Source of the DNA: Candidatus Bathyarchaeia archaeon
GTDB lineage: Archaea; Thermoproteota; Bathyarchaeia; Bathyarchaeales; Bathycorpusculaceae
Assembly: GCA_038883775.1 (NCBI GenBank)
Contig: JAVZLM010000003.1
Coordinates: forward strand, 1-64,000
Direction: 5' to 3'
DNA length: 64,000 nucleotides
How positions within the stretch are numbered: the first letter of the stretch is position 1; every line of letters starts with the position of its first letter. Positions 1 to 64,000 of the stretch are shown here, piece after piece. The notes below the pieces were generated by a model. It was given only the letters and a program-made list of their open reading frames with translations, made no database searches and was not told the origin of the DNA. The translations under genes were made by a program, and so were the position numbers.

Positions 1-1
1 T

Positions 2-400
2 CAAGTTTTGAAAAAGGAGTATGGCGAAGGAGTTTCTCCGGTTAAATTCAAAGAGTTTATGCTTGAGTTTGGCTTCACTGACGCTTTAAACAGAACAAAA
101 TTGAAGGTTCCAATTCCTGGCGATGCGGAACCGAAATCTCGTCTCTGCAACGTTTTCACTGAAAGGGTTTTGAGGAAACTTGGCGTTGAAGAGGAAAGGC
201 AGACTTTACAAGAAATTCTCATCAAGGCTAGAGACTGGATTCTCAAAAACAAAGATGCAAACAGCCTCATCGACCTTTTCTCCTTAACAGAGTATGTTGC
301 TAGTTTAACAGAAGAGGAACCCACAAAAATAATAAGCATTCTGAAAAATGACGGCTTGCTCTTCGATGTAGGCAAACCCGGAAAAATCGGAGCAAAATAG
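2..400 (+). CDS. C-terminal part of a probable replication protein (helicase/primase-type) of an upstream mobile element; 5'-truncated by window edge
   Basis: Frame is open from position 2. It ends in IISILKNDGLLFDVGKPGKI, resembling the C-terminal winged helix of MCM-like/MGE helicases, and abuts an integrase gene. Confidence 0.4.
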   Translation, partial: QVLKKEYGEGVSPVKFKEFMLEFGFTDALNRTKLKVPIPGDAEPKSRLCNVFTERVLRKLGVEEERQTLQEILIKARDWILKNKDANSLIDLFSLTEYVASLTEEEPTKIISILKNDGLLFDVGKPGKIGAK

Positions 401-402
401 CA

Positions 403-1611
403 ATGGTTGTGGCTCCCGCTTGCCCCTCATGCGGTTCAAACCGCCTCTATAAAGACGGCTTACGCTATTTAAGCGACGGCTCAAGCGTCCAGCGTTGGCT
501 TTGCCGAAAATGCGGCTACCGCTTTACAGATCCTAACTATAAAGCTAAAACCGGATGGAGGAATCTTCCATCCGGCTTAAATTTGCCTTCCGGCTTATAC
601 TATTCTTGCCAAGGGAACGATGACCCAGACGGGCGAGTACCCTCCGCCACTGAGGCGGTGCAAACCTTGGCCGAAGTGTCCCAAGAGGAAAAGCGGGCTG
701 CGGGAGCCACAGAGATCAAACCAATGCTTCCATGCATTGAGGGCAAACTAGTGGAATATTTGTGGAAGGCTAAAAAACATGGACTTTCAGAATTAACTAT
801 TAAACAGCGCGTTAGTAAACTTAGATGCCTTGTTAAGATGGGCGCAGATTTACTGAACCCTGAGAGCGTTTCAACCGCGTTAGCTATTAGTGAATTGACA
901 CCGATAAACAAAAAAGGCTACATTATTGCCTACAAAAGTTTCGCCAAAAGTTTTAATTTGCAATGGGAGCCGCCAAGAATAAGTGTGGAAAGAAAAGTTC
1001 CCTTTATTCCAACAGAGGCGGAGATTGACGCATTAATAACTGGGTGTGGACGTAGAACAGCTGCTTTCTTACAAGTGCTGAAAGATACTGGTGCAAGAGG
1101 AGGGGAAGCTGCGAGACTTAAGTGGACTGATGTGGATGAGAAGACAAACACCTTAAGAATAAATAATCCGTTAAAGGGTAGTTTGGCACGAGTGGTCAAA
1201 GTATCACCAAAGACTATTGCTATGCTAAATGCGCTTCCGAAGACTGGCGAATTCATATTCAACACGAACGTCTCGACTGTCCGCAAAAACTTTACTAAGC
1301 AGAGAAATAAGCTTGCAGATAAACTGCAAAGTCCACGGTTGAGGCAGATTCACTTGCACACGTTTCGCCATTGGAAAGCAACCATGGAATATCACAAGAC
1401 GAAGAACATAAAATACGTTCAATACTTGCTTGGACATAAGAAGCTTGAAAACACAGACATCTACACTCACCTAGTGAATTTTGAAAGCGACGAATGGCAT
1501 GTTGCAACTGCAAGAAACATTGAGGAAGAAAAGAAACTTATAGAGGCTGGATTTGAATTTGTCCGCTATAGCGAAAAAGACGAATTGGCTATATATCGGA
1601 AGCGAAAGTAG
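403..1611 (+). CDS. Tyrosine recombinase/integrase with N-terminal Zn ribbon
   Basis: CPSC...CRKC Zn ribbon; catalytic motifs TGARGGE, HTFRH, LLGHKKLENTDIY; stop lies 11 bp before the tRNA-derived att. Confidence 0.92.
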   Translation: MVVAPACPSCGSNRLYKDGLRYLSDGSSVQRWLCRKCGYRFTDPNYKAKTGWRNLPSGLNLPSGLYYSCQGNDDPDGRVPSATEAVQTLAEVSQEEKRAAGATEIKPMLPCIEGKLVEYLWKAKKHGLSELTIKQRVSKLRCLVKMGADLLNPESVSTALAISELTPINKKGYIIAYKSFAKSFNLQWEPPRISVERKVPFIPTEAEIDALITGCGRRTAAFLQVLKDTGARGGEAARLKWTDVDEKTNTLRINNPLKGSLARVVKVSPKTIAMLNALPKTGEFIFNTNVSTVRKNFTKQRNKLADKLQSPRLRQIHLHTFRHWKATMEYHKTKNIKYVQYLLGHKKLENTDIYTHLVNFESDEWHVATARNIEEEKKLIEAGFEFVRYSEKDELAIYRKRK

Positions 1612-1622
1612 AATATCTCAGT

Positions 1623-1666
1623 GGGCCGGTAGTCTAGCTCGGTTAGGACATCCGCTTGACGTGCGG
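1623..1666 (+). repeat. attL: 44-bp copy of the 5' half of tRNA-Val(GAC)
   Basis: GGGCCGGTAGTCTAGCTCGGTTAGGACATCCGCTTGACGTGCGG is identical to 7528-7571. Confidence 0.97.
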
Positions 1667-2491
1667 TTTGAAAGTGTTGATTGGAAGGCTTTTAGAACAT
1701 GGGTTTTCAATAAATATGCTAAGAGCCATGCTCCTACGGTTTATTGTTATGCTCGCAAATACGCTTTCATGTTGAATGGTGATTTTAAAGATTTAGAAAC
1801 CTTTAGCGATAGCAAAAGGAATAGTGTTTTGAAGGCTTTGATTTCGCTTAGCAAGTTTCTAGGCTTTTATGAACAGTTTAAGGTTAGGCTTCAGAATTGC
1901 GGTGTTAAGTTTGCTAGAGCAGACGCTTTCAATAGTTTCCTAAGGATAATGAACAATAATAATGAGGATTTGCTTGAGTGGTTCATTAAGGCTTATGCTC
2001 TGCTTAGGGAAAATGAAAAGTTGTTTTTACGGTATGCTTTAATTTCTGGATTAAGAAAGTCTGAAGCTATCAACAGTTTTAACCTAATCATAGATTTGGC
2101 TAAGAATGGAAGGCTAAGCGAATATTATAATGAAGATTTGCTTTGTCTGGAACATTTCCGTTTTAAACAGTTTTTCCTAAGAGGCAAAAAGAACACTTAC
2201 ATAAGTTTCATACCGAAAAGTATGGTTAAAGCGATAGCTGAAAGTGAACCCATAACTTATGAGGCTATACGGAAGAGGCTTCTAAGGAATGGTTTGAGGC
2301 TTAGGATTAACGAGTTAAGAGATTATTTCGCTACTTTCATGGTTAAACATGGCTTGATACGTGAGGAAGTGGATTTGTTGCAGGGAAGGATTCCGCCCAG
2401 CCTTTTTGTGCGTAGCTATTGGAGTCCCAGCCTTAGAGAGCTTAGAGATAGAACGTTGAAAGGCATAGTGGAGATTCAAAATAAAGTATAA
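1623..2491 (+). CDS. int(C): catalytic fragment of SSV-type tyrosine integrase, split by integration
   Basis: The att translates as AGSLARLGHPLDVR in frame. SSV-type motifs SGLRKSEA, RGKK, ELRDYFAT, LLQGR, VRSYW. No credible start codon of its own. Confidence 0.9.
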
Positions 2492-2500
2492 AAAAGAAGG
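2490..2500 (-). terminator. Oligo-T terminator of the capsid-like gene
   Basis: Minus strand reads CCTTCTTTTTT(T) about 14 nt after the stop at 2514, in the convergent gap. Confidence 0.5.
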
Positions 2501-2513
2501 GTTTAGTGTGGTT

Positions 2514-2801
2514 TTACATTCCCCTACGGACATAGCTTAGTATTATGACTGCACCCACGATTATTGGAATAATCACTAATAACGTCATGGCAACCCAAAT
2601 GTTGTTTTGAAGCGCCAGCCAAGTGTCGTTTGCAGCTTTACTCCAGCCCTTTTGGGTTTGGCTGCTGATTAGTGACATTATCACGATTATTGCGATGAGC
2701 AGTGAAACCATTATTCCAACCAGTGTACCGACTACTCCGCCTCCACCCGCAGTTGCTTCAGCCCGTTTATCTTCTAAGAATTTCTTCACCTTTTCAAACA
2801 T
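2514..2801 (-). CDS. Small two-helix hydrophobic protein resembling spindle-shaped virus major capsid protein (SSV1 VP1-like)
   Basis: 95 aa from ATG 2801 with strong SD (GAGGGGGGTG, 2811-2820). Basic leader ending KRA, then EATAG, hydrophobic helix 1, loop with sequon NDT, hydrophobic helix 2, basic tail RRGM. Confidence 0.6.
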   Translation of the reverse strand: MFEKVKKFLEDKRAEATAGGGGVVGTLVGIMVSLLIAIIVIMSLISSQTQKGWSKAANDTWLALQNNIWVAMTLLVIIPIIVGAVIILSYVRRGM

Positions 2802-2854
2802 TAGTTTTATCACCCCCCTCATGGTTTTCCTATTTTGTTGATGTAAAGAAAACA

Positions 2855-2901
2855 ATATTTAAGTAAGATAGTATGATACCTATCTTAATATAGACTTACT
2901 T
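2855..2901 (-). promoter_or_regulatory. TATA box plus palindromic operator of the capsid-like gene
   Basis: Minus-strand TTAAATA at ~2856-2862. Adjacent palindrome TAAGATAG-TATGATAC-CTATCTTA (2864-2887) and outer pair AAGTAAG/CTTACTT (2861-2867/2895-2901). Confidence 0.55.
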
Positions 2902-2902
2902 T

Positions 2903-3460
2903 TCAACTGTTTTCTAATTGTTTGGCTGCTTCCCTAAGCAAAACCGCACAAGCTTTCCTATATTTTGGATAAAGCAGTTCAGAAGCTTCCAGGTATTCCT
3001 TGAAAAGGCTGTCATCTTCATTTTGCGGATTCAACTTTTTAGAATGAGCTAACATAGGCGCCACGGCGCCATTACCATTCCTTTCCTTCAACTTTTTCAT
3101 CAAAGCTGTATGGCTAACTTTAAAACCCATTTCCTCTAACTTTTGACTTATCTTGCGATAGCCTAAGCCTTGCCCTCGCAACTTTTCAACAATCCTTAAA
3201 GTTTCCTCATTCCACTCGATAGGCTTCAACTCTTTAGGCTGTTCCGCAGGCTTAGCCTCTGCTTGGCTATTAGTGTTCTTTTTGCGTAGAAAGAAACAAA
3301 CCCTATTATTGTAACTGTTAGTGTAGATTTGAACCCCTTCACTCTTAAGCTGACTTTCCCACTCACTTCTGAAAACTTCTTTGGGAACGATTAGCACAAA
3401 ACCGTAGGGATGAATGTCTTCCAAAGGGAAGCTTTCACATAACTCTTCATATAATCCCAT
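2903..3460 (-). CDS. HTH-containing protein of the element
   Basis: Segment WNEETLRIVEKLRGQGLGYRKISQKLEEMGFKVSHTALMKKL has an HTH pattern. Confidence 0.6.
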   Translation of the reverse strand: MGLYEELCESFPLEDIHPYGFVLIVPKEVFRSEWESQLKSEGVQIYTNSYNNRVCFFLRKKNTNSQAEAKPAEQPKELKPIEWNEETLRIVEKLRGQGLGYRKISQKLEEMGFKVSHTALMKKLKERNGNGAVAPMLAHSKKLNPQNEDDSLFKEYLEASELLYPKYRKACAVLLREAAKQLENS

Positions 3461-3512
3461 TTTGCCCTTAAAATAATGAGCTTACATCAAATTTAAACTT
3501 TAACCATAAAGG

Positions 3513-3602
3513 TTTAGGCTTCTTTTTACGAAATATTCCATAAAAGTCATTTATCGATTCATAAATCCATTTTTTGAATCTTTTTCATAAAATAAGCCTA
3601 AA
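3513..3602. repeat. 90-bp symmetric AT-rich element (nested inverted repeats); candidate recombination site or origin
   Basis: Outer arms TTTAGGCTTCTTTTTACGAAA / TTTCATAAAATAAGCCTAAA and inner ATTTAT-CGATTC-ATAAAT share the same centre (3557.5). Confidence 0.6.
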
Positions 3603-3650
3603 TTAAGCTTCTTTTCGTCTATAAATTTAATAATAAAATAAGGAGAAGGC

Positions 3651-4523
3651 TTAACTAATTTTCTTGAAAACTCGGCGAAACTCTATCCGCAATTCCCTTT
3701 CTGAAGGCTCTGAATAGATGGTTGTGGTTTCTAAACGTTTATGGCGTAGCATACTCTTAAGCCTTAGAAGGCTGCCTCGGTTCTGAAGCCAAATGTGAGC
3801 GAAAGCATGGCGTAGTTTATGCGGTGTAATCTTGTAGGGCTTATCTAAAACGCCTTTAGTGTAACGGTAAAACCACTTTAAGAAAGTCTTGTAGCTGAAC
3901 GGCAAAATTCTTCCTTGATGGTTTTCCGTTTCTCGGTAAAGTTGAAGGTAAAGCTGTTTAGAAATTGGGTTAAGCGGTATGCTTATAGGCCTATCATGTA
4001 GGCTCATTCCTTTAGGATAATATTTTTCACCCTGCCTTCTCTGAAGCGTTAAAGTGTTCTTTTCCGTGTTCACATCTTCCCAATATAAGCCTAAAACTTC
4101 GCTTACTCTTAAACCGTTGAAAGCCATGAGGCTAACGGCAAACTTGTATGAAGTTTCATAACACGCTTCTATAAGCTTCATTATTTCCATGCTTGTTAAA
4201 TCCACTCGGAACTTGCTGAAGTCAGGCTTCACTTCCCTCAACAAAGTTTTCAGAAAACCCACATCATAACCTAAAAACCTAAGCAGAGCAGATAAAAACC
4301 GTTTAGCTGAAGCCATACTGTTAGCAGTTTCAAAACTGAAAATCCACTCTTTAAATTTTAACGGAGAAACATTTTCAAGGGTTAAACCGTTCTGGATTAA
4401 AAACTTTTCAAGGCTGTTGGCTAAGCTGAGATAAGTTTTCCGAGTGTTCACGCTTTTACCTAAACAAAACTTTTCCGCAGCTTCAATTACGTTTATGGGT
4501 TTCTCTACGTTTTTCATGTTCAC
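3651..4523 (-). CDS. Intact XerC/D-like tyrosine recombinase
   Basis: NGLRVSE, PKG, TPHKLRHAFA and LRHKRLETTTIY motifs plus an N-terminal core-binding domain. Confidence 0.9.
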   Translation of the reverse strand: MNMKNVEKPINVIEAAEKFCLGKSVNTRKTYLSLANSLEKFLIQNGLTLENVSPLKFKEWIFSFETANSMASAKRFLSALLRFLGYDVGFLKTLLREVKPDFSKFRVDLTSMEIMKLIEACYETSYKFAVSLMAFNGLRVSEVLGLYWEDVNTEKNTLTLQRRQGEKYYPKGMSLHDRPISIPLNPISKQLYLQLYRETENHQGRILPFSYKTFLKWFYRYTKGVLDKPYKITPHKLRHAFAHIWLQNRGSLLRLKSMLRHKRLETTTIYSEPSERELRIEFRRVFKKIS

Positions 4524-4592
4524 TCCATCCTAACATTAATAGGAATAGAACCAAAGCAAAAATCAGAAAGAAAATATCAGAATTAGTCATGT

Positions 4593-4937
4593 TCAAAGAA
4601 CCTCATGCAATTTTGTTATAGGCTTAACGGAAGGCTTAGCCTCAGCTTGACGCTTCCGCTTGTCAATAATGTTTAATTTTTTGCCTTTCCTATCAAGCTT
4701 ATACCTTTCCAGAACCTTCTCGAAAGGAACACCACACGCTAACTCATTAACCGCATTAAGAAACATGGCTTTCCCAATATTGCCTTCAGCAATAGGATAA
4801 TAGGAATCCTCACTATCCAAAACCGATTTTATAATGAAAAGTAATTCTGGAAGGCTTAAAGGTTCTGTGTAGGCTTCTACTAAAACGAGAATATCGTTAG
4901 GCCCTTTCTTGCCATTAACTAAATGCAGAACAACCAT
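4593..4937 (-). CDS. Hypothetical element protein
   Basis: 114-aa ORF in a tightly coupled operon, preceded by a GAGG motif. Confidence 0.7.
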   Translation of the reverse strand: MVVLHLVNGKKGPNDILVLVEAYTEPLSLPELLFIIKSVLDSEDSYYPIAEGNIGKAMFLNAVNELACGVPFEKVLERYKLDRKGKKLNIIDKRKRQAEAKPSVKPITKLHEVL

Positions 4938-5191
4938 TACCGCTTAGCCTCGCCTTCCAGATAAAATTTCAGTTTAAACTCGAAGTCATCAGTTCTCAAA
5001 ACCTTAACTTCATTACCTACGCAAACAAAGTTTTCCCAAAACTGCTCTGGAACACCATCAACCTCGATAATCCTATCTTTAGGAATAGCGTAGATAGACT
5101 TTAGAACCTCATCATCCAAATTAAGAGGCGTTTCAACAATAACGTATTTCTCGTTTTCCTCTATGATTTTCCCACTAAAAATTTCCGTCAT
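4937..5191 (-). CDS. Hypothetical element protein
   Basis: 84-aa ORF; stop overlaps the next ATG. Confidence 0.7.
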   Translation of the reverse strand: MTEIFSGKIIEENEKYVIVETPLNLDDEVLKSIYAIPKDRIIEVDGVPEQFWENFVCVGNEVKVLRTDDFEFKLKFYLEGEAKR

Positions 5192-5194
5192 GGC

Positions 5195-5410
5195 TTAACC
5201 TCTCAGCTTCTCAAACTCCCATGCCAAATCAACATGGCCGTTAAAATAGTAAAGCGTCCCTCTGAGAAGCAACCATTCTAAAGCCTCAACTATTTCCTTT
5301 TCACAGTAGCCTTTCCCTTTGAAAACTTCAACTATCCAATCGAAAAGCTGGTTTCCAGAATCAGCCAAAAACTCGATTATTTCCTTCTCAAGCTTGCTTA
5401 ACTCAGTCAT
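5195..5410 (-). CDS. Small winged-helix-like protein
   Basis: LSKLEKEIIEFL...EIVEALEWLLLRGTLY pattern. Confidence 0.55.
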   Translation of the reverse strand: MTELSKLEKEIIEFLADSGNQLFDWIVEVFKGKGYCEKEIVEALEWLLLRGTLYYFNGHVDLAWEFEKLRG

Positions 5411-5643
5411 GGTTTAGCCTCGCCTTCTAAAACACAAATATCATTTCGTGAACGCATTCCCATTCCATTCGGACATAAAATACGGTAAGGATTAGCCTCA
5501 TCCACTTTACCGCATTTTATACACTTTCGGATTATAATTTTAGGTTCAACTTTAGGCCACTCTATTTTGGCCCTATCAGGCTCAGAATCCAAAGGCTTAG
5601 CTAATAAAATCGACTTCTCTCTTTCGGTTAAGCCCTCATTCAT
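5407..5643 (-). CDS. Small Cys-containing (Zn-finger-like) protein
   Basis: CIKCG...CPNG...C; start MNEGL overlaps the upstream stop. Confidence 0.55.
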   Translation of the reverse strand: MNEGLTEREKSILLAKPLDSEPDRAKIEWPKVEPKIIIRKCIKCGKVDEANPYRILCPNGMGMRSRNDICVLEGEAKP

Positions 5644-6115
5644 TTTTAGCACTTCCTAAGCTGATTATTTGCACGTTTCCAAAACCATCATCTTTGAAGC
5701 GGTAGCCTCGCCTTCTCGCCTCACCTTGAATAAGCTGAGGTTTTACAACATCATTACCTAAAATTGCTTTACGATAGGCTTCCAAAAGCTCATTATCGCT
5801 AAATTTGGAATAATCAACCGATTTAACAACAACCGAGCTTCTTTCAACCTCTAATAGCTTTGCATGGCTAACCTCCACCTCAACTGAGGGCTTCTCCCTT
5901 TCCCTAACAACCTCGACAAGCTTCCGCATATACGCCTCTTTAAACTTCAAATAAGTTTCATCATCTATGAAACCTTGATTATGCAAATCCTCGTTAATGC
6001 TGTCCAGGATAGCTGAGCTTTTCCCAATTTCAAATTTCGCCATCTTCTTAATTAAACCCACATAAAGCTCTGTGGGAAGGAAAACCATGTGTGCGTTGGG
6101 CCTTTCCTCACTCAT
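5636..6115 (-). CDS. Hypothetical protein with N-terminal RHH-like segment
   Basis: Likely start MSEERP (ATG 6115, SD GGGTGG); HMVFLPTELYVGLIKKMAKFEIGKSSAILDSI has an RHH-like pattern. Confidence 0.55.
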   Translation of the reverse strand: MSEERPNAHMVFLPTELYVGLIKKMAKFEIGKSSAILDSINEDLHNQGFIDDETYLKFKEAYMRKLVEVVREREKPSVEVEVSHAKLLEVERSSVVVKSVDYSKFSDNELLEAYRKAILGNDVVKPQLIQGEARRRGYRFKDDGFGNVQIISLGSAKNE

Positions 6116-6308
6116 TGAACCACCCGCCGGAGGAAAAGTTTGTTTCTTTAGTGAAGGGGTTAGTTGTTGTTTGTGGGACTTGGGAAAAGACGACTTGACA
6201 GTTAGACAGACAACTGTCATTTTTAAAGAAAAGACATTTACACGCTTTCGCAAACGCTTTTTTCCTTCTTGTGCAAAGTTTTTTAAGTCGTAAGTGTTCA
6301 TATACCAT
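6108..6308 (-). CDS. Small Cys-rich protein
   Basis: ATG 6308 with SD AAGGTG; five Cys; stop overlaps the start of the next gene. Confidence 0.45.
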   Translation of the reverse strand: MVYEHLRLKKLCTRRKKAFAKACKCLFFKNDSCLSNCQVVFSQVPQTTTNPFTKETNFSSGGWFNE

Positions 6309-6353
6309 ATTGCCCACCTTTCTTTTTTCTGTTTTTTTGTTAAACTTCCATGA

Positions 6354-6533
6354 TTAGCTTGCTTGTGTTTGGGTTTGGTTTTTTGCGGTTAGAAGGTTTT
6401 TTATGGTTTCAATGATGGCGAATCGGTAGAATCCGCTTCTGCCTAAGCCTAACAGTTTCCGTGCTTCTTCTACTTTTGCGTCTAATTCTTTTGGCAGCCA
6501 AACTGTCCGCCTAATTCCAGATTCTTTTTCCAT
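6354..6533 (-). CDS. Ribbon-helix-helix (CopG-like) regulator
   Basis: RRTVWLPKELDAKVEEARKLLGLGRSGFYRFAI; SD GTGAGGTG upstream of ATG 6533. Confidence 0.75.
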   Translation of the reverse strand: MEKESGIRRTVWLPKELDAKVEEARKLLGLGRSGFYRFAIIETIKNLLTAKNQTQTQAS

Positions 6534-6551
6534 TTTGCTTTTACACCTCAC

Positions 6552-6642
6552 GTTTAGTTTTCAGTTATAAAGTTATGCGGAAAGATTTATTAAGCTTTAC
6601 CGTTATAAAGTAATTTTAGCACTTGTTAAGAAGTGAATCAGT
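6552..6642. promoter_or_regulatory. Divergent promoter region with duplicated operator
   Basis: GTTATAAAGT at 6564-6573 and 6602-6611 flanking TTTATTAA; lies between divergent RHH and wHTH genes. Confidence 0.55.
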
Positions 6643-7257
6643 ATGGAAAAAGGCGTAGGCGAATACCAAATAAAAAAAGCTCAAACATCAGAGAAACAGA
6701 TTCTCGAAATCCTTTCAGATGGAAAATGGCATAGGTATCAGGAATTACTTGCGAAAACAAAGTTAAGCACAGCCACACTTTCTAAGCATTTGAAAAGGCT
6801 TGAGAAGGGCCTAATCGAGAAGCGGTTAGATTTGGAAAGCGGAGAATACCCTTATCCCGTTTATTACCGTTTAAAGCCTGATTTACATTTTGAAGCAATT
6901 AAAGAGTGGAGAGATTTTCTGCTTAAGGAAATAACTGCAACTAAAGTCAATGTTCCTGAATACTATATCGAATTCTTAAACCAATTAGTAGGCCTTCAAG
7001 CCTTAGAGAACCTAAAATACTACTTTGGAGTTACTGAAAGCGAACAAATCTTTGAGCAATTGTTAGAATTTCAAGTTTTAAGCGTTTACAGAGAAGCCAT
7101 CTACACTTTAAGAGAGAAATTGAAAGCGTCTGGAAAATCTTATCATGACTTAGAAATTTTGATAGGTGAAGCTGAAGAAAGAATGGCAACAGATTTCGAA
7201 AGAATGTTAAAGGCGAAACGCAAAGATAAGAAATTCCTAAAGAGGTGGGAAGAATGA
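6643..7257 (+). CDS. Winged-helix (ArsR/HxlR-like) transcriptional regulator
   Basis: ILEILSDGKWHRYQELLAKTKLSTATLSKHLKRLEKGLIEKR...VYYRL. Confidence 0.8.
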   Translation: MEKGVGEYQIKKAQTSEKQILEILSDGKWHRYQELLAKTKLSTATLSKHLKRLEKGLIEKRLDLESGEYPYPVYYRLKPDLHFEAIKEWRDFLLKEITATKVNVPEYYIEFLNQLVGLQALENLKYYFGVTESEQIFEQLLEFQVLSVYREAIYTLREKLKASGKSYHDLEILIGEAEERMATDFERMLKAKRKDKKFLKRWEE

Positions 7258-7571
7258 GTGATTCGGGTTTGAACCTAACTTCCACGTGGAAAACTCAGCA
7301 AATTCCACGTGGAAAACACCACAACAAAACCCTAACCAAAACCACAGTTTCACTATACCTAAGCAAAAATTTAGTGGAAAAAGCTAAAAAACAAGGTTTA
7401 AACCTAAGCAGAATCACAGAGGAAGCTCTTTCAAGCATTCTAAACTATATGGAAGCTCAAAACATACAAACAAACGAAACCGAAAGCTCTAAATTTCTTA
7501 GTGAAGCTTCTTTTCTAAAGAAGGTTCGGGCCGGTAGTCTAGCTCGGTTAGGACATCCGCTTGACGTGCGG
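7254..7571 (+). CDS. int(N): N-terminal fragment of the split integrase, with RHH (CcdA-like) domain
   Basis: ATG overlaps the upstream stop (ATGA). KTTVSLYLSKNLVEKAKKQGLNLSRITEEAL is RHH-like. Reads through attR as AGSLARLGHPLDVR, the same frame as int(C). Confidence 0.85.
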
Positions 7572-7602
7572 AAGGTCACCGGTTCAAATCCGGTCCGGCC
7601 CA
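7528..7602 (+). tRNA. tRNA-Val(GAC), intronless; first 44 nt form attR
   Basis: Acceptor GGGCCGG/CCGGCCC+A, anticodon arm TCCGC-TTGACGT-GCGGA, T-loop GGTTCAAATCC; CCA not encoded. Confidence 0.97.
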
Positions 7603-7648
7603 CTTAAGCTTAAATTCTGATATTTCCTACAATCTGGGTAAAGCAGCT

Positions 7649-8848
7649 TTGAGGCAAAGAACATTCATGCAAATTAAAGATGACCTAATTGCACGATACG
7701 TTCTTCATAAACATCATCTTTTGGAAGATTCCCAAACGGAAAGTATCCTTCAAGTTGTGAACGATGTGGTTGCTCTGCATGCTACAAGTGTAGGGACTCC
7801 TTATCTTTCGTTGTTTGCTCGCGTGAAAAACTTCCGTAGAAATCAACTGGACGAGGAACTTTACGTAAAAAGAAACTTGATTCGTTTAGAACTTATGAGA
7901 GGCACTCTTTTCATAGTGTCAACAGAGCTAGCTCCTATGCTTTTTCAAGCCACAAGGCTTTCGAAACCTCAACTCTTAAAAGTGATTCAAAATTGGGGGA
8001 TTCATATAGATGAATATCGAACGCTAGCCAAGAGATTGATGGATGTTTTGAAGGATGGCGAGAAGACCCTCCAAGAAATTAAGAAGGTTCTACCGAGAGA
8101 GATTGTCAAGTCTGTTTCATTTAAAACTGGAAAGCAAATTTACAAAGCTACCAATGTGAGCATAGTTTTGCGAGTTTTGGCTCGACGGGGGGTCGTCATT
8201 ACCGAAAAAATCCCCGGAACACTCAGTATTACAAAAGGCAATCGCTTTGCGCTCCTAAAGGAAAAGTATCCAAAGCTTAACTTAAACTCTGTTGGAAAAG
8301 ATGAGGCCAAGGCAATGTTGGTCAAGAGTTATATTAAGGCCTTCGGACCAGTTATGGAAAAGGACATTACATGGTGGACTGGTTTTAGAACGACCGAAAT
8401 AAAGAAGATACTTGCGAGTATGGAAAGGGAACTATTCCACGTTGAGATTAATGGTTTTGAAGGAAATTATTTAATGTTAAAGAGCGATTATGAAGGGTTA
8501 ATAAAGTTTAAGCCCTCATTTGAGCATTTGGCGATGCTACTTCCTTTTGAAGACCCATACACTAAAGGTTACAAAGTAAGAAATAGACTCATTAAGTCCT
8601 CGCTTGAGAAAAAAGTATATATCGGAGGTGGAGTGCAACCAACTATACTTTTAAATGGTAAAATCATAGGAACATGGAACAGAAACATAGAAGAAGGCAG
8701 AGGGCCCATCAAACTGAATTTCTTTTCACACGTTAAAAAGAATCTTGAACAAAAGTTCATTGAAAAGGCGAAGGCTATAGGGAAAGTGATGTCTAATCAG
8801 GAAGTCAACATTGAAGTTGCATACACGGCCTTGGAAGGATTTGCTTAA
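7649..8848 (+). CDS. AlkZ/YcaQ-like (HTH_42) DNA glycosylase-family protein
   Basis: ALHAT..PYLSLFAR, MRGTLF, YIKAFGP, DITWWTG, LLPFEDPY, ILLNGKIIGTW; ATG 7667 is an alternative start. Confidence 0.8.
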   Translation: MRQRTFMQIKDDLIARYVLHKHHLLEDSQTESILQVVNDVVALHATSVGTPYLSLFARVKNFRRNQLDEELYVKRNLIRLELMRGTLFIVSTELAPMLFQATRLSKPQLLKVIQNWGIHIDEYRTLAKRLMDVLKDGEKTLQEIKKVLPREIVKSVSFKTGKQIYKATNVSIVLRVLARRGVVITEKIPGTLSITKGNRFALLKEKYPKLNLNSVGKDEAKAMLVKSYIKAFGPVMEKDITWWTGFRTTEIKKILASMERELFHVEINGFEGNYLMLKSDYEGLIKFKPSFEHLAMLLPFEDPYTKGYKVRNRLIKSSLEKKVYIGGGVQPTILLNGKIIGTWNRNIEEGRGPIKLNFFSHVKKNLEQKFIEKAKAIGKVMSNQEVNIEVAYTALEGFA

Positions 8849-8863
8849 TTATTTAATTGCATA

Positions 8864-8875
8864 CGGTCCGGCCCA
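8864..8875 (+). repeat. 12-bp copy of the tRNA-Val 3' end (att-like scar)
   Basis: CGGTCCGGCCCA is identical to 7591-7602 and sits in AT-rich context just after the AlkZ-like gene. Confidence 0.75.
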
Positions 8876-8902
8876 TTAATTTGAAGTGTTAATTTTTAAG
8901 CG

Positions 8903-9444
8903 TTATTTCGTTAGTTTTAGAATTTTTCCATTGCTCTTCTGTGAGAGGGAAGTTTGTACCTTGAGGTTGTCTCAGGTATTTCCATGGTTTTTAGTATAAG
9001 GTCTTTTTCGCATGTATCTTTAAGGAGTGGTTATTAATCATTGTTTTTAGATTTTTTATTTGAACGCTTTTTTCTTTTCGAATTTGCGAATGTCTTCCTT
9101 TTTTGTCCAGTATTTTTCTTGTTTTGGATTAAGAATCATTTTGCTTTGGTTTTCTGAGATTTCTCTATGGCGTATATTCCAGCTTTTTCTCCAGATGCCC
9201 AAATGGCTACCTTATCGCCTTTACGAATTTCCTTGGCATGGTGGCTTGTTAACCATTGTTCACTTTCGCAGTTTTCTTTAATCTAATCATGCCATCGATA
9301 TACTGCGGGATTAAATTGAAAAATCCAGTACTTTAGGGGATGAAAAGGGTACCGCAGCTGGGTCAGAATTGCTAGACTGGTTTTAATGAAACGGTTTTTT
9401 CCACATTTTCGGCATCCAAATTCAACATCTAATGTCTCTTCCAT
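8903..9444 (-). pseudogene. Degraded Zn-ribbon/EVE-domain protein gene
   Basis: Minus strand gives CRKCGK, YWIFQFNPAVYRWHD*IKEN, EIRKGDKVAIWASGEKAGIYAI and, after frameshifts, QGTNFPLTEEQWK. Confidence 0.7.
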
Positions 9445-9541
9445 AATATTAAGTGTAAATGCGCAATTTAAACTAATTTCGGTTTTACCAAAATAGATAA
9501 AAACTGGGTCAGCATCAAAAGTTTAAAGGTGAGATGCAATT

Positions 9542-9736
9542 ATGCCTTCAGAAATCTTTGAAGCTGAAAAGTTCATTGAAATTAGTGGACGGGCAGATTA
9601 CTGCCTTGTGAAGAGGTTGAAGGATGTTGTGAAGTTGAAGCTTCGCACTTCGAAGAGGCTTTACACTTTAAAGGTTGAGCCGGCTAAGGCTGAAGAGATT
9701 ATTAAGAAGCTTCAATGTGAAATTCGAGAAATCTAA
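9542..9736 (+). CDS. rpl38e: Ribosomal protein eL38
   Basis: VKLKLRTSKRLYTLKV motif; 64 aa. Confidence 0.88.
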   Translation: MPSEIFEAEKFIEISGRADYCLVKRLKDVVKLKLRTSKRLYTLKVEPAKAEEIIKKLQCEIREI

Positions 9737-9804
9737 ATTGTAAAAGCGCTTGAAAGAGTATGCGGTTGTTTTACGATAAAGAAAGGATGTAGTGGTTAAA
9801 GTTG

Positions 9805-10530
9805 TTAGCTTCTGAACTTTTGAAGTCTTGTTAACAGTTCTTTGTCTCCTTCATAGTCTCCAGCGCACGTGGCAATTAAGCCATCAACTAAGCCTTCAAG
9901 TTTTCCGGCAACCTCTTCGACGCGGTCCATGGATGCTGTGACTGGCCAACCTATCATTTTCACCATTTCAGCGTTTTTCGGTGTTCCTACGAGGAAGTAT
10001 GTGTATATGGGTTTGTTTAGGCGTTTGCATTCCTTTGCCACTTGCTCCAGTGTTAGGAAAGTTTTTTCTTCCAGGCGCATGAAAAAGACGAAGTCCCATG
10101 GTTCTTTTGCGCGGGCGATCGTATCTTCGACGGTTCGGCGTGCGGTGAGCAAGCATCCCAGTTTAACGTTTTTTAGGCGTATTGTTGTTCGTAAAAAGTC
10201 TCGGGCTTCTTCTGAGGATTTTAACATTTTTATGGGCTCTCCGTATTTGGGAATGTCTCCCATGGTGAGCACAAGTCCGTCCAAAGCCACGGCATCCGCA
10301 GCTAAAGCCAAACCTCCAACTTCGACGGGCCCCTTGTAATGGAGGATGAATATTGGTATCACTATTTTTTCTGGATATTTAGTTTTGAGAACACAACCGA
10401 CCGCTGTGCCGCTTGGCGCAGGCATTCCAGCAGCGCTGTCAGTTATGTTCCATCCATCAACCAAGTCCTTAACTTCTTCAGCAAGTTTGAGAAATTTGCG
10501 TGTTGGAACAAACTCATGTAATATTTTCAT
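9805..10530 (-). CDS. Methylenetetrahydrofolate reductase-like (MetF-fold) protein
   Basis: HEFVP, NITDSAAG and LTMGDIP motifs; divergent from methionine synthase genes. Confidence 0.6.
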   Translation of the reverse strand: MKILHEFVPTRKFLKLAEEVKDLVDGWNITDSAAGMPAPSGTAVGCVLKTKYPEKIVIPIFILHYKGPVEVGGLALAADAVALDGLVLTMGDIPKYGEPIKMLKSSEEARDFLRTTIRLKNVKLGCLLTARRTVEDTIARAKEPWDFVFFMRLEEKTFLTLEQVAKECKRLNKPIYTYFLVGTPKNAEMVKMIGWPVTASMDRVEEVAGKLEGLVDGLIATCAGDYEGDKELLTRLQKFRS

Positions 10531-10672
10531 TTAGGCATCATCTACCCTTAACTTAAGAAAGATTGTAATATAATAATATATAATTAAAATTTTTGCATAC
10601 AAGTCACAGAAACTGTAAGGTTTAATACGCTATTCGAGATTTTAATGTTTCACTAGCGAAGTTGGTTATAAA

Positions 10673-11656
10673 ATGTTAGGCTGCTATATTACTGGAATCC
10701 TTCCAAGACCAAAGGAGCTTATTGAAACAACCAGAGCCTACGACAGAAAAAGAGTAGGCAAAGAAGAGTTGGAAAAAGCCTTCAAAGAGGCCACAGTCAA
10801 AGTCATAGAGGCTCAAATCACTGCTGGGCTTAACTACGTTACTGATGGCATGTTCAAGTGGCAAGACCTTCTGAGACCCTTCACTGAAAACTTGGAGGGC
10901 GTGAAAATTGGAGCCCTTGCCAGATGGTTCAACAACAACACATTCTATAGAAAACCAATAGTTTCTGGGGAGATACTGCACAAAAAAGACATTGCCTTGG
11001 AAATGGCGAATATGGAGTGTTTGCCGGGGAATGTTCCGTGGAAAGCCATTTTGCCAGCACCTTATACGCTTACAAAGTTGTCTGAAAACAACTTTTACAA
11101 GAATGAGGCGGAACTATTGTTTAGATATGCAGAAATCCTTAGAGAAGAAATTAAAAGCTTGGCTGAAAAGGGTTTCAAATACTTTCAGCTAAGCGATCCT
11201 GCGCTTGTCTATAACCCTTCAAAAGGCTCAATTTCAAAAGATACGTTGGTTGACGTTAAAAATGCGTTAGAAACGGTTGTGAAAGGCGTAAGGGTAAGGG
11301 TTTGTTTGCAAACGTTTTTCGGAGATTTTTCTCAAATTCTCCCCGAAGCCCTAAACTTTCCAGTGGACGATTTTGGCATAGATTTGTACGAGACAAGTTT
11401 CGAGAAACTAAAGGAGTATACGTTTGATAAGGGTGTGGCTTTGGGGCTTATTGACGCCCGCAGTTCCTTATTGGAAGACGAAAAGGAGCTTACAGCTATT
11501 GCTAAAGAGCTTATAGAATGCCTTTACCCATCAAAAATGTGTGACGTTTTTATTTGTCCAAACTGCGATTTAGAATTTTTGCCCTGGGAAAGAGCAAAAG
11601 AGAAAATTAAGATGGTAGCCGAAGTGGCGAAAAATCTCGAAAACGAGTTGAGCTGA
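10673..11656 (+). CDS. Cobalamin-independent methionine synthase family, N-terminal-half-like subunit (split MetE)
   Basis: GILPRP, TDGMFKWQD, RWFNNNTFYRKP, KAILPAPYT; lacks the HxC Zn motif. Confidence 0.8.
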   Translation: MLGCYITGILPRPKELIETTRAYDRKRVGKEELEKAFKEATVKVIEAQITAGLNYVTDGMFKWQDLLRPFTENLEGVKIGALARWFNNNTFYRKPIVSGEILHKKDIALEMANMECLPGNVPWKAILPAPYTLTKLSENNFYKNEAELLFRYAEILREEIKSLAEKGFKYFQLSDPALVYNPSKGSISKDTLVDVKNALETVVKGVRVRVCLQTFFGDFSQILPEALNFPVDDFGIDLYETSFEKLKEYTFDKGVALGLIDARSSLLEDEKELTAIAKELIECLYPSKMCDVFICPNCDLEFLPWERAKEKIKMVAEVAKNLENELS

Positions 11657-11657
11657 A

Positions 11658-12812
11658 ATGGATAAGCTTTTTCTAACACAAGAAATAGGAAGTCTCGCCA
11701 AACCAGTATGGAGGGTAAAAGGCTACAGGGGAGAAAACCTCTCAGAAAAAGAAATTGCGGAAGCGGTGAACTGGGGGAAAAAGCTAGGCATAAAAAATTT
11801 AGAGGCGCTTGTTAAAATTTTGAGGAAAAAGGAGCGAACTTCTGAAGATAAACGCGCTTTGCTTGAATGGTCGGCTAAGTTTGTCATCCGTTTTTTTGAA
11901 GCTGCTGGATTGGATGTGGTTTTTGATGGGGAGCAGTGGCGTTCGGAAATGTACGAGCATGTTATAAGAAATGTCAGAGGCTTCGAGTTTTTGGGTTATG
12001 TAAAATCCTTTGATTATAGATACTTTAACAAGGCTGCATGCATAGACAAGCCAAAATATACAAAATCCTTCTATGTTGAAGAGTTCGCCTTCACAAGAAG
12101 GAACACCAAGAAAATGGTGAAAGTGCCATTTACAGGACCTTACACGCTTGTTGATTGGACATTTAACGAATACTATGAAAGAAAGACTGGAACCAAAATA
12201 AAGGATTTTAAGCAAAGGAAAACAGCTGCGAGAAGGGAGTTCCTCTTTGACTTGATAAAGGAGGTTGTTAGACCAGAAATAAGCCGTTTAATAGAGGCTG
12301 GAGCCGAGTGGATTCAGATAGACGAGCCTGCGGCGACAACAACCCCTTCAGTTGAAGAAATGGAATTATTCGTAGAGGCTTTTAACGAAACTGTTAAGGG
12401 ATTTAATTGTACTTTCAGCCTTCACAACTGCTACAGCAACTATAAGGTATTAGCTAAATATGCTAGTCAGCTTCGAAACTGTAGTCAATTAGCCCTTGAA
12501 TTCGCTAACAGAGACAGCAGACAAGCGGGGATAGGCGAAAAGAGGGTTGGCTATACAGATTTAAAATTTTTTGAGGATTACGGTTTCCGTGGAAAATATG
12601 GGTTAGGCGTGGTTGATGTCCACACAGATTTCGTTGAACCGCCAGAGCTAATAAGAGATAGGATACTTCACGCTGTGAGCGTGGTAAAAGACCCAGGAAG
12701 GATTTATGTGAGTACGGATTGTGGCTTAAGAACACGGACATGGGAAATAAGCTTTGCCAAGCTTAAGAACATGGTTTTTGGAGCTGAGCTGGCAAGGAAG
12801 GAGTTTCTGTAA
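11658..12812 (+). CDS. metE: Cobalamin-independent methionine synthase, catalytic subunit
   Basis: EIGSLAKP, DGEQWRSEM, QIDEPA, LHNC and STDCGLRT Zn-binding motifs. Confidence 0.88.
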   Translation: MDKLFLTQEIGSLAKPVWRVKGYRGENLSEKEIAEAVNWGKKLGIKNLEALVKILRKKERTSEDKRALLEWSAKFVIRFFEAAGLDVVFDGEQWRSEMYEHVIRNVRGFEFLGYVKSFDYRYFNKAACIDKPKYTKSFYVEEFAFTRRNTKKMVKVPFTGPYTLVDWTFNEYYERKTGTKIKDFKQRKTAARREFLFDLIKEVVRPEISRLIEAGAEWIQIDEPAATTTPSVEEMELFVEAFNETVKGFNCTFSLHNCYSNYKVLAKYASQLRNCSQLALEFANRDSRQAGIGEKRVGYTDLKFFEDYGFRGKYGLGVVDVHTDFVEPPELIRDRILHAVSVVKDPGRIYVSTDCGLRTRTWEISFAKLKNMVFGAELARKEFL

Positions 12813-12871
12813 TAGCTTTGTTTTAAGAAATGTAAATAAGCTTGCAGAATTTAACCAAAGCGGGGAAAAAT

Positions 12872-13660
12872 GTGAAGATTGCGGTTTCTGGCAAGGGCGG
12901 TGTTGGAAAAACCTTAATTGCTGGCGGTCTCGCATACGCCTTTTCCAAAAGAGGATTGAAGACTTTAGCTATCGATGCTGACCCCTCGCCAAATCTTGCT
13001 TTAACTTTAGGTTTATCGGCGGAAGAAGCAAGCAAAATATTGCCAATTTCAGAAAATAAAGCCTTAATCGAGTCTAAAACGGATACGGGATATTCTGGCG
13101 TTTATCGGCTCTCCTTCACGGTGGATGATATTGTCCGGGATTTTTCTGTTAAAACCCCTTTTGACGTGAACTTGATTGTTATGGGAACCGTGAAATCCAT
13201 GGGTTCTGGATGCACTTGTCCAGCAAATGCTGTTGTGCGTAATCTATTACGCCATTTAATCTTGGAGCGGGATGAAATTGTTATTCTTGACATGGAGGCT
13301 GGTGTTGAGCACATGGGCAGAGCAACAGCCAAGCATGTGGATATTATGTTGGTTGTTGTGGATGCGAATATGAAGGCGCTTGAAACCGCTAAACGCATAA
13401 GCGAGTTAGCCGTAAACGCTGGCATGAGAAGGGTTTTTCTTGTTGGAAACAAAATTGCCGACAAGACGCAATTGGAAGTTATAAAAAAATTTGCTGAGGG
13501 GAATAGTTTGGAAATTTTGGATTTTGTTCCTTTCGATTTGAAGGTTGTGGAGGCTGAAATGCGGGGAGAAACTCCGCTTAAATATTGGAAAGAATCTAAG
13601 GCTATTATTGCCATAGAAAATTTAAGCGAAAAATTATGGAAAAATGAGGTGCAAAAGTGA
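12872..13660 (+). CDS. cooC: CODH nickel-insertion ATPase CooC
   Basis: GKGGVGKT, IDADP, GCTCP, DMEAGVEH. Confidence 0.9.
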   Translation: MKIAVSGKGGVGKTLIAGGLAYAFSKRGLKTLAIDADPSPNLALTLGLSAEEASKILPISENKALIESKTDTGYSGVYRLSFTVDDIVRDFSVKTPFDVNLIVMGTVKSMGSGCTCPANAVVRNLLRHLILERDEIVILDMEAGVEHMGRATAKHVDIMLVVVDANMKALETAKRISELAVNAGMRRVFLVGNKIADKTQLEVIKKFAEGNSLEILDFVPFDLKVVEAEMRGETPLKYWKESKAIIAIENLSEKLWKNEVQK

Positions 13661-14430
13661 TGAAAATAATTGTTACCATGGGTCGGGGCGGAACGGGAAA
13701 AACAAGTTTTGTGGCTTTAATGACAAAATACTTCATAGAAAACGGCGAAAAACCCTTATTGTTGGTGGATGCTGACCCAGACCAAAACCTCGGAGAAATG
13801 GTTGGAGTAGACCTAAAAGAGGAAGGTAAAAAAACAATTTCAGAACTTCTCGTAGAAACTTTTCTGGAAGAAGGCGGAACCACGGTTGGCGTTCCTCCAA
13901 CAGAAAGAATTGAAAGCAGAATTTGGGCTTACGGCATGCACGAAGGCGAATTCTTCGATTTCATCGCTTTGGGAACAAAATGGGTTGAAGGATGTTACTG
14001 CCTTCCAAACGCTGCATTAAAAGGCGCTTTGGAGGCTTTAACAAAAAATTATAAGTATATTCTCATAGATTCGCCTGCTGGTTTAGAGCATTTAAATCGG
14101 AGAATTACCTCACGGGTGGATGACATCTTTGACATTATTGACCCATCAAAAAAATCCTTTGACCATGTGGAGCGGGCATATCGCATTGCCCAAGAAGTTA
14201 AAATTGCATTCAAAAATTTTTATGTGGTTGGTGGTTTTAGGTTTCCAGAAGATTTGGGAAAGCAAGCTCAAGAGGTTTTAGGGCTTAAATTTTTGGGCAA
14301 AATTGCCCGTGATGAAAGGGTTGAAGAATACGTTCTATCTGGGAAATCTCTTTTAACTCTTCCTTCAGAGTCTCAAGCTTATGTTTCTGTTAAGAAGATA
14401 ATGGTTGAAGCTGGTTATAGTGAAAGGTGA
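13657..14430 (+). CDS. Second CooC/AcsF-type Ni-insertion ATPase
   Basis: GRGGTGKT, DADPDQN, EGCYC, DSPAGLEHLNR. Confidence 0.88.
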   Translation: MMKIIVTMGRGGTGKTSFVALMTKYFIENGEKPLLLVDADPDQNLGEMVGVDLKEEGKKTISELLVETFLEEGGTTVGVPPTERIESRIWAYGMHEGEFFDFIALGTKWVEGCYCLPNAALKGALEALTKNYKYILIDSPAGLEHLNRRITSRVDDIFDIIDPSKKSFDHVERAYRIAQEVKIAFKNFYVVGGFRFPEDLGKQAQEVLGLKFLGKIARDERVEEYVLSGKSLLTLPSESQAYVSVKKIMVEAGYSER

Positions 14431-14530
14431 TTTTGTATAAGCCAATTTTAGTTCATGTTTAATGGAAGATAATTTCAGAAAAACTTAAAATAACACGCTA
14501 ATAACCTTACATCTTCAAAACCTTTCGGTT

Positions 14531-16888
14531 GTGTTATGGTTGAGTCGAAAAGGTTTACGTGTAAAGATAGATGAAATGAAAACTGATGTGGGCTTAATCA
14601 AAAACCTTGAACTCTCCATTGGCAAAATAATCGAAGAAGCATGGACCGAAACCATGGGACCGACACCGTTTCCATCATTAACCGCCCTAAGAGAGTGGGA
14701 CATAAAACTTCTTCAGCGTTATAAGCCATTTTACATGCCCTTCTGCGACGTTTGCTGCCTATGCACTTTTGGAAAATGTGATTTAACCGGAAACAAGCGT
14801 GGCGCCTGTGGAATAAACATGTCAGCCCAGCAGTCGCGAATTGTTCTTTTGGCTTGTTGTATAGGAGCAGCAACTCACATTGGACATGCTCGCCACTTGG
14901 TTGAGCATTTAATTGAAAAGTATGGCGGCAACTATCCCTTAGATGTTGGTGGATTAAATGTTGAAGTTGAAGCTCCAGTAACTCGCCTTGTTTGTGGAAT
15001 AAAACCCCAAACCCTCGGCGACCTAGAAGAAGTTTTAGACTACCTTGAAACACAAGTTACCCATCTCTTGTCAGTAACGCACACGGGACAAGAAGGAAGC
15101 AATGTCGATTTTGAGTCAAAAGTTTTTCACGCTGGAATGGTTGACCAAGTTGGAATGGAAGTCGCAGATATAGCCCAAATTGCGGTTTATGGCTTTCCAA
15201 AGGCAGACCCAAACGCTCCTTTAGTGGATTTGGGTTTTGGAACCGTAAACGTGCAGAAACCAGTAATCCTATGTATTGGGCATAATGTTGTTCCTTCTGT
15301 AGGAATAATTGATTACATGAAAGAGAACGGGCTTGACAGCGAAATTGAGGTTTGCGGACTTTGCTGCACAGCCCACGACATAACAAGATATTATAATCGT
15401 GGAAAAATTATAGGCCCCATATCGTGGCAGCTGCGTTTCATAAGAAGCGGCGTTTCAGACGTTGTCGTTCTAGATGAGCAGTGTATTAGAGCAGATGCTC
15501 TTTACGAAGCTGAGAAGGTTAAGGCGCCAGTAATAGTTGCTTCAGAAAAGAATTGTATGGGCTTGCCAAACCGCACCAACGACCCAGCCGACGTCATAGT
15601 CGAAGATCTGATAAACGGAAAAACTCCAGGCGTACTAATCCTCGATCCAGAAAAGGTTGGGGAAGTCGCCGTTAAAGCGGCATTAAAATTTGCTCCGTTA
15701 AGGAAGAAGTTTAAGGCAATCCCAGAAGCTGACGAAGTTATTCAAAGGGCAAGGGAATGCAGACAATGCAATGACTGTAGAAGGGCTTGTCCCCAAGACT
15801 TGCACATTCCAGAAGCCATGAAAGCGGCAGCAGAAGGAAACCTAACACTATTTACGGATTTATACGAGTTCTGTGTTGGCTGCGGACGCTGCGAAGAAGC
15901 ATGCCCAGTGGGCTTGCCAATTCACAGTTTCATTGTGAAAGCTGGGGAGAAAAAGCTGAAAGAAGAAACCTATAAGATAAGGGCTGGAAGAGGCGCAATT
16001 CAAGATGTTGAAATAAGGAATGTTGGAAGCCCCATAGTGCTCGGCGAAATCCCAGGCGTAGTCGCTGTTGTGGGCTGTGCCAACTATCCTAAAGGTGGGT
16101 TGGAGGTGGCTGAAATCTGCCGCGAATTCGCCAACAGACGCTACATAGTTGTAACTTCTGGGTGTGCCGCCATGTCAGCTGGCATGTTTAAGGACGAGGA
16201 AGGAAAAACACCATATGAGGCGTTTACAGGCGAATTTGCTGCTGGCGGAATTGTCAACGTTGGCTCCTGCGTTTCGAACTCTCATATTGCAGGTGCTGCA
16301 ATAAAAATTGCAAACATATTCGCCAAACGCAATTTAAGAGCAAACTATGAAGAAATAGCCGATTACATACTTAACCGTGTGGGCGCCGTAGGCGTTGCTT
16401 GGGGAGCCTACTCTCAAAAGGCAGCGTCAATCGCAAGTGGATGCTGGCGTTTAGGCATCCCAGTAATAGTTGGTCCTCATGGAACAAAATACAGGCGAAT
16501 GCTTTTGGGAAGGGCAGACCGCGAAGAAGATTGGTATGTTTATGATGCCCGCTCTGGCGAAAAAGTGTATGCGGGTCCAGCACCTGAGCATTTGTTTTAT
16601 GCTGCTGAAACTAAGGAGGAAGCCATGGTTATGATTGCTAAGCTTTGTATGCGTCCAAACGATACTACTAAGGGAAGAGCAATAAAATTGACCCATTACA
16701 TTGATTTGCATAAGAGGTTGTTTGGAACCATGCCAAAAGATATACACTTGTTTGTGCGTAATTTAGGCGACATCCCAATAACAATGAAAGATGAAATAAT
16801 AAAGATTCTTGAGGAGAAGGGATGGAAGGAAACCGTGATTCCAGACCCAACTCTTCTGCCGAGATTGATCAGGAAGAGGAAGGAGTGA
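14531..16888 (+). CDS. cdhA: CODH/acetyl-CoA synthase complex alpha subunit
   Basis: CDVCCLCTFGKC, GLCCTAHD, two CxxCxxCxxxCP motifs, GSCVSN. Confidence 0.97.
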   Translation: MLWLSRKGLRVKIDEMKTDVGLIKNLELSIGKIIEEAWTETMGPTPFPSLTALREWDIKLLQRYKPFYMPFCDVCCLCTFGKCDLTGNKRGACGINMSAQQSRIVLLACCIGAATHIGHARHLVEHLIEKYGGNYPLDVGGLNVEVEAPVTRLVCGIKPQTLGDLEEVLDYLETQVTHLLSVTHTGQEGSNVDFESKVFHAGMVDQVGMEVADIAQIAVYGFPKADPNAPLVDLGFGTVNVQKPVILCIGHNVVPSVGIIDYMKENGLDSEIEVCGLCCTAHDITRYYNRGKIIGPISWQLRFIRSGVSDVVVLDEQCIRADALYEAEKVKAPVIVASEKNCMGLPNRTNDPADVIVEDLINGKTPGVLILDPEKVGEVAVKAALKFAPLRKKFKAIPEADEVIQRARECRQCNDCRRACPQDLHIPEAMKAAAEGNLTLFTDLYEFCVGCGRCEEACPVGLPIHSFIVKAGEKKLKEETYKIRAGRGAIQDVEIRNVGSPIVLGEIPGVVAVVGCANYPKGGLEVAEICREFANRRYIVVTSGCAAMSAGMFKDEEGKTPYEAFTGEFAAGGIVNVGSCVSNSHIAGAAIKIANIFAKRNLRANYEEIADYILNRVGAVGVAWGAYSQKAASIASGCWRLGIPVIVGPHGTKYRRMLLGRADREEDWYVYDARSGEKVYAGPAPEHLFYAAETKEEAMVMIAKLCMRPNDTTKGRAIKLTHYIDLHKRLFGTMPKDIHLFVRNLGDIPITMKDEIIKILEEKGWKETVIPDPTLLPRLIRKRKE

Positions 16889-16895
16889 AAAGCGT

Positions 16896-17438
16896 ATGGC
16901 GACGGCTGAGCCTTGGCAAACAGCAGAAATTCCAGGACCGAAAAAGGCTTTGGTAATTCCGAAACCGGATGTGGCGGCTGCGATGATAAAAAAGGCGAAA
17001 CGTCCAATATTAATTGTTGGGCACAAGGCTGCAGAAATAGCCTTTGAAGACAAAAAACTCATAGATTATATTATTGAAATGGCAAGAAAAGCAAAAATTC
17101 CAATAGTAGCCACAGCCCACATGGTAAACGAGTTTTTAAAAAGGGGTTATCAACCAGCGGATTGGATGCCAGCCGTGGACATTGGAAACAGACTGACAGA
17201 CGCTGCGTGGAAGGGTTTGGATGGTGGAGGGCAGTATGACTTAGCCCTATTTGTTGGGCTTCCATATTATATGGAGTGGACAATCCTTTCTGGACTCAAA
17301 CATTTCGCGCCAAACCTAAAAACCATAACTTTAGACAATTATTATCAGCCTCATGCAAGCTGGTCATTCCCAAACATGCCGATTAAGGATTGGATGGAAA
17401 ATCTTAAGGTAATAATTGAAAAAGTTGGAGGAGAATAA
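16896..17438 (+). CDS. cdhB: ACDS epsilon subunit
   Basis: MIKKAKRPILIVG, WKGLDGGGQYDL, YQPHASWSF; operon position. Confidence 0.93.
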   Translation: MATAEPWQTAEIPGPKKALVIPKPDVAAAMIKKAKRPILIVGHKAAEIAFEDKKLIDYIIEMARKAKIPIVATAHMVNEFLKRGYQPADWMPAVDIGNRLTDAAWKGLDGGGQYDLALFVGLPYYMEWTILSGLKHFAPNLKTITLDNYYQPHASWSFPNMPIKDWMENLKVIIEKVGGE

Positions 17439-17439
17439 A

Positions 17440-18849
17440 ATGTCAATGTTTAAAGACATACCAGTCGACGTAGGCGTAATCTACGAAGGCGAAAGAATCC
17501 GCAAAGAAGACATGTACGTGGAGCTCGGTGGACCAAAAGTCAAAGAAAAATTCGAGCTTGCAAGGGTGAAAAAACCAGAGGAAATTGAGGACGAAAAAAT
17601 AAGCATCATCGGACCAGACTTGAAAGACATGGAGGAAGGAAAAACGTATCCCTTCGGCATCCTTATCGAAGTTGCTGGTTCCACGCTTGAGCCAGAATTG
17701 GAAGGCGTAATAGAAAGACGCATCCACGCCTACTGCAACTACATTGAAGGTTTCATGCACCTAAATCAGCGCTATGATATTTGGCTTAGGCTTAACAAGA
17801 AATCCTTCCAGAAAGGCTTAAACTCATTCCAATACATCGGAAAAGTTTTACATAGACTTTTCAAAAGTGAACTACCCATAATCGAGAAGATTCAGGTAAC
17901 CTTCATAACAGCCCCAGAAAAAGTGAAAGAACTCTACAACGAAGCCATACAAATCTACGAAGCAAGAGACGCCAGAGCAAGGGGACTAAAAGACGAAGAG
18001 GTTGACAAATTTTACGGATGCATATTATGCCAATCCTTCGCTCCAACCCATGTCTGCGTAATAACGCCTCAGCGGTATTCAAACTGCGGAGCCATAAGCT
18101 GGTTTGACGGTAGGGCAGCAGCAAACATAGACCCTAAAGGACCAGTTTTCACGATTGAAAAGGGCGAACTGCTAGACCCTGTTAAGGGAGAGTTTTCAGG
18201 CGTTAACGATGCTGTGAAGAAAAAATCTTTGGGAGAAATTTCAAAGGTTTGGCTTTACACAGCCTTCGGTTATCCACACACTTCCTGCGGTTGCTTTGAA
18301 GCTGTAGCTTTCTACATTCCAGAGGTTGACGGTTTCGGAATAATTCACAGAGGTTATAGAGATATAGCTGTAAACGGTTTAGGCTTTTCGACGCTGGCGG
18401 ATTCAACGGCTGGAGGACGCCAAGTTGACGGATTCCACGGAATATCCATAGAATACATGCGCTCTCCAAAGTTTCTGCAGGCAGACGGGGGGTGGAACCG
18501 CGTTGTTTGGCTGCCAAAAGAAGTCAAGGAAAGGGTGAAAGACTTCATCCCGGCGGAACTCCTTGACAAGGTTGCCACAGAGGAAGAGGCAAAAACAATC
18601 GATGAGCTTAAAACCTTTCTAAAAGAGCGCAATCACCCAGTTGTGGAAAGATGGAAAGAAGAAATCGTGTCTGTTGAAGAAGCAGCACCGGCCGAAGTCA
18701 AGGAAGAAGCGGCTCCAATGCCAGTTGTTACGGCATCCACTTTACCAATAACTGCTGGAGGCTTCAAAATAATATTAAAAGATGCAAAAATCTACGCCAA
18801 AAAAGTCATTGTTCGTTCCATGAAAAGCGAAAAAACAGAGAAAAGGTGA
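17440..18849 (+). CDS. cdhC: ACDS beta subunit (acetyl-CoA synthase)
   Basis: YEGERIR, CILCQSFAPTH, PHTSCGCFE. Confidence 0.96.
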   Translation: MSMFKDIPVDVGVIYEGERIRKEDMYVELGGPKVKEKFELARVKKPEEIEDEKISIIGPDLKDMEEGKTYPFGILIEVAGSTLEPELEGVIERRIHAYCNYIEGFMHLNQRYDIWLRLNKKSFQKGLNSFQYIGKVLHRLFKSELPIIEKIQVTFITAPEKVKELYNEAIQIYEARDARARGLKDEEVDKFYGCILCQSFAPTHVCVITPQRYSNCGAISWFDGRAAANIDPKGPVFTIEKGELLDPVKGEFSGVNDAVKKKSLGEISKVWLYTAFGYPHTSCGCFEAVAFYIPEVDGFGIIHRGYRDIAVNGLGFSTLADSTAGGRQVDGFHGISIEYMRSPKFLQADGGWNRVVWLPKEVKERVKDFIPAELLDKVATEEEAKTIDELKTFLKERNHPVVERWKEEIVSVEEAAPAEVKEEAAPMPVVTASTLPITAGGFKIILKDAKIYAKKVIVRSMKSEKTEKR

Positions 18850-20072
18850 AAACCTTGGCGAAAAAAGAGAAAGAAGAAGTCTTAGGAATAAAACTGAGCC
18901 CCCGTTTAATAGAGCTTCTTGCCAAGCTTCAGGAAGTTGAACTTGAAGATTTTGAAATGAGTGTTGGCGACCTAGAAATTTGGATACAACCAGGCACGGT
19001 GGCAGCACCAGCCATCACAGTGCCAAAAATTGCTCCACCAGCCAAAGCCAAGCCAACAGCGATAATCGAAACGGAGTTTATACCACCCGTTGAAACTTAT
19101 TCGGGCAAGGTTGTTGAAGTTAAGCTTGGAGCCACAAAAAGCGAAGGCGGCACTCGCGGAAAATCCATAATCATCGGAGGCGAAACAACCCCAGCCTTCT
19201 ACACTTTTGAAAGACCCATGCCGCATCCGCCAGTCATAGCCATAGACGTTTTCGACATGAAAGTCCCATTACCAAAGGCTGTGAAAATGCATGTGAAAGA
19301 TGTTATGGAAGACCCAGCTGGTTGGGCTAAACTGGCTGTTGAAAAGTTTGGGGCAGACCTCTTAACTGTGCATTTGATAAGCATAGACCCTCTCATTAAG
19401 GATGCTCCGCCAAAAGAAGCAGTAAAAACCATAGAAGAGGTTGCTCAAGCCGTGGATGTGCCCCTCATAATTGGTGGTTGCGGAGACCCGGTTAAGGATG
19501 CTGATGTTTTTGAGGCTGTGGCTGAAACCTTTGCTGGAGAAAGATTCCTCATAAGCTCAATAACCAGGGACATGGACGTGGAGAGATGCGCAAAATTTGT
19601 AAAGAAATATGGGCATGTGGCATTATCCTTCACGCCCATGGATTTGAACCTTGCCAGAGAACTTAACCGCCGCCTCTATGATTTTCTGCCAAAAGAGGAC
19701 ATAGTTATGGATTTGACAACGGCGGCCCTTGGTTATGGTCTGGATTATGCGTTTACTAATATGGAGAGGGCTAGGCTTGCAGCTTTAATGGGAGACCCGG
19801 AACTAGCTCATCCTATGTCTTCTGGAACAACAAACGCTTGGGCAGCCAGAGAGGCATGGTTAGAAATGGCGCCGCAATGGGAACCAAGAGAGTTGAGAGG
19901 ACCCTTATGGGAGGTTGTTACAGCTTTGACGTTGTTGCTTACTGGCGTGGATTTGTTTATGATGATGCATCCAGCCGCCGTAAAAACCATAAAAGATATA
20001 ATTAATCAGCTGTTGAGCGGCGGTTCGGGTAATGCTGAGCGGCTTATGGACTGGGTTTCCATGAAAATTTAA
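18846..20072 (+). CDS. cdhD: ACDS delta subunit (CFeSP small subunit)
   Basis: EVKLGATKSEGGTR, TTAALGYGLDY, NAWAAREAW. Confidence 0.95.
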   Translation: MKTLAKKEKEEVLGIKLSPRLIELLAKLQEVELEDFEMSVGDLEIWIQPGTVAAPAITVPKIAPPAKAKPTAIIETEFIPPVETYSGKVVEVKLGATKSEGGTRGKSIIIGGETTPAFYTFERPMPHPPVIAIDVFDMKVPLPKAVKMHVKDVMEDPAGWAKLAVEKFGADLLTVHLISIDPLIKDAPPKEAVKTIEEVAQAVDVPLIIGGCGDPVKDADVFEAVAETFAGERFLISSITRDMDVERCAKFVKKYGHVALSFTPMDLNLARELNRRLYDFLPKEDIVMDLTTAALGYGLDYAFTNMERARLAALMGDPELAHPMSSGTTNAWAAREAWLEMAPQWEPRELRGPLWEVVTALTLLLTGVDLFMMMHPAAVKTIKDIINQLLSGGSGNAERLMDWVSMKI

Positions 20073-20090
20073 ACTGGAGCAGATGAGCAG

Positions 20091-21530
20091 ATGAGTGAAA
20101 GGGAAATTAAGGGAAAAGTTGGCATTAGAGAGCTAAGCCCAATAGACGTTTACAAGCTTCTTCCAAAAATCAACTGTAAGGAATGCGGCGAAGAAAACTG
20201 TATGGCTTTCGCAACAAAGGTTGTCAACCGTGAAGTAACCATTGAAAAGTGTCCACCACTTTTAACGAAGGAGTATGAAAAGGCTTACCGACAGCTAAAA
20301 GAAATGCTGAAACCAGCAATAAAAGAAATCGTCATAGGCACCGGCGACAAAGCCATAAAAATTGGCGGAAAACTTGTCATGTACCGCCACGAATTCACAT
20401 ATTTCAACCCAACAGCCATAGCCATAGACGTAACCGACGAAATGTCTGAAGAAGAAATATTAGAGAGAATCAAGAAGACAGAAGATTTTAGCTTCGAATA
20501 CATTGGGCAAACATTAAAACTTGACATGATAGCTATACGCTCAACATCAAATAACCCGGAAAAATTTAAGGCAACTGTTAAGAAAGTGGCTGAAAACACA
20601 CGCTTACCATTAATATTATGTTCATTAAACCCAAAAGTTCTCGAAGCGGGATTAGAGGCTATTCCAAAATCGAAACCGCTCTTGTATGCAGCAACAAAAG
20701 AGAACTGGAGGGATATGGCTGAAATAGCCATCACATACCAGTGTCCACTAACGGTTTTTGCCCCAGGCGATTTGAAACTGCTTAAGTCATTAACGAAAAC
20801 CCTTCTTGCGTATGGTGTTGAAGACTTGGTTTTGGACCCCGGCACTTTCCAAGGCGAGGGTTTAGCGGATACGTTTAACAATTTTGTCATGATTCGAAGA
20901 GCCGCATGCAAGAGAGGCGATGAACTTTTAGGCTTTCCTTTAATGGGTGTGCCCATGATTGCTTGGATAGAAAAGGGTGAGTCTCCAGAGGAGATTGCCA
21001 AGTGGAGAGAAGCCTATCTGGCAGCAATGCTAATTGTCCGCTTTGCGGACATTATAATAATGCATAATGTGGATGGTTGGGCGCTTCTTCCGCCAGTAAT
21101 ACTACGCCAAAACATTTACACAGACCCAAGAAAACCAGTGGCTGTGGAGCCAGGCTTAAAAGTTTTTGGAACGCCAGACGAAAACTCGCCAGTAATGTTC
21201 ACAACAAACTTCGCCCTAACATACTATACAGTAGCTTCAGACATCGAAAATGCAAAAATAAACACATATTTACTTGTAGTGGACACGGAGGGAATAGCCG
21301 TAGACAGCGCCGTAGCCGGACGCAAACTAACAGCAGAGAAAGTCGCTGAAGCAATAAAAACTTCAGGAATAGAAGGTAAGGTTAAACATAGAAAACTCAT
21401 AATTCCAGGAAAGGCAGCCCGCATAAGCGGAGAAATAGAAGAGCTAAGCGGATGGCAAGTCTTAGTTGGACCACGCGACTCATCCGACATACCAAAATTC
21501 CTCCAAGAAAAATGGCAAACAAAAACCTGA
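20091..21530 (+). CDS. cdhE: ACDS gamma subunit (CFeSP large subunit)
   Basis: LPKINCKECGEENCMAFA, RQNIYTDP, TTNFALTYY, VGPRDS. Confidence 0.96.
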   Translation: MSEREIKGKVGIRELSPIDVYKLLPKINCKECGEENCMAFATKVVNREVTIEKCPPLLTKEYEKAYRQLKEMLKPAIKEIVIGTGDKAIKIGGKLVMYRHEFTYFNPTAIAIDVTDEMSEEEILERIKKTEDFSFEYIGQTLKLDMIAIRSTSNNPEKFKATVKKVAENTRLPLILCSLNPKVLEAGLEAIPKSKPLLYAATKENWRDMAEIAITYQCPLTVFAPGDLKLLKSLTKTLLAYGVEDLVLDPGTFQGEGLADTFNNFVMIRRAACKRGDELLGFPLMGVPMIAWIEKGESPEEIAKWREAYLAAMLIVRFADIIIMHNVDGWALLPPVILRQNIYTDPRKPVAVEPGLKVFGTPDENSPVMFTTNFALTYYTVASDIENAKINTYLLVVDTEGIAVDSAVAGRKLTAEKVAEAIKTSGIEGKVKHRKLIIPGKAARISGEIEELSGWQVLVGPRDSSDIPKFLQEKWQTKT

Positions 21531-21553
21531 CAGTATTTTTTACTTCTTACATT

Positions 21554-22480
21554 TTAAAGGATTAGTTGAGTTATTATTAGAACCGCGATGAGTATTGGCA
21601 GTATTTTCAGTGCTTTCTTGTTGAATTTTTGGGCTTCTTCTGTTTTCTTTGCATCTACAAGTTTCATGATGTAAACAGACGCTGAGAGATTATAGAGGAA
21701 AACTGCGTATATGGCTAGCATCATTCTATCAGCTAAAGTAAGATAGCCTACTGGAGGTATGCCACTGAGCAGTGCCAAATGGAAAGCCGTTGCAGACATT
21801 AGAGTTGTGACGCCTAAGCCTATTCTTTGAGCAAAGTTTTGAGGCGATATGGCAAAAGCAAGCAAGGATATCATGGTTATAACAGAAACAGGTAAGACGC
21901 TTTTAATGAATGAAGAAATTGTAGGGCGTTTTAATGTGATGCTAAACACAAATCTAGAATATACTTCATCAATGTATGAATGCTCCATTGTGCTTGCCTC
22001 GAAATCTCCAATCTCCCATCCTGCCACATTTACGGCTTCGTCAACGGTTGACGTTGGGTCTGCTTCAAAGACTAAGAAAGAGGCGTTAAGATTTTTGTGT
22101 TCTATTTCTATTGTCAGCTCATGAGTTTCATATGGGTATCGAGAGAAATCGAAGGTTTTTATAAAATCTCCTCTAACACGGTATTCCAAATATCCCAACG
22201 TTTCGTTTACCTTGACTTCATATTTTGTGGGAAATCCGTTAACAAACTCAAACTCCTTCACATCGTCCAAACTTATTTCAGAAGGATTAAACCAGAACCA
22301 TAGATAGAAGTCTAACCGATAACTGCTCGCAGCCAAATCCACTTTTTCCACATTTACAATCAAAACTCCAACTGTAACACTTGTAGAGTTGCTTGATGAA
22401 CTTGCGGTTTTTACATTACGCATTAAAATTGAAAATAGGGCTAACGTTACCAATAATAGGAATATTCGCCAACTTTTCAT
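21554..22480 (-). CDS. Pentameric ligand-gated ion channel (Pro-loop receptor) homologue
   Basis: Signal peptide, DFYLWFW, DFSRYPYETHELTIEIE (Pro-loop), GWEI, LKR, four TM helices with RIGLGVTTL and PPVGYLTLAD. Confidence 0.85.
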   Translation of the reverse strand: MKSWRIFLLLVTLALFSILMRNVKTASSSSNSTSVTVGVLIVNVEKVDLAASSYRLDFYLWFWFNPSEISLDDVKEFEFVNGFPTKYEVKVNETLGYLEYRVRGDFIKTFDFSRYPYETHELTIEIEHKNLNASFLVFEADPTSTVDEAVNVAGWEIGDFEASTMEHSYIDEVYSRFVFSITLKRPTISSFIKSVLPVSVITMISLLAFAISPQNFAQRIGLGVTTLMSATAFHLALLSGIPPVGYLTLADRMMLAIYAVFLYNLSASVYIMKLVDAKKTEEAQKFNKKALKILPILIAVLIITQLIL

Positions 22481-22719
22481 GTATTTCACCTGCAAAGCAG
22501 AAGGCTGTTCTGCCTCATAAACCAGTTTATTATATAAAAATTTCGAGTATTCTGTAACCTTACAATTCATCTAAGTCAGGGACTCTGCAAAATCAAGAAC
22601 TTTTGACAATAATAATTCTTGGGCAGTCGCTGTTCAGGAGTACGCTGTTCTGAATTTTTGGAAAATCTAGAGGGGAAGGGTCGCTATTGGCTGTTTTCAC
22701 AACCAAAATTATGGAGGAA

Positions 22720-23208
22720 TTATGGAGGAACCATTTGCGGTCTGTAAAGTATCAAATATTTCTCGGTTGTTGGGAGTATTGCCTTAACCCTTTCGTGGCG
22801 TTTTTTGTTGTTTATGCTATGCTCCAGCATTGTAAAGCTTCTGGGTGTGCTGAAACTTTCTATTTCGCCATTTTCTCTTTTCCGTGTTATCTTTATGCAA
22901 TCATCCACTATGCAGCTTAAGACGCAGGCGCCACAATATATGCAAAGCTCTTCTATGAACCCAACCTCCCCCGCTTTCCAGTATAAAGCGTTTGTTGGAC
23001 AAGCTTTTATGCAAAGTTTGCATTCAACGCCTTCGCAGATTCTCTTGTTAATTGTTATTTTTCCTTCAACGAAAAACTCTTTTACGCCCAGCGGCGCCAA
23101 AAGCGCTTCTCTACGCTTCTTTTTCTCTTTTTGAGCGGTTTCCGTTAAAATTTGGAATATGTCAAAGCTTGAAGGCTTAGCGAAATTGCGTTTTTTATGC
23201 ATTGGCAT
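22720..23208 (-). CDS. 4Fe-4S dicluster ferredoxin-domain protein
   Basis: CEGVECKLCIKACP and CIYCGACVLSC. Confidence 0.85.
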   Translation of the reverse strand: MPMHKKRNFAKPSSFDIFQILTETAQKEKKKRREALLAPLGVKEFFVEGKITINKRICEGVECKLCIKACPTNALYWKAGEVGFIEELCIYCGACVLSCIVDDCIKITRKRENGEIESFSTPRSFTMLEHSINNKKRHERVKAILPTTEKYLILYRPQMVPP

Positions 23209-23348
23209 CCTCTTTCTTAATTCATTAAGGATTTAACTGGTATAATGCTCATGGATTATAATTACTTATCCCAAATATGAATTAAAAATGCTTCAAACTC
23301 CAAATTTATAACTAACCTTTATTTTATTAGTTGCTGGTTGAATGTGAA

Positions 23349-23534
23349 ATGTGCGAGTTTAACGTAATCCTAGACGGAAAAACAGTCTACAAAGACGTAA
23401 TCCACGCCAAAACAGAAAGCAACAACGTAATAGTCAAAGACGTTCTTGGAAAATCTAAAGAGTTCAAAAACTGCAGAATCGTAGAGGTTGACGTGAACAC
23501 AACCCGCCTAATCCTATCAACGATGAAAGGTTAG
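23349..23534 (+). CDS. CooT-family small Ni-binding protein
   Basis: N-terminal MCE motif, ~61 aa beta-rich, near the CODH cluster. Confidence 0.65.
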   Translation: MCEFNVILDGKTVYKDVIHAKTESNNVIVKDVLGKSKEFKNCRIVEVDVNTTRLILSTMKG

Positions 23535-24355
23535 AATCCAAATAGCGAAACAAGAAAGCCAGCTGTCAAACCCAAAAATATCGGAAAAGGCAGTCCAGGA
23601 AACATACCACGCTTCTCCAACATTTTAAAAGCTAAAAGGCATCCGGCTAAAATGCCAATCAAAGAAGCTAAGCATGGAAGGAAGCCAAAGTAAAGGAGCA
23701 TATGTCCAGAGAGCATAGAATAAAATGTTAGATCACCCAACCCCATTTGGATATCCTTAAAAGAGAAACTTAAACCCCGAAGCTGTTCTAAGCCACTATG
23801 GGCTATTTTTCCAACAGGTCCGTGATAAACGGCAAAGGCATCATAAACCGCCAAGAAAATCAGAATCAAAAAAGCGCTTAAAGTTGGAACCGTGAACCCC
23901 AAAAAAGAGCCTAAACCTCCTCCCAAACAAAGGATCATTACATTGCAGAGTTCGCTTCTTGTTCTAAAAATTATTAGGTCAGCCATCGCTGTTATGAAAA
24001 TGGATAAAGACAAAATCAAAATTTCCATGTGTGGAGCAACAAAAATGGAGAAGGCAGCGCTTAAATAGACGATTGAAAGCAGAAAAACAGCCATCGTCAA
24101 AGCGAAACCAACAATCAATTTTATTAACCTATGATTTCTCTTCTTCAAAAGCAAATACAATATCGATGCGCCTAAACCCACAAGAATGACAAAATATAAG
24201 GCATTACCAACAGACCCGACGCCCTCAGAAAAGGGGGTTATTTCATAAGTTTCCATGGAAGATGCTGAAATCAGGAAAGCGCAAAAAACTCCAAATAATA
24301 AGCTTGCCAAGATAGGCGTCAAACGTATAATCCCCAAATCAGGTTTGTCCTTCAA
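23531..24355 (-). CDS. Presenilin-like GxGD intramembrane aspartyl protease
   Basis: Multi-TM; YDAFAV, MGLGD, PGLP. Confidence 0.85.
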   Translation of the reverse strand: MKDKPDLGIIRLTPILASLLFGVFCAFLISASSMETYEITPFSEGVGSVGNALYFVILVGLGASILYLLLKKRNHRLIKLIVGFALTMAVFLLSIVYLSAAFSIFVAPHMEILILSLSIFITAMADLIIFRTRSELCNVMILCLGGGLGSFLGFTVPTLSAFLILIFLAVYDAFAVYHGPVGKIAHSGLEQLRGLSFSFKDIQMGLGDLTFYSMLSGHMLLYFGFLPCLASLIGILAGCLLAFKMLEKRGMFPGLPFPIFLGLTAGFLVSLFGF

Positions 24356-24360
24356 GGCTC

Positions 24361-24912
24361 CTACCCTAACTTTTCAATAACTTTTTCAACTTTCAAGTAG
24401 CATTTGTTACAGAATAAACTTTGCTTTCTATCCGTGTCGAATATAGAATTGGAGAAAAACATAACGCAAAAAGGATTAGAACAATGCCTCAAACCTAAAG
24501 CGTGTCCAAGCTCATGCACCGCTTCTTTTGTGCTTCTCTCCAGAAAAAGCTCCATGTTTGGACGCTCACCATAAAATTCTGGCTTAAGTCTCCACAAAGA
24601 TATTAATGCTGCTTTTCCTAGGCATTCTGCCTCTCCAAAAACAAAGTTTAACCCCGGAACGAAGATGTCAACATCCACAATCCCAAGAACCCGATGTAAG
24701 GCTTCCTCTTTTTCCGTATACTCTCGAACCTTGCTTAATATGGCACTGGAAAAATACTGATTTCTTGTTTTATCGAAGGTTTCTTCTGGAATTGGCAACC
24801 TTTTAGGGATAACTACACATGTGGTTTTTGGAAAAATCATTCTCAAGTTTTCCTGAATTCTTTGGATTATATTGGAATTTATTTTTCCAATTTGCAATAT
24901 TCCAATTTTCAT
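24361..24912 (-). CDS. amzA: Archaemetzincin Zn protease
   Basis: NFVFGEA, HELGHALGLRHC..PFCVM, FCNKC. Confidence 0.9.
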   Translation of the reverse strand: MKIGILQIGKINSNIIQRIQENLRMIFPKTTCVVIPKRLPIPEETFDKTRNQYFSSAILSKVREYTEKEEALHRVLGIVDVDIFVPGLNFVFGEAECLGKAALISLWRLKPEFYGERPNMELFLERSTKEAVHELGHALGLRHCSNPFCVMFFSNSIFDTDRKQSLFCNKCYLKVEKVIEKLG

Positions 24913-24921
24913 GCTTTCACT

Positions 24922-26196
24922 TTAAACTTCAAATACATCGCCAGCCCTTGGGGCGAAAGCTTCTAACCCTAATTCATTTCTTACCCATTTTGCAAACAAT
25001 TCGCAGTTTCCCTCCGCCCCGTGAACCACGTAAACCTTGGGGTTTCCGCCGAGATTTTTAACTGCATCTTTAAGTTGGCTTGCACCGCAATGGGATGAAA
25101 AATCAAAATGCTCAACCCGTGCCTTAACCTTCCTAATTTTTCCATCAATAAGACAGACGCCCTTTTCCAGTAATTCTCTTCCGGGCGTTCCAGGAATCTG
25201 ATAACTAACCAAAAATATGGCGTTATGCGCCTTCTTCCCAATTTTTGAAGTGTAAAAAACTGCTGGACCACCCTTAAGCATCCCCGCCGGCGAAATTATC
25301 ACACCAGGCGTTTTAATTGCCTTTCTTCGGTCTCGCCAACCTTCAACCCACTCCACAGAGTGCATGGCATCCATGAAAAGTTTTGGATCTTTGAGGAAGT
25401 CCCTATAGTTCATTAGTATTCGGCTTGCTTCCCGTGCCATCCCATCCATTGTCACGGGATACTCAAAATGGTGTGCAGCTAAAACGCATGCAATTTCTTG
25501 GGACCTTCCAACGCCAAAGGCTGGAACTAGAACAGAACCGCCTCTTTCAACAACATCCGTCACTTCTTCCACAAAGCGTTTCTCTAGTTCTAAGCGTTCT
25601 GTATGGTCTTCGTCTGCATAAGTGCTTTCAATTATTACAGCATCTAAGTTGCCATACTCCATTTTTGCCCCTTTCAGAAGCCTTGTGTCAACAGTGTTGA
25701 AGTCTCCAGTGTAAAGAACCCGTTTTCCCTCAGCCTCAATCAGTATTTGGGCGCTTCCTGGAATGTGTCCAGCGCTGAAAAGTTGAAACTTCATATCGCC
25801 AATTTTTTCTTCGACGCCGAAATCCATATCCTTGTTGCTTCTCATCATGGATTTCAGTTCAAGATATTCGTAGGGTAAATAGTAACTGGAAAGGTGGATA
25901 AAATCGGAAATTAGTATTTGTGTTAGCTCCAAATTCAGCCTTGTAGTGTATAGGGGCTTTTTTCCGTGAATGTAAAATATTGGAACCGCCCCAGAATGGT
26001 CCAGATGGCTGTGGGTTAAGATTAGTGCGTCCACATCTTTTGGGGGTACATGCATTGGGAAGCCTGGTTCATGGTTTAACATGACGCCGTAATCAAGCAA
26101 AACCTGCGTCTTTTCGGTTTTCACTGAGATGGCTATTCTACCCACTTCTTGGGTTCCGCCTAGAAAGCCAATTTTTAATGAACTCATGCTTTTCAA
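24922..26196 (-). CDS. beta-CASP metallo-beta-lactamase ribonuclease (aCPSF2-like)
   Basis: THSHLDHSG, AGHIPGS, ESTY, GRSQE, FSSH, VVHG. Confidence 0.9.
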   Translation of the reverse strand: MKSMSSLKIGFLGGTQEVGRIAISVKTEKTQVLLDYGVMLNHEPGFPMHVPPKDVDALILTHSHLDHSGAVPIFYIHGKKPLYTTRLNLELTQILISDFIHLSSYYLPYEYLELKSMMRSNKDMDFGVEEKIGDMKFQLFSAGHIPGSAQILIEAEGKRVLYTGDFNTVDTRLLKGAKMEYGNLDAVIIESTYADEDHTERLELEKRFVEEVTDVVERGGSVLVPAFGVGRSQEIACVLAAHHFEYPVTMDGMAREASRILMNYRDFLKDPKLFMDAMHSVEWVEGWRDRRKAIKTPGVIISPAGMLKGGPAVFYTSKIGKKAHNAIFLVSYQIPGTPGRELLEKGVCLIDGKIRKVKARVEHFDFSSHCGASQLKDAVKNLGGNPKVYVVHGAEGNCELFAKWVRNELGLEAFAPRAGDVFEV

Positions 26197-26228
26197 CCGC
26201 TAACGCAGTAATCATGCTCTTTGCTATT

Positions 26229-26834
26229 TTAAAAATGTATTGACTTCCCGGCTGAAAAAACCCTGACAAGTCCATTTTTTATAGCTTTCAAAATCTCATC
26301 AACATCGGAGGAAGCTTGAACCTGAGTGTAAACGCTCCACAACTCATTAACATTATGGGCATCGCTACCAGCAACACCCGGCAAACCCATCTCCTTAGCC
26401 AAGTTTTCAGCCATTCTGTTAAGTTGGGTTGATAAAGTGCCGTTTAAAACTTCAACGGCATCAACATGGTAATTTCTGGTTAAGTCACCTAGACCACGAG
26501 CTCTGTAGGGATGGGCGGCAATGGTTAATGCTTTTCTTTCACTTGCAAAATCAATAATACTTTCAACAGTCCAGGGCTTTGGTGGCAATTCTACAACGCC
26601 TAGAACTATTAGGTCACCATGAATGGTGCTTACTTCAACTCCGGGAATTATTAGAATATCTTCGTAGGCACGAGCCAGTTCTCGGGCTTTATAGTACCCA
26701 TTAACTGTGTTATGGTCCGTTATCGCAACAGCTTTTATGTAGGGATGTGCGTGGAGCTCGTCTACTATAATTTTTGGTGAGATCGACGCGTCGGGTGAAT
26801 AGTTTGTGTGGGTGTGCAAATCAACGCGAATCAA
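26229..26834 (-). CDS. PHP-domain metallophosphoesterase
   Basis: DLHTHT, AITDHN, PGVE, AAHP, GSDAH. Confidence 0.88.
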   Translation of the reverse strand: MIRVDLHTHTNYSPDASISPKIIVDELHAHPYIKAVAITDHNTVNGYYKARELARAYEDILIIPGVEVSTIHGDLIVLGVVELPPKPWTVESIIDFASERKALTIAAHPYRARGLGDLTRNYHVDAVEVLNGTLSTQLNRMAENLAKEMGLPGVAGSDAHNVNELWSVYTQVQASSDVDEILKAIKNGLVRVFSAGKSIHF

Positions 26835-27078
26835 GACTTAATCGACTCAAGGTTTATGATGTTGAGTTGTCTGGTTAAAGTGTTTTTGGCTTCCGTTTTC
26901 TGTTTATAAATTGTCAACGCGCTTAAAATTGTTCAATGCTCTAACATTTCTTTTTTGGAATTTTTGGGCGCATGAAAAATTGTTTCATAAAGTATAAATA
27001 GAAGGTGCATTAATCAACGAATTGCGCTGAGTCTTTTTAGTTGGACGATGAATGCATATTGGTTGAGAGGAGAAAATT

Positions 27079-29391
27079 ATGATGTTACGGAAATCCTTTC
27101 CAGCACTTGCCTTGTCGTTGGCTCTATTAGTACTGCTGATGACTAATTCTATGTCATCTGGGCTTGTACCTGTGCCTTTGCAATATGGTCCACGGGCTTC
27201 AGGGGTGGAAATTAGTTTCCCGCGCAGCTATGCTGATTTGGTTGCAGGAAAAGTTGATTACATTGGAGGGTTAAGACCAGCGGAATTTTATGATGCCATA
27301 ACCAGGCCTGAGATAAACACCTATTTTGAGCTCACATTCACGGTGATTGGTGAAGCAATTCAGAGCAACTACACAATTCCATCATATCCGAACTGGCGCA
27401 ACCCCATGAACGACGTGAACTTCAGAAAAGCAGTCTTTCATCTAGTTAACAAAGAATGGATCATTGGAACTGTTTTTAAAGAACTATTTGCGAAAAGAAT
27501 CGATGTTCCAATCGCTGCGCCATCCCAAGGCTGGATGAATGGAAGCCTAATCGGAGCAAACTATCCATATCCATATAGCCCAATACTTGCTCTTATACAC
27601 CTTACTGCAGGGGGATGGAAGGATTTGGAAGGAGATGGAATATTAAACTATCCAGAGGGTTGGTGGGGCAAACCAGGCAGGCCTAACTTGGACCCGCTCA
27701 AATACTATATTGTAGACGACCCCTATAGGTATATGTATGCGCACCAAATAGTAGAGAATTTGCGCAGTATAGGCATACCAGTAAACGAGCATGTTGTACC
27801 GCCAACAATTCTTGCCGAATTATGTTGGTATTATCGTGACTACCATCTCGCCTCAGACGGATGGGATGTAGGGGCAAAGGAGATAGGACAATATCTCAAA
27901 AGCATAGAAAGGATTCCTCGAGGAAGGTTTCCTCCAACATACCTTTATAAATGTTTCCACAGTCAAATGTGGCTGCCAGAATATGGCGGACACAACGACT
28001 ACACACCGGGATATTCGGATCTCGACGAAGCCCTCGAAGCAGCAATGTATGCGTCTAGTCCAGAGGAGTCCAGACAGGCATGCATGCATGCCCAAAGCCT
28101 CATAATAGATAAGTATGCCCTTTGGATTCCCATTTTCACTAAAAATGTTCCTTATGCCTCTAGAAACCTGCTCGGCACAGTAAAATTCTTTGGCAGTAGC
28201 TTGTGGAACTTTTTCACAATGATAAGCGCTTTTCGCCTTTTAACTGCTATTAACGAACCAATTAAAATTGGTATGAATGCTCCGCTGGACTTTAACCCCC
28301 TCTATAGCATGTGGCCAGAGAACGAGATACTGTGGGAAATGATTCAGGGTCATAACCTAGTGCTGAACCCGCTGGATCCAATGTATGAAATGCCAGAAAT
28401 TGCCTTGGACTTTGACGTGGATTTAGAAAAATCACTAGTTAAATGGTGGTGGAGACCAAGCGTCACCTACATAGAACCAATAACAGGCAACAAACTTGAA
28501 GACTTCACGGGCGCTTCTAACGTATTCGGCATGTGGTATGTGTACCAGACACCTGATGCTTTGTATTGGATTGACTTTAAAGACCTACACCACGTTAGAA
28601 TAAGCCCAACAGATCCCAACTTCATGGAATGCTACTGGGACAACAAAAGCTGTTGGTTCTATCTCAATGCGCCTGGGTCCACAAATTTGTGCATTTACCC
28701 GCCAGCATATAAAGTGTATCCGTTATGCGAAGACCCAGACAACCCGGGAACAGCTGGACCTGCACACAAAGTGTTCGTTGAAGGAGTCAACATGACAACG
28801 CCAGGCGATCTTCCGCTGCCAGTGCAAGCCAAGTATGCACCAGTTGAGGTCGTCTCCATCGTACAAGACGATGTAATAACCTTAAAACAATCCGACACTA
28901 CAGGCGACCACGACTACGAAATAGTGAAAGGCAAAATCCACATCTACAAAGACCTACCGAACGGGGCAAAGATAAATGTCACATATTGGGCTAGAGGTGA
29001 AGCGTACGGCATCACCCCTGGCAACCTTCCATTAAATGAAACCATGGTTGGCTCTGGCCCATACTACTTAGTCTCCTTAAACTCAACATGGGCATACTTT
29101 AAGGCAAACAGAAACTATTGGGCTGAAACTCCGACATTGGGCGAAACAGACTGGTACTGGTGGAGAATAGAAGGACCCAAACCCAGAGCCGGTTACATGC
29201 AAATCAACATCTACGACGTAGTAGTTATCACAGGTCCGTACGGAACCCAAGGCAGATATTGGCCAGATCCGGCCTACACTCCCACAGCAGACCTTGCTCC
29301 AAGCGCTGACGGGCTTCCATGCAAAATTGACATATACGACGTAGTCACGTGTACAGGAAACTATGGAACGAAATTCTGGATTTACCCATAA
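27079..29391 (+). CDS. Family-5 (peptide/nickel-type) substrate-binding-like surface protein with C-terminal dockerin-like repeats
   Basis: Signal peptide, DVNFRKAV, GSGPY; C-terminal INIYDVV...YG and KIDIYDVV...YG. Confidence 0.72.
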   Translation: MMLRKSFPALALSLALLVLLMTNSMSSGLVPVPLQYGPRASGVEISFPRSYADLVAGKVDYIGGLRPAEFYDAITRPEINTYFELTFTVIGEAIQSNYTIPSYPNWRNPMNDVNFRKAVFHLVNKEWIIGTVFKELFAKRIDVPIAAPSQGWMNGSLIGANYPYPYSPILALIHLTAGGWKDLEGDGILNYPEGWWGKPGRPNLDPLKYYIVDDPYRYMYAHQIVENLRSIGIPVNEHVVPPTILAELCWYYRDYHLASDGWDVGAKEIGQYLKSIERIPRGRFPPTYLYKCFHSQMWLPEYGGHNDYTPGYSDLDEALEAAMYASSPEESRQACMHAQSLIIDKYALWIPIFTKNVPYASRNLLGTVKFFGSSLWNFFTMISAFRLLTAINEPIKIGMNAPLDFNPLYSMWPENEILWEMIQGHNLVLNPLDPMYEMPEIALDFDVDLEKSLVKWWWRPSVTYIEPITGNKLEDFTGASNVFGMWYVYQTPDALYWIDFKDLHHVRISPTDPNFMECYWDNKSCWFYLNAPGSTNLCIYPPAYKVYPLCEDPDNPGTAGPAHKVFVEGVNMTTPGDLPLPVQAKYAPVEVVSIVQDDVITLKQSDTTGDHDYEIVKGKIHIYKDLPNGAKINVTYWARGEAYGITPGNLPLNETMVGSGPYYLVSLNSTWAYFKANRNYWAETPTLGETDWYWWRIEGPKPRAGYMQINIYDVVVITGPYGTQGRYWPDPAYTPTADLAPSADGLPCKIDIYDVVTCTGNYGTKFWIYP

Positions 29392-29515
29392 CTCCCCTTT
29401 TTTCTCATCCTTATGATTTAACCAATGAGTTGTTAACTATGGAAATAACCTGTAGCTTTCTTCGGCATTTTCTTTTTCGTCACAGCAGCGAACAGGTTTC
29501 ATAATCAGTCTTCTT

Positions 29516-30331
29516 TTAGCTTGGAATGATGCCCATTGTTGTTACCGAAACGTTCCTTTCTTCGAGTTTATGAATTAGAGGATTTATGCCTACAGAATCG
29601 CTTGCAATATGTCCAGTCACTATAAGGTTTCCTACACCATCAGCCTTTAGCTTTGCCAAATCAGCGGGGCTTATGTGAATGTAAATCACTGTTCCAATAC
29701 CATGCTTAAAGTAGGTTTTTGCAATTTCATAGCCGCCATTTGTTCCTGCTCCATGGGAAACCACAACTTTTCCAGCTGGATTTTCGGGTTTTCCAAGGCG
29801 GACCTTAATGTCAGTGATGGCATTTTTAAATTCTGAAAGCTCTTTCAAGGCAGAAACAACATCTTTCACCTTTGAATTTTTTGTTATTTTGCTGTTTATT
29901 TTTTCGCTCATGATTCTTCTTCCAACTTCATCTAAGGGTGTGTGAATGTTCATGTAGGGCATTTTCAAAAATTTTGCCACATCCACTGCTTGAGCATAAT
30001 TTCTCGTGTGAGCTTCCACTTCTAAATCTTCAAGCTTTCTTTCAACAGCTTTCTCTGCCTCTTCCTTCGGAATTCCAACGGAAACCATCTGCTGGACATG
30101 TCTTTTAAAAACTTTATGGAAATTTATTGCTGCAGTTCCGCCTGGTGGATGGTGGGCAATTACGGCGTCATAACCCAACTGTTTGGCAAGTAAAAGCTCC
30201 GGAACGCCAGCGTCTAAGCCGAAAAGGACTTTCCTGATTTTTTCGCCCTTTACATAGATGGCGCTATCGGCTGGAACTTCTTTTATTTCAGCAAGTTCTA
30301 AGGCTAATTTCATAATTTCTTCAGTATTCAT
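29516..30331 (-). CDS. NIF3-like metal-binding protein
   Basis: GLD, IAHHP, IHTPLD, GHIASDSVG. Confidence 0.75.
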   Translation of the reverse strand: MNTEEIMKLALELAEIKEVPADSAIYVKGEKIRKVLFGLDAGVPELLLAKQLGYDAVIAHHPPGGTAAINFHKVFKRHVQQMVSVGIPKEEAEKAVERKLEDLEVEAHTRNYAQAVDVAKFLKMPYMNIHTPLDEVGRRIMSEKINSKITKNSKVKDVVSALKELSEFKNAITDIKVRLGKPENPAGKVVVSHGAGTNGGYEIAKTYFKHGIGTVIYIHISPADLAKLKADGVGNLIVTGHIASDSVGINPLIHKLEERNVSVTTMGIIPS

Positions 30332-30402
30332 CTATTTTCACCTTTTTAATTTCTTTTTAGAAGCGAAAATGTATAAATGTGATTTGGAGAAGAACATACA
30401 CT

Positions 30403-31305
30403 ATGCATGTTAAAACAAGGAAAATAGCCATTATAGAAGGTGTAACTGCCGGCATCCTCTTTGGAACTTCAGCCATCTTTATAAGGTATCTTCAAAATTT
30501 TGATGTATTTTCTATAGCTTTCTGGCGCTTAATCATCGCTTGCCTTGCATTAGTTATAGCGTTCTTTGTGTTTAGAAAAGTTTTTAGCTTTGCCCTCATC
30601 AAAAAGAATTTAGGAAATCTCCTTGTTCTCAGCGTTTTCCTTGGCTTACACTTCATATTTTTCATATCTGCCGTGAAGGACACAACAGTTTTAAACGCAA
30701 CAGTTCTCGTTAACACAGCTCCAATTTTTTCCTTAGTTTTCTCAAGCTTCCTATATAAAGCTAAACCTTCAAGCCTTGCTGTTTTAGGCTTAACATTATC
30801 CTTTATTGGCGTTTGCGTTATTGCCTACGCTGAAACCCAAATGACTGACACTTCATTGGATAGTTTTTCTCCTAAACTGAAGGGGGATTTAGAAGCCACG
30901 TTAGCCGCTTTGCTTGAAGCCTTCTTCCTCACTTATGGAAGGAAGATAAGGGGGCGGATGGACCTTTTTTCCATCATGTTACCCATCTATTTTTTAACAG
31001 CGATAATTGTTGGTGTCTTAGGATTAGCTGTTGCAAACAAAACTTTAGAATTGCCAATAACCATAGAAAGCTTTCTTCCATTGGTTGGATTAGGCGTGTT
31101 GCCTACAGCTGTAGCCCGCACCTTAGCTTTTTCTTCTTTATCAAATCTAAAATCTTTTGAAACTGCGACCATGGCTTTGCTTGAACCTGTTGGCGCAACC
31201 CTTCTGGGATTAATTTTGTTTCAAGAAAAACCAGCGCCAATTTTTGTTTTTGGAGCTACGTTAATACTTTTAGGCATCCTTTTTGTTGCAAAGAAAGAAA
31301 GCTAA
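30403..31305 (+). CDS. DMT/EamA family transporter
   Basis: 10 TM, duplicated EamA pattern, LLEPVGA. Confidence 0.88.
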   Translation: MHVKTRKIAIIEGVTAGILFGTSAIFIRYLQNFDVFSIAFWRLIIACLALVIAFFVFRKVFSFALIKKNLGNLLVLSVFLGLHFIFFISAVKDTTVLNATVLVNTAPIFSLVFSSFLYKAKPSSLAVLGLTLSFIGVCVIAYAETQMTDTSLDSFSPKLKGDLEATLAALLEAFFLTYGRKIRGRMDLFSIMLPIYFLTAIIVGVLGLAVANKTLELPITIESFLPLVGLGVLPTAVARTLAFSSLSNLKSFETATMALLEPVGATLLGLILFQEKPAPIFVFGATLILLGILFVAKKES

Positions 31306-31353
31306 TTTTGGCGAAACGAATAAAAAAGATAGAGCACGTATTAAAGTGCCGAA

Positions 31354-31752
31354 ATGGTTGAGACAATGAGCGTTAATGAGAAAATATTGAAGACCTTAAA
31401 AAATGCCAAGAGTTACTTAGAAAAATCCATGACAGCGTTAAACAATAAAAATGACACCTTGTTTTCTGATAGCCTTTGGCATTTTGCAGCAGAACTAGAA
31501 TATGCACTATTCTTATTCTCCATAATACTTCGAAGCGAAAACAACGGAGCTAATTGGAAACCAAATCCAAAAAAAATTGATGTTATACCTAACCGTCGCG
31601 AAGTGCAAACTTTACTAAACGAGGCTGAAAGGTTTGTAGCCGATGGAAAGCTTTTGGAAGCTTACAAGAATGTTTATGTGATAAGGCATTATACGCTTAA
31701 AATTCAAGAGGATTTAGCCAAAAAGAAGCTTGAGGCGATTAAAAAGAAATAG
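31354..31752 (+). CDS. Hypothetical helical protein
   Basis: 132-aa ORF filling the intergenic gap. Confidence 0.6.
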   Translation: MVETMSVNEKILKTLKNAKSYLEKSMTALNNKNDTLFSDSLWHFAAELEYALFLFSIILRSENNGANWKPNPKKIDVIPNRREVQTLLNEAERFVADGKLLEAYKNVYVIRHYTLKIQEDLAKKKLEAIKKK

Positions 31753-31758
31753 TGTTCC

Positions 31759-32031
31759 CTATTCTTCTTCGGTTTTCTTCTCTTTAACCATCAAAGAGCC
31801 TTCGTGGCTTATAACTCTGAAATACTCTTTCAATTCTATTTGATGTAAAAACTTCTTTAGAAGCACTCGCAAATATCTTTTGGAAACCTTTTCTTCTCCC
31901 TTTACAGTTATGAAGTCTGTGGCTGTTTCAACTTCAGCGTTTGTTTTTTCTTTTATGAACCCAGCCAATTCTTTTACTACGTCTTCTCCTTCACTTTTAA
32001 GTTCTGATATGTTAATTTTCACTTCTGTCAT
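31759..32031 (-). CDS. rpl22e: Ribosomal protein eL22-like
   Basis: SKRYLRVLLKKFLHQIELKEYFRV matches the eL22 signature. Confidence 0.8.
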   Translation of the reverse strand: MTEVKINISELKSEGEDVVKELAGFIKEKTNAEVETATDFITVKGEEKVSKRYLRVLLKKFLHQIELKEYFRVISHEGSLMVKEKKTEEE

Positions 32032-32042
32032 ATGCGCCTACC

Positions 32043-32702
32043 TCATTTCCTAACCATTATAATTCTAACTTGGTCGCATGCATCTTCACATGCGTCTGCA
32101 ATCATTTCTATAGCCTCAAACAATTGGCTTATTAAAACTGCTATTCCCGCCTTAGGTATTTCTTCTTTTCCAAGAAGCGCTCTCGCCTTTTCATGGATGT
32201 CATCAACCTTTTCCTCTTCCCTTTCCACCATGTCTGCCGCTTGGAGGGCTTCTTGGGGTTTCGTCATCATCTTGTTCACGCATTTCTGGAGGGAGATCGT
32301 GCATTCCTTTGCTCCTTTAACCATCTCTATAAATTCGTTTTTTATGGAGTTTGGCACATATGCCATTGAAATTGCGCCGAGCACGCGGGTAGATTCTCTG
32401 CTCCAATCTGCAACCATGTCCACCCTTTTCACTAGGTCCATTAAGTCCACCCTATCATTTGGGGGAAGTTCTCCCTTTGAAATTTCGTCCATAACTTTTC
32501 TTCGAAGTTTGTCCGCTTCCTTTTCACCGTTTGTCACCCTTTCTATGCATTTTTGCATTTCTTTTTCGCCGTTTTTTATGGCTGCAATTATTGCCTTTTC
32601 TAAATCCTCAACGATTCCAGTTGTTAGAGCCAAATGTTGTTGCACAGTTGCCAAAGCTTTTGTTTCCCTTCTCTTTTCAAACCATTTTATTAGTTCACTC
32701 AA
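32043..32702 (-). CDS. DUF47/PhoU-like phosphate transport regulator
   Basis: EKEADKLRR, DMVAD, EEKVDD, EMIADACEDACD. Confidence 0.88.
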   Translation of the reverse strand: MSELIKWFEKRRETKALATVQQHLALTTGIVEDLEKAIIAAIKNGEKEMQKCIERVTNGEKEADKLRRKVMDEISKGELPPNDRVDLMDLVKRVDMVADWSRESTRVLGAISMAYVPNSIKNEFIEMVKGAKECTISLQKCVNKMMTKPQEALQAADMVEREEEKVDDIHEKARALLGKEEIPKAGIAVLISQLFEAIEMIADACEDACDQVRIIMVRK

Positions 32703-33801
32703 CGGCTATTTCCTCCTTCAATCCAACTTCTGGATATTTGAACGTATGGGCTTTTTCTGCTGGGAAGCAGACAGTTACTTCTTCGCCAATGTTAAACCAT
32801 TCTTCTGTCAAGGAAGGTTTAACAATTACAACTAAATCTTGATTTTTAAGTCTAACCTCATACCTCATGTTTGTTCCTTCGAAGGTGATCCTTTCTATTT
32901 TGCCTGAAATGGCGTTTTTTATTTCCTTTTTTCCTTTTTCAATCATGAAGATTTCTGGTCTTATGGCTAAAAGCACTTTTTCGCCCTCTTTTACATCTTT
33001 ATTATTAACTGCTTGAACCTTTATTCCGCCGCGGAGTTCAACAGTTGCTGTTTTGCCACTTATTTTTGAAACGTATCCTTCAAGAAAGTTTGATTCTCCA
33101 ATAAAGTGAGCCACAAATATGCTTTGTGGATTTATGTAAAGCTCCCCTGGAGTTCCTACCTGCAAAATCTTTCCTTTCTTCATAACTGCTATCCTGTCTG
33201 AAATTGCCATAGCCTCAGACTGGTCATGCGTCACGTGTATGGCTGTTAACTCCAAATCTTTCGCCATCCTTCTTATTTCATAACGCAGTTCATTCCTCAC
33301 TTTAGCGTCCAACTGCCCTAAAGGCTCGTCTAAAAGCAGTAATTTCGCTCCCGCTGCCAAGGCTCTTGCCACGGCTATTCGCTGCATCATTCCACCGCTT
33401 AACTCGTTTGGAAAGGCGTCCAAACGCTCATGCAATCTAACCATTTCCAACACTTCATGTCCTATCGTTTCAGCCTTTCTCGTGTCAAAACCTTTCACTC
33501 TTGGACCATAAGTCACATTGTCCCAAGCGGTCATATGCGGAAAAAGGGCGAAAGTTTGAAAAACGAAACCTATATCCCTATCTTCAGGCGGCACATCATT
33601 AACAAGCCTATCTCCAATGTAAATTTCGCCATCGTCAGGCTGGATTAACCCAGCAATAAGCCTTAAAAGCGTTGTTTTTCCACAACCGCTCGGACCTAAA
33701 AGCGAGAAATATTCCTTATCGCGAATGTGAAGGCTAACGTTGTCCACAGCCACGATTTTGCCAAACTTTTTTGTAACATTGACTAGGCGCACGTCCGGCA
33801 T
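32695..33801 (-). CDS. ABC transporter ATP-binding subunit (PotA/FbpC-like, TOBE)
   Basis: GPSGCGKT, LSGGMMQR, LLLDEP, VTHDQ. Confidence 0.95.
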   Translation of the reverse strand: MPDVRLVNVTKKFGKIVAVDNVSLHIRDKEYFSLLGPSGCGKTTLLRLIAGLIQPDDGEIYIGDRLVNDVPPEDRDIGFVFQTFALFPHMTAWDNVTYGPRVKGFDTRKAETIGHEVLEMVRLHERLDAFPNELSGGMMQRIAVARALAAGAKLLLLDEPLGQLDAKVRNELRYEIRRMAKDLELTAIHVTHDQSEAMAISDRIAVMKKGKILQVGTPGELYINPQSIFVAHFIGESNFLEGYVSKISGKTATVELRGGIKVQAVNNKDVKEGEKVLLAIRPEIFMIEKGKKEIKNAISGKIERITFEGTNMRYEVRLKNQDLVVIVKPSLTEEWFNIGEEVTVCFPAEKAHTFKYPEVGLKEEIAVE

Positions 33802-33825
33802 TAGGGTTCCTCTCCGAACGTCATG

Positions 33826-35547
33826 TTAATATCTTCCCTTACCCTTAACGATAAGTCTTAAGACTAATAGTATTATAAAGGAGATTAATATTAAGAAACC
33901 GCAACCTAAACCCATTTCCAAAGATGTGGCAATAACTTTTCCCTTAACCCAATCAACGAGAACCACAGGAGCCGTTTTAAGTTTGGTAACCGCCAATGTG
34001 GCGCCCGTTTCGCTTACACTTCTTGTAAAAACCATTATTGCGCCAGAAAACATTGAGTATTTAGTTAACGGAAATATTATAGTTCTGAAGACGCCAAAGG
34101 GCTTAGCCCCTAAAGTTCTAGAGGCCTCTTCCAATTCTAAGCCTATCCTTTCAACAGCCGCAGACATAGACCTCACAAAATATGGATACGTAATTGCTAA
34201 ATGCGCAAAGACAAGAAGCCAAACGTCTGGTATGAAGGCTAAAGTTTCCTTCCAAAAGAATTTAAGAGAAACACCCAACGCCACTGATGGAACTATTATT
34301 GGGATATCCACAAGCATATTTAAAGCCGATGAAAAGTTTCCAAGTCTCTTTCTCGCAACTATTATTGCCATGGGCAAACCTATAAGAACGTTCAAAACGG
34401 TTACAACCGCTCCAAGAGAATAGGAGAGTAGGAGACTTTGCCAATAATCTGTCCAAGGCTCTACACCCGCTAGCGCTTTTGACAGCGCATCTGTTGAAAG
34501 GGCTTCAAAAGCTGGAAGCGCCACAAACAACGAGGGAATAAGCACAAGGATAAGGAAGATTAAAAGTGAAGTGCCATTCCGAAGAAGCGTTGCCGAGGAA
34601 TAGCTCAGTTTTCTCTCCAATGTTGGCCAAGCTCCCTTTATTGGCAACTTTAGCCTACTTCCGAGAGTGCGTACTACTACAAAAATTAAACATGAAACAA
34701 TTATGAGGATAAGACTCGCAAAAGTAGTGGAACCCTCGTAGACTGCTTGATTAATCTGGGGCGGTTGAGCTGAAAACGCGTCTTTCATGTTCTGTATGAA
34801 AACGGGTCCATTTTCAAAGACTCCGGCAACCATCATAGTCGCTCCAGTTTCCGAAATTGACCTTGCAAAGGCAAGTATGAACGCTGCAATTAACGAGGGC
34901 TTTATAATTCCAAGCGTAACCGTTCTAGCCGTTGTAAGCGGCGGCGCACCCAAAGTTCTCGACGCCTGCTCATATTCAATTTTATAATCCAGTAAGGCAC
35001 CTACTATGACTCTTACTACAATTGGATAAGAAAAAGTGAAATGTAAAAGAGTGATAAGAAGCCATCCAGGCGAAACGAGTGAACCGCCAAAAAGGGCTGA
35101 AATTCCTTCAGGTTTATACCAGAAGAGAAGAAGCGAATAACCAAGCACAGCCGTGGGCACTATAAAAGGAACATCAGCGAGAGTGTCTAGAAAATTTATC
35201 CATTTAGATCTTCCACGAGCTATAAACCAAGCCATAGGAATCCCCGCTGCAACATCCAAAAGAGAGACTAACGCTGCTATCATGAAGGAGTTTTTCGCAG
35301 CGTTTAGAATGCGAGCTACGAGCTCACCATTTCCTAAAACCTCTCCCATCACATTCCACTTAATAATTATGCCTAAAATCGGAGGTAGCAAAATCAAAGC
35401 AAAAAAAAGTGCAACTGCGGTCAAATAAACTCCATATTTAACCATAGGTTTTGAGGAGAGTGTGTCAAGATTCTCCCTAAGTTTTCTGGGCAAACTTATC
35501 AGCCTAAGTCCATTAACAACTAAACATGCTTCTTTTTTCATTTGCAA
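33826..35547 (-). CDS. ABC transporter permease (fused two-domain, FbpB/ThiP-like)
   Basis: Two EAA motifs (EQASRTLGA, EEASRTLGA); start uncertain. Confidence 0.9.
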   Translation of the reverse strand: MQMKKEACLVVNGLRLISLPRKLRENLDTLSSKPMVKYGVYLTAVALFFALILLPPILGIIIKWNVMGEVLGNGELVARILNAAKNSFMIAALVSLLDVAAGIPMAWFIARGRSKWINFLDTLADVPFIVPTAVLGYSLLLFWYKPEGISALFGGSLVSPGWLLITLLHFTFSYPIVVRVIVGALLDYKIEYEQASRTLGAPPLTTARTVTLGIIKPSLIAAFILAFARSISETGATMMVAGVFENGPVFIQNMKDAFSAQPPQINQAVYEGSTTFASLILIIVSCLIFVVVRTLGSRLKLPIKGAWPTLERKLSYSSATLLRNGTSLLIFLILVLIPSLFVALPAFEALSTDALSKALAGVEPWTDYWQSLLLSYSLGAVVTVLNVLIGLPMAIIVARKRLGNFSSALNMLVDIPIIVPSVALGVSLKFFWKETLAFIPDVWLLVFAHLAITYPYFVRSMSAAVERIGLELEEASRTLGAKPFGVFRTIIFPLTKYSMFSGAIMVFTRSVSETGATLAVTKLKTAPVVLVDWVKGKVIATSLEMGLGCGFLILISFIILLVLRLIVKGKGRY

Positions 35548-35575
35548 AATTTGCTGATAAGCTTTCCGTATGAAA

Positions 35576-35641
35576 GGTGTCAGTTCGCCCGTCGAGCCCT
35601 ATCATAGCAAAAGCTCTATTGACTCTCTAACTCATCATCCA
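35576..35641 (-). ncRNA. Box C/D guide sRNA
   Basis: Minus strand: box C ATGATGA, guide GTTAGAGAGTCAA, D' TAGA, C' ATGATAG, guide GGCTCGACGGGCGAA, box D CTGA; both guides complement conserved rRNA. Confidence 0.82.
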
Positions 35642-35701
35642 AGAATAAGTGGTCAGTGCATAAATTTTAGGGTTTTGCAAAACAAATTAAAAGCATGTTA
35701 C

Positions 35702-36919
35702 CTAAGGCTTTCCAAGAGTTCCTTCCCACATTTTTTCCAAAAACATTTTCAAATCTTTTTTTGACATTTTTCTTTTACAATTGCCAGAAAAGGCTTGGTA
35801 AGCTTTTGGATTTTCTGCTAATATTCTAACAATTTCAGCAATATCTTTTCTGTCTGCATTATCTATCATGTTAATTGAAGTGGGAAGGTCCAATTCCTCT
35901 AGTAGTCTTTTTACGGCATAAACTCCTTTATAGGCAGCCTTACGTTTCGTTAAACCATTAATGTTTTCGCCTAAGGCAACAGCTACCCGTACTAAAATAT
36001 CTAAATTAACTGGTATATTCCATTCCATTGCATATGGTAAGGCGATTCCACATGCAATTCCATGGTGTATATTATAAAATGCCCCTATGGTGTGTGCAAC
36101 TGCATGTGCCTCCACATCTCCTGTGTTGCCTTCCGAGAAAGCGGCAGCTAATGCTGCTAGTGCCATATTATAGCGAGCCTTAAGATTGGTTCCTTGAAAT
36201 GTTGCGGTACGAATGTTTTCTGAAATCAGTCTTATAGATTCTAAAGCCAGCGCTTGGGTTAATGGAAAAGCAGAAACGGCTAACGCGGATTCTATAGCAT
36301 GCGAGAGCGCATCGATGCCCGTGGCGGCAGTTAATTTGGGAGGTAAAGTTAGCGTCATTAATGGATCAACAATTGCCATTTTAGCGCGGACATTATCGAA
36401 CCAATATTTGACTTTTTCTTCTGGTAAAGTTATGACGGCATCTGGTGTACACTCCGCTCCAGTGCCTGCAGTGGTCGGTATCGTTATAACTGGAACTCCA
36501 ATTTTCTTAAATCCTCTTTTTAAATACTGTTTAATGTTTCCAGGATTAGTTACCGCTTTTCCAACGATTTTTGCTGTATCTAAACTGCTCCCTCCACCAA
36601 TACCAACGACAAAATTAACCATAGTGTTTCTAGCAAAATCCACAGCTTTTTGTACAGACTCCAATGTTGGTTCTGGCACGACTCCGTTATAAATTTCTAC
36701 ATTGAATTCTGCATTTTTAAGTGATTTTAACACATTTTCAAGTAGTCCCGCTTTCTCGATTCCCATGTCAGTTATGATTAAACAGTTCTCTCCAACGCCT
36801 AGTTGATTGGCCTCCACGCCAACCTTTGTAACCGCATTAACACCGAATAAAACTTTTTCCACAGATGAAAAGGTGTATAAAACTTTCTGTGAATCACATT
36901 TCCAATCCATGTGTATCAT
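35702..36919 (-). CDS. Iron-containing alcohol dehydrogenase
   Basis: GIGGGSSLDTAK, PTTAGTGAE, DALSHAIES, HAVAH, HHGIAC. Confidence 0.93.
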   Translation of the reverse strand: MIHMDWKCDSQKVLYTFSSVEKVLFGVNAVTKVGVEANQLGVGENCLIITDMGIEKAGLLENVLKSLKNAEFNVEIYNGVVPEPTLESVQKAVDFARNTMVNFVVGIGGGSSLDTAKIVGKAVTNPGNIKQYLKRGFKKIGVPVITIPTTAGTGAECTPDAVITLPEEKVKYWFDNVRAKMAIVDPLMTLTLPPKLTAATGIDALSHAIESALAVSAFPLTQALALESIRLISENIRTATFQGTNLKARYNMALAALAAAFSEGNTGDVEAHAVAHTIGAFYNIHHGIACGIALPYAMEWNIPVNLDILVRVAVALGENINGLTKRKAAYKGVYAVKRLLEELDLPTSINMIDNADRKDIAEIVRILAENPKAYQAFSGNCKRKMSKKDLKMFLEKMWEGTLGKP

Positions 36920-37012
36920 CGTTTTGTTAATAAATTTATTTTAAATTTAATATAAAAGTGTCTCAAAAGAATATAAGTATTCGTAGATTGTCAAAGAATT
37001 GGGGCTGAAATT

Positions 37013-37534
37013 ATGGACGTTTTAGAAGCGATAAAAGGAAGAAGAAGCATAAGAGCTTTCAAAAGCCAAGATGTTCCAGCCGAAATAGTGGAAAAGCTTA
37101 TTGAAGCCGCCCGTTGGGCTCCTTCTGCTGGGAACATTCAGCCGTGGGAGTTCATAATTGTGCGTAAACCAGAAATTAAGAGACAGCTGGCGGAAGCAGC
37201 TTTAAATCAATCTTTTATTGAAGAAGCGCCCGTGGTAATTGTGGTTTGTGCAAACGAGAACCGCTCTTCTCAAGGCTATGGAGTTCGGGGCAAAACCCTA
37301 TATTGCATACAAGACACGGCTGCTGCAATCCAAAACATTCATTTAGCCGCCTATTCTCTCGGTCTTGGAACATGTTGGGTTGGCGCTTTCCGAGAAGACG
37401 AGGCAAGGCAAATCCTAAAAGTTCCTGAAGGAATAAGACCCGTCGCCATAATCCCAGTTGGTTATCCCGCTGAGGCTCCACAACCGCGGAGTAGAAGACC
37501 GATAAATCAAATAGTTCATTACGAAACTTTTTAG
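37013..37534 (+). CDS. Nitroreductase family protein
   Basis: RRSIR, APSAGNIQPW, GLGTCWVG. Confidence 0.93.
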   Translation: MDVLEAIKGRRSIRAFKSQDVPAEIVEKLIEAARWAPSAGNIQPWEFIIVRKPEIKRQLAEAALNQSFIEEAPVVIVVCANENRSSQGYGVRGKTLYCIQDTAAAIQNIHLAAYSLGLGTCWVGAFREDEARQILKVPEGIRPVAIIPVGYPAEAPQPRSRRPINQIVHYETF

Positions 37535-37709
37535 GAGAATGGAAAAAGTTATGAAAATGCGAAGCTATCATCTTGGAAAATCACCATAGAAAGACTTGCA
37601 GAATTGTTGGCAGAGCTTGACAAAATGAAACTTTAACAGTCTATTTATGAAACAGAAAGCTAACACATTTTTAAGCATCCTTATATTAAATTAAAAATGA
37701 GGTTAGTTA

Positions 37710-39473
37710 TTGAAGTACGCTGAAATTGCCGAGGCTTATGAAAAAATTGAAGCCACAACAAAAAGACTTGAAATGACAGATCTCCTAGTTGACCTTCTAA
37801 AAAAAACGCCTAAAGAAATAATAGACAAAGTCGTATACTTAACGCAGGGCAAAATCTACCCAGACTTTGTCAAACTTGAAATAGGTGTAGCCGAAAGACT
37901 CGCCATAAAAGCCTTGGCAAAAGCCTCTGGAATTAAAGAGTCTGAAATTGAAGAAGACTTGAAGAAGACTGGGGATTTAGGCGAAACAGCCCAAAAATTC
38001 ATGGCAAAAAAGAAGCAGGTAACCTTCTTTCAGCAACCTCTAACGGTTCAAAAAGTTTATGAAACATTGGATAAAATGGCTAAGGCTTCGGGTTCAGGTG
38101 CTGTAGACTTAAAAACCGCTCTTTTAGCTGGGCTTTTGGCTGATGCAACCCCAAAAGAGGCAAAATACATAATGCGCACGGTAACTGGCAACCTACGCTT
38201 GGGTATTGCTGACATGACAGTTTTGGACGCTTTAGCCATAGCCTACGGAGGCGGAAAAGAAGCCCGCGAGCTCATAGAACGCGCCTACAACATTTCTTCA
38301 GACCTTGGAAGAGTTGCAAAAGCAGTGGCTGAAAAAGGTTTGAAAGGCGTCAAAAAGTTTGAGGTTTTGGTTGGCGAACCCATAAGGCCGATGTTGGCTG
38401 AGAGGCTTTCTTCTCCAGAGGAAATTTTAGAAAAGCTTGGCGGGAAGTGCATAGCTGAATACAAGTATGATGGTGAAAGAATTCAAATTCACAAGAAGGA
38501 TGGCGAAGTAACCCTGTTTTCGAGGCGTTTAGAGGACATTTCAAGCCAATATCCAGATGCCATAGAACTCGTTAAGAAGCATGTTAGGGCGAAGGAAGCC
38601 ATTTTGGAGGCTGAATGCGTAGCCATAGACGCTGACACTGGTGAAATGCGTCCCTTTCAAGAATTGATGCATCGGAGACGTAAATATGGAATTGAAGAGG
38701 CTATGGAAGAATATCCCGTATCGCTTTTCATGTTTGATGCGTTGTATGTGGATGGCGAAGACCTAACCTTAGAGCCCTATCCAATTAGGCGAGAAGCCCT
38801 TGAAAAGGCGATAGAAGAAAGCGAAAGGGTGAAAACAGCCAAATACATAATCACAAGCAATCCGAAGGAGCTGGAAAAGTTTTTCTTAGAGGCTATAGAA
38901 AATGGCTGCGAAGGCTTAGTATGCAAATCTATGGCTGAAGACTCCGTTTATCAGGCAGGTGCAAGGGGCTGGCTATGGATAAAATATAAACGCGACTACA
39001 AAAGCGAAATGACAGACACCGTAGACCTTGTAATAGTCGGCGCTTTTCATGGTAGAGGAAAGAGGGCGGGAACATACGGCGCATTACTATTGGCGGCATA
39101 TAATCCAGAAAGCGACACCTTCGAGACAGTAACAAAATGTGGAACAGGCTTTACGGATGAGGATTTGGCGAAGCTTCCAGAAATGATGAAAAAACACGTT
39201 ATACCACATAAACACCCAAGAGTAAATTCAATGATTGAAGCGGATGTCTGGTTTGAGCCGTTTGTTGTGATTGAAGTTTTAGGTGCTGAAATAACCCTAA
39301 GCCCAATCCACACATGCGCCATGAACGCCATACGCCAAGGAAGCGGCTTAGCAATACGGTTTCCACGTTTTACTGGAAATTACCGGCTTGATAAGGCTGC
39401 TGAAGACGCAACTACTATAAGCGAAATTGTTGAGATGTACCAGAAACAATTAAAGAAAATTGCTGAAAGTTAA
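37710..39473 (+). CDS. lig: ATP-dependent DNA ligase
   Basis: EYKYDGER, EGLVCK, WIKYKRDY, IRFPRF. Confidence 0.97.
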   Translation: MKYAEIAEAYEKIEATTKRLEMTDLLVDLLKKTPKEIIDKVVYLTQGKIYPDFVKLEIGVAERLAIKALAKASGIKESEIEEDLKKTGDLGETAQKFMAKKKQVTFFQQPLTVQKVYETLDKMAKASGSGAVDLKTALLAGLLADATPKEAKYIMRTVTGNLRLGIADMTVLDALAIAYGGGKEARELIERAYNISSDLGRVAKAVAEKGLKGVKKFEVLVGEPIRPMLAERLSSPEEILEKLGGKCIAEYKYDGERIQIHKKDGEVTLFSRRLEDISSQYPDAIELVKKHVRAKEAILEAECVAIDADTGEMRPFQELMHRRRKYGIEEAMEEYPVSLFMFDALYVDGEDLTLEPYPIRREALEKAIEESERVKTAKYIITSNPKELEKFFLEAIENGCEGLVCKSMAEDSVYQAGARGWLWIKYKRDYKSEMTDTVDLVIVGAFHGRGKRAGTYGALLLAAYNPESDTFETVTKCGTGFTDEDLAKLPEMMKKHVIPHKHPRVNSMIEADVWFEPFVVIEVLGAEITLSPIHTCAMNAIRQGSGLAIRFPRFTGNYRLDKAAEDATTISEIVEMYQKQLKKIAES

Positions 39474-39505
39474 GTAAAATTGTTTCTTTACTTAGGTTTA
39501 AACAG

Positions 39506-39805
39506 TTAACTTTTATCTGCATTTTTCATTAGACACGATTTCAAATCGTTAAGCATTTTGATTTTTGAGTTCATTTCTGCTATCGAGTTTTCTAAATCCT
39601 CCTTGGTTAGTGAAGGGTTTATGGTTATTTTGGCTTTTTCCAGCGATATGCCCGATTGTGGGTAGTAGCCGTGGTATTCTAGGAATCTTCTAATTGCGTC
39701 TTTTACAAATTCTGAGCGGCTTGAGTAGGCAAATTGCTCACTTTCTATTAATTTATCAATTAACCTAGCTAGCGTGTTTGGAATATGCACTGTAGTATAT
39801 TTCAT
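39506..39805 (-). CDS. RHH/CopG-family regulator
   Basis: YTTVHIPNTLARLIDKLI...YSSRSEFVKDAIRRFL. Confidence 0.85.
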   Translation of the reverse strand: MKYTTVHIPNTLARLIDKLIESEQFAYSSRSEFVKDAIRRFLEYHGYYPQSGISLEKAKITINPSLTKEDLENSIAEMNSKIKMLNDLKSCLMKNADKS

Positions 39806-39822
39806 TTCGACTTTCTCATTAG

Positions 39823-40068
39823 GCATCTGTATCAGCGCACCGCATATCAGACTAGCAATTTTCCATTCCTTACTTATAACTATTATTCTCATATGATTCT
39901 TCAAAACGTATATTTCAAACTTATTTAGTAGTGTTAGTTTGAATCATTTGCAAAATATGAGATTTTCCAAAATAAAAAAGAGAAGGGAAGAAAGGGAGAG
40001 GAGAGGAAGGTGGAGGAGAAAGGAATTCAAACACCGAGGGATTCTCGGATGTGCGCTGATACAGACGC
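39823..40068. repeat. 18-bp inverted repeat pair in the divergent intergenic region
   Basis: GCATCTGTATCAGCGCAC (39823-39840) versus GTGCGCTGATACAGACGC (40051-40068); 17/18 complementary. Confidence 0.8.
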
Positions 40069-40142
40069 GTTAATCCACCTTCCCCTTCCATATTTTAATA
40101 TGGAGAGGATGGAAATATAAGTTTATCTATGGATGGAGGAGA

Positions 40143-42827
40143 ATGAAAGGAAAAGTTAACTGCGAGTTAATGGCGACTATGCTGCTTTTAATGCTTTTGG
40201 CGGGAACATTCAGTGTAACAATGAAGTTTACACCTGTTTCAGCGGAGACAGAAGTTAAGTATTTGACGATTTCATATTTGCCTTCTGAAATGCCAGAACC
40301 AGCAACCGTTCCATCAGTTGGGCTTCATGAGCTGGCGAAGGGTTGGACCGGTCCTATTGAAGCGCCTGACATTGTTGAAACTTCGAATCCTGGTATCCGC
40401 TATAAGTTTGTGCAGTGGGCGATATGGTGGGAAGAAACGCAAGAGTGGCACAACTTTACAGACAACCCTCACACAGTAGTTCTAGATCAAAACAAGACAG
40501 CATACGCGTGCTACAAAGTTCAATATAAATTGAGTGTAAGTACGCCGTACTCCACACCTTATTCGCAAGTTGAAGGTGAAGTTTGGGTTGCTCATCCACC
40601 GGACCGATGGCTCGATGCCGACACTAAGGTGAGGGCTGGTGTGCCAGTCTCCGAAGTTACGATAAGACCCAACATGAAGGCTGTGTTTGAGAAGTGGGTT
40701 ATTAATGGGGTTGATGATGGAACAGATCGCATTAGCGATTGGTTCTTCATGGACGGGCCTAAAGTGGCCGTGGCTGTTTGGAAGATACGATATTATTTAT
40801 ACGTTAAGGCTGCTCCTCCCGAACCAAGACCAGACCTTGGCGGCTGCCTTACGCCTCCCGAGGGCGAGGGTTGGTACGATGAATGTGAGGAAGTGGAATT
40901 AGAAGCGGACGAGTTTCAGGCAGTTCACGACGATTGGCGATTAAGGTTTGACTACTGGGATGTCGATGGAGAACCCGTAGAAGGCAACCCCATATTCGTA
41001 CATATGGATACGAATCACACGGCTACGGCGCATTACTGGCTACAATACAAGCTATGGGTTAAAACCGACCCAGCAGACATAGTGGAGATTCCGGGAACTG
41101 GCTTCTACGATACATGTACAGATGTACTTTTAGAAGCGCCAGAATTTGTCTACATCAGCGATGTCGCCAGATATCGTTTCGACAAATGGGTTGTAACAAA
41201 CGTCGGCACATTTACGGAAAGGGAAATAGAATTCCATGTGCCTCACTACTTGCCAACTCTTCCTTTCGTTGCTACAGCATACTATAAATTACAATATTAC
41301 TTGGAAGTGAAGGATAACATTGATGGCTTAAGCTGTGTTTCCACACAGAGCGGATGGTTCGACAAGACAACCACTGTGCCTTTGTCAGCGCCATCAACTG
41401 TTCCGGTAGATGAAGGCGCCCAATATGTCTTTGTAAAATGGGTTAAAGATCCAGGCGGCTATGTGGACACAAACCCAGACACAACAATAAAAATGACAAG
41501 TCCACGCGTTGCAACAGCCTATTATAAGCTGCAGTGGCTTGTAACTTGGAGGAGCGATCCAGAAGGCATTATTGCAGGAGAAAAATGGTTTGACAACTGC
41601 ACTGTTGACTATCCATGGGCGCCGCCATTCTGGGATGATCCAACAAGCCCAATAGATTGGGTCTTCGACCACTGGATAGTTAATGGTGTTCCACGACCGA
41701 GAGGCCAAAACCCGATTCAAGTGCATTATGGTGAACCAACAGATCTAGTGGCTGTTTACCGTCAGATGAACGCCTTTGTCATAATTCCAGAATCCACTTT
41801 TGTAACAGTAGATCCATACGTTGACCCATGCACAAGAACTTTCAAAGTAAATGTCACAGCCTTGAACTTTGAGGACCTATACGGCATTGACATGAAAATA
41901 ACATGGGACGCCAACCTCATAGAACTTGTCGACGTCGAAGTGGAACTTCGCGAGATATGGCCTGTGAACTTCTGGTGGGACGACTACGGCGACGGATGGT
42001 ATCAGCTTGTTGGAACATCCCTAGATGAAGGATTCTATGGCTCACACAAGATAGTGACGCTCACGTTCCACATCAAATACGAGCCATGCTACCCAGACGT
42101 TTGCAGCACATCCATTGCCTTTGAACATGTCATTCTCAGCAACAGCAAAGCCGAAGAAATAATACCAGAACTGCTACTTGGCGCTAATTATCAAATATCC
42201 TCCGTTAAGCCAAAGCTTGAACTGAGACCAAGCGAAGTTGTGGCTAACAAATTCCCATTCAGCTTCACAGTTGAACTATGGGCAGTAGACGTAATCAAAC
42301 TAAACAGCTACTTTGTCGAAATCAGCTTTGATCCAAGCGTATTTGAAGTCGTGAAAGTAGTAATACATGACGATTTCCTCCAAGGACCAACATTCAGAAG
42401 CCACAGCTATAGTATCTATCCCACTAGTATAGTAATCTGGGTGGAGCAAGCCGACGGCATGCCTCTGGCACGCGGCGAAGGACTATTAGCCTCGATTACC
42501 TTCAAACTGAAATATGGAATAATATGGAACATTAACGAACCAGAAATCCTCAGCTATATAGACTTCATCTACGCTGACATAGACGTGCTCTGTCCAAACT
42601 ATCGCATATTGTATGCCCCAGATTATCTAGATGTGAAAGGAGTCACATTTAGATACTTGCCGAAACCAGGCGACGTTAACATGGACGGCGTCGTAGGCCT
42701 AGAAGACCTCCGCATAATAGCAGCGCACTACGGCGAGGGCTCATACAACCCATACGACCTGAACTTAAACGGCAAAGTAGACCTCTTCGACCTAGTACTA
42801 GTCGCCATAAACTACGAAGAAGAGTAG
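40143..42827 (+). CDS. Large secreted surface protein: tandem beta-repeats, cohesin-like domains, C-terminal dockerin
   Basis: Signal peptide; ~6 repeats of Y.L.V...GW....F..W....A.YK.Q; GDVNMDGVVGLEDL / DLNLNGKVDLFDL. Confidence 0.8.
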   Translation: MKGKVNCELMATMLLLMLLAGTFSVTMKFTPVSAETEVKYLTISYLPSEMPEPATVPSVGLHELAKGWTGPIEAPDIVETSNPGIRYKFVQWAIWWEETQEWHNFTDNPHTVVLDQNKTAYACYKVQYKLSVSTPYSTPYSQVEGEVWVAHPPDRWLDADTKVRAGVPVSEVTIRPNMKAVFEKWVINGVDDGTDRISDWFFMDGPKVAVAVWKIRYYLYVKAAPPEPRPDLGGCLTPPEGEGWYDECEEVELEADEFQAVHDDWRLRFDYWDVDGEPVEGNPIFVHMDTNHTATAHYWLQYKLWVKTDPADIVEIPGTGFYDTCTDVLLEAPEFVYISDVARYRFDKWVVTNVGTFTEREIEFHVPHYLPTLPFVATAYYKLQYYLEVKDNIDGLSCVSTQSGWFDKTTTVPLSAPSTVPVDEGAQYVFVKWVKDPGGYVDTNPDTTIKMTSPRVATAYYKLQWLVTWRSDPEGIIAGEKWFDNCTVDYPWAPPFWDDPTSPIDWVFDHWIVNGVPRPRGQNPIQVHYGEPTDLVAVYRQMNAFVIIPESTFVTVDPYVDPCTRTFKVNVTALNFEDLYGIDMKITWDANLIELVDVEVELREIWPVNFWWDDYGDGWYQLVGTSLDEGFYGSHKIVTLTFHIKYEPCYPDVCSTSIAFEHVILSNSKAEEIIPELLLGANYQISSVKPKLELRPSEVVANKFPFSFTVELWAVDVIKLNSYFVEISFDPSVFEVVKVVIHDDFLQGPTFRSHSYSIYPTSIVIWVEQADGMPLARGEGLLASITFKLKYGIIWNINEPEILSYIDFIYADIDVLCPNYRILYAPDYLDVKGVTFRYLPKPGDVNMDGVVGLEDLRIIAAHYGEGSYNPYDLNLNGKVDLFDLVLVAINYEEE

Positions 42828-42906
42828 CCAAACACCCACTTCCAAAGCATCCCCCTTTCTTTATTTGAATCAAATATTAAAAATTTCGAAATAAGGTTGA
42901 AATACA

Positions 42907-43923
42907 ATGTATAAAGAAATCTCCATAATGTCACTCTTAATGCTCATATTCCTCCTAACTCCAATCCCACTATCATTCTCCCAAACAACAAACGTCTACG
43001 TAGACCCCCCACTAACCATAACCCAAATAGACGAAACATTCTCAATAAACATAAGCATAGCCCAAGTAACAAACCTTGCCGCCTGGGAAATAAAACTATA
43101 CTACCTAAACACTATGCTGAACGGAACAAAAGCCACAGAAGGTCCCTTCCTAAAAACCGCAGGCTTAACATTCTTCTGGGTCCTAAGCTTCACAGACAAC
43201 TACAACGCAACCCACGGTAAAGTTCACATAGCATGCACCCTAACCGGCACAGGACCAGGCGCAACAGGAAGCGGAACCCTTGCAACAGTGACATTCAAAG
43301 CCAAAAACGCGGGAAATACACCTCTAACACTTAAAGACACGAAACTCCTAGACAACCAAGATCCCCCACAACAAATCATCCACACAGCAATCAACGGCGA
43401 CGTCCAAGTGAGAGGCATAAGAGACATAGCAGTATTAAACGTTAACCCCTTCAAAACTATCGTTGGACAAGGGTACACGATACAAATAAACGTCACAGTC
43501 GTCAACAATGGCGACCAAGCGGAAACTTTTAACGTTACGCTTTACGCCAACACAACAGGAATAGAAACACGCCAAATCACACTAATAAACGGCGTATCAA
43601 CAACCCTAACTTTCACATGGAACACGATAGGCTACCAAAAAGGCAGCTACACAATTTGGGCTTACGCATGGCCGGTCCAAGGTGAAACAGAAATAGACGA
43701 CAATATTTTCATTTCGCCCACTATTGTTCATGTTGTTCTGCCAGGAGACGGTGACTGTGACGGAGACGTCGACATTTACGATGTTGTCATGATAACAAGC
43801 ATATACAACTTAAAGAGTGGAGACCCATATTACAATCCAAACTTGGACTGGGATAATAACGGCGTAATCAACATTTACGACGTAGTCATAGCCACCAGCG
43901 TCTATGGACAGAAAGATCCATAA
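42907..43923 (+). CDS. Secreted cohesin + CARDB + dockerin protein
   Basis: FSINISIAQVTNLAAWEIKL...GTLATVTF; DIAV...NNGDQAETFNV; GDGDCDGDVDIYD. Confidence 0.82.
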   Translation: MYKEISIMSLLMLIFLLTPIPLSFSQTTNVYVDPPLTITQIDETFSINISIAQVTNLAAWEIKLYYLNTMLNGTKATEGPFLKTAGLTFFWVLSFTDNYNATHGKVHIACTLTGTGPGATGSGTLATVTFKAKNAGNTPLTLKDTKLLDNQDPPQQIIHTAINGDVQVRGIRDIAVLNVNPFKTIVGQGYTIQINVTVVNNGDQAETFNVTLYANTTGIETRQITLINGVSTTLTFTWNTIGYQKGSYTIWAYAWPVQGETEIDDNIFISPTIVHVVLPGDGDCDGDVDIYDVVMITSIYNLKSGDPYYNPNLDWDNNGVINIYDVVIATSVYGQKDP

Positions 43924-43930
43924 GTCGCTA

Positions 43931-45265
43931 TTATTTTCCAGCCACAGTTAACTCTGAAAGCTTAACAGTTGGCGAGTAGTTTTGCACACTATTTATAAGG
44001 TCCTTTCCTACTATTTCTATTCCGCCTTTAAGCACTTCGTAAAAGTTTCCTGAAACAACAACTCCCTTGATTGGCTCTGTCAATTCGCCATTTTTTACTA
44101 GGAATCCATGGGTAACCGTAGCATTTAAGTTTCCACTCACAGGGTTAGAAAGCCATTCTCCAATAGTTTCCTCAATGTAAATTCCATGCTTTGTCTCCTG
44201 AATTATTTCCTCTAAACTTGCACTTCCAGGTTCTAGGATTAAGTTGTTCGGCATAGGCTGCGGAATAATCCAATAATATGGTCTGTTAGCGTTTCCAGTT
44301 GACTTCACATCATCCTTCAAAGCCGTGTAAGTGTCGTAAATATAGTTTTTGAGAATGCCTCTCTCAATTATCGGTGTTTTCTGTGTTGGATGTCCCTCAT
44401 CATCAAAGGGTTTTGTCCGCCAACCTCCACGCAATAATCCACTGTCAACTATTGTTATGTTTTCTGAGGCTAACTCCATACCAAGTTTTCCAGACAAGGG
44501 AGATCTGCCCTTCTGAACCCAGTCCGCATTTATCGGCCCGCTTAAAATAACTCCTAAAATGCTGGCAAATATTTGGTTCTTAAAAATTATTGACATTTTT
44601 CCACTTTGAATAGGCTTTGCCTTCAGGAATTTTATCGCTCTTTCTGCAGCCCTTAAAGCTAAATCTTCGAAATTAATTTCCTTCCAGAATCTTGCCTCTC
44701 TATGCTCCGTTCCAGTACTTTTCGTTCCAGAATCCTCAGCTTTAGCTCTCATCCAAACCGCCAAATGAGTTTCATCCCTGCTACAAGTTTGACCAGAGCT
44801 GTTACTCAAAGAGGTGAATGAATTTTCAAGATTTAGAATCCCCCGCGTTGGCTTAACCCTTTTGTCAAAATCTTTCATTATATTAATCGAAGAAAGCAAA
44901 GTGTCAACAATTTCGCTGTAATCCAATGTCTCCAGCGTCTCATCATGATAGCCTTCTGCTGGTGCTTTTCCGAAGTTTGTGTTCATATGCCTCCAATTCG
45001 GATCCTCTGGTGTTACCTTCGCTATTTTAAAAGCTTTAGTCACAGCTTCGCTTGTTTCGTTTTCATCTAGTACGGAGGAAGAGTAGGTGGCGATTTTTTT
45101 GTTTAATGCCACCCTTACACTAAGCCCAGTGGACTCTGTCACCTTGAAACTTTCGATTTTTTCTGCGAACTCAACTCTAATTTGTTTACTTTTTTGCACA
45201 TATGCCTCTGCTTCTGTCGCTCCAGCGCTTAAAGCTTTCTTTACAGCAAATTCGCAAAGTTCCAT
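43931..45265 (-). CDS. TldE/PmbA family protein
   Basis: PFDDEG, GILKNYIYD, STGNA; no HEA motif. Confidence 0.9.
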   Translation of the reverse strand: MELCEFAVKKALSAGATEAEAYVQKSKQIRVEFAEKIESFKVTESTGLSVRVALNKKIATYSSSVLDENETSEAVTKAFKIAKVTPEDPNWRHMNTNFGKAPAEGYHDETLETLDYSEIVDTLLSSINIMKDFDKRVKPTRGILNLENSFTSLSNSSGQTCSRDETHLAVWMRAKAEDSGTKSTGTEHREARFWKEINFEDLALRAAERAIKFLKAKPIQSGKMSIIFKNQIFASILGVILSGPINADWVQKGRSPLSGKLGMELASENITIVDSGLLRGGWRTKPFDDEGHPTQKTPIIERGILKNYIYDTYTALKDDVKSTGNANRPYYWIIPQPMPNNLILEPGSASLEEIIQETKHGIYIEETIGEWLSNPVSGNLNATVTHGFLVKNGELTEPIKGVVVSGNFYEVLKGGIEIVGKDLINSVQNYSPTVKLSELTVAGK

Positions 45266-45266
45266 A

Positions 45267-46655
45267 TCATCTCCCTCCAACAATCATTTCGCGAACTCTT
45301 ATATGAGGACCACCATCACCCACTCTTACCATTTGGCCATCCTTTCCGCATCCACCAAAAGCGCTCGTTCTTATAGTTAAATCGCGTCCCACAGCATCTA
45401 CGGTTTTCAATGTTTCAAGAATTAAACCACTTATAATCACGCTTCTCACGGTTTCGGCTAATTCGCCATTCTTTATGATCTTAGAGGGTCCAACTCCAAA
45501 AGTGAAGGCTCCCATGCCCACTTCAACTTGTCCTCCCGTGGATCCCTTGCCCTTTACGTATATCCCAAAATCTATATCTTCAATCAACTCTTCAAAAGTA
45601 TAGTCCATAGGCTGCATGTAATAGTTTGTCTGTCTAACTATGGGTATATTCTCGAAGTCTTCAGCTCTTCCATTTCCAGTTGGTTCAGCGCCAAATTGTG
45701 AAGCTGAGTTTCTATCATGCAAATAGTTTTTTAAAACTCCCTTTTCAACAATGACCGTTTTACCTTTTTTAACTCCTTCATCGTCAAATGGATAAAAGTA
45801 TCCTCCTCTAACAACACCTTCGTCAATAATAGTGACATAGTCACTAGCCACCTTTGTTCCGATTTTGTCGCGAAGCACCGATTCACCAGTTGCTACTAAG
45901 TCGCCCTCTGATGCATGCCCAAATGCCTCATGGAGAAGTAAGCCAACGACTTCGGGATCTACAACTACGGGATATGTTCCAGGTGGTGGAGGCTTTGAAC
46001 ATGCGGCTTCAATTGCAAGTTTAGATATATCGGTTGTGAAAGAATTCCAGTCTTTAGATGCTATAAATTCAAAACCAGCACACTCAGACTCTTGATAAGG
46101 AACCCTTTCCATGGCTCCATTCACTTTTGCAACGCTTTCATGCGAAAGACCCGAAATTGTTGTTTCAACCTTGACTCTGCTTTCTTCTGATGACATAAAC
46201 AGTCTATAATCTTTTAATAAACAGAGACTTGTGACAGCGTTTTTAATCTTATCTACAGCTAATGAGGCTTTATTTGCGTCCACCGCTACCGAAACTTTTT
46301 CCTCTGGAGAAATATCCAACGGATTAATTTTTTCAGACGATTTAACCTCCGCCTTATTGACTGTTACTAATCCAAGAGATTTAATTGTATTTTTTGCGGA
46401 GCGAGCTGCTTTAATCGCCTTTTCTAAAGTTTGATTAAGGTTTTCAGAGCTTAAATCGCTTGTTGATGCATAACCTACGCCTCCTTCAATGGCAACTCTG
46501 ACCCCCACGCCTTTTAAACGTCTTGAGGAATAGCTTTTTAATACTCTATTTTCAACGGTGATGATTTCATACTCATAGCATTGGTAACGGGCATCAGCGT
46601 AAGAAGCCCCCAACTTAATTGCTTTTTTAAGCAGATTTTCGATTTCAGATTCCAT
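45267..46655 (-). CDS. tldD: TldD family metalloprotease
   Basis: HEAFGHASEGD, FDDEG, GCGKDGQ..VGDGGP. Confidence 0.92.
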   Translation of the reverse strand: MESEIENLLKKAIKLGASYADARYQCYEYEIITVENRVLKSYSSRRLKGVGVRVAIEGGVGYASTSDLSSENLNQTLEKAIKAARSAKNTIKSLGLVTVNKAEVKSSEKINPLDISPEEKVSVAVDANKASLAVDKIKNAVTSLCLLKDYRLFMSSEESRVKVETTISGLSHESVAKVNGAMERVPYQESECAGFEFIASKDWNSFTTDISKLAIEAACSKPPPPGTYPVVVDPEVVGLLLHEAFGHASEGDLVATGESVLRDKIGTKVASDYVTIIDEGVVRGGYFYPFDDEGVKKGKTVIVEKGVLKNYLHDRNSASQFGAEPTGNGRAEDFENIPIVRQTNYYMQPMDYTFEELIEDIDFGIYVKGKGSTGGQVEVGMGAFTFGVGPSKIIKNGELAETVRSVIISGLILETLKTVDAVGRDLTIRTSAFGGCGKDGQMVRVGDGGPHIRVREMIVGGR

Positions 46656-46828
46656 AATTGTGTCACCAAACTAAATTGATATTCACATCAAATTGTCCAT
46701 GCATAAATACTTTTTTAAACACTTCTTATGTGTTAGATGACTCAACAATTTGCAATGTAAATTTTAAAATTTTGGAAGTAAGTTTTAAAAAGTGAATAAT
46801 GGTTAATTTCTGAGAAGAAGGTGAAAAA

Positions 46829-48628
46829 ATGGGAAAAAGAAAACTCTCACTTGAAACTTTGGCTCGAATACCGCAAGTTTTTCAATTTGACCTTTCACCG
46901 CAAGGAGATAAAGTGGCCTTCGCATGGAATAAAGAGGACAAAGTTGACATTTATGTAAAAAACCTAAAAACCGATGAAATTTATAAACTTACAGAAGGAC
47001 CAGAATCAGCCTTAGAACCCAAATGGTCACCAGATGGCAAGACGATAGCTTACGTTTCAGACAGAGCTGGAGACGAAAACTTCGATATTTTCACGATTCC
47101 AGCAGATGGCGGAAAACCCTCAAGACTTACGGACGATCCATACGATAACCATAGCCCTCAATGGACCTTGGATGGTAAGTGGATCCTGTTTATTTCTAAC
47201 CGCGGTGGAGACAACCTAAACTTGTTTAGAATATCTACAGGAACGGGTGAAATTGAGAATCTGACAAAAGGCGAAGATCCAGTATTTTCGTTCTCGTTAT
47301 CTCCTGAGGGTCATCGCATTGTCTTCCTTAAGGGCTTTATAAATCGAAGTCTTTGGCTTCTAGATTTAGAGACTAAAACATCAAAGAAAATTTTGAGCCA
47401 CCAAAATGCTGAAATCGGAACAGGTCCAGAGCCATGGGCGCCAAATAGTGAAAAAATAGTTTTTACATCGAACATAAATAACTTTTATGACATTGGAATC
47501 TATGAGTTTAAAAATGAAACTGAACAATGGTTCGAGAAGACACCTTATGAAAAAAGCTTTCCGATATGGTCACCAGATGGGTCTAAAATAGCTTTTACCG
47601 AAAATATGGAAGGAAACATACTGTTAAAAGTTAAACCCTTGAAGGGAGCTGGTGCAAAACTTTTGGGCTTCAGTGAAGGTGTGTGTGGCTTTATGGGCAA
47701 TCTATGCTGGAGCCCGAAAGGAGACAGAATATTCTTTCTTTATTCTGGACCAAAGAATCCTCCGGATGTCTGGGCGGTGGATTTGGATGGCAATCTTGAA
47801 CAAATAACATTTTCGCTAAAAAATGAAATTGACACGGAACAGCTTGTAAGTCCCAATTTTATAAGATACAAATCCTTAGATGGATTAGAAGTTCCAGCTT
47901 TAATCTATTTGCCTCAGAAAGCTACGGCGAAAAAACCTCCAGGATTGGTTCTGCCCCATGGTGGTCCTGAAGCCCAGTTTACAAACATTTGGAATCCATA
48001 TGTGCAGTTTATGGTTTCCAATGGATTTGTCGTTATAGCTCCAAACTTTAGGGGAAGCACAGGCTACGGGCGTCAATATCAAAGAATGAGCGACAAAGAT
48101 CTCGGAGGAGGAGATTTAATGGACACTGTGGCTGCCGCTAAATATCTTAAGGAATCCGGAATTGCTGATCCCAACAAAATTGGAATTTATGGTGCAAGCT
48201 ATGGAGGCTTCATGTCTATGATCGCGCTCACAAAATATCCTGATGTATGGGCGGCTGGAGTAACTATGGTTGGCTTTTTCAACTGGAAAACAGAATATGA
48301 AACTGAGAGAGAATATCTTAGATATTATGATAGCCACAAAGTGGGTACTCCGGAAAGTAATCCTGAATTTTACTATGAAAGATCTCCCATAAACTTTATT
48401 GACAAAATAAAAGCGCCCGTCCTCATACTTCATGGAGCCAAAGACCCTAGATGTCCAGTTACTGAAGCGTATCAAGTTATAGATCTCCTTAAAAAACATG
48501 GAAAAACATTTGAATACAAAATATATCCAGATGAAGGTCACATGTTTAGGAAACTCTCGAACCGCATTGATTCATATAAAAGAATGGTTAAATTCTTAAA
48601 GAAACACATGAAAATAAGCCAAGCTTAA
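46829..48628 (+). CDS. S9-family (acylaminoacyl/dipeptidyl) peptidase
   Basis: WSPDG beta-propeller repeats, HGGP, GASYGG, DPRC, EGH. Confidence 0.93.
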   Translation: MGKRKLSLETLARIPQVFQFDLSPQGDKVAFAWNKEDKVDIYVKNLKTDEIYKLTEGPESALEPKWSPDGKTIAYVSDRAGDENFDIFTIPADGGKPSRLTDDPYDNHSPQWTLDGKWILFISNRGGDNLNLFRISTGTGEIENLTKGEDPVFSFSLSPEGHRIVFLKGFINRSLWLLDLETKTSKKILSHQNAEIGTGPEPWAPNSEKIVFTSNINNFYDIGIYEFKNETEQWFEKTPYEKSFPIWSPDGSKIAFTENMEGNILLKVKPLKGAGAKLLGFSEGVCGFMGNLCWSPKGDRIFFLYSGPKNPPDVWAVDLDGNLEQITFSLKNEIDTEQLVSPNFIRYKSLDGLEVPALIYLPQKATAKKPPGLVLPHGGPEAQFTNIWNPYVQFMVSNGFVVIAPNFRGSTGYGRQYQRMSDKDLGGGDLMDTVAAAKYLKESGIADPNKIGIYGASYGGFMSMIALTKYPDVWAAGVTMVGFFNWKTEYETEREYLRYYDSHKVGTPESNPEFYYERSPINFIDKIKAPVLILHGAKDPRCPVTEAYQVIDLLKKHGKTFEYKIYPDEGHMFRKLSNRIDSYKRMVKFLKKHMKISQA

Positions 48629-48768
48629 ATCGCTTCAACTTTCCCTTTCCTTTTCTAATCATATAACGCGATAAGTTCATGCTGTTTTTGAGGAGTTGAT
48701 GCAAATTTCAGCAAGAAATAAATATAGAGTCAGCAATATTCTGTGAGTTAATTTGATTTGGGATAATC

Positions 48769-50160
48769 ATGAGGGATCTTCTCAAGAAAGTTGTTGATAA
48801 TGCACTAAAGTTCGGTGCTGAATTCTGCGATGTAAGGGTTGTGATGAGAACAGCGACGCAAATGCGTATTGAAAATGGAATTGCAAAGGAACTGTTGGCC
48901 CCTCAAGATTTTGGCGCGTGCATCCGCGTTCTGTTAAATGGTTCTTGGGGCGTTGTTTCCATAAATTCCACAGCAAAAGACGAGCTATTCAAAGCATTAG
49001 AGGAAGCTATCTCTTCGTCAAAGGCTAAAAAGGGGCAGGAAAAGAGTCGCGTAGCTGAAATTAAGGCATGCGAAACTATTGTAAAAAGCAAATTTAAGAT
49101 TGATCCAGAAAGTGTAGGCTTAGAGGAAAAGATGGATAAACTGTTAGAACTGGAAAAAGCCGCCAGAGAATATGACAAGAAAGTGAAAAGCACATCGTTA
49201 GTTTACCAGGATGAAAACATTAACGAAGTTGTCTGCAACTCATTTAATACTTTTATTGATCAAACTTTGACTCGGGTTTTGGCTAGGATAAGTGTGACAG
49301 CAAAGGAGGGAACCAACCGCCAGTCTGCACACAAAGTGGTTGGAAAACTTGCAGGATTTGAGGTGATAAATGACATAGAACCTGAAGAATTCGGTGTTGT
49401 AGCAGCAGAAAGGGCAGTAAACCTGTTAAAAGCAAAAAGGGCGCCATCCGGAAAATTTGTTGTAGTCATGGATCCAGAAATCACGGGACTGTTTGCACAT
49501 GAGGCTGTGGGACATAACGCTGAAGGCGACCTTGTTGCCTTTCATGAAAGCCTCTTCGATGGTATGCAGAACCAAAAAATTGCAAGCAATAAAGTAACCA
49601 TGATAGATGATGCGACCATTGAGGGAGCTTACGGCAGCTATTACTTTGACTCGGAAGGAACGCCTGCTTCCCGGAGGATAATAATTGAAAGAGGTGTTTT
49701 GAAAGGATTTATGCATGGATTGGAATCTGCAGCAATTTTAAATGAGAAACCCAACGGTAGCTGCAGAGCGTATTTACATCAAAATGTTCCAATTGTTCGC
49801 ATGAGCAATACTTTCTTTGCGCCAGGTGATTACACATTAGAAGAGTTAATAGAAGATGTTAAGTTGGGAATTTTCGTTAGAGGAGCCCGTGGTGGGTATG
49901 TCTTCGTTGAAAGAGGCCAGTTTACTTGCAATGTTGAAGAAGCCCAGATGATTAGAAACGGTGAGCTGGCAGAACCGCTTAGTAATGTGAGTATAGGCGG
50001 GTTGACGCTTGAAATATTAAAGAATGTTGAGGCTTGTAGTAAGGACTTTGAGTTAGTAGACCCCGGATTTTGCGGGAAAAATGGACAGAGAATGTGGGTG
50101 GACGATGGTGGTCCTTACATCCGAGTTAAAGACATTGTTGTAGGGGGATACAAAGAATGA
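48769..50160 (+). CDS. tldD: TldD family metalloprotease (second copy)
   Basis: HEAVGHNAEGD, FDSEG, VRMSNT, FCGKNGQ. Confidence 0.92.
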   Translation: MRDLLKKVVDNALKFGAEFCDVRVVMRTATQMRIENGIAKELLAPQDFGACIRVLLNGSWGVVSINSTAKDELFKALEEAISSSKAKKGQEKSRVAEIKACETIVKSKFKIDPESVGLEEKMDKLLELEKAAREYDKKVKSTSLVYQDENINEVVCNSFNTFIDQTLTRVLARISVTAKEGTNRQSAHKVVGKLAGFEVINDIEPEEFGVVAAERAVNLLKAKRAPSGKFVVVMDPEITGLFAHEAVGHNAEGDLVAFHESLFDGMQNQKIASNKVTMIDDATIEGAYGSYYFDSEGTPASRRIIIERGVLKGFMHGLESAAILNEKPNGSCRAYLHQNVPIVRMSNTFFAPGDYTLEELIEDVKLGIFVRGARGGYVFVERGQFTCNVEEAQMIRNGELAEPLSNVSIGGLTLEILKNVEACSKDFELVDPGFCGKNGQRMWVDDGGPYIRVKDIVVGGYKE

Positions 50161-51500
50161 TTTCAGCGGATGAATTGCTATCGCTAGTCCGTATAGGAGT
50201 TGACGTAGCTTTACAAGTGGGGACTGATCAAGTGGAGGCGTATGGAGATGTGTCCAAGCGTATTAACGTGTCCATTAGTGGCAAACACATTCACTCCATA
50301 CAAGTCACGCATGATTCTGGTGTTGGAATAAGATCTTATGTTCATGGAGGCTTTGGATTTTCTTACACGATGCAACTAAACAAAGATTCCATAAGAACCG
50401 CTGCGGAAAAAGCCACCAAATTGGCTAAAGTGGCTCAAAAAGATCCTTATTTTAAGTCTCTTCCAGAACCAAAAAAGACAAAACATGTAAAGGGGCTATA
50501 CGATCCAGAGTTAGCATCCATACAAGTGGAGGAAGCATCTAAAATAGTTGAAAATATGATTTGTTCAGCCCATGAAGTCTCAAATGCTGCCATTCTACGG
50601 GGAAGTTTAATGGTGGTTTCACGAAATTATGCAGTGGCAAATAGTTTAGGTGTAGATTTTGCAGAACCCACGACGAATATTTCCATTCACATCATGAGCA
50701 TTGTTAGAAAAACTTCAGATAACGTTGGCTCGGGTTTTGAGTTCGACTATGCTCGAAATTTAAGAGACATCCACCCCGAATGGGTTGCTCATCAAGCTAC
50801 AAGCAAAGCCGTCAATTTTCTAGGAGCATGTCAATCCAGAACACAAAAATGCGCACTCCTCTTGAGCCCGAACGCTACGTGGCGTCTTGCCTATGCAATG
50901 GCTTTGCCTCTTGACGGACAAAATGTGGCTTTGGAAAATAGCTGTTTAGCTGATAAAATTGGAGCTAGAATAGCATATGAAGGGCTTACCTTAATAGACA
51001 ACGGCGTCGTAGAAAAAGGAATGCTTTCTTCAAGCGTTGATGCTGAAGGGACTCCTAAAAAAAGTTTTGCAATAATAGAAAAGGGCGTACTGAAGGCATA
51101 CCTTCATAACTCCTACACTGCAAACAGGTTAAAAATGAAAAATAACGCTTGTGCAGCACGGGACTCATACAAATCTTCAGTTACGACAGCACCTTCCAAT
51201 ATTCAAATCAAGCTTGGAGATCAAAAACTAGATGACATGATAAGGGACATAAAAAATGGAATATACCTAGATTCTTTTCCAGCACCTGATCCAGTAACAG
51301 GCAACGTAAGCTCTATGATTGATTTTGGCGTTCAGATTCGTAATGGTGAGATGGCTGAACCCGTTAAGGGAACAATGATTGGCGCTAATCTTTTAGATTT
51401 ACTAAGAAACATCAGCTCAATTTCAAAGGAGACAAGAAACACAGCAGGAGTGATGCTTCCTTACCTAAAAATTGAAAACGTTCAGATAGCAGGCAAATAA
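50157..51500 (+). CDS. TldE/PmbA family protein (second copy)
   Basis: DAEG, GVLKAYLHNSYTA; coupled to tldD. Confidence 0.88.
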   Translation: MISADELLSLVRIGVDVALQVGTDQVEAYGDVSKRINVSISGKHIHSIQVTHDSGVGIRSYVHGGFGFSYTMQLNKDSIRTAAEKATKLAKVAQKDPYFKSLPEPKKTKHVKGLYDPELASIQVEEASKIVENMICSAHEVSNAAILRGSLMVVSRNYAVANSLGVDFAEPTTNISIHIMSIVRKTSDNVGSGFEFDYARNLRDIHPEWVAHQATSKAVNFLGACQSRTQKCALLLSPNATWRLAYAMALPLDGQNVALENSCLADKIGARIAYEGLTLIDNGVVEKGMLSSSVDAEGTPKKSFAIIEKGVLKAYLHNSYTANRLKMKNNACAARDSYKSSVTTAPSNIQIKLGDQKLDDMIRDIKNGIYLDSFPAPDPVTGNVSSMIDFGVQIRNGEMAEPVKGTMIGANLLDLLRNISSISKETRNTAGVMLPYLKIENVQIAGK

Positions 51501-51549
51501 TCTTTTCAACGTTTTTTGAAAAAGTTGACTGCTTGCAAAGTGGCTCGGA

Positions 51550-52782
51550 TCATATAAGAGAGTGATCAAATTTTTCAGTAAAATATCGCTTCGGCACCCA
51601 AAAAACTATGAAAATTATCGCTAAAATAACCCCAACTAATCCTACGAATATGGGCGCTTTGAAGCCAAAAGAATCATACAGAAAACCACCTATGTAGGGT
51701 GCTGGAAAACCAGCTAAACCTCCAAAAAATGCCAATTTTCCAAGAGCTTCGGCTCTATTTTCTTCAGGGAAGTTGTTTGCTATCAAAGTTCTTATTGCTG
51801 GTGCCCAAGTTGCAATAACTATTCCCATTAAAACATGAAGTGTAGCAAAGGATTCAAAGGCTGTTACCGTCAACCATCCAACCATCAGTATTACGCCTAC
51901 AAACTCCGAGGCAAACATGAAAATTTTGCAGCCAAATCGTTGAATTAGAATCCCTATAAGTAACTGAAAACAAATCGCCGATAAAGATGAAATGCTAGAA
52001 AGCATTCCAAGCTGGAAAGTTGAGAATTTAAAAGTTTTTGAAAGAAGTCCTAACAGAATTGCTGAGCCTACACCCCATGAGAAAGTATCTAAAGCTATTA
52101 TGAAATAAAATCTCTTCATCTCTTTTCTCATTCTCAAGTTTAAAAAAGACCTTACAATATTATGTACTCTTAATGAATCCATTCTCCTAACCCGCAGAGT
52201 TTCTTTCGTGAGAAAAATAAATGGTAAGCTTGATGCCTGAAGAATCAAACATACGCAAAAGAGAAAGATGTAGCCAAAATTGTATGATAGATATCCGCCA
52301 ACTAAAGGTGCAAATAACCCGGGAATCATCGTGAAAACCATAAGTACGCTATAGGCAACTCCCACATTATTTGCTTCGACGGATTCAGCTATAGCCGAAT
52401 CTCTTGCTGGTATACTAATTCCCGTAAATAAACCGAGAGAAATCATTGCAATAATTAATAGCATCCAGTTGAAGTAATATGCCATTATAATTAGACCTAA
52501 AGCGTTTAAAGCAAATAAATTTCCAAGGATTAGGAAAACTTTTCTCCCTTTTTTGTCTGAAACTTGTCCTGAAATAGGTTGGGCGAAAGTTGCCATCAAT
52601 CCATGCAGACCTCCTATAGCTTCCAGTACTCCCACAAAAGTCATTGAAGCCCCCAAGCTTAAAACAAAAGGCTGAAGGTTAACTCTTAGCATTCCAAGCG
52701 CAATTCCAGATAGCAAATAGGCTAGACAAATTAACAGGAGATTTCCTTGGAATAACGATGTTTTGGGCACTATTTTAATCAA
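51550..52782 (-). CDS. MFS transporter
   Basis: 12 TM; GQVSDKKGRK motif A. Confidence 0.9.
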   Translation of the reverse strand: MIKIVPKTSLFQGNLLLICLAYLLSGIALGMLRVNLQPFVLSLGASMTFVGVLEAIGGLHGLMATFAQPISGQVSDKKGRKVFLILGNLFALNALGLIIMAYYFNWMLLIIAMISLGLFTGISIPARDSAIAESVEANNVGVAYSVLMVFTMIPGLFAPLVGGYLSYNFGYIFLFCVCLILQASSLPFIFLTKETLRVRRMDSLRVHNIVRSFLNLRMRKEMKRFYFIIALDTFSWGVGSAILLGLLSKTFKFSTFQLGMLSSISSLSAICFQLLIGILIQRFGCKIFMFASEFVGVILMVGWLTVTAFESFATLHVLMGIVIATWAPAIRTLIANNFPEENRAEALGKLAFFGGLAGFPAPYIGGFLYDSFGFKAPIFVGLVGVILAIIFIVFWVPKRYFTEKFDHSLI

Positions 52783-52937
52783 ACTCCCTTGTCTGATGCA
52801 TTAACTATAGCAAGGCTCCTAACATTAGATGTACAGTAAGGTATTTCATATTGCGATGTTTTTCTTATAAGAATTTTCTGTCTATAGCAATAAACAATAA
52901 AATGTAACAGAAAAAGGAGGCATTGAAGCACCAGCTG

Positions 52938-54644
52938 CTAATTTAGGATTAATTCTTTTTCGTCTTTGCCGCCTTTTTCCGAGTATGCGACAACTTTTAC
53001 TTTTGTCGGCGTAGTGGCCTTTACAATCCACTCAACTTTCTTTTTGTTGCCCTCATCCATAGCTGGTGTTGGAAGCTCTGGAAGTTTATCAAATCTGCCT
53101 TTTAAATGACCTACCTCAACCCATTCTCTACCAAAGAGAAGGCTGGCATCTCCACTCAATTCCAAATAAGCAATCACAGGCTTAACAGCATTTACTTGAA
53201 TAGCTTGCTCGGAAATGTTCGTTGGGAGAAAGCCAAAATTTTCAATTGTAACTTCTACCTTAAATACTTCTTGAGCTACTTTAAGTGCGCTGGCATTTGT
53301 TATTTTAATCATTGGCAGCAAAGATGCATGTTTTAATGGAAACATAAAGACCTTCTTGCATTCATCTTCCAGGAATTTTCCAGGCGGAGGATTCCTCCAC
53401 GTGAATTTTACATCCCACCCTCCTATTTCAACATCTCCAAGTTGAGGATGTTTGAACTGATGCCAATTAACAAAACCTTTGCCGTTTAACTCTTTATCAA
53501 GCCACTGGATGGCTTTTATAGCATCTTCTTCTTTTGCCTCCAGTTTGAAGTTTACTCCTCCCCTTTCTCTGAATCCTCCTATTCCAGCACGCGCCGCCAA
53601 ATCCCATAGTTCAACACAAAAACCAGGAACGCCTCTGCTAATATATGTCCAACCGTCAAGACATCCATGTCTTGGTCTTTTTTTGTCCCTAGTAAGCTCT
53701 TCAAAACTGGAAACACAAGGATAGCCAGTAATCTCCGTTCCAATGGCGCCTATAGTTTTGAAAAGAATTAAATCCTTTTCGATGAACTCGGTGTCAGGTT
53801 TATTATCGAAGGCGCGAACTATTATTCCACCATGAGTATGATAAGTTGTCAAGCCTCCGATGTTTGGATGGTTCAACCAGAAATCTATAATTGCCCTAAC
53901 TTCAGGCTCTGACATTGGTGTTGGACCGCTTCCAGATTGTATATTCTCAGGAACCCAATCTCCTGGAAAGTTTCTATTCAAATTCATTCCATACTTAGGT
54001 GGGGCAATTTTGATCTCTTCACCGTGATAGTTAAGCAGTAAACCTTCCACGTAAACTTTGTAATATATACCACCATTTTCTATGGGTCCTCTTTTGATCA
54101 TTAGCCTAGGGTCTTTGTTTGAAATCTTCCAATCACCATTTGGATCTTTAATTCTCATTTGAGTTATACGTCCGTCTCCATCAATATCTTCCGGATAGAG
54201 TCCTTCCTTTCTTCGCCATTCTTCCTCGCTAAGTGGATAAAACTTTGCAGCAGAGTAAAAGAGTTCAGGTGTTTTAAGAAATTTTTCAGCTCCATCAACG
54301 TCAACTCGTGGTAGAATGTAAAAAACCTTAGAGTCTAGAAGGTCTGTTATAAAATCATCTTTACCATAATTGGTGAGAAGATACCAGATGGTGTAGAGGC
54401 AAATCATTGACCCCGTAACTTCGCTTGCATGAAGGTTCCCGTCTATGTAATATCCAGGTTTATCTTTTCCAATTCCTGTTTTGAAGTTTGTGATTTCTAG
54501 AAGCCACAAGTCCCTTCCCATAGCACTTTTGCCTATGCTATTCATTTTAGCGAGATTTCCATATTTTTCTTCCATGGACTTTAAAAACGATGTTAATTCC
54601 TCATATGTGTAGTAGTGACTGAAATCAAATATGTCTATGCCCAT
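52938..54644 (-). CDS. M14-family zinc carboxypeptidase
   Basis: NLHASE, NLNRNFP, SEPE, YHTHGG, VELW. Confidence 0.9.
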   Translation of the reverse strand: MGIDIFDFSHYYTYEELTSFLKSMEEKYGNLAKMNSIGKSAMGRDLWLLEITNFKTGIGKDKPGYYIDGNLHASEVTGSMICLYTIWYLLTNYGKDDFITDLLDSKVFYILPRVDVDGAEKFLKTPELFYSAAKFYPLSEEEWRRKEGLYPEDIDGDGRITQMRIKDPNGDWKISNKDPRLMIKRGPIENGGIYYKVYVEGLLLNYHGEEIKIAPPKYGMNLNRNFPGDWVPENIQSGSGPTPMSEPEVRAIIDFWLNHPNIGGLTTYHTHGGIIVRAFDNKPDTEFIEKDLILFKTIGAIGTEITGYPCVSSFEELTRDKKRPRHGCLDGWTYISRGVPGFCVELWDLAARAGIGGFRERGGVNFKLEAKEEDAIKAIQWLDKELNGKGFVNWHQFKHPQLGDVEIGGWDVKFTWRNPPPGKFLEDECKKVFMFPLKHASLLPMIKITNASALKVAQEVFKVEVTIENFGFLPTNISEQAIQVNAVKPVIAYLELSGDASLLFGREWVEVGHLKGRFDKLPELPTPAMDEGNKKKVEWIVKATTPTKVKVVAYSEKGGKDEKELILN

Positions 54645-54735
54645 TTTTATTCCCCTCGCAGTGAGGTAAGATTTTTGTAAACTTTAAAGATAAATTTTTT
54701 GAAATGTTATTTCAATGGAAGATCCCTTTTTAAGC

Positions 54736-55836
54736 TCAGAAAGTGTAAGAAATAATAAGGTATAAGCTGTAACTCACTAAAATAATGCCGCTGAGTGCTT
54801 GAATTTTGGATTTATGTTTGTAAGTGACTCTTGTAAGCTTCGATATAGAACTGGCAACAGCTCCGATGGCAATAAAGGGTAGGATAACTCCTAAACAAAA
54901 CAAAAAGAGTACTAATAGAAATTCAGCTTGTGCTAGCAAGGGGATCATAGCAAAAAAGATTGGTGCAATGCATGGATCAAGAAAATAAAAGAGGAAACCC
55001 AAAAGAAAAAGTCCTGTGTAAGTGAAAATGTATTTTTTTGACAATTTTTGAATTAGAGGTTTCGTTTCAATTTGTATTTTCAGCAATCCTAATAAATTAA
55101 GCCCAAAAAGTATGGCTAAAATGCAAACGATCCATGTTAAGGCTGAATGAAGTATCGGTAGGTAAAGAAACAATAACCCTACAGCTAATCCTAATAATGT
55201 AGCAGCTAAAGCGAATCCTATTCCAAAAATTAAAATGTATATAAAGCTCTTTTTAAAACTGCTTGTTTTTGCTACTGCAAAACTTAACACGAATGACAAC
55301 AAGACAAGTAAACAAGGAGAGAAAGTGTCTAAAACGCCAAAGGAAAAAGCAAGTACAAAAATGCCAGTTAAGGGAAGGGGAGGTGAGGATGGAGGTGGAA
55401 TTTTTCCTTCTAAAAAAGCATCAATAACCTCTCTAATGTAAGTTTCATTAAAGGCTCCTTCTATAATTTTGATGTTGCCTTTGTTATCCTTTATAACCAA
55501 CGAATTAGATTGATTTAAATGGTAAAATTTTGCTTTTTCCTGTCCATATTCAGAGTAATATTCTATCCATTCAGTTGAAACTAATCCAGCATACTCTTGT
55601 TGGATTTCGTTTATTGTTTGATTTTTATTTAGAAATTCTTGATAAAGTTCTTGCCAGCAAAGTGGACAAGTTTTCCACAAAGGATGGGTTGATGGGTCCC
55701 AATAAAAAAACTCTACACTCACTTGTTCTGTTGAGTAAGCTATTCTCGTAAGTAGGAGTACGATAAGAATAATAAGCAGAAACTTTGGTCTTTTCAGTTT
55801 TGTATTGATGAATGAGTAGACGTCATCATTATACAT
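54736..55836 (-). CDS. Thioredoxin-like + CcdA/DsbD membrane domain protein
   Basis: CPLC in the soluble domain; TM domain with FSPC and DPCIAP. Confidence 0.75.
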   Translation of the reverse strand: MYNDDVYSFINTKLKRPKFLLIILIVLLLTRIAYSTEQVSVEFFYWDPSTHPLWKTCPLCWQELYQEFLNKNQTINEIQQEYAGLVSTEWIEYYSEYGQEKAKFYHLNQSNSLVIKDNKGNIKIIEGAFNETYIREVIDAFLEGKIPPPSSPPLPLTGIFVLAFSFGVLDTFSPCLLVLLSFVLSFAVAKTSSFKKSFIYILIFGIGFALAATLLGLAVGLLFLYLPILHSALTWIVCILAILFGLNLLGLLKIQIETKPLIQKLSKKYIFTYTGLFLLGFLFYFLDPCIAPIFFAMIPLLAQAEFLLVLFLFCLGVILPFIAIGAVASSISKLTRVTYKHKSKIQALSGIILVSYSLYLIISYTF

Positions 55837-55925
55837 ATAAGTTATAGTTAACGTTCATAGTTAAGTGTATTTCTGTCAAGTTTACCAGCACCTTTTTCAG
55901 GAGTTAATTCTATGGCTTAAACACT

Positions 55926-57017
55926 TTACATTTCAGTCATTCGGTACTCTTTATATTCTCCTTCGCAAGGGTTTCCGCGACATAGCCACAACGTGAGATG
56001 AGTCAGATCAATTATCGCCGAATAAATTGTTTTTATTTCTCCTGCGCCATTAACCTCTCCACTTTTATGCCTACATATAGAGTAAGGAAAATTCACGTGA
56101 TCTGTGAGAATTTTCTTAAAGTAATCTATCGAAATATTACGATTATCTATTCCCTTCTTCAATAACTTAAGAGCCCTGTTATATCTAACGATTGAATGAA
56201 AAGTTTTGTTCACATTTTTCTCGAATTTCTTCATTTTTTCTGTTACATAATGGTTTGTGTGAACTATATACCCGTTAATCGCATATATTGCCTCAAAATC
56301 TGTGGCTGAGCCTTCCAAACTATATATTTCTCCATCAGCGCTTGATACAACTTGATTGTAGCTGGATGCTCTCTTCTCCGGAAGCGCAAATTCCATGGCT
56401 TTGCCAATGCTCTCCGCGCTCAAAACTTTTCTAACGGTGAAACCTAGTGGAACCCCTATTCTCATATCCGTTGGAGTTAAGTGGTTTCCTGTAATACTTA
56501 TGCCCGCAGAATTAAATCCTATTGTTGGGAATACGCCGCCATGTACTACGGCAAAGAATCTAGGCTTATTATTTGGCTTTGCGTCTAAAAGAAATGTAAA
56601 CTCTTCGCCTGTAGAGTCATTATTGTGACCCACCAAAACTGACCTATCAGAAGTTAATTCGCCGCTAACAGCTATGTCCGTGCAAGCATTGGGAATTGTG
56701 GACGAAGCAGACCACGGAATTACATCACTTATTGTATCGCTGCAATATAGTGCAAAATACTCCTCAAACGAAACCTGTGCTCCTTCAGCGCATCCTTTAA
56801 CTTCTTCTAAAAGTTCAGGGCAAAAATCTTCAGCGTATGGTAAATACTTTTTTGTCTCTAACACTATTCTTTTCCATGCTATTCTTTTTTCAACTTTACT
56901 TTTGAAGTTATTCAAAGCTGCTTGTACAATATCTTTACATTTTGTTCCTACTTGGAATCCAATCTCATAATGGGAGCCGCTGACTTTTACGACAGGGAAG
57001 GAATGACTCTCTTCCAT
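55926..57017 (-). CDS. C45-family Ntn-hydrolase peptidase/acyltransferase
   Basis: ACTD autoproteolytic Cys, GHNND, VHTNHY, SIVRY, GNPC. Confidence 0.88.
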   Translation of the reverse strand: MEESHSFPVVKVSGSHYEIGFQVGTKCKDIVQAALNNFKSKVEKRIAWKRIVLETKKYLPYAEDFCPELLEEVKGCAEGAQVSFEEYFALYCSDTISDVIPWSASSTIPNACTDIAVSGELTSDRSVLVGHNNDSTGEEFTFLLDAKPNNKPRFFAVVHGGVFPTIGFNSAGISITGNHLTPTDMRIGVPLGFTVRKVLSAESIGKAMEFALPEKRASSYNQVVSSADGEIYSLEGSATDFEAIYAINGYIVHTNHYVTEKMKKFEKNVNKTFHSIVRYNRALKLLKKGIDNRNISIDYFKKILTDHVNFPYSICRHKSGEVNGAGEIKTIYSAIIDLTHLTLWLCRGNPCEGEYKEYRMTEM

Positions 57018-57140
57018 TTCAACGCACTTAACCCAATAGAGCACTTGTTTATTATTTAAGAGTTTACATGCACGCCACTTCAACGTTGTTCCCTAAAACA
57101 AAAGCAAATTTATATATGAAAATTTATTTAAACAAAGTAA

Positions 57141-58160
57141 ATGAAATTTGAACTTTCAATAATCTACGTATTCTTTCTACTTTACCTTGTATTCGGACAG
57201 TCGATGAGCTTCACCAACACAGTGCTTCTTGAATTTTTTTACATCGACACCTCAAAATGTCCAAGCTGTTTTGAAGAGTACATTTATAAAATTGCACGAG
57301 CAGAAGCAATATTGGCTGAAATTCAAAATAAATATGGTCGTGCTATTGAAGTTAAACGGTGGGATTTTTCAAGCAACAACGGATCTACGCTATTCCGACA
57401 GTATAACCTCACTAAAATTCCAAGCATTGTGATAAATGCTAAAGAAATTCTTTTAGATCAAGAAATTACCCAGGACAAACTTCAAAGCATCATAAATTCT
57501 ATATTAAATTATCCAATGTCCGAAGATCTACCCGGTATGATTCATCTAGGAGTTCTTTCTTTTCTGTCTCCAAGCGTTATAACCCTATTGTTCTTTATTA
57601 TGAGCTACACGGTTGATGAAGATCTTAAAATGAAAAATTGGATTAAAAACGCAATAGTATTTAGTTTAGGACTTATAATTGCGCAGCTGGTCATATTCAG
57701 TCTTTTCTTCCTAAATTTTTCTTTTACCAATTTTCAAATTTTACTAAGATATGTCATTCGATTTTCTTCTATATGCCTTATTATTGGAGGATTAGAATTA
57801 TTTGGGTTAACAAGATTCCCATATGAATTCAGTTTTCTGAAAAAGTTAAAGAATTGCAAGAATAATTTAAAATTTATTGGAATCTTTTGTATCGGGGGAT
57901 TATTTTTTGTGATTGAAACGTTTAACACACCTTCTTTCAGTTACGCTCTTCTCAGCGCTACAAACTTACCTCTTCTGCTTGGTTTTAGCGTCGGTGTTTT
58001 AATTCCGTTCTTGACTGTTGGATTAATATGCATAAAGATCGTAGGCATTTTAATAGTAGCTATTAAAGGGGATGTTCAAAGAATGCGCTTAATAAGTGGC
58101 GCAATATTGATTGCTTATGCTTCTTGGTTAATGTTAAAAATATTGCTAAGGCAATTTTAA
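57141..58160 (+). CDS. Thioredoxin-like + degenerate CcdA-like membrane protein
   Basis: CPSC motif; same layout as 54736-55836 but the TM Cys are replaced (FLSPSV, TFNTP). Confidence 0.6.
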   Translation: MKFELSIIYVFFLLYLVFGQSMSFTNTVLLEFFYIDTSKCPSCFEEYIYKIARAEAILAEIQNKYGRAIEVKRWDFSSNNGSTLFRQYNLTKIPSIVINAKEILLDQEITQDKLQSIINSILNYPMSEDLPGMIHLGVLSFLSPSVITLLFFIMSYTVDEDLKMKNWIKNAIVFSLGLIIAQLVIFSLFFLNFSFTNFQILLRYVIRFSSICLIIGGLELFGLTRFPYEFSFLKKLKNCKNNLKFIGIFCIGGLFFVIETFNTPSFSYALLSATNLPLLLGFSVGVLIPFLTVGLICIKIVGILIVAIKGDVQRMRLISGAILIAYASWLMLKILLRQF

Positions 58161-58272
58161 AATATGACCTTACACGTTAAAATTTCAACTCTAATGACGA
58201 GTTTAAAACTTGGAATTCTGTTAAATTTTCCGAAAGCTTTTAGTACCCTAACAGTTTTTCTTAATATTTGCC

Positions 58273-58716
58273 ATGCAAAGCAAAAAGCTTTCTACCTTTA
58301 AAACGGTTCTAATAGTGTTTTTAGTTAGCGTCTGTGTATTCGGTATTATGAATATGGCTGCGCGGACACCAGGTATTGGTTATACAGCAAAATGTGAACA
58401 AATGGCACCACCAGAAGTTTTTTCCTTCGGGAGAACGCATACTTTTGGTTATCAAGAATTGGTCTATTTAAATATATCTTATAATCCCATCTTTTTCCCA
58501 ATTAGTTATTTATCCGGAAGCGGTTCTTTTTCTGGCTTGACTATAGTGCTTCATTATCCAGAAGAAAAAGTAGAAACTATTGCAGCTCTAATGAGAGTTC
58601 AGGAAGAAATTGGAAGAAACCTTGTATATCTTATTACTATTAGTTTTCTTATAGGAATAATTATAGAAGAGACTGCTTTTCATTTGAAAAGCAAGTTTTC
58701 AAAGGCTTCTCAGTGA
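58273..58716 (+). CDS. Hypothetical membrane protein
   Basis: N- and C-terminal hydrophobic helices. Confidence 0.6.
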   Translation: MQSKKLSTFKTVLIVFLVSVCVFGIMNMAARTPGIGYTAKCEQMAPPEVFSFGRTHTFGYQELVYLNISYNPIFFPISYLSGSGSFSGLTIVLHYPEEKVETIAALMRVQEEIGRNLVYLITISFLIGIIIEETAFHLKSKFSKASQ

Positions 58717-58794
58717 CTTGTTCATTTTAAAACTAAGATTTCAAAAGGTTAATAAAATGCAAAGGTTTTATTAATAATCCTAGCGACAATCACG

Positions 58795-59505
58795 GTGACA
58801 GTTTTGCGAAGAAAGTTGCTGACACTTGGAATAGCTCTTCTATTCATCAGCGTAGTTCTTGTTTCGGGTTCTCGTGTACCAAACGAAAAAGTATGGAATG
58901 ACGTGGTTAATCAAGATAACAACGTATGGGAATTGTCAGCTTTCTTTAACAGTGGCGACATTATGGTTGTATACTTTGAACCAGCAAAAAACTGTTCCAG
59001 ACTTAATAATAATTGGTGGTACCTTTTTGTCCGTTCGCCTGATCCTGAGCATCGGGAGAATCTCAACTTTACAATATTCGGTCCAAGCGGTAAATCCGTA
59101 TTTAATGTTACACTTGGCGGACCACGTCCCTCATGGGGAATTACGCCTGACCCTGAAACTGGAGAGGTTCCAGTGATTATATATAGCATCGAACTGATAA
59201 GCCAAGAAGGTTCCGATTTAGAAATAAGGAACCCTCCAGAGATAGGTGGTATTGTTAAGAAATCTGGCAACTATACTGTGAGAATTGAACCTAACGTATA
59301 TTGGGATAGGGATAGAACTATAAATACTACTTGGCCGAAGGTGCCGCCGCAAGAGATAATATTTTACCGTGAAGTTCATGAAAAAAACTATCCTTATAGT
59401 TATCTTCTTCCTATAGGGGCATCTTTAAGCGTTACAGGGATTACTGTGTCAATTTTTGGAGCAAAAAATAAAGGGCGCAGAAGAAGATGGGGTGGAAGAT
59501 CGTGA
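58795..59505 (+). CDS. Hypothetical membrane-anchored protein
   Basis: N-terminal TM, C-terminal TM and basic tail. Confidence 0.65.
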   Translation: MTVLRRKLLTLGIALLFISVVLVSGSRVPNEKVWNDVVNQDNNVWELSAFFNSGDIMVVYFEPAKNCSRLNNNWWYLFVRSPDPEHRENLNFTIFGPSGKSVFNVTLGGPRPSWGITPDPETGEVPVIIYSIELISQEGSDLEIRNPPEIGGIVKKSGNYTVRIEPNVYWDRDRTINTTWPKVPPQEIIFYREVHEKNYPYSYLLPIGASLSVTGITVSIFGAKNKGRRRRWGGRS

Positions 59506-59604
59506 CAATATTTTCTATTAGCTACTTAGTATGTTGTTTTCAAACAAAGCAAAGTAATGATCTTTTAAAGCCAAAAAGTGTTTATGAAGTTAAAGGTTAT
59601 TAAC

Positions 59605-61620
59605 ATGGATAAGAAAAAAATCTTAGATTTAGTTTTTTTACTAACTTTAATTGTCCTTTCAAATTTATCCTATAACATTAAAACCATCAAAGCAAACTCT
59701 ACATTAATCGTAGAAAGCGGCGCGTCTGAAAACTTTCAAAAAATACAGGACGCTATAAACGCTGCAAATCCTGGAGATGTTATCCTTGTGCGTAACGGGG
59801 TATACTACGAAAATGTGTGCATCAACAAAACAATATCGCTAATTGGAGAAGATAAAAATTCGACAATAATTGATGGTGGCGGTGTCGGCATAGTCCTTAC
59901 AATTATTGCTAACAATGTCAAAGTTCAAGGTTTCACAATACAAAACGGAGGGACAAATTTACCAGATCGTACAATATTCGTGACAAATTGCCGTGAAGTT
60001 ATAATTGAAAATAATATGATCAGAAATTCTCTTTGCGGTATAGAATTAAGGAATTCAAACGCCTGTAAGATTATTAATAATGTTATTATGAGTCATTCGT
60101 GGAAGGGAATTTTCATTGCAGGTAATGATAATGAAGTGTGTTGCAATACCATAGCAAATAATTCTATTGGAGTTTCAATCGCTGCTCCAGTTGCACCTCC
60201 TAATAGATTTTATCGCAATAACTTCGTCAATAACACACTCCAAGCTGAGGGTACGGCAAATTGGGATAATGGTGCAGAAGGCAATTATTGGAGCGATTAT
60301 TCAGGTGAGGATATAAATGGAGATGGAATAGGGGATACTGAAACTCCGCATTTGGGAATAGATTTTCGTCCGTTGATGGAGCCGTGGCGTTCTTTAAGAA
60401 CTTTTTATGTTCCACTTGGGCAAAGAATTTATTGTATCACAATTTTTAGCAATTCTACAATTGCAAGTTTCGAGTTTGATCATCTGTTGAAGAGAATACG
60501 CTTTAACTCGACCGGGCCTTATGGAGTGTTCTCTTTTTGTAACGCTTCTATTCCGAAAGAATTACTAATAGGTCCTTTTGCGGTTTCTTTAGATGATATT
60601 CCAATAACTTTAATTGTGAACTCGAATGAAACGCATTCCTTTATATATTTTAACTACACTCTGTCCACTCATAAAATTCAAATTGATGGTTCATACATAA
60701 AACCTGTAGCCAATTTTGCTCCCTCCACCTTTATTCAAGCGACACATGAACCTGTATTTTTCAATGCGTCATTAAGTTACGATCCTGATGGTAATATAAC
60801 CATATACTATTGGGATTTTGGTGACGGTTCAACCCTCGAAAATAGTGCGTTTGTCTCGCATAAGTATGCTTTGTCCGGAAGATATCATGTGAGTTTAACG
60901 GTGAAGGATGATGATAACTTGACGGATACTTATGCAGTTGATGTCATTATAGGTGAGAAAATAGATGTTGAAGTTGATGTTGGCGTGTTATACTTTAAGG
61001 GGGAAACAGCCGAATTTTATGTTATAACTTCAATTTTGGGTCAGCCTTTGAATGTTACAAGTATTAGGGCAGAACTCTACTATAAAGGAACATTGTTTGC
61101 AAATTTAAGCGGTAGTGTTCAGCATGTTGCTGACGGAGTTTATCGAATAGTTTATAGAATACCTCTTCAAGCGGCTAATGGCACTTATGCTTTGGTCGTT
61201 GCTGTTGATTGTGGTTCGCTTAAGGGTTTCTCTCTTAAATGCTTCTTGGTTGATGGGTGGATTGAGGCTACTTTAGCAGATATTAAAAATGGAATTGCAA
61301 CTATTATAGTGCCAAATCTCGGAGAAATCGAAGCTAACTTGACCCAAATTAATGCGAGATTAATTGGAATAGAGGGGGTCTTCGGAATACTGAATTCATC
61401 CCTGGGCGAAATCAAGGTTAATTTAAATTCAATTAATGCTTCAATTGTTGAGGTTAAGGGTAGTTGCGTTATTTTTGAAACAGGTCTTGGCGAGATTGCT
61501 TTCTCATTGGATGGTCTTCACTCAGCTGTTTCCTTAGGAATTGTTGTGGTGTGTGCGTTATCCGTGTTAACAGTCACTTTAACTTCGGTTTGCCTTGCAC
61601 TTCTTAGAAGAAGGCGTTAG
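59605..61620 (+). CDS. Surface protein with NosD-like beta-helix, PKD domain and C-terminal membrane anchor
   Basis: IQDAINAA..GD, GNYWSDY.G.D..GDGIGD, SYDPDG..YYWDFGDG, TM plus RRRR. Confidence 0.85.
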   Translation: MDKKKILDLVFLLTLIVLSNLSYNIKTIKANSTLIVESGASENFQKIQDAINAANPGDVILVRNGVYYENVCINKTISLIGEDKNSTIIDGGGVGIVLTIIANNVKVQGFTIQNGGTNLPDRTIFVTNCREVIIENNMIRNSLCGIELRNSNACKIINNVIMSHSWKGIFIAGNDNEVCCNTIANNSIGVSIAAPVAPPNRFYRNNFVNNTLQAEGTANWDNGAEGNYWSDYSGEDINGDGIGDTETPHLGIDFRPLMEPWRSLRTFYVPLGQRIYCITIFSNSTIASFEFDHLLKRIRFNSTGPYGVFSFCNASIPKELLIGPFAVSLDDIPITLIVNSNETHSFIYFNYTLSTHKIQIDGSYIKPVANFAPSTFIQATHEPVFFNASLSYDPDGNITIYYWDFGDGSTLENSAFVSHKYALSGRYHVSLTVKDDDNLTDTYAVDVIIGEKIDVEVDVGVLYFKGETAEFYVITSILGQPLNVTSIRAELYYKGTLFANLSGSVQHVADGVYRIVYRIPLQAANGTYALVVAVDCGSLKGFSLKCFLVDGWIEATLADIKNGIATIIVPNLGEIEANLTQINARLIGIEGVFGILNSSLGEIKVNLNSINASIVEVKGSCVIFETGLGEIAFSLDGLHSAVSLGIVVVCALSVLTVTLTSVCLALLRRRR

Positions 61621-61719
61621 CTTCTTCTCAGTTGAAAATTCGCTTAAAGTGTGACGAGCAGTAAACTATAAAAATGTATGCTTGTATTACAGTTTAAAGA
61701 TTTGGAAGGTGATAAAGCT

Positions 61720-64000
61720 ATGCGTAAAAATGCGTTGAGCTTGCTGCTTAGTCTTTTAATCTTCTTTGACCTCATCGTCTTTGTTGCTGGCCTTTCGATA
61801 GTTAATCCTAAGACAAGTCCAGGGTTTTTCGTCAGCGAATCTGAACATGACATTAAAATAATTCTTGAGGCGCCCGCGAACATTTTGTTGGGATATTCTT
61901 CTCCATTAAAAGCTACTGCAGTTAACGTGGGTTCTTCTGCTGAGACTAATGTAACATTATGCCTATTTATCGATGGCGCTGTTGTTGCTTCAAAGAGTGC
62001 AGATTTGGCCGTTGGTTCTAACAGTTCTGTTTCTTACACTTGGGTTCCTGGCCTTACATTGGAACAAGTGGAGCTTCCCAGATGGATTAATGATGTAAGC
62101 TTCAGCTATAATATCACTGCTTATGCCTATCCTGTCGAAGGCGAAACCAACATTGCAGACAATGTAGAAACTAAGATAGTTAATGTGTGGAACCCTGTTT
62201 TATATGTGGAGTCTCCTCCGCCTAAGAATGTCGGTGAAACTTTTACCATATCCGTTAAAGTGGCTAATTTAACAGATAAGATGATTCCTCATCCTGATCC
62301 TGCTAGGGCAGCTATTGGAAGCAAGGCTAATCTCGGAAACTTGTACGGTTTAGACATTGAATTTTCTTGGGATCCAAATATCCTCGAGTACGTAAGTCAC
62401 ACACCAACTATACCCATAGAAACTTATCCTGGAGGAGTTTTACATGCGCCTCTCCTTGAGCCATGGATTAATAACACAGTGTATGCGAGTGATGGCTTTT
62501 ACAGAATTACCGTTTCTTCTCTGTCGCCAGCGCCAGTGTTTAATAATCCATATGGGTCTAACACCGTTTTCAATATGACTTTCAGAGTGAAAAGTAAAGG
62601 AGGCTGTCTTTTAAAGCTGAGGTTCAGTGATCTCTCGCGAAAATGGGAGCTTGGTCAAGATTTGTTGATATTCCATGCTCGTCTTGATGGAGCTTTTGAA
62701 ACGGTGGGGGCTCCCAAAGCTGTTTTCACATGTTGGCCACCAGACGCAGCTGTTGCAAATAAGACAGTGCATTTTGATGCATCTGGAAGTTATGATCCAG
62801 ACGGATCCATAAATCTTTACATTTGGGACTTTGGGGATGGATCAAAGCAGAACACGACGGATCCTGTGGTGAGTCACAATTACACTAAAGAGGGACTTTA
62901 TTCCATAACTCTTAGAGTGAGAGATAATGAAGGCTCATTGAGTGTGCCGGTGATTAAGCGTCTTTGGGTTGTGAAGAAACGAGACATAAAATTAGAAACT
63001 ATCGGAGTTTCATCTAAATTGTTGCTGCAGAATTTGACGTTGACTATTAGTGTTAAAATAAAGAATTATGGAGATTGGGCGGAGAGTTTTATGGTTTCAG
63101 TGTACTACAATAAAACGGCTGTTGACACTGATACGCTTTGGGAACCTATAAGTGTGCAAAGTGTAGTTAAGATGGCTGAGTTAAGTGAGTTGACATTAAA
63201 GTTTTATTGGAATACAAGTGGCGTAACTCCAGAGGCATACTATTACATTATGGCGAATGCGACGGAACTTCCACATGAGGAGAGGGTGAATGATAATGTA
63301 CTGCTTTCCTCTGAAGCAGTGTTCATCACTGCTGAGATACGTCATGACGTAGCGGTTGTAGACATAGACATTAAAGCATCCGTGGGAACCACAGAGTTTA
63401 ATCTTCCAGTGTTGCGAGGTGAAAACGTGACAGTGCATTTAACTGTAGCGAGCGTGGGCAATGTTCCTGAAACATGTGATGTTACGCTTCATGTAATTGC
63501 TCCTAATGGTACGCTTTTGTTGAGTAAGACTTGGGAAGCTCTGAACTTAGATCCTGGCGACACACTGCGGTTAACGTATATTTTCAGCTCAGCTGATTTA
63601 TTAGGAGGAAACTACACAGCCAGCGTTAGTGCCGTAATTCAGGAGGAAGATTATAATCCTGATGATAATAGCATGGATGAAATTTTCAGAATTATTACCC
63701 CTCCGACTCTAGTGTTTGAAGTTCCAAGCGAAATTCATGTGGGGGACACCATAACTTTCGATGCTTCTGCAAGTGAATTTCCAGATGGAGAAATAGCGGT
63801 GTTTGAGTGGACATTCTATCAAGGTGGTTTGCTTAAATGGATCAAACGTGGAGAAAGCGTGGATGTTACCTTTGACTCTATTGGTCCTTGGAAAGTTCGC
63901 TTAGAAGTATGGGATAACTATGGAATCACTTATCAGGCTGGTCGCCCTCAGACAAGAGCTTACCGTAAAGAAGTGATATTCGATGTTACAGGGAAGACGG
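61720..64000 (+). CDS. Large surface protein (CARDB, cohesin-like, PKD domains); 3'-truncated by window edge and absent from the ORF track
   Basis: ATG 61720 with SD GAAGGTGA and signal peptide MRKNALSLLL; in-frame FDASGSYDPDG..WDFGDG; spot checks stay in frame to the window end. Confidence 0.85.
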   Translation, partial: MRKNALSLLLSLLIFFDLIVFVAGLSIVNPKTSPGFFVSESEHDIKIILEAPANILLGYSSPLKATAVNVGSSAETNVTLCLFIDGAVVASKSADLAVGSNSSVSYTWVPGLTLEQVELPRWINDVSFSYNITAYAYPVEGETNIADNVETKIVNVWNPVLYVESPPPKNVGETFTISVKVANLTDKMIPHPDPARAAIGSKANLGNLYGLDIEFSWDPNILEYVSHTPTIPIETYPGGVLHAPLLEPWINNTVYASDGFYRITVSSLSPAPVFNNPYGSNTVFNMTFRVKSKGGCLLKLRFSDLSRKWELGQDLLIFHARLDGAFETVGAPKAVFTCWPPDAAVANKTVHFDASGSYDPDGSINLYIWDFGDGSKQNTTDPVVSHNYTKEGLYSITLRVRDNEGSLSVPVIKRLWVVKKRDIKLETIGVSSKLLLQNLTLTISVKIKNYGDWAESFMVSVYYNKTAVDTDTLWEPISVQSVVKMAELSELTLKFYWNTSGVTPEAYYYIMANATELPHEERVNDNVLLSSEAVFITAEIRHDVAVVDIDIKASVGTTEFNLPVLRGENVTVHLTVASVGNVPETCDVTLHVIAPNGTLLLSKTWEALNLDPGDTLRLTYIFSSADLLGGNYTASVSAVIQEEDYNPDDNSMDEIFRIITPPTLVFEVPSEIHVGDTITFDASASEFPDGEIAVFEWTFYQGGLLKWIKRGESVDVTFDSIGPWKVRLEVWDNYGITYQAGRPQTRAYRKEVIFDVTGKT

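Follow-up and report, generated by a model that had tools for sequence, protein, structure and literature searches.

A 5.9-kb tRNA-integrated element of a hot-spring archaeon with a candidate spindle-virus-type coat gene

Within the window (the whole 64,000-nucleotide stretch of DNA analysed), a 5,905-bp insert in the tRNA-Val(GAC) gene of a hot-spring archaeon is bounded by perfect 44-bp direct repeats at 1623-1666 and 7528-7571. Because it holds a probable coat gene but almost nothing else viral, it looks like a new, integrating version of the SRCEs, satellites with a coat gene that were lately put forward in halophilic archaea. We consider a non-autonomous, satellite-like relative of spindle viruses to be the best reading, with a probability of about 0.5. 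The element belongs to a small integrative family of about 4-8 kb in Bathyarchaeia-like hot-spring archaea.

Integration into tRNA-Val and gene content

The perfect repeats had been proposed as att sites in a sequence-only reading of the window, and they hold up: the sequence outside them diverges right at both repeat edges, and two perfect 44-nt copies less than 6 kb apart cannot have arisen by chance. The element entered tRNA-Val by site-specific recombination of the tRNA's 5' part with a 44-bp site that the element carries inside its integrase gene; in the process the integrase gene was split and the tRNA restored. The same reading had counted about a dozen small genes; we count 11, plus one possible 37-aa ORF. 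The features are as follows.

1623..1666, no strand: attL, the left 44-bp repeat copy, a duplicate of the tRNA-Val 5' part, 100% identical to 7528-7571
1667..2491, plus strand: Int(C), the catalytic C-terminal portion of an SSV-type (suicidal) integrase split in two (PF16795, phrog_5127)
2514..2798, minus strand: hydrophobic protein of 94 aa with two helices, candidate major capsid protein (MCP) of spindle-virus type, from profile searches and a model
2799..2902, minus strand: spacer 5' of the coat-like gene that holds A/T-rich, TATA-like boxes plus a GGTGAT ribosome-binding motif, a possible promoter of its own as read from the sequence
2903..3460, minus strand: p185, modelled with an N-terminal alpha/beta domain, central HTH and C-terminal helical hairpin; adjoins the coat-like gene in 6 related loci
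3489..3504, plus strand: 16-nt motif AAATTTAAACTTTAAC upstream of p185, found twice upstream of p185 in relative L013
3651..4523, minus strand: XerA-like tyrosine recombinase, intact, accessory (PF00589 1.2e-16; NF040815 1.5e-25, below cut-off)
4593..4937, minus strand: p114, with a homologue 86% identical in L013 and 46% in L048
4937..5191, minus strand: p84, from the ORF list, no family in Pfam, PHROGs or NCBIfam
5195..5410, minus strand: p71, from the ORF list, no family in Pfam, PHROGs or NCBIfam
5407..5652, minus strand: p81, small, with a CxxC...C motif, possible zinc ribbon; weak PHROG matches only
5636..6115, minus strand: protein of about 159 aa whose N-terminus looks ribbon-helix-helix by eye; no family in Pfam or NCBIfam
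6354..6551, minus strand: 65-aa protein with the look, by eye, of a ribbon-helix-helix regulator; no family above threshold
6643..7257, plus strand: 204-aa winged-helix (ArsR/MarR-like) DNA-binding protein (PF01022 2.2e-5), with a 69% identical homologue in L048
7254..7571, plus strand: Int(N), the split integrase's N-terminal portion, carrying a CcdA/RHH-like domain (PF07362 3.6e-6) and joining Int(C) in frame
7280..7314, no strand: pair of perfect 12-bp palindromes (TTCCACGTGGAA) set 23 bp apart in the 5'-terminal part of int, candidate sites for protein binding
7528..7603, plus strand: tRNA-Val(GAC), the integration target, intact; its first 44 nt (7528-7571) are attR

As it stands, the Int(C) ORF occupies 1553-2491 (+), with a TTG start at 1553 within the left flank, and matches PF16795 'Archaeal phage integrase' (2.9e-10, 40.7 bits, cut-off 27) and phrog_5127 (1.9e-16), while the Int(N) ORF occupies 7245-7607 (+) and runs through the tRNA. 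Both cross the 44-bp repeat in the same frame, and joining 7254-7571 to 1667-2491 in silico yields a single open frame of 380 aa, which, together with the PF16795 match, confirms the split SSV-type integrase recognised earlier. The integrase had no blastp similarity to its SSV1 counterpart and no tblastn match among 50,697 phage and archaeal-virus records. The winged-helix gene lies directly 5' of Int(N) in the same direction. The TTCCACGTGGAA palindromes belong to repeat D20; two were found where 0.08 are expected, and none of 100 shuffles reached two.

For the protein of about 159 aa, the ORF is open to 6301 and the likely start is the ATG at 6115 after a GGTGG motif. No replication, ATPase or fibre gene was recognised in the element by Pfam, PHROGs, NCBIfam or PADLOC, bearing out the earlier observation that replication, packaging and tail genes are missing. 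Since the contig starts at window base 1, just 1,622 bp of the element's left neighbour, put forward earlier as a possible helper, are present.

Kinship of the 94-aa protein

The hydrophobic two-helix protein described earlier is present: its 94 aa are modelled as a helical hairpin (mean pLDDT 82.7), and it is the sole clearly hydrophobic product of the element once the doubtful 37-aa ORF and a frame antisense to this gene are set aside. Its ATG at 2798 follows a GGTGAT Shine-Dalgarno motif and the 104-bp spacer to the upstream gene holds TATA-like A/T boxes, making a separate promoter plausible. In our judgement the protein is probably distantly related to capsid proteins of the fusellovirus VP1 / His1 VP21 type, on sequence signals that are individually weak but agree. 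In searches of PDB sequences, family profile A1 matched only SSV19 VP1 (7xdi, E 0.005), and the single 94-aa sequence ranked the same protein top (E 0.013). Run against 271 six-frame ORFs of SSV1 and His1, A1 scored the capsid ORF best in each (VP1 21.2 bits, VP21 10.6 bits). In the reverse direction, a VP1/VP3 profile built from 120 sequences placed the coat-like ORF first of 17,261 genome ORFs (E 0.2), and on 185 proteins of related loci only coat-like proteins ranked top. The PHROG corresponding to the SSV1 VP1 family, phrog_11172, matched only the three coat-like genes in the whole genomes of two relatives (E 0.0045-0.0096); it found no match in the element's own genome, and at E <= 10 it also matches in 6 of 14 control genomes. 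Among the 113 members of the wider family, phrog_11172 matched three, phrog_5402 (VP3 family) one and phrog_16261 ('virion structural protein') three. Aligning A1 with the VP1 family in hhalign gave a probability of 58 and a score of 33.1, against 0.6 and 15.9 for the reversed control, and the two nearest named clusters in the ESM-Atlas were VP1_VP3 (0.88) and His1_capsid (0.87).

The 94-aa protein also shares an architecture with its SSV1 counterpart, in that a variable leader is followed by ...KRA|EAT (within an N-terminal ...EDKRA|EAT motif) where SSV1 has ...TKG|EAT, which we take to be the maturation site. Its loop carries an N-D-T sequon, and among the members that a crude scan scored as two-helix, a loop N-x-S/T sequon is present in 25 of 25 for A1 and 73 of 76 for A2. 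The dN/dS is 0.14-0.15, and both the coat-like gene and p185 appear to be under purifying selection.

All of these sequence links to VP1 are marginal (E 0.005-0.2 against large sets). With the wider profile A2, VP1 came second in the PDB (E 0.052), behind a gustatory receptor, and the hhalign score was scarcely above that of the reversed control (27.8 versus 24.7). The coat protein had no tblastn match in the 50,697 phage and archaeal-virus records, and scans of IMG/VR found no relative apart from one weak HTH match. Foldseek, one of the checks suggested earlier, returned no match at E <= 0.001 in the PDB or BFVD. The initial claim of a spindle-type capsid stands in so far as the best and nearly only database affinities are with spindle-virus MCPs; it had been put too strongly, since the Pfam models VP1_VP3 and His1_capsid found no coat-like gene across five genomes and the fold searches were uninformative. 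Hydrophobic hairpins are, as a class, prone to spurious profile matches.

An unlikely but not negligible alternative is that an integrative plasmid-like element carries an ordinary membrane protein unrelated to capsids, whose resemblance to VP1 reflects hydrophobic-hairpin composition only; candidates range from an exclusion/immunity factor or holin-like protein to a small channel or a pilin-like subunit whose leader is of the prepilin type. The failure of the Pfam capsid models and the non-specific fold searches would fit such a protein, as would best Pfam matches to sub-threshold holin, DUF and MscS-type families and an element without any other structural gene, yet forward and reverse searches pick VP1/VP21 over the other membrane ORFs of SSV1, His1 and the host genome, and the reversed-profile control fails for A1. 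A pilin-like identity in particular could draw on the contacts of A2 with pilins and archaellins (E 0.2-0.3) and on a K/R-G/A motif ahead of the first helix in 92 of 113 wider-family members, presumably resembling archaeal class III signal peptides, but the 94-aa protein stops right after its second helix without a globular pilin domain, and a VirB4-type or pilus-assembly ATPase is absent nearby. Distant members, moreover, sit in signal-peptide/membrane-anchor protein clusters or occur as two paralogues like VP1/VP3, which also speaks against an ordinary membrane protein.

Relatives and the satellite reading

The search for syntenic relatives recommended at the outset was productive, with two small elements delimited by perfect repeats (5,332 and 4,076 bp) that share the integrase, the coat-like gene and p185, a 185-aa HTH protein, and have no replication gene or ATPase. 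All three fully delimited SSV-type elements (5,905, 5,332 and 4,076 bp) thus combine perfect repeats and a reconstitutable integrase (380, 387 and 393 aa) with the order Int(C)-coat-p185 and the absence of Rep/ATPase. The module expected from the sequence-only reading was integrase, MCP and Xer; the conserved set proved instead to be integrase, coat-like gene and p185, with Xer absent from the relatives, where the XerA-like recombinase finds only weak catalytic-domain matches to other integrases. Family signals for p185 comprise a weak DUF6471 match and a homologue on contig C18, on record with PF07750 GcrA, that lacks a coat-like neighbour. A family-B polymerase or primase-helicase is present in other relatives, of which only one, of about 8.3 kb, has both ends mapped. 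In the close relative L048, whose Int(N), wHTH and p185 are 74%, 69% and 50% identical to those of the element, a primase-helicase sits at a place where the element has other genes. Of 401 genomes of the class, 3 contain the A1 family, at 1-3 copies each; every coat-like locus examined lies beside an integrase/att site or within a virus-like gene cluster, and the family appears to be mobile, not chromosomal.

As neither a replication protein nor an AAA+ ATPase nor an adsorption protein could be recognised in it, the element is, judging from its gene content, most likely non-autonomous, and from this we infer its satellite status. The coat-like gene is probably kept under purifying selection beside that of the conserved DNA-binding protein p185, and the element would persist as a provirus. 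Its excision would depend on rare episomal copies or on a related integrase, intact and acting in trans, and replication would be borrowed from the host or a helper. The element would then spread with a spindle-type virus in the same cell, which provides the remainder of the particle while the element adds its own coat subunit. Its assembly showed neither a helper virus nor another coat-like gene, and a spindle-virus ATPase was likewise not seen.

It is improbable, in our view, that the element is instead an autonomous minimal virus or virus-like vesicle element, in which a lone coat protein, perhaps with p185 as a DNA adaptor, wraps a 4-6 kb circle that the host replicates, helper-free. Such an economy would suit a minimal gene set that recurs under selection, the failure to detect a helper in the three host genomes carrying the A1 family, and the relatives of about 8 kb in which a replication gene is the sole addition to this core (L012 with family-B polymerase motifs, L014 with PriCT_1). 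However, described spindle viruses have a signature AAA+ ATPase beside the MCP, according to the account in 10.1101/2025.02.15.638363, and it is absent here, as are the end-filament or receptor-binding proteins of spindle viruses (annotated in SSV1). An episomal excess was not seen in contig depths, which is weak evidence, and nothing comparable was present among the phage/archaeal-virus records and IMG/VR searched.

Least probable is a decaying remnant of a larger spindle-shaped provirus that was trapped by its suicidal integrase, as PMC8371274 describes can happen, and lost its ATPase, fibre and other virion genes: the primase-helicase of L048, at a place where the element has other genes, and a unitig depth not above the chromosome flank (best-holding run; contig depths only) would agree with it, but the syntenic small relatives mean that the element is not a private deletion remnant, and perfect repeats with stop-free integrase restoration in 3/3 delimited elements, the same compact gene order in elements of 4.1, 5.3 and 5.9 kb from different genomes and tRNA genes, the apparent purifying selection on the coat-like gene and p185, and the lack of any measurable Int-coat-p185 relative above about 8.3 kb or with further virion genes all argue against it.

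Comparison with known systems

Like SSV1 (NC_001338), whose annotated 44-bp integration site lies inside int, the element has a 44-bp attachment site inside its integrase gene, and it integrates into a tRNA gene as Fuselloviridae do. The two-helix coat leader ends ...G|EAT in SSV1 and ...A|EAT here, and the element shares with Fuselloviridae and Halspiviridae a richness in RHH, HTH and zinc-finger regulators. SSV1, however, has 15.5 kb and 33 annotated protein genes (SSV-1p01 to p33), including VP1, VP2, VP3, an end-filament protein and a DnaA-like ATPase, against 5.9 kb and 11 genes here, and His1 (AF191796, Halspiviridae) is linear, 14.5 kb long and has a protein-primed polymerase. Of the element's proteins, only the coat protein showed similarity to SSV1/His1 ORFs. 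Capsid-forming PICIs, reportedly described by Alqurainy and colleagues in 2023, are said to be bacterial satellites that make their own capsid subunit and borrow the remaining virion parts; the analogy is functional only, as their HK97-fold capsids and terminases have no kinship with the proteins here and tailed phages of bacteria serve as helpers.

The pTN3/pT26-2/TKV-type elements are larger plasmids or virus-like elements of Thermococcales, and we know of none with a VP1-like gene. They too have a suicidal PF16795 integrase that is split into Int(N)/Int(C) on integration into a tRNA gene, and their excision is described as depending on a complete integrase from a related element (PMC8371274). 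The suggestion that such an element is undescribed in Bathyarchaeia holds only in part, with a full-size Bathyarchaeia spindle-type provirus, Huangdivirus (Huangdiviridae; PMC10541130, ICTV summary PMC12451623), and the SRCEs of halophiles (10.1101/2025.02.15.638363) in print. Huangdivirus, compared here by its description only, shares the host class, a tyrosine-recombinase integrase and two-helix proteins of VP1/VP3-like kind that bear N-x-S/T sequons, but its 40 or more genes take in VP1-3, an AAA+ ATPase, a glycosyltransferase and a polysaccharide lyase (PMC10541130).

SRCEs (Zhou et al. 2025, 10.1101/2025.02.15.638363) are small coat-encoding putative satellites of halophile spindle viruses, 2.7-9.0 kb in size, for which the authors propose a capsid-contributing role likened to cf-PICIs. 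Of the systems described so far, they and pSSVi come nearest to the element. As described there, they resemble the element in being small and in carrying a hydrophobic alpha-helical spindle-virus MCP (a candidate in our case) without a full morphogenetic module, and the element's larger relatives likewise pair the coat gene with a plasmid-type replication gene (primase-helicase). Unlike the element, which is integrated by a suicidal SSV-type integrase and lacks Rep/ATPase, they are free circles with a rolling-circle Rep or primase-helicase and often an AAA+ ATPase, and the main text of that report mentions no integrase. The element further differs in its conserved p185 partner gene and its hot-spring, Bathyarchaeia-like hosts.

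In size, the element falls in the class of pSSVi (about 5.7 kb) and pSSVx, at about 5-6 kb. These two carry their own replication proteins, and to our knowledge pSSVi has no MCP, so that the element is the reverse case, with a candidate coat gene present and a replication gene absent. Both are reported as satellites of Sulfolobus fuselloviruses that depend on a helper fusellovirus for their spread and travel in spindle particles of smaller size, pSSVi entering the host chromosome through an SSV-type integrase (PMC8371274; 10.1101/2025.02.15.638363) and pSSVx being described as encoding a fuselloviral ATPase homologue, not an MCP (10.1101/2025.02.15.638363). With a helper-supplied particle and a coat subunit of its own, the element would be an integrating, replication-gene-less counterpart of the SRCE satellites and pSSVi.

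Target site, split integrase and gene content

Two perfect 44-nt direct repeats, proposed as att sites in the sequence-only reading, were located at 1623-1666 and 7528-7571. The right copy forms the first 44 nt of an intact tRNA-Val(GAC) gene (7528-7603), which is the sole tRNA of the window and the target of insertion. Outside both copies the flanking sequences are wholly different, so the insert measures 5,905 bp, counted between the first bases of the two repeats; to its right ordinary chromosome follows, opening with a gene for an AlkZ-like glycosylase. The split integrase suggested earlier was confirmed as well. An ORF at 1553-2491 (+) carries the catalytic domain PF16795 (Phage_integr_3; 40.7 bits against a cut-off of 27, E 2.9e-10) and also matches phrog_5127 (1.9e-16), and an ORF at 7245-7607 (+) encodes a CcdA/RHH-like N-terminal domain (PF07362, 3.6e-6). 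The two ORFs read through the 44-bp repeat in one frame, and joining them in silico by their coordinates produces one open, in-frame 380-aa integrase with no stop. The same split and rejoining is seen in two relatives, yielding 387 aa in L015 and 393 aa in L016. Passages of PMC8371274 describe PF16795 as the domain of suicidal integrases, and SSV-type integrases as enzymes whose attP lies within the gene, which is split upon integration. Judged by its coordinates, the arrangement of the two ORFs is the defining SSV-type integrase geometry, and in SSV1 (NC_001338) the annotated integration site is likewise 44 bp and inside int. At the level of gene arrangement, these data demonstrate that a suicidal integrase inserted the element into tRNA-Val. 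While the element is integrated, the N-terminal integrase fragment, Int(N), stays an open 120-aa frame (7245-7607, +) with the CcdA/RHH-like domain, running through tRNA-Val, and could be a stand-alone provirus regulator.

Between the repeats we counted 11 genes, in keeping with the dozen or so small genes described before.

Genes of the integrated element (coordinates, strand, product).
1553-2491 and 7245-7607, +, split integrase: C-terminal part Int(C) (PF16795) and N-terminal part Int(N) (PF07362)
2514-2798, -, 94-aa hydrophobic coat-like protein, the only convincing membrane protein of the element
2903-3460, -, p185, a 185-aa protein
3651-4523, -, XerA-like recombinase
Five small proteins with no recognised function (114, 84, 71, 81 and about 159 aa)
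65-aa protein resembling a ribbon-helix-helix regulator
6643-7257, +, 204-aa winged-helix protein

The proposed absence of replication, packaging and tail genes held, with no replication protein (Rep), ATPase, nuclease, fibre or defence gene recognised in the element with Pfam, PHROGs, NCBIfam and PADLOC. An ATPase domain is absent from all 11 genes (Pfam, PHROGs, NCBIfam), and Rep-Arvir (DUF7845, PMC13107129) is not among the Pfam matches of the element. No large end-filament or receptor-binding protein was found; the two recombinases are the largest products and none is a large secreted or membrane-anchored protein. The sole PADLOC matches are those of a winged-helix model (Csa3/CARF-type) to the 204-aa regulator. 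Scanning for promoters and terminators with bacterial models, which do not apply to archaea, gave counts no higher than in shuffled sequence. At 4483-4596 (-), a 37-aa ORF that encodes a single hydrophobic segment overlaps the beginning of the Xer-like gene; it is doubtful as a gene.

The neighbouring gene on the left (403-1611, +), intact and ending 11 bp before the left repeat, encodes a 402-aa tyrosine recombinase that has a zinc ribbon at its N-terminus. It shares 41-48% identity with the integrases of coat-carrying elements in another Bathyarchaeia genome (G288), one of which, the integrase of locus L012, occupies the same position against its tRNA. The simplest reading is a tandem arrangement in which tRNA-Val received two elements and the 402-aa recombinase stands at the right edge of the other one. 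The source assembly spans 1.69 Mb in 28 contigs, the window being the first 64 kb of contig C3; the contig begins at window base 1, which cuts off the rest of the left neighbour. A third copy of the 44-bp repeat was not present in the assembly, and a phmmer search with the cut 132-aa ORF at the left edge (2-400, +) gave no match. Elsewhere in the assembly we located further SSV-type integrase fragments at contig ends (C13:13920-16980 and C19:3-224) together with another two conventional integrases resembling that of the left neighbour (C11:1810-2928 and C4:31525-32631). The assembly holds no second coat-like gene, and no CRISPR array was detected in it by a crude k-mer scan. As far as the contigs indicate, the host is one with several related elements at which the assembly tends to break.

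The coat-like protein and spindle-virus capsid proteins

The 94-aa protein likely starts at ATG 2798 behind a GGTGAT motif, and its homologues start at the same point. An AlphaFold2 model built with 37 homologues as input is a helical hairpin (pLDDT 82.7), and the layout is that of two-helix major capsid proteins: about 70-140 aa, two hydrophobic helices, a short loop with N-x-S/T and nothing past helix 2. The capsid proteins VP1 and VP3 of SSV1 and VP21 of His1 share this layout. With the single sequence as query, a search of the PDB (177,635 sequences) placed SSV19 VP1 (7xdi) at the top (E 0.013), and with a profile of the close coat-like family (A1) the same VP1 was the sole match (E 0.005). 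The alignment to 7xdi covers both helices and begins at 'AE' in both proteins. Searching A1 against 271 stop-to-stop ORFs of at least 40 aa from SSV1 and His1 returned VP1 as the best match in SSV1 (21.2 bits) and VP21 as the best in His1 (10.6 bits), above the many other membrane ORFs of His1. In phmmer searches of the element against SSV1 and His1 ORFs, the coat gene alone was linked, bar a marginal row for RHH65 (E 0.025).

Family-level comparisons point the same way with varying clarity. The PHROG family phrog_11172 is that of SSV1 VP1 (2e-73) and phrog_5402 that of VP3; among 113 members of the wider coat-like family (A2), three match phrog_11172, one matches phrog_5402 and three match phrog_16261 ('virion structural protein'). 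A six-frame genome scan of two relatives with phrog_11172 gave exactly three matches, all of them coat-like genes (E 0.0045-0.0096). The same scan of the host genome gave no match, and six of 14 control genomes also respond to the family at E <= 10. When the search was reversed, with a profile built from 120 VP1/VP3 sequences, the 94-aa ORF came first among 17,261 genome ORFs, but at E 0.2; against 185 proteins of related loci, the top ranks were all coat-like proteins. Profile-profile alignment of A1 with the VP1 family by hhalign reached a probability of 58 (E 9.9e-5, score 33.1) as against 0.6 (score 15.9) for the reversed-sequence control, and the A2 score of 27.8 is barely over its reversed control (24.7). 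Against the PDB, A2 found VP1 second (E 0.052) after a gustatory receptor, with pilins and archaellins next (0.2-0.3). The two nearest Pfam-named clusters in the ESM Atlas were VP1_VP3 (0.88) and His1_capsid (0.87), and as both values fall below the bar of 0.9 they serve as a lead only.

Further likeness lies in the detail of the sequences. The N-terminal leader, variable in itself, closes with a conserved ...DKRA-E, reading ...EDKRA-EATAGG in the 94-aa protein and ...KLTKG-EATNIG in SSV1 VP1, at a point which we take to be the VP1 maturation site. Among members called two-helix by a crude hydropathy scan (25 of 37 in A1, 76 of 113 in A2), the loop N-x-S/T occurs in 25/25 and 73/76, respectively. 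Loop sequons are noted in passages of PMC10541130 for the capsid proteins of SSV1 and of Huangdivirus. The coat-like gene is under purifying selection, with dN/dS of 0.14-0.15 among three copies in one genome.

The dedicated capsid models are silent. PF06281 (VP1_VP3, cut-off 25 bits) had no hmmscan match to the coat-like gene at E <= 0.1, and in six-frame scans of five genomes it hit unrelated places only (E > 0.2) and missed the coat-like genes. PF25665 (His1_capsid, cut-off 27 bits) likewise had no match at the coat-like genes in a scan of five genomes. Foldseek, run with the coat model on PDB and BFVD, returned no match at E <= 0.001, which is uninformative because a helical hairpin is not discriminating. 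Taken at face value, every sequence score linking the 94-aa protein to VP1 is marginal. The earlier assignment of a spindle-virus-type capsid gene meets evidence of both kinds: the forward and reverse searches and hhalign with A1 favour VP1, but the Pfam capsid models miss the gene. On this evidence, we consider true homology to VP1 probable.

Related loci and the conserved core

The close coat homologues number 37 and are, where named, hypothetical proteins of Bathyarchaeia metagenome-assembled genomes; at E <= 0.001 there are 118 cluster representatives, all of 63-188 aa, and metagenome contigs of 4.7-5.9 kb are listed among the coat-homologue matches. The A1 family is present in 3 of 401 genomes of the class, the host included, with three copies in G288 and two in G322. 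A2 has matches in 24 of the 401, with nine strong places (E < 1e-10) in six genomes and 19 weaker places mostly within ORFs of 158-555 aa. Scanning genome contigs with A1 added two loci, one on a Thermoplasmatota contig (L004) and one on a Jeotgalicoccus contig (L005). The latter, at 5872-5967, is a weak bacterial match (38% over 42 residues) and is probably a chance hydrophobic one.

Related loci compared (locus; extent; target; integrase; replication gene; other genes).
Element of the window, G000; 5,905 bp, 44-bp perfect repeats; tRNA-Val; SSV-type, 380 aa rejoined; no Rep recognised; Int(C), coat, p185
L015, G322; 5,332 bp, 44-bp perfect repeats; tRNA-like end; SSV-type, 387 aa rejoined; no Rep recognised; Int(C), coat, p185
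L016, G322; 4,076 bp, 43-bp perfect repeats; tRNA-Glu; SSV-type, 393 aa rejoined; no Rep recognised; Int(C), coat, p185
L048, G391; at least 6.5 kb (cut); tRNA-Ala; SSV-type, Int(N) 74% identical; Prim-Pol (8.2e-4, just under cut-off) and 486-aa partner; winged-helix protein 69% and p185 50% identical, coat gene from another subfamily
L012, G288:C1; 7988-16283, 8,254 bp between imperfect repeats that share a perfect core of 25 nt; tRNA-Thr; integrase of the conventional kind with a zinc ribbon; 1,183-aa family-B polymerase (Exo I FDVETD, motif A DVNSEYPS, motif C YHDTDS)
L014, G288; ends and target unmapped; conventional integrase; 822-aa PriCT_1 (2e-9) primase-ATPase; p185 then coat
L013, G288; ends unmapped; a tRNA-Lys in the vicinity; conventional integrase and Int(N)-like ORF; 461-aa protein of no identification in the replication slot; homologue of the 114-aa product (p114), 86% identical
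L004, Thermoplasmatota contig; cut; tRNA-Glu; Int(N)-like ORF; no replication gene seen on the cut contig; coat-like gene

From this comparison, the conserved core comprises the coat-like gene, p185 and an integrase, which may be SSV-type or conventional. As the gene orders stand, replication modules are swapped or absent around the core, and all three SSV-type elements with mapped ends (3/3) carry no recognisable Rep. In the Bathyarchaeia genomes searched for the module of integrase, capsid protein and Xer recombinase proposed earlier, the integrase and the coat-like gene recur, but Xer lies outside the core and its place is taken by p185. The loci and the substitution rates together demonstrate, as far as sequence comparison can, a recurrent and selected core of integrase, coat and p185. 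L012 is a small integrated replicon combining a family-B polymerase, p185 and a spindle-type coat gene, a combination that seems unusual in so small an integrated replicon.

p185 is modelled (pLDDT 72.3) with three parts: an N-terminal alpha/beta domain, a helix-turn-helix (HTH) and, at the C-terminus, a helical hairpin. One homologue has a recorded PF07750 (GcrA) assignment; the model found no match in the PDB and p185 none in the ESM Atlas. Another homologue is encoded on contig C18 of the host assembly (942-1463), which carries neither a coat gene nor an att-like sequence. Upstream of p185, at 3489-3504 of the window, lies the 16-nt motif AAATTTAAACTTTAAC, which occurs twice upstream of p185 in L013 (10809-10824 and 10876-10891) and could serve both elements as an operator or promoter element. 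A pair of perfect 12-bp palindromes TTCCACGTGGAA, at 7280-7291 and 7303-7314, sits 23 bp apart in the first integrase codons (2 found, 0.08 expected). The palindromes recur in no related locus and are likely regulator sites.

Two further contigs carry more distant relatives. A coat-like gene on L047 (G294:C172, 8,776 bp) stands among 13 co-directional genes, including those for 602-, 303- and 240-aa proteins with signal peptides and C-terminal membrane anchors, and L049 (G096:C191, 5,821 bp) is a co-directional cluster with two coat paralogues and a collagen-repeat protein. Both contexts look like full virus structural modules, and we regard the two contigs as candidate full-size Bathyarchaeia spindle-type viruses that have no Pfam-recognisable genes.

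The public runs considered, X1, the one that covers the element best, and seven more, are hot-spring metagenomes that come from three studies, and none is recorded as RNA. The runs were used in Logan unitig form, in which unitigs break at the 44-bp repeat. Unitig depths in X1 are 8.4-10.3 for the element, 12.2-12.5 for the right flank and 8.9 for the left-flank unitig, and as contig-level depths they carry no claim. Other hot-spring runs contain integrase relatives of about 95% identity and relatives of the p185-coat region. A tblastn search of a phage and archaeal-virus collection with the coat protein and Int(C) gave no match, and scans of IMG/VR gave none for A1, the L048 coat or Int(C) and one weak, HTH-only match for p185. 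With no relative beyond that match in four IMG/VR scans, coat-encoding mini-elements of this kind may be systematically overlooked in viral contig collections, which is a practical warning.

Proposed biology and comparison with known systems

We propose that the element is a satellite-like relative of spindle viruses, a reading to which we give about even odds (roughly 0.5). Since integration splits the integrase, as set out in passages of PMC8371274, excision would need a related intact integrase in trans or rare episomes. In the circularised form, the winged-helix gene and the whole integrase would make up one co-directional unit with the TTCCACGTGGAA palindromes at its start. With no ATPase, fibre or Rep in its gene content, the element would need a helper spindle-type virus for spread in particles, to which it would bring its own coat subunit.

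Alternatively, the 4.1-5.9 kb members might be complete in themselves, as the smallest archaeal dsDNA viruses or as virus-like vesicle elements. One coat protein and p185 would then wrap a host-replicated circle, with the suicidal integrase serving lysogeny and with no ATPase, fibre or replication gene, and in the 8-kb relatives this chassis would have taken on one of two exchangeable modules for replication, a family-B polymerase or a primase-helicase. An autonomous Fuselloviridae-like virus has an AAA+ ATPase as its second signature morphogenetic gene, whereas the element has none, and we hold this alternative to be improbable. The notion of a deletion remnant of a larger provirus has the syntenic small relatives (L015, 5,332 bp; L016, 4,076 bp) against it and the close relative L048, with its Prim-Pol, for it, and we hold it to be improbable as well.

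Returning to the satellite-like reading, the element can be set beside an integrating satellite with an SSV-type integrase like its own, pSSVi of the Sulfolobus fuselloviruses, which is not known to carry a coat gene. Archaeal virus satellites have been described in very few cases: pSSVi, pSSVx, the halophile SRCEs proposed in 2025 and one putative Asgard case. SRCEs are described in the main text of Zhou et al. 2025 (10.1101/2025.02.15.638363) as proposed satellites, 2.7-9.0 kb circles with a capsid protein (MCP) and/or ATPase gene and plasmid Rep genes. The 5.9-kb element fits this size range; its MCP is probable and the ATPase absent. According to the same text, SRCEs carry a plasmid-type replication protein (RCR endonuclease or primase-helicase), whereas the element, L015 and L016 have none. 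SRCE-like replication genes do occur in its relatives L014 (PriCT_1) and L048 (Prim-Pol), with family-B polymerase motifs instead in L012. Within Bathyarchaeia, Huangdivirus is described in parts of PMC10541130 and PMC12451623 as a full-size spindle provirus. No small integrative coat-encoding Bathyarchaeia element was found described in a literature search that covered running text, also for Zhou et al. 2025 and Duan et al. 2024. The view that such an element had not been recognised for Bathyarchaeia stands in that none was found, but SRCEs, pSSVi and Huangdivirus already come close.

The family forms a natural series, with the core alone, the core with a primase-helicase and the core with a family-B polymerase, that could show how spindle-virus modules recombine with plasmid replicons. 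If the coat assignment holds, capsid-encoding satellites would extend to a third and very different host group and habitat, the Bathyarchaeia of hot springs. The element and its relatives would then add two features that the main text on SRCEs does not describe: a suicidal integrase that inserts them into the chromosome and, among the smallest of them, a total lack of replication genes through loss.

Follow-up and report, generated by a model that had tools for sequence, protein, structure and literature searches.

A gene for a fusellovirus VP1-like protein on a small integrated element of a Bathyarchaeia archaeon

The p95 gene and its carrier element

The window (the whole 64,000-nt stretch that was analyzed, positions 1 to 64,000 of contig JAVZLM010000003.1 of a hot-spring Candidatus Bathyarchaeia archaeon, GCA_038883775.1) contains near its left end a 5,905-bp element integrated in a tRNA-Val gene (Table 1). 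The integrase gene of this element is divided between its two ends, and the halves, when joined across the att sequence as in a circularized form, give one open frame of 383 aa. As judged from the sequence, such integrase-splitting integration is the type typical of SSV-type integrases. In the list of open reading frames, the one with the C-terminal part has its start at 1553 and runs across attL, and the contig begins with a second integrase (403 to 1611) that lies outside attL. One of the small genes of the element, encoding p114, was found again at loci L021, L034, and L078.

Table 1. Features of the 5,905-bp element and of the p95 gene and protein
Feature	Coordinates	Strand	Description or basis
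attL	1623..1666	plus	44 nt, identical to the 5' part of tRNA-Val
Split SSV-type integrase, C-terminal part	1667..2491	plus	PF16795, 40.7 bits; phrog_5127
Six-T run, archaeal terminator-like	2490..2495	minus	about 18 nt past the p95 stop; read directly
p95 (P0001), putative VP1-type alpha-hairpin protein	2514..2801	minus	95 aa; translation, profile, and model
p95 layout, first part (residues)			leader 1-14; putative cut A14/E15 (KRA↓EAT); helix 1 ~15-46; loop 47-54
p95 layout, second part (residues)			sequon N58; helix 2 ~55-92; basic tail
Shine-Dalgarno-like GAGGGGGGTGAT	2809..2820	minus	7-nt spacer to the ATG at 2801; read directly
A/T-rich block with TATA-like boxes, putative promoter	2847..2890	minus	44 nt, upstream of p95
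p185, upstream partner of p95	2903..3460	minus	conserved N-domain and weak HTH
XerC/D-like tyrosine recombinase, 290 aa	3651..4523	minus	68% identical homologue in circular contigs L055 and L056
Six small genes (114, 84, 71, 81, 221, and 65 aa)	4593..6551	minus	no confident family
Winged-helix regulator, 204 aa	6643..7257	plus	HTH_5, 24.7 bits
Split integrase, N-terminal part	7245..7527	plus	RHH/CcdA-like stretch; in frame with the C-terminal part
attR	7528..7571	plus	inside tRNA-Val(GAC), 7528-7603

Searches with Pfam, PHROGs, and PADLOC found no recognizable replication, packaging, or other virion gene in the element, which, since every other virion gene is missing from it, is not a complete spindle virus. 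PADLOC run on 10 element proteins returned generic HTH matches only and no defense family. For p185, a protein-language-model atlas gave nothing usable, and comparison of its family with the SSV1 proteins by hhalign gave values that were all below 3%. The host genome, which is 91% complete, contained no helper virus, no large module of the kind described below, and no second copy of p95. Among the contigs of four sequencing runs, the element was recovered in pieces that break at att, with no circular or empty-site joint listed. The sequencing runs listed as containing the element include no RNA run. A scan of the host genome with 20-mers detected no CRISPR array, so that no link through spacers could be made.

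The p95 gene occupies the left part of the element. An alternative longer frame would begin at a TTG codon at 2855 and encode 113 aa. The sequence-only reading had credited the gene with its own strong Shine-Dalgarno sequence, TATA box, and terminator, as expected for an abundant late gene. The Shine-Dalgarno-like sequence, the six-T run, and TATA-like A/T boxes 52 to 91 nt 5' of the ATG, inside the A/T-rich block, are present as sequence; the label of an abundant late gene is unproven.

The p95 protein and its family

The protein, as translated from the minus-strand open reading frame, begins with MFEKVKKFLEDKRAEATAGGGG... and reads MFEKVKKFLEDKRA-EATAGGGGVVG... around the putative cut. Hydropathy in 19-residue windows identified two hydrophobic segments, at about residues 17 to 50 and 62 to 95. 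There is a single sequon, NDT at residues 58 to 60, and the C-terminal tail is SYVRRGM. An AlphaFold2 model built with 60 homologues (mean pLDDT, 85.8; pTM, 0.61) placed helices at residues 2 to 10 (a short leader helix), 13 to 46, 55 to 75, and 77 to 92, with a kink at 76 and low confidence at residues 16 to 18, immediately past the proposed cut. By hydropathy and by the model, p95 has the architecture of VP1, in which a short loop connects two hydrophobic alpha-helices and the mature chain, as predicted for p95, has about 70 to 80 residues. The hydrophobic helices, the NDT sequon, and the basic tail that had been proposed from the letters alone are thus confirmed by hydropathy, sequence, and model.

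A word-indexed search found 39 proteins, including the query, at an E value of ≤0.01 from 69 candidates. Two of these are annotated, as hypothetical proteins of Bathyarchaeia metagenome-assembled genomes. When HMMER was run exhaustively over 1.84 billion representatives, 28 relatives were returned at an E value of ≤0.001, and a metagenome scan returned 56 p95 loci. When a genome collection with one genome per species was scanned, a single locus was found, on a 5.3-kb contig labeled Thermoplasmatota, and the same pattern scan produced no second relative from Bathyarchaeia. A pattern scan of IMG/VR gave 81 matches, none of which was confirmed, and a tblastn search of P0001 against 50,697 phage records gave nothing at an E value of ≤10.

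The alignments show an N-terminus that is basic and variable, followed by a conserved D-K-R-A/G and a Gly-rich start of helix 1. The loop is conserved as SQTQxGWSxxANxTW, helix 2 contains a Pro, and the proteins end in YVRRGM. N58 and T60 are kept in at least 90% of the homologues in the alignments of both 39 and 60 sequences. Some relatives start directly at the helix, and because the leader is missing from them, cleavage is not universal in the family.

Similarity to fusellovirus VP1

The sequence-only reading had likened p95 to SSV1 VP1, with a VirB2/CedA1-like conjugative pilin as the alternative, and had named a profile comparison of the two in advance as a check. Searched against 177,635 distinct PDB sequences, the 39-member profile had 7xdi_A, "VP1," as its sole match at an E value of ≤10 (E = 0.0083). 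No CedA1, TedC, or VirB2 chain appeared within that limit, and the comparison came out for VP1 and against the pilins. The sequence of 7xdi_A is that of SSV19 VP1. With a 60-member profile it was again the sole significant match (E = 0.0021), and the next matches, which were nonsignificant, were an archaeal flagellin leader (E = 3.4) and a hydrogenlyase subunit (E = 4.7). The alignment places profile positions 17 to 83 on chain residues 10 to 77, which is nearly the whole hairpin.

Decoy tests were run in both directions. When the family HMM was used without filters against 6,568 six-frame host open reading frames (≥50 aa) and 17 major capsid proteins (MCPs) of spindle viruses, p95 itself took rank 1 and seven of the eight fusellovirus VP1s took ranks 2 to 8, at 18.9 to 24.0 bits versus 16.3 bits for the best host open reading frame. 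In the reverse search, a VP1 HMM was used against the host open reading frames, 61 family members, and six control clusters, and the top 45 matches all belonged to the p95 family. Alignment of the p95 family with the eight fusellovirus VP1s by hhalign gave 73.4% (E = 3e-5) and placed KRA↓E on TKG↓E, while six other clusters of small membrane proteins from the same loci gave no more than 5.6% versus VP1, VP3, or both. In the same setup the accepted pair of VP1 and His1 VP21 gave 33%, and the p95 family gave 7% versus VP3 and 9% versus His1 VP21. These results uphold the assignment to SSV1 VP1-like proteins.

Curated family collections gave a more diffuse picture. The fusellovirus VP1 family phrog_11172 was matched by 25 of 63 scanned sequences, a set that included SSV1 VP1 and VP3, and the runner-up family was matched by 7; P0001 itself did not match phrog_11172 in PHROGs. 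Nor did P0001 match Pfam VP1_VP3 (PF06281) at an E value of ≤0.1, and this family was not among the best 25 of the 57 Pfam families in a scan of 60 members. The Pfam matches of individual members were all below threshold and were spread over DUF4064 (17 of 60), Holin-X (14), FtsX (11), His1_capsid (3), and TrbC/VirB2 (1). In a protein-language-model atlas, the nearest named clusters were VP1_VP3 (0.88) and His1_capsid (0.87), values that are to be taken as leads only. Foldseek searches of the model against PDB and BFVD returned nothing at an E value of ≤0.001; the top 50 were generic helical hairpins, and both 7xdi and pilins were missing from them. Pfam scans and fold searches do not discriminate for p95, and the hairpin fold is too simple for a structure search to decide its identity. 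From the profile evidence we conclude that the p95 family is a distant but specific relative of VP1, to which its similarity is modest (21 bits; 73% by hhalign), and the reading of p95 as a VP1-type capsid protein is supported by these sequence comparisons.

Large virus-like contigs that carry p95

At most loci p95 is part of a conserved, co-oriented module of at least eight genes. The module begins with a protein of 550 to 1,234 aa, two membrane proteins of about 85 aa, a protein of 400 to 760 aa, and a protein of about 140 aa, and continues with a protein of 100 to 700 aa, p95, additional membrane proteins of small size, and a pair of soluble proteins. For the large proteins, Pfam gave no family except for fiber domains of the beta-helix/NosD/collagen and pectate-lyase-like types. 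A Pfam census covered 134 open reading frames (≥100 aa) from 13 loci out of 169 candidates, leaving out overlapping or antisense frames and p95 itself. Among the best 25 of the 50 families that it returned were DNA methylases, HNH, NosD/beta-helix, glycosyltransferase, SSV-type integrase, Peptidase_A24, and flanking host genes.

Neither Pfam on the module proteins nor a scan for Walker A motifs revealed a secretion ATPase in the module. The Walker A scan marked 10 of 236 open reading frames of at least 120 aa from 57 loci, and the only marked protein within the conserved part was one of 227 to 263 aa, present at L002 and L016 and as a fragment at L015. Compared with SSV1 B251, which is a DnaA-like AAA+ ATPase, this P-loop protein gave 98.2% by hhalign (E = 3.6e-14, 192 columns). 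Among the hhalign comparisons of module clusters with the SSV1 proteins, all but that of C30 with B251 gave less than 3%. A 556-aa P-loop protein of L055 had no Pfam match and no PDB match. SSV-type integrases were also present at L053 and L054. Because of the B251-like ATPase and the SSV-type integrases, the large contigs look, on sequence grounds, like fusellovirus-like viruses that form one group and are new in the rest of their genes.

Small elements and a candidate helper

In cellular genomes the setting of p95 is different in scale. The gene is present in 6 of 401 Bathyarchaeia genomes, one of which has three copies and another two, and the copies in these genomes are always found in small integrated elements of 4 to 8 kb, beside p185. 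A homologue of p185 adjoins all five of the extra copies. Two of the five are associated with split SSV-type integrases and with repeats of 44 and 43 nt that delimit elements of 5.3 and 4.1 kb; the other three have another integrase type, two of them beside a tRNA (Thr and Lys), with none detected at the third locus. The 4.1-kb element encodes about six genes; besides p185 and a p95 that has no leader, these include an integrase, a wHTH protein, and a protein of 127 aa. Terminal overlaps were present in two contigs of about 6.3 kb, which encode proteins homologous to p95, p185, the Xer-like recombinase, and the second integrase. It had been reasoned beforehand that homologues mostly outside mobile elements would count against a viral coat protein; the homologues are in integrated elements and virus-like contigs and not in host operons.

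In the p95 tree, the copies from small elements are scattered among those from large contigs; given the well-supported branches, the "small element" label must have changed at least four times. The p95 of the window is sister to that of L002 (support, 97/81), with which it shares 84% identity. The two genes are 74.5% identical in DNA over 255 nt, and the 44 nt of the upstream block (2847 to 2890) are 84% identical to the region upstream of the L002 gene. Apart from this block, p95 is the only part of the 5,905-bp element that is shared with L002, the candidate helper. The scattered pattern fits dependent elements that would repeatedly take a coat gene from helpers, and the 5,905-bp element is, as far as gene content and tree can indicate, a probable satellite-like element.

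The leader and a candidate A24 peptidase

The sequence-only reading had drawn attention to a basic leader that ends in KRA and is followed by EATAG, and had stated that mature SSV1 VP1 also begins with EAT. Both observations hold. In the SSV1 open reading frame the sequence is ...KLTKG-EATNIG..., and the N-terminal residue of VP1 in the virion is reported as the conserved glutamate E66 (PMC5748691). A regular expression for [K/R/H][G/A] directly before the hydrophobic helix matched 43 of 60 members (RA, 26; KG, 6; RG, 5; KA, 3; HG, 2; HA, 1), and the same motif occurs in all seven fusellovirus VP1s that have a leader, which end in TKG↓E, AKA↓E, KKA↓E, or RRA↓E.

The leader of p95 fits the class III (prepilin-type) pattern, in which a charged stretch with [K/R][G/A] at -2/-1 is followed by a hydrophobic stretch. 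Class III differs from ordinary signal peptides in that the cut falls N-terminal to the hydrophobic helix. The best host matches of the family HMM were two pilin-like proteins with leaders of this kind, ...KNKKA↓LSTVV... and ...RG↓VSPAISTV.... As with the substrates of the class III/A24 peptidases PibD and FlaK, the leader of p95 is short and charged, has [K/R][G/A] at -2/-1, and has its putative cut before a hydrophobic stretch. The resemblance is incomplete, as p95 is a hairpin of two helices that lacks a globular domain, its family often has Glu at +1, and no assembly ATPase or platform protein accompanies it. Glu at +1 and leaders of at least 60 residues, as in SSV1, are untypical of class III signal peptides.

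At seven loci an A24 peptidase gene lies 43 to 702 nt downstream of p95 on the same strand, so that, as in class III systems, an A24 gene with both Asp motifs stands next to a gene for its possible substrate. These downstream open reading frames are 135 to 181 aa long, one being cut by the end of its contig. All six that were tested matched PF01478 (Peptidase_A24), five of them reaching the curated cutoff, and an alignment with the host enzyme showed that both Asp motifs are kept. The loci with an A24 gene all belong to one well-supported clade of 13 p95 sequences. In five of the seven the -2 residue is nonbasic (V, Y, I, or A), which might, to go by the motif, explain why these loci have a dedicated peptidase. 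The host genome of the window has one A24 gene (49.4 bits).

A literature search produced no paper that ties VP1 processing to a prepilin peptidase. In the account of Iverson et al. (2017, PMC5748691), the protease that acts on SSV1 VP1 is called unknown and its identification a future goal, and a primer designed there for deletion of the N-terminus encodes M-E-A-T-N-I. A pibD mutant of S. islandicus is described as not supporting SSV9, which was explained by loss of pili​ns (PMC7217056).

Comparison with known viruses and satellites

Fusellovirus VP1, as represented by SSV1 and SSV19, resembles p95 in size and in its hydrophobic two-helix hairpin. The helices of SSV19 VP1 are described at residues 15 to 44 and 54 to 83, with an outward loop (PMC9351363). 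In both proteins a basic leader ends in [K/R][K/R][A/G] before a Glu (RRA↓EAT in SSVRH and KRA↓EAT in p95), helix 2 contains a Pro, an NxT sequon lies close to the loop, and the C-terminal end is basic. The likeness extends to an SSV-type integrase linked to p95 and to the B251-like ATPase in contigs of p95 relatives. The differences are also clear: identity to VP1 is only about 20 to 30%, the curated Pfam cutoff is not reached, there is no VP3 paralogue and no VP2, and, apart from the B251-like protein, no other SSV1 protein is detectable in the linked module. The host of p95 belongs to the Bathyarchaeia and not to the Sulfolobales, and the gene is on a 5.9-kb element.

According to published descriptions, the only spindle-type virus described from Bathyarchaeia is Bathyarchaeia baizomonadales Huangdivirus 1 of the Huangdiviridae (PMC10541130, PMC12451623). 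By description only, it is similar in that it is a provirus from the same host class and encodes VP1/VP3-like hairpins that contain N-x-S/T, an AAA+ ATPase, and a tyrosine integrase (PMC10541130, PMC12451623). It differs in encoding VP2 and a glycosyltransferase and in being a full-size provirus (on QMYA01000001).

The 5,905-bp element is also comparable to pSSVx and pSSVi of Saccharolobus and to the SRCE elements, which are small elements that borrow the morphogenesis of a helper. pSSVx is about 5.7 kb long, and pSSVi has an SSV-type integrase. A preprint names these two as the only archaeal satellites known before the SRCEs, which are plasmid-derived elements of halo- and nanohaloarchaea associated with spindle viruses and may carry a gene for the MCP, for the ATPase, or for both of them (bioRxiv 10.1101/2025.02.15.638363). 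As characterized in that preprint, pSSVx differs from the p95 elements in being without an MCP, and the SRCEs differ in carrying plasmid Rep genes and in not being described as integrated (bioRxiv 10.1101/2025.02.15.638363). Unlike those satellites, the p95 elements are integrative, have no recognizable Rep, and always pair p95 with p185; their dependence on a helper is an inference.

Proposed explanation and alternatives

Overall, we regard it as reasonably probable, from sequence relationships and gene content, that p95 is a major capsid protein of the fusellovirus VP1 kind with a leader clipped by an A24 peptidase and that it is encoded on a helper-dependent satellite. p95 would first exist as a precursor whose basic leader has 14 residues. 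It would insert in the cell membrane and lose the leader by a cut after Ala14, N-terminal to the first hydrophobic helix. Class III signal peptides are cut at this position, and cleavage would accordingly fall to an A24 aspartic peptidase, either the single copy of the host or, in some relatives, a virus-encoded copy. The loop with N58 would face outward and may be glycosylated, and the hairpins would pack side by side to form a spindle-type shell around DNA. Since the element has no other recognizable virion gene, it would most likely depend for the rest of the virion on a larger, L002-type helper virus. The element would then be a satellite that brings its own coat protein.

A broader proposal, which we put forward tentatively and hold at somewhat less than an even chance, is that VP1-type leaders are class III signal peptides and that the maturation protease is an A24 enzyme, namely, PibD or FlaK of the host or, in one clade of Bathyarchaeia viruses, a minimal viral copy behind the coat gene. 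Spindle assembly would then share a membrane-extraction step with type IV pili and archaella, and the elements of 4 to 8 kb would be coat-bearing satellites that swap the gene with helpers.

The dependence on a helper could be questioned on the basis that p185 and p95 are constantly paired in all of the small elements seen, down to 4.1 kb, that the same genome contains no helper, and that the terminal overlaps of the two contigs of about 6.3 kb suggest free circles. The element might accordingly be a self-sufficient minimal virus or a vesicle-borne plasmid, in which p95, perhaps with p185, wraps and exports DNA unaided. We consider this unlikely, because most loci hold p95 in the large conserved module of at least eight genes, because the element has no recognizable replication or packaging gene, and because the 84% identity to a p95 from a large contig, together with the shared upstream block, is in keeping with an exchange of sequence between a dependent element and its helper. 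A role other than that of a capsid protein appears similarly improbable. The class III-like leader, the linked A24 peptidase, and the confinement of the copies in cellular genomes to small elements that lack other virion genes would suit a protein of the surface or membrane that has a prepilin-type signal peptide. Such a protein might be a subunit for adhesion, a factor for superinfection exclusion, or a dominant-negative "decoy" coat that shields the host from the large viruses. In type IV pilins, however, a single N-terminal helix is joined to a globular domain, and p95 is a two-helix hairpin. No PilB/PilC-type genes are nearby, the 10 element proteins include no PADLOC defense family beyond the generic HTH matches, and the specific, reciprocal similarity of p95 is to VP1.

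Two further possibilities arise from the general form of the protein, and we give both of them very little credence. A conjugative pilin of the VirB2/TraA/CedA1/TedC kind, polymerized into a mating or DNA-uptake pilus, would have the same general shape of a leader, two hydrophobic helices, and a short loop, and the one member that touches Pfam TrbC/VirB2 does so below threshold at an E value of 0.0046. A pilin identity nevertheless failed every test that was run (PDB profile, Pfam, and linked-ATPase scan): there is no pilin chain among the PDB matches at an E value of ≤10, the 236 open reading frames of the Walker A scan (57 loci) include no ATPase of the VirB4, CedB, TraG, or FtsK type, the large module proteins have no Pfam match, and elements of 4 to 6 kb are too small for a mating apparatus. 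A holin-like or toxic small membrane protein, acting in lysis or postsegregational killing, is suggested by a match of P0001 to Phage_holin_3_6 (E = 0.0021, 18.6 bits versus a cutoff of 28.4), which recurs in 14 of the 60 members. This match is below threshold and is one of many equally weak matches to membrane families, while a strongly conserved extracytoplasmic NxT loop and a putatively cleavable leader are not features of holins, and in the large contigs the p95 gene sits inside a structural module.

Implications

With p95 read as a VP1-type coat protein, its family would add dozens of contigs with a conserved and otherwise unannotated structural module to the Bathyarchaeia, from which one spindle-type virus had been described before (PMC10541130, PMC12451623). 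It would also add integrative elements of 4 to 8 kb that carry a coat-protein gene and little else, for which the sole precedent found is a 2025 preprint on elements of halophiles (bioRxiv 10.1101/2025.02.15.638363). The large module, the mini-elements with a coat gene, and the linkage of an A24 peptidase to that gene are the new aspects of this system. The adjoining A24 gene and the [K/R][A/G]/E site common to fuselloviruses point to a concrete candidate for the VP1 protease, and since the protease that matures SSV1 VP1 is described as unknown (PMC5748691), the idea that it may be an A24 enzyme is testable.

Variation in the coat-like protein

Not all relatives of p95, the 95-residue VP1-type protein of the window, have its basic leader. 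Some versions (those of L080 and L081, together with P0035, P0036 and P0038) begin at the first helix, and the contrast between leaderless and leader-bearing p95 recalls that between VP3 and VP1 in fuselloviruses. Length also varies within the window's own gene, where contigs from two runs carry deletions of 1 to 3 nt relative to the window; these fall in the Gly-run codons directly after the putative cleavage site and agree with length variation at the same place in the protein alignment. The leaderless p95 copy of G322:C2, in a Bathyarchaeia genome with small integrated elements, contains one in-frame TAA. Three loci (L043, L044 and L045) match the C-terminal half of p95 only, at 61% identity, and adjoin host-like genes, including RadA in L045; these partial matches may be remnants of degraded elements.

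A single match was found in the one-genome-per-species collection, on L001, a 5,255-bp contig labeled Thermoplasmatota, a host assignment that is uncertain because the contig is so short. The match adjoins a gene for an amino-acid kinase, as well as a zinc-ribbon ORF also found at five metagenome loci.

The A24 prepilin peptidases encoded by viruses at seven loci (L024, L025, L029, L035, L037, L042 and L051) are minimal, at 135 to 181 residues where complete, and lack the ~100-residue insertion of the host A24 enzyme. In the coat proteins that adjoin these genes, position -2 of the putative cut is mostly non-basic.

Integrases at the element boundaries

At the extreme start of the contig, a second tyrosine integrase, with a truncated ORF upstream of it, lies immediately left of attL. 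Two circular contigs of ~6.3 kb, L055 and L056, carry homologs of this integrase, as do three small elements of G288, another Bathyarchaeia genome. This region may be the end of another element that was integrated in tandem and lost to an assembly break.

At the other boundary, the 5' part of the split SSV-type integrase gene encodes a ribbon-helix-helix stretch that matches the CcdA antitoxin (PF07362) at 27.7 bits, above the cutoff; G322 has a similar stretch in its 4.1-kb element. The same part of the gene, close to attR, holds two 23-nt tandem copies, 83% alike and containing the palindrome CCACGTGG, which may form a protein-binding site.

Coordinates of features in the window and at related loci
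Feature	Location	Description
Second integrase	window, within 2-1611	402 aa; PF00589; N-terminal zinc ribbon
Truncated ORF	window, within 2-1611	extreme start of contig
Deletions in p95	window 2745-2749	
N-terminal integrase piece	window 7245-7527	ribbon-helix-helix
Tandem repeat	window 7277-7322	
Leaderless p95	L080:9883-10125	
Leaderless p95	L081:9870-10112	
C-terminal-half match	L043:1775-1927	
Similar stretch, G322 (4.1-kb element)	L081:12707-13093	ribbon-helix-helix
Large upstream protein	L036:11143-13272	collagen and beta-helix domains

Conserved block upstream of p95

Upstream of p95, ten loci (L002, L015, L016, L025, L032, L036, L042, L050, L051 and L053) share a conserved block of large proteins (400 to 1,234 residues) and small membrane proteins that match no Pfam family, apart from collagen and beta-helix domains in L036. 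This block may be where a new group of spindle viruses encodes its tail, adaptor or nozzle proteins.
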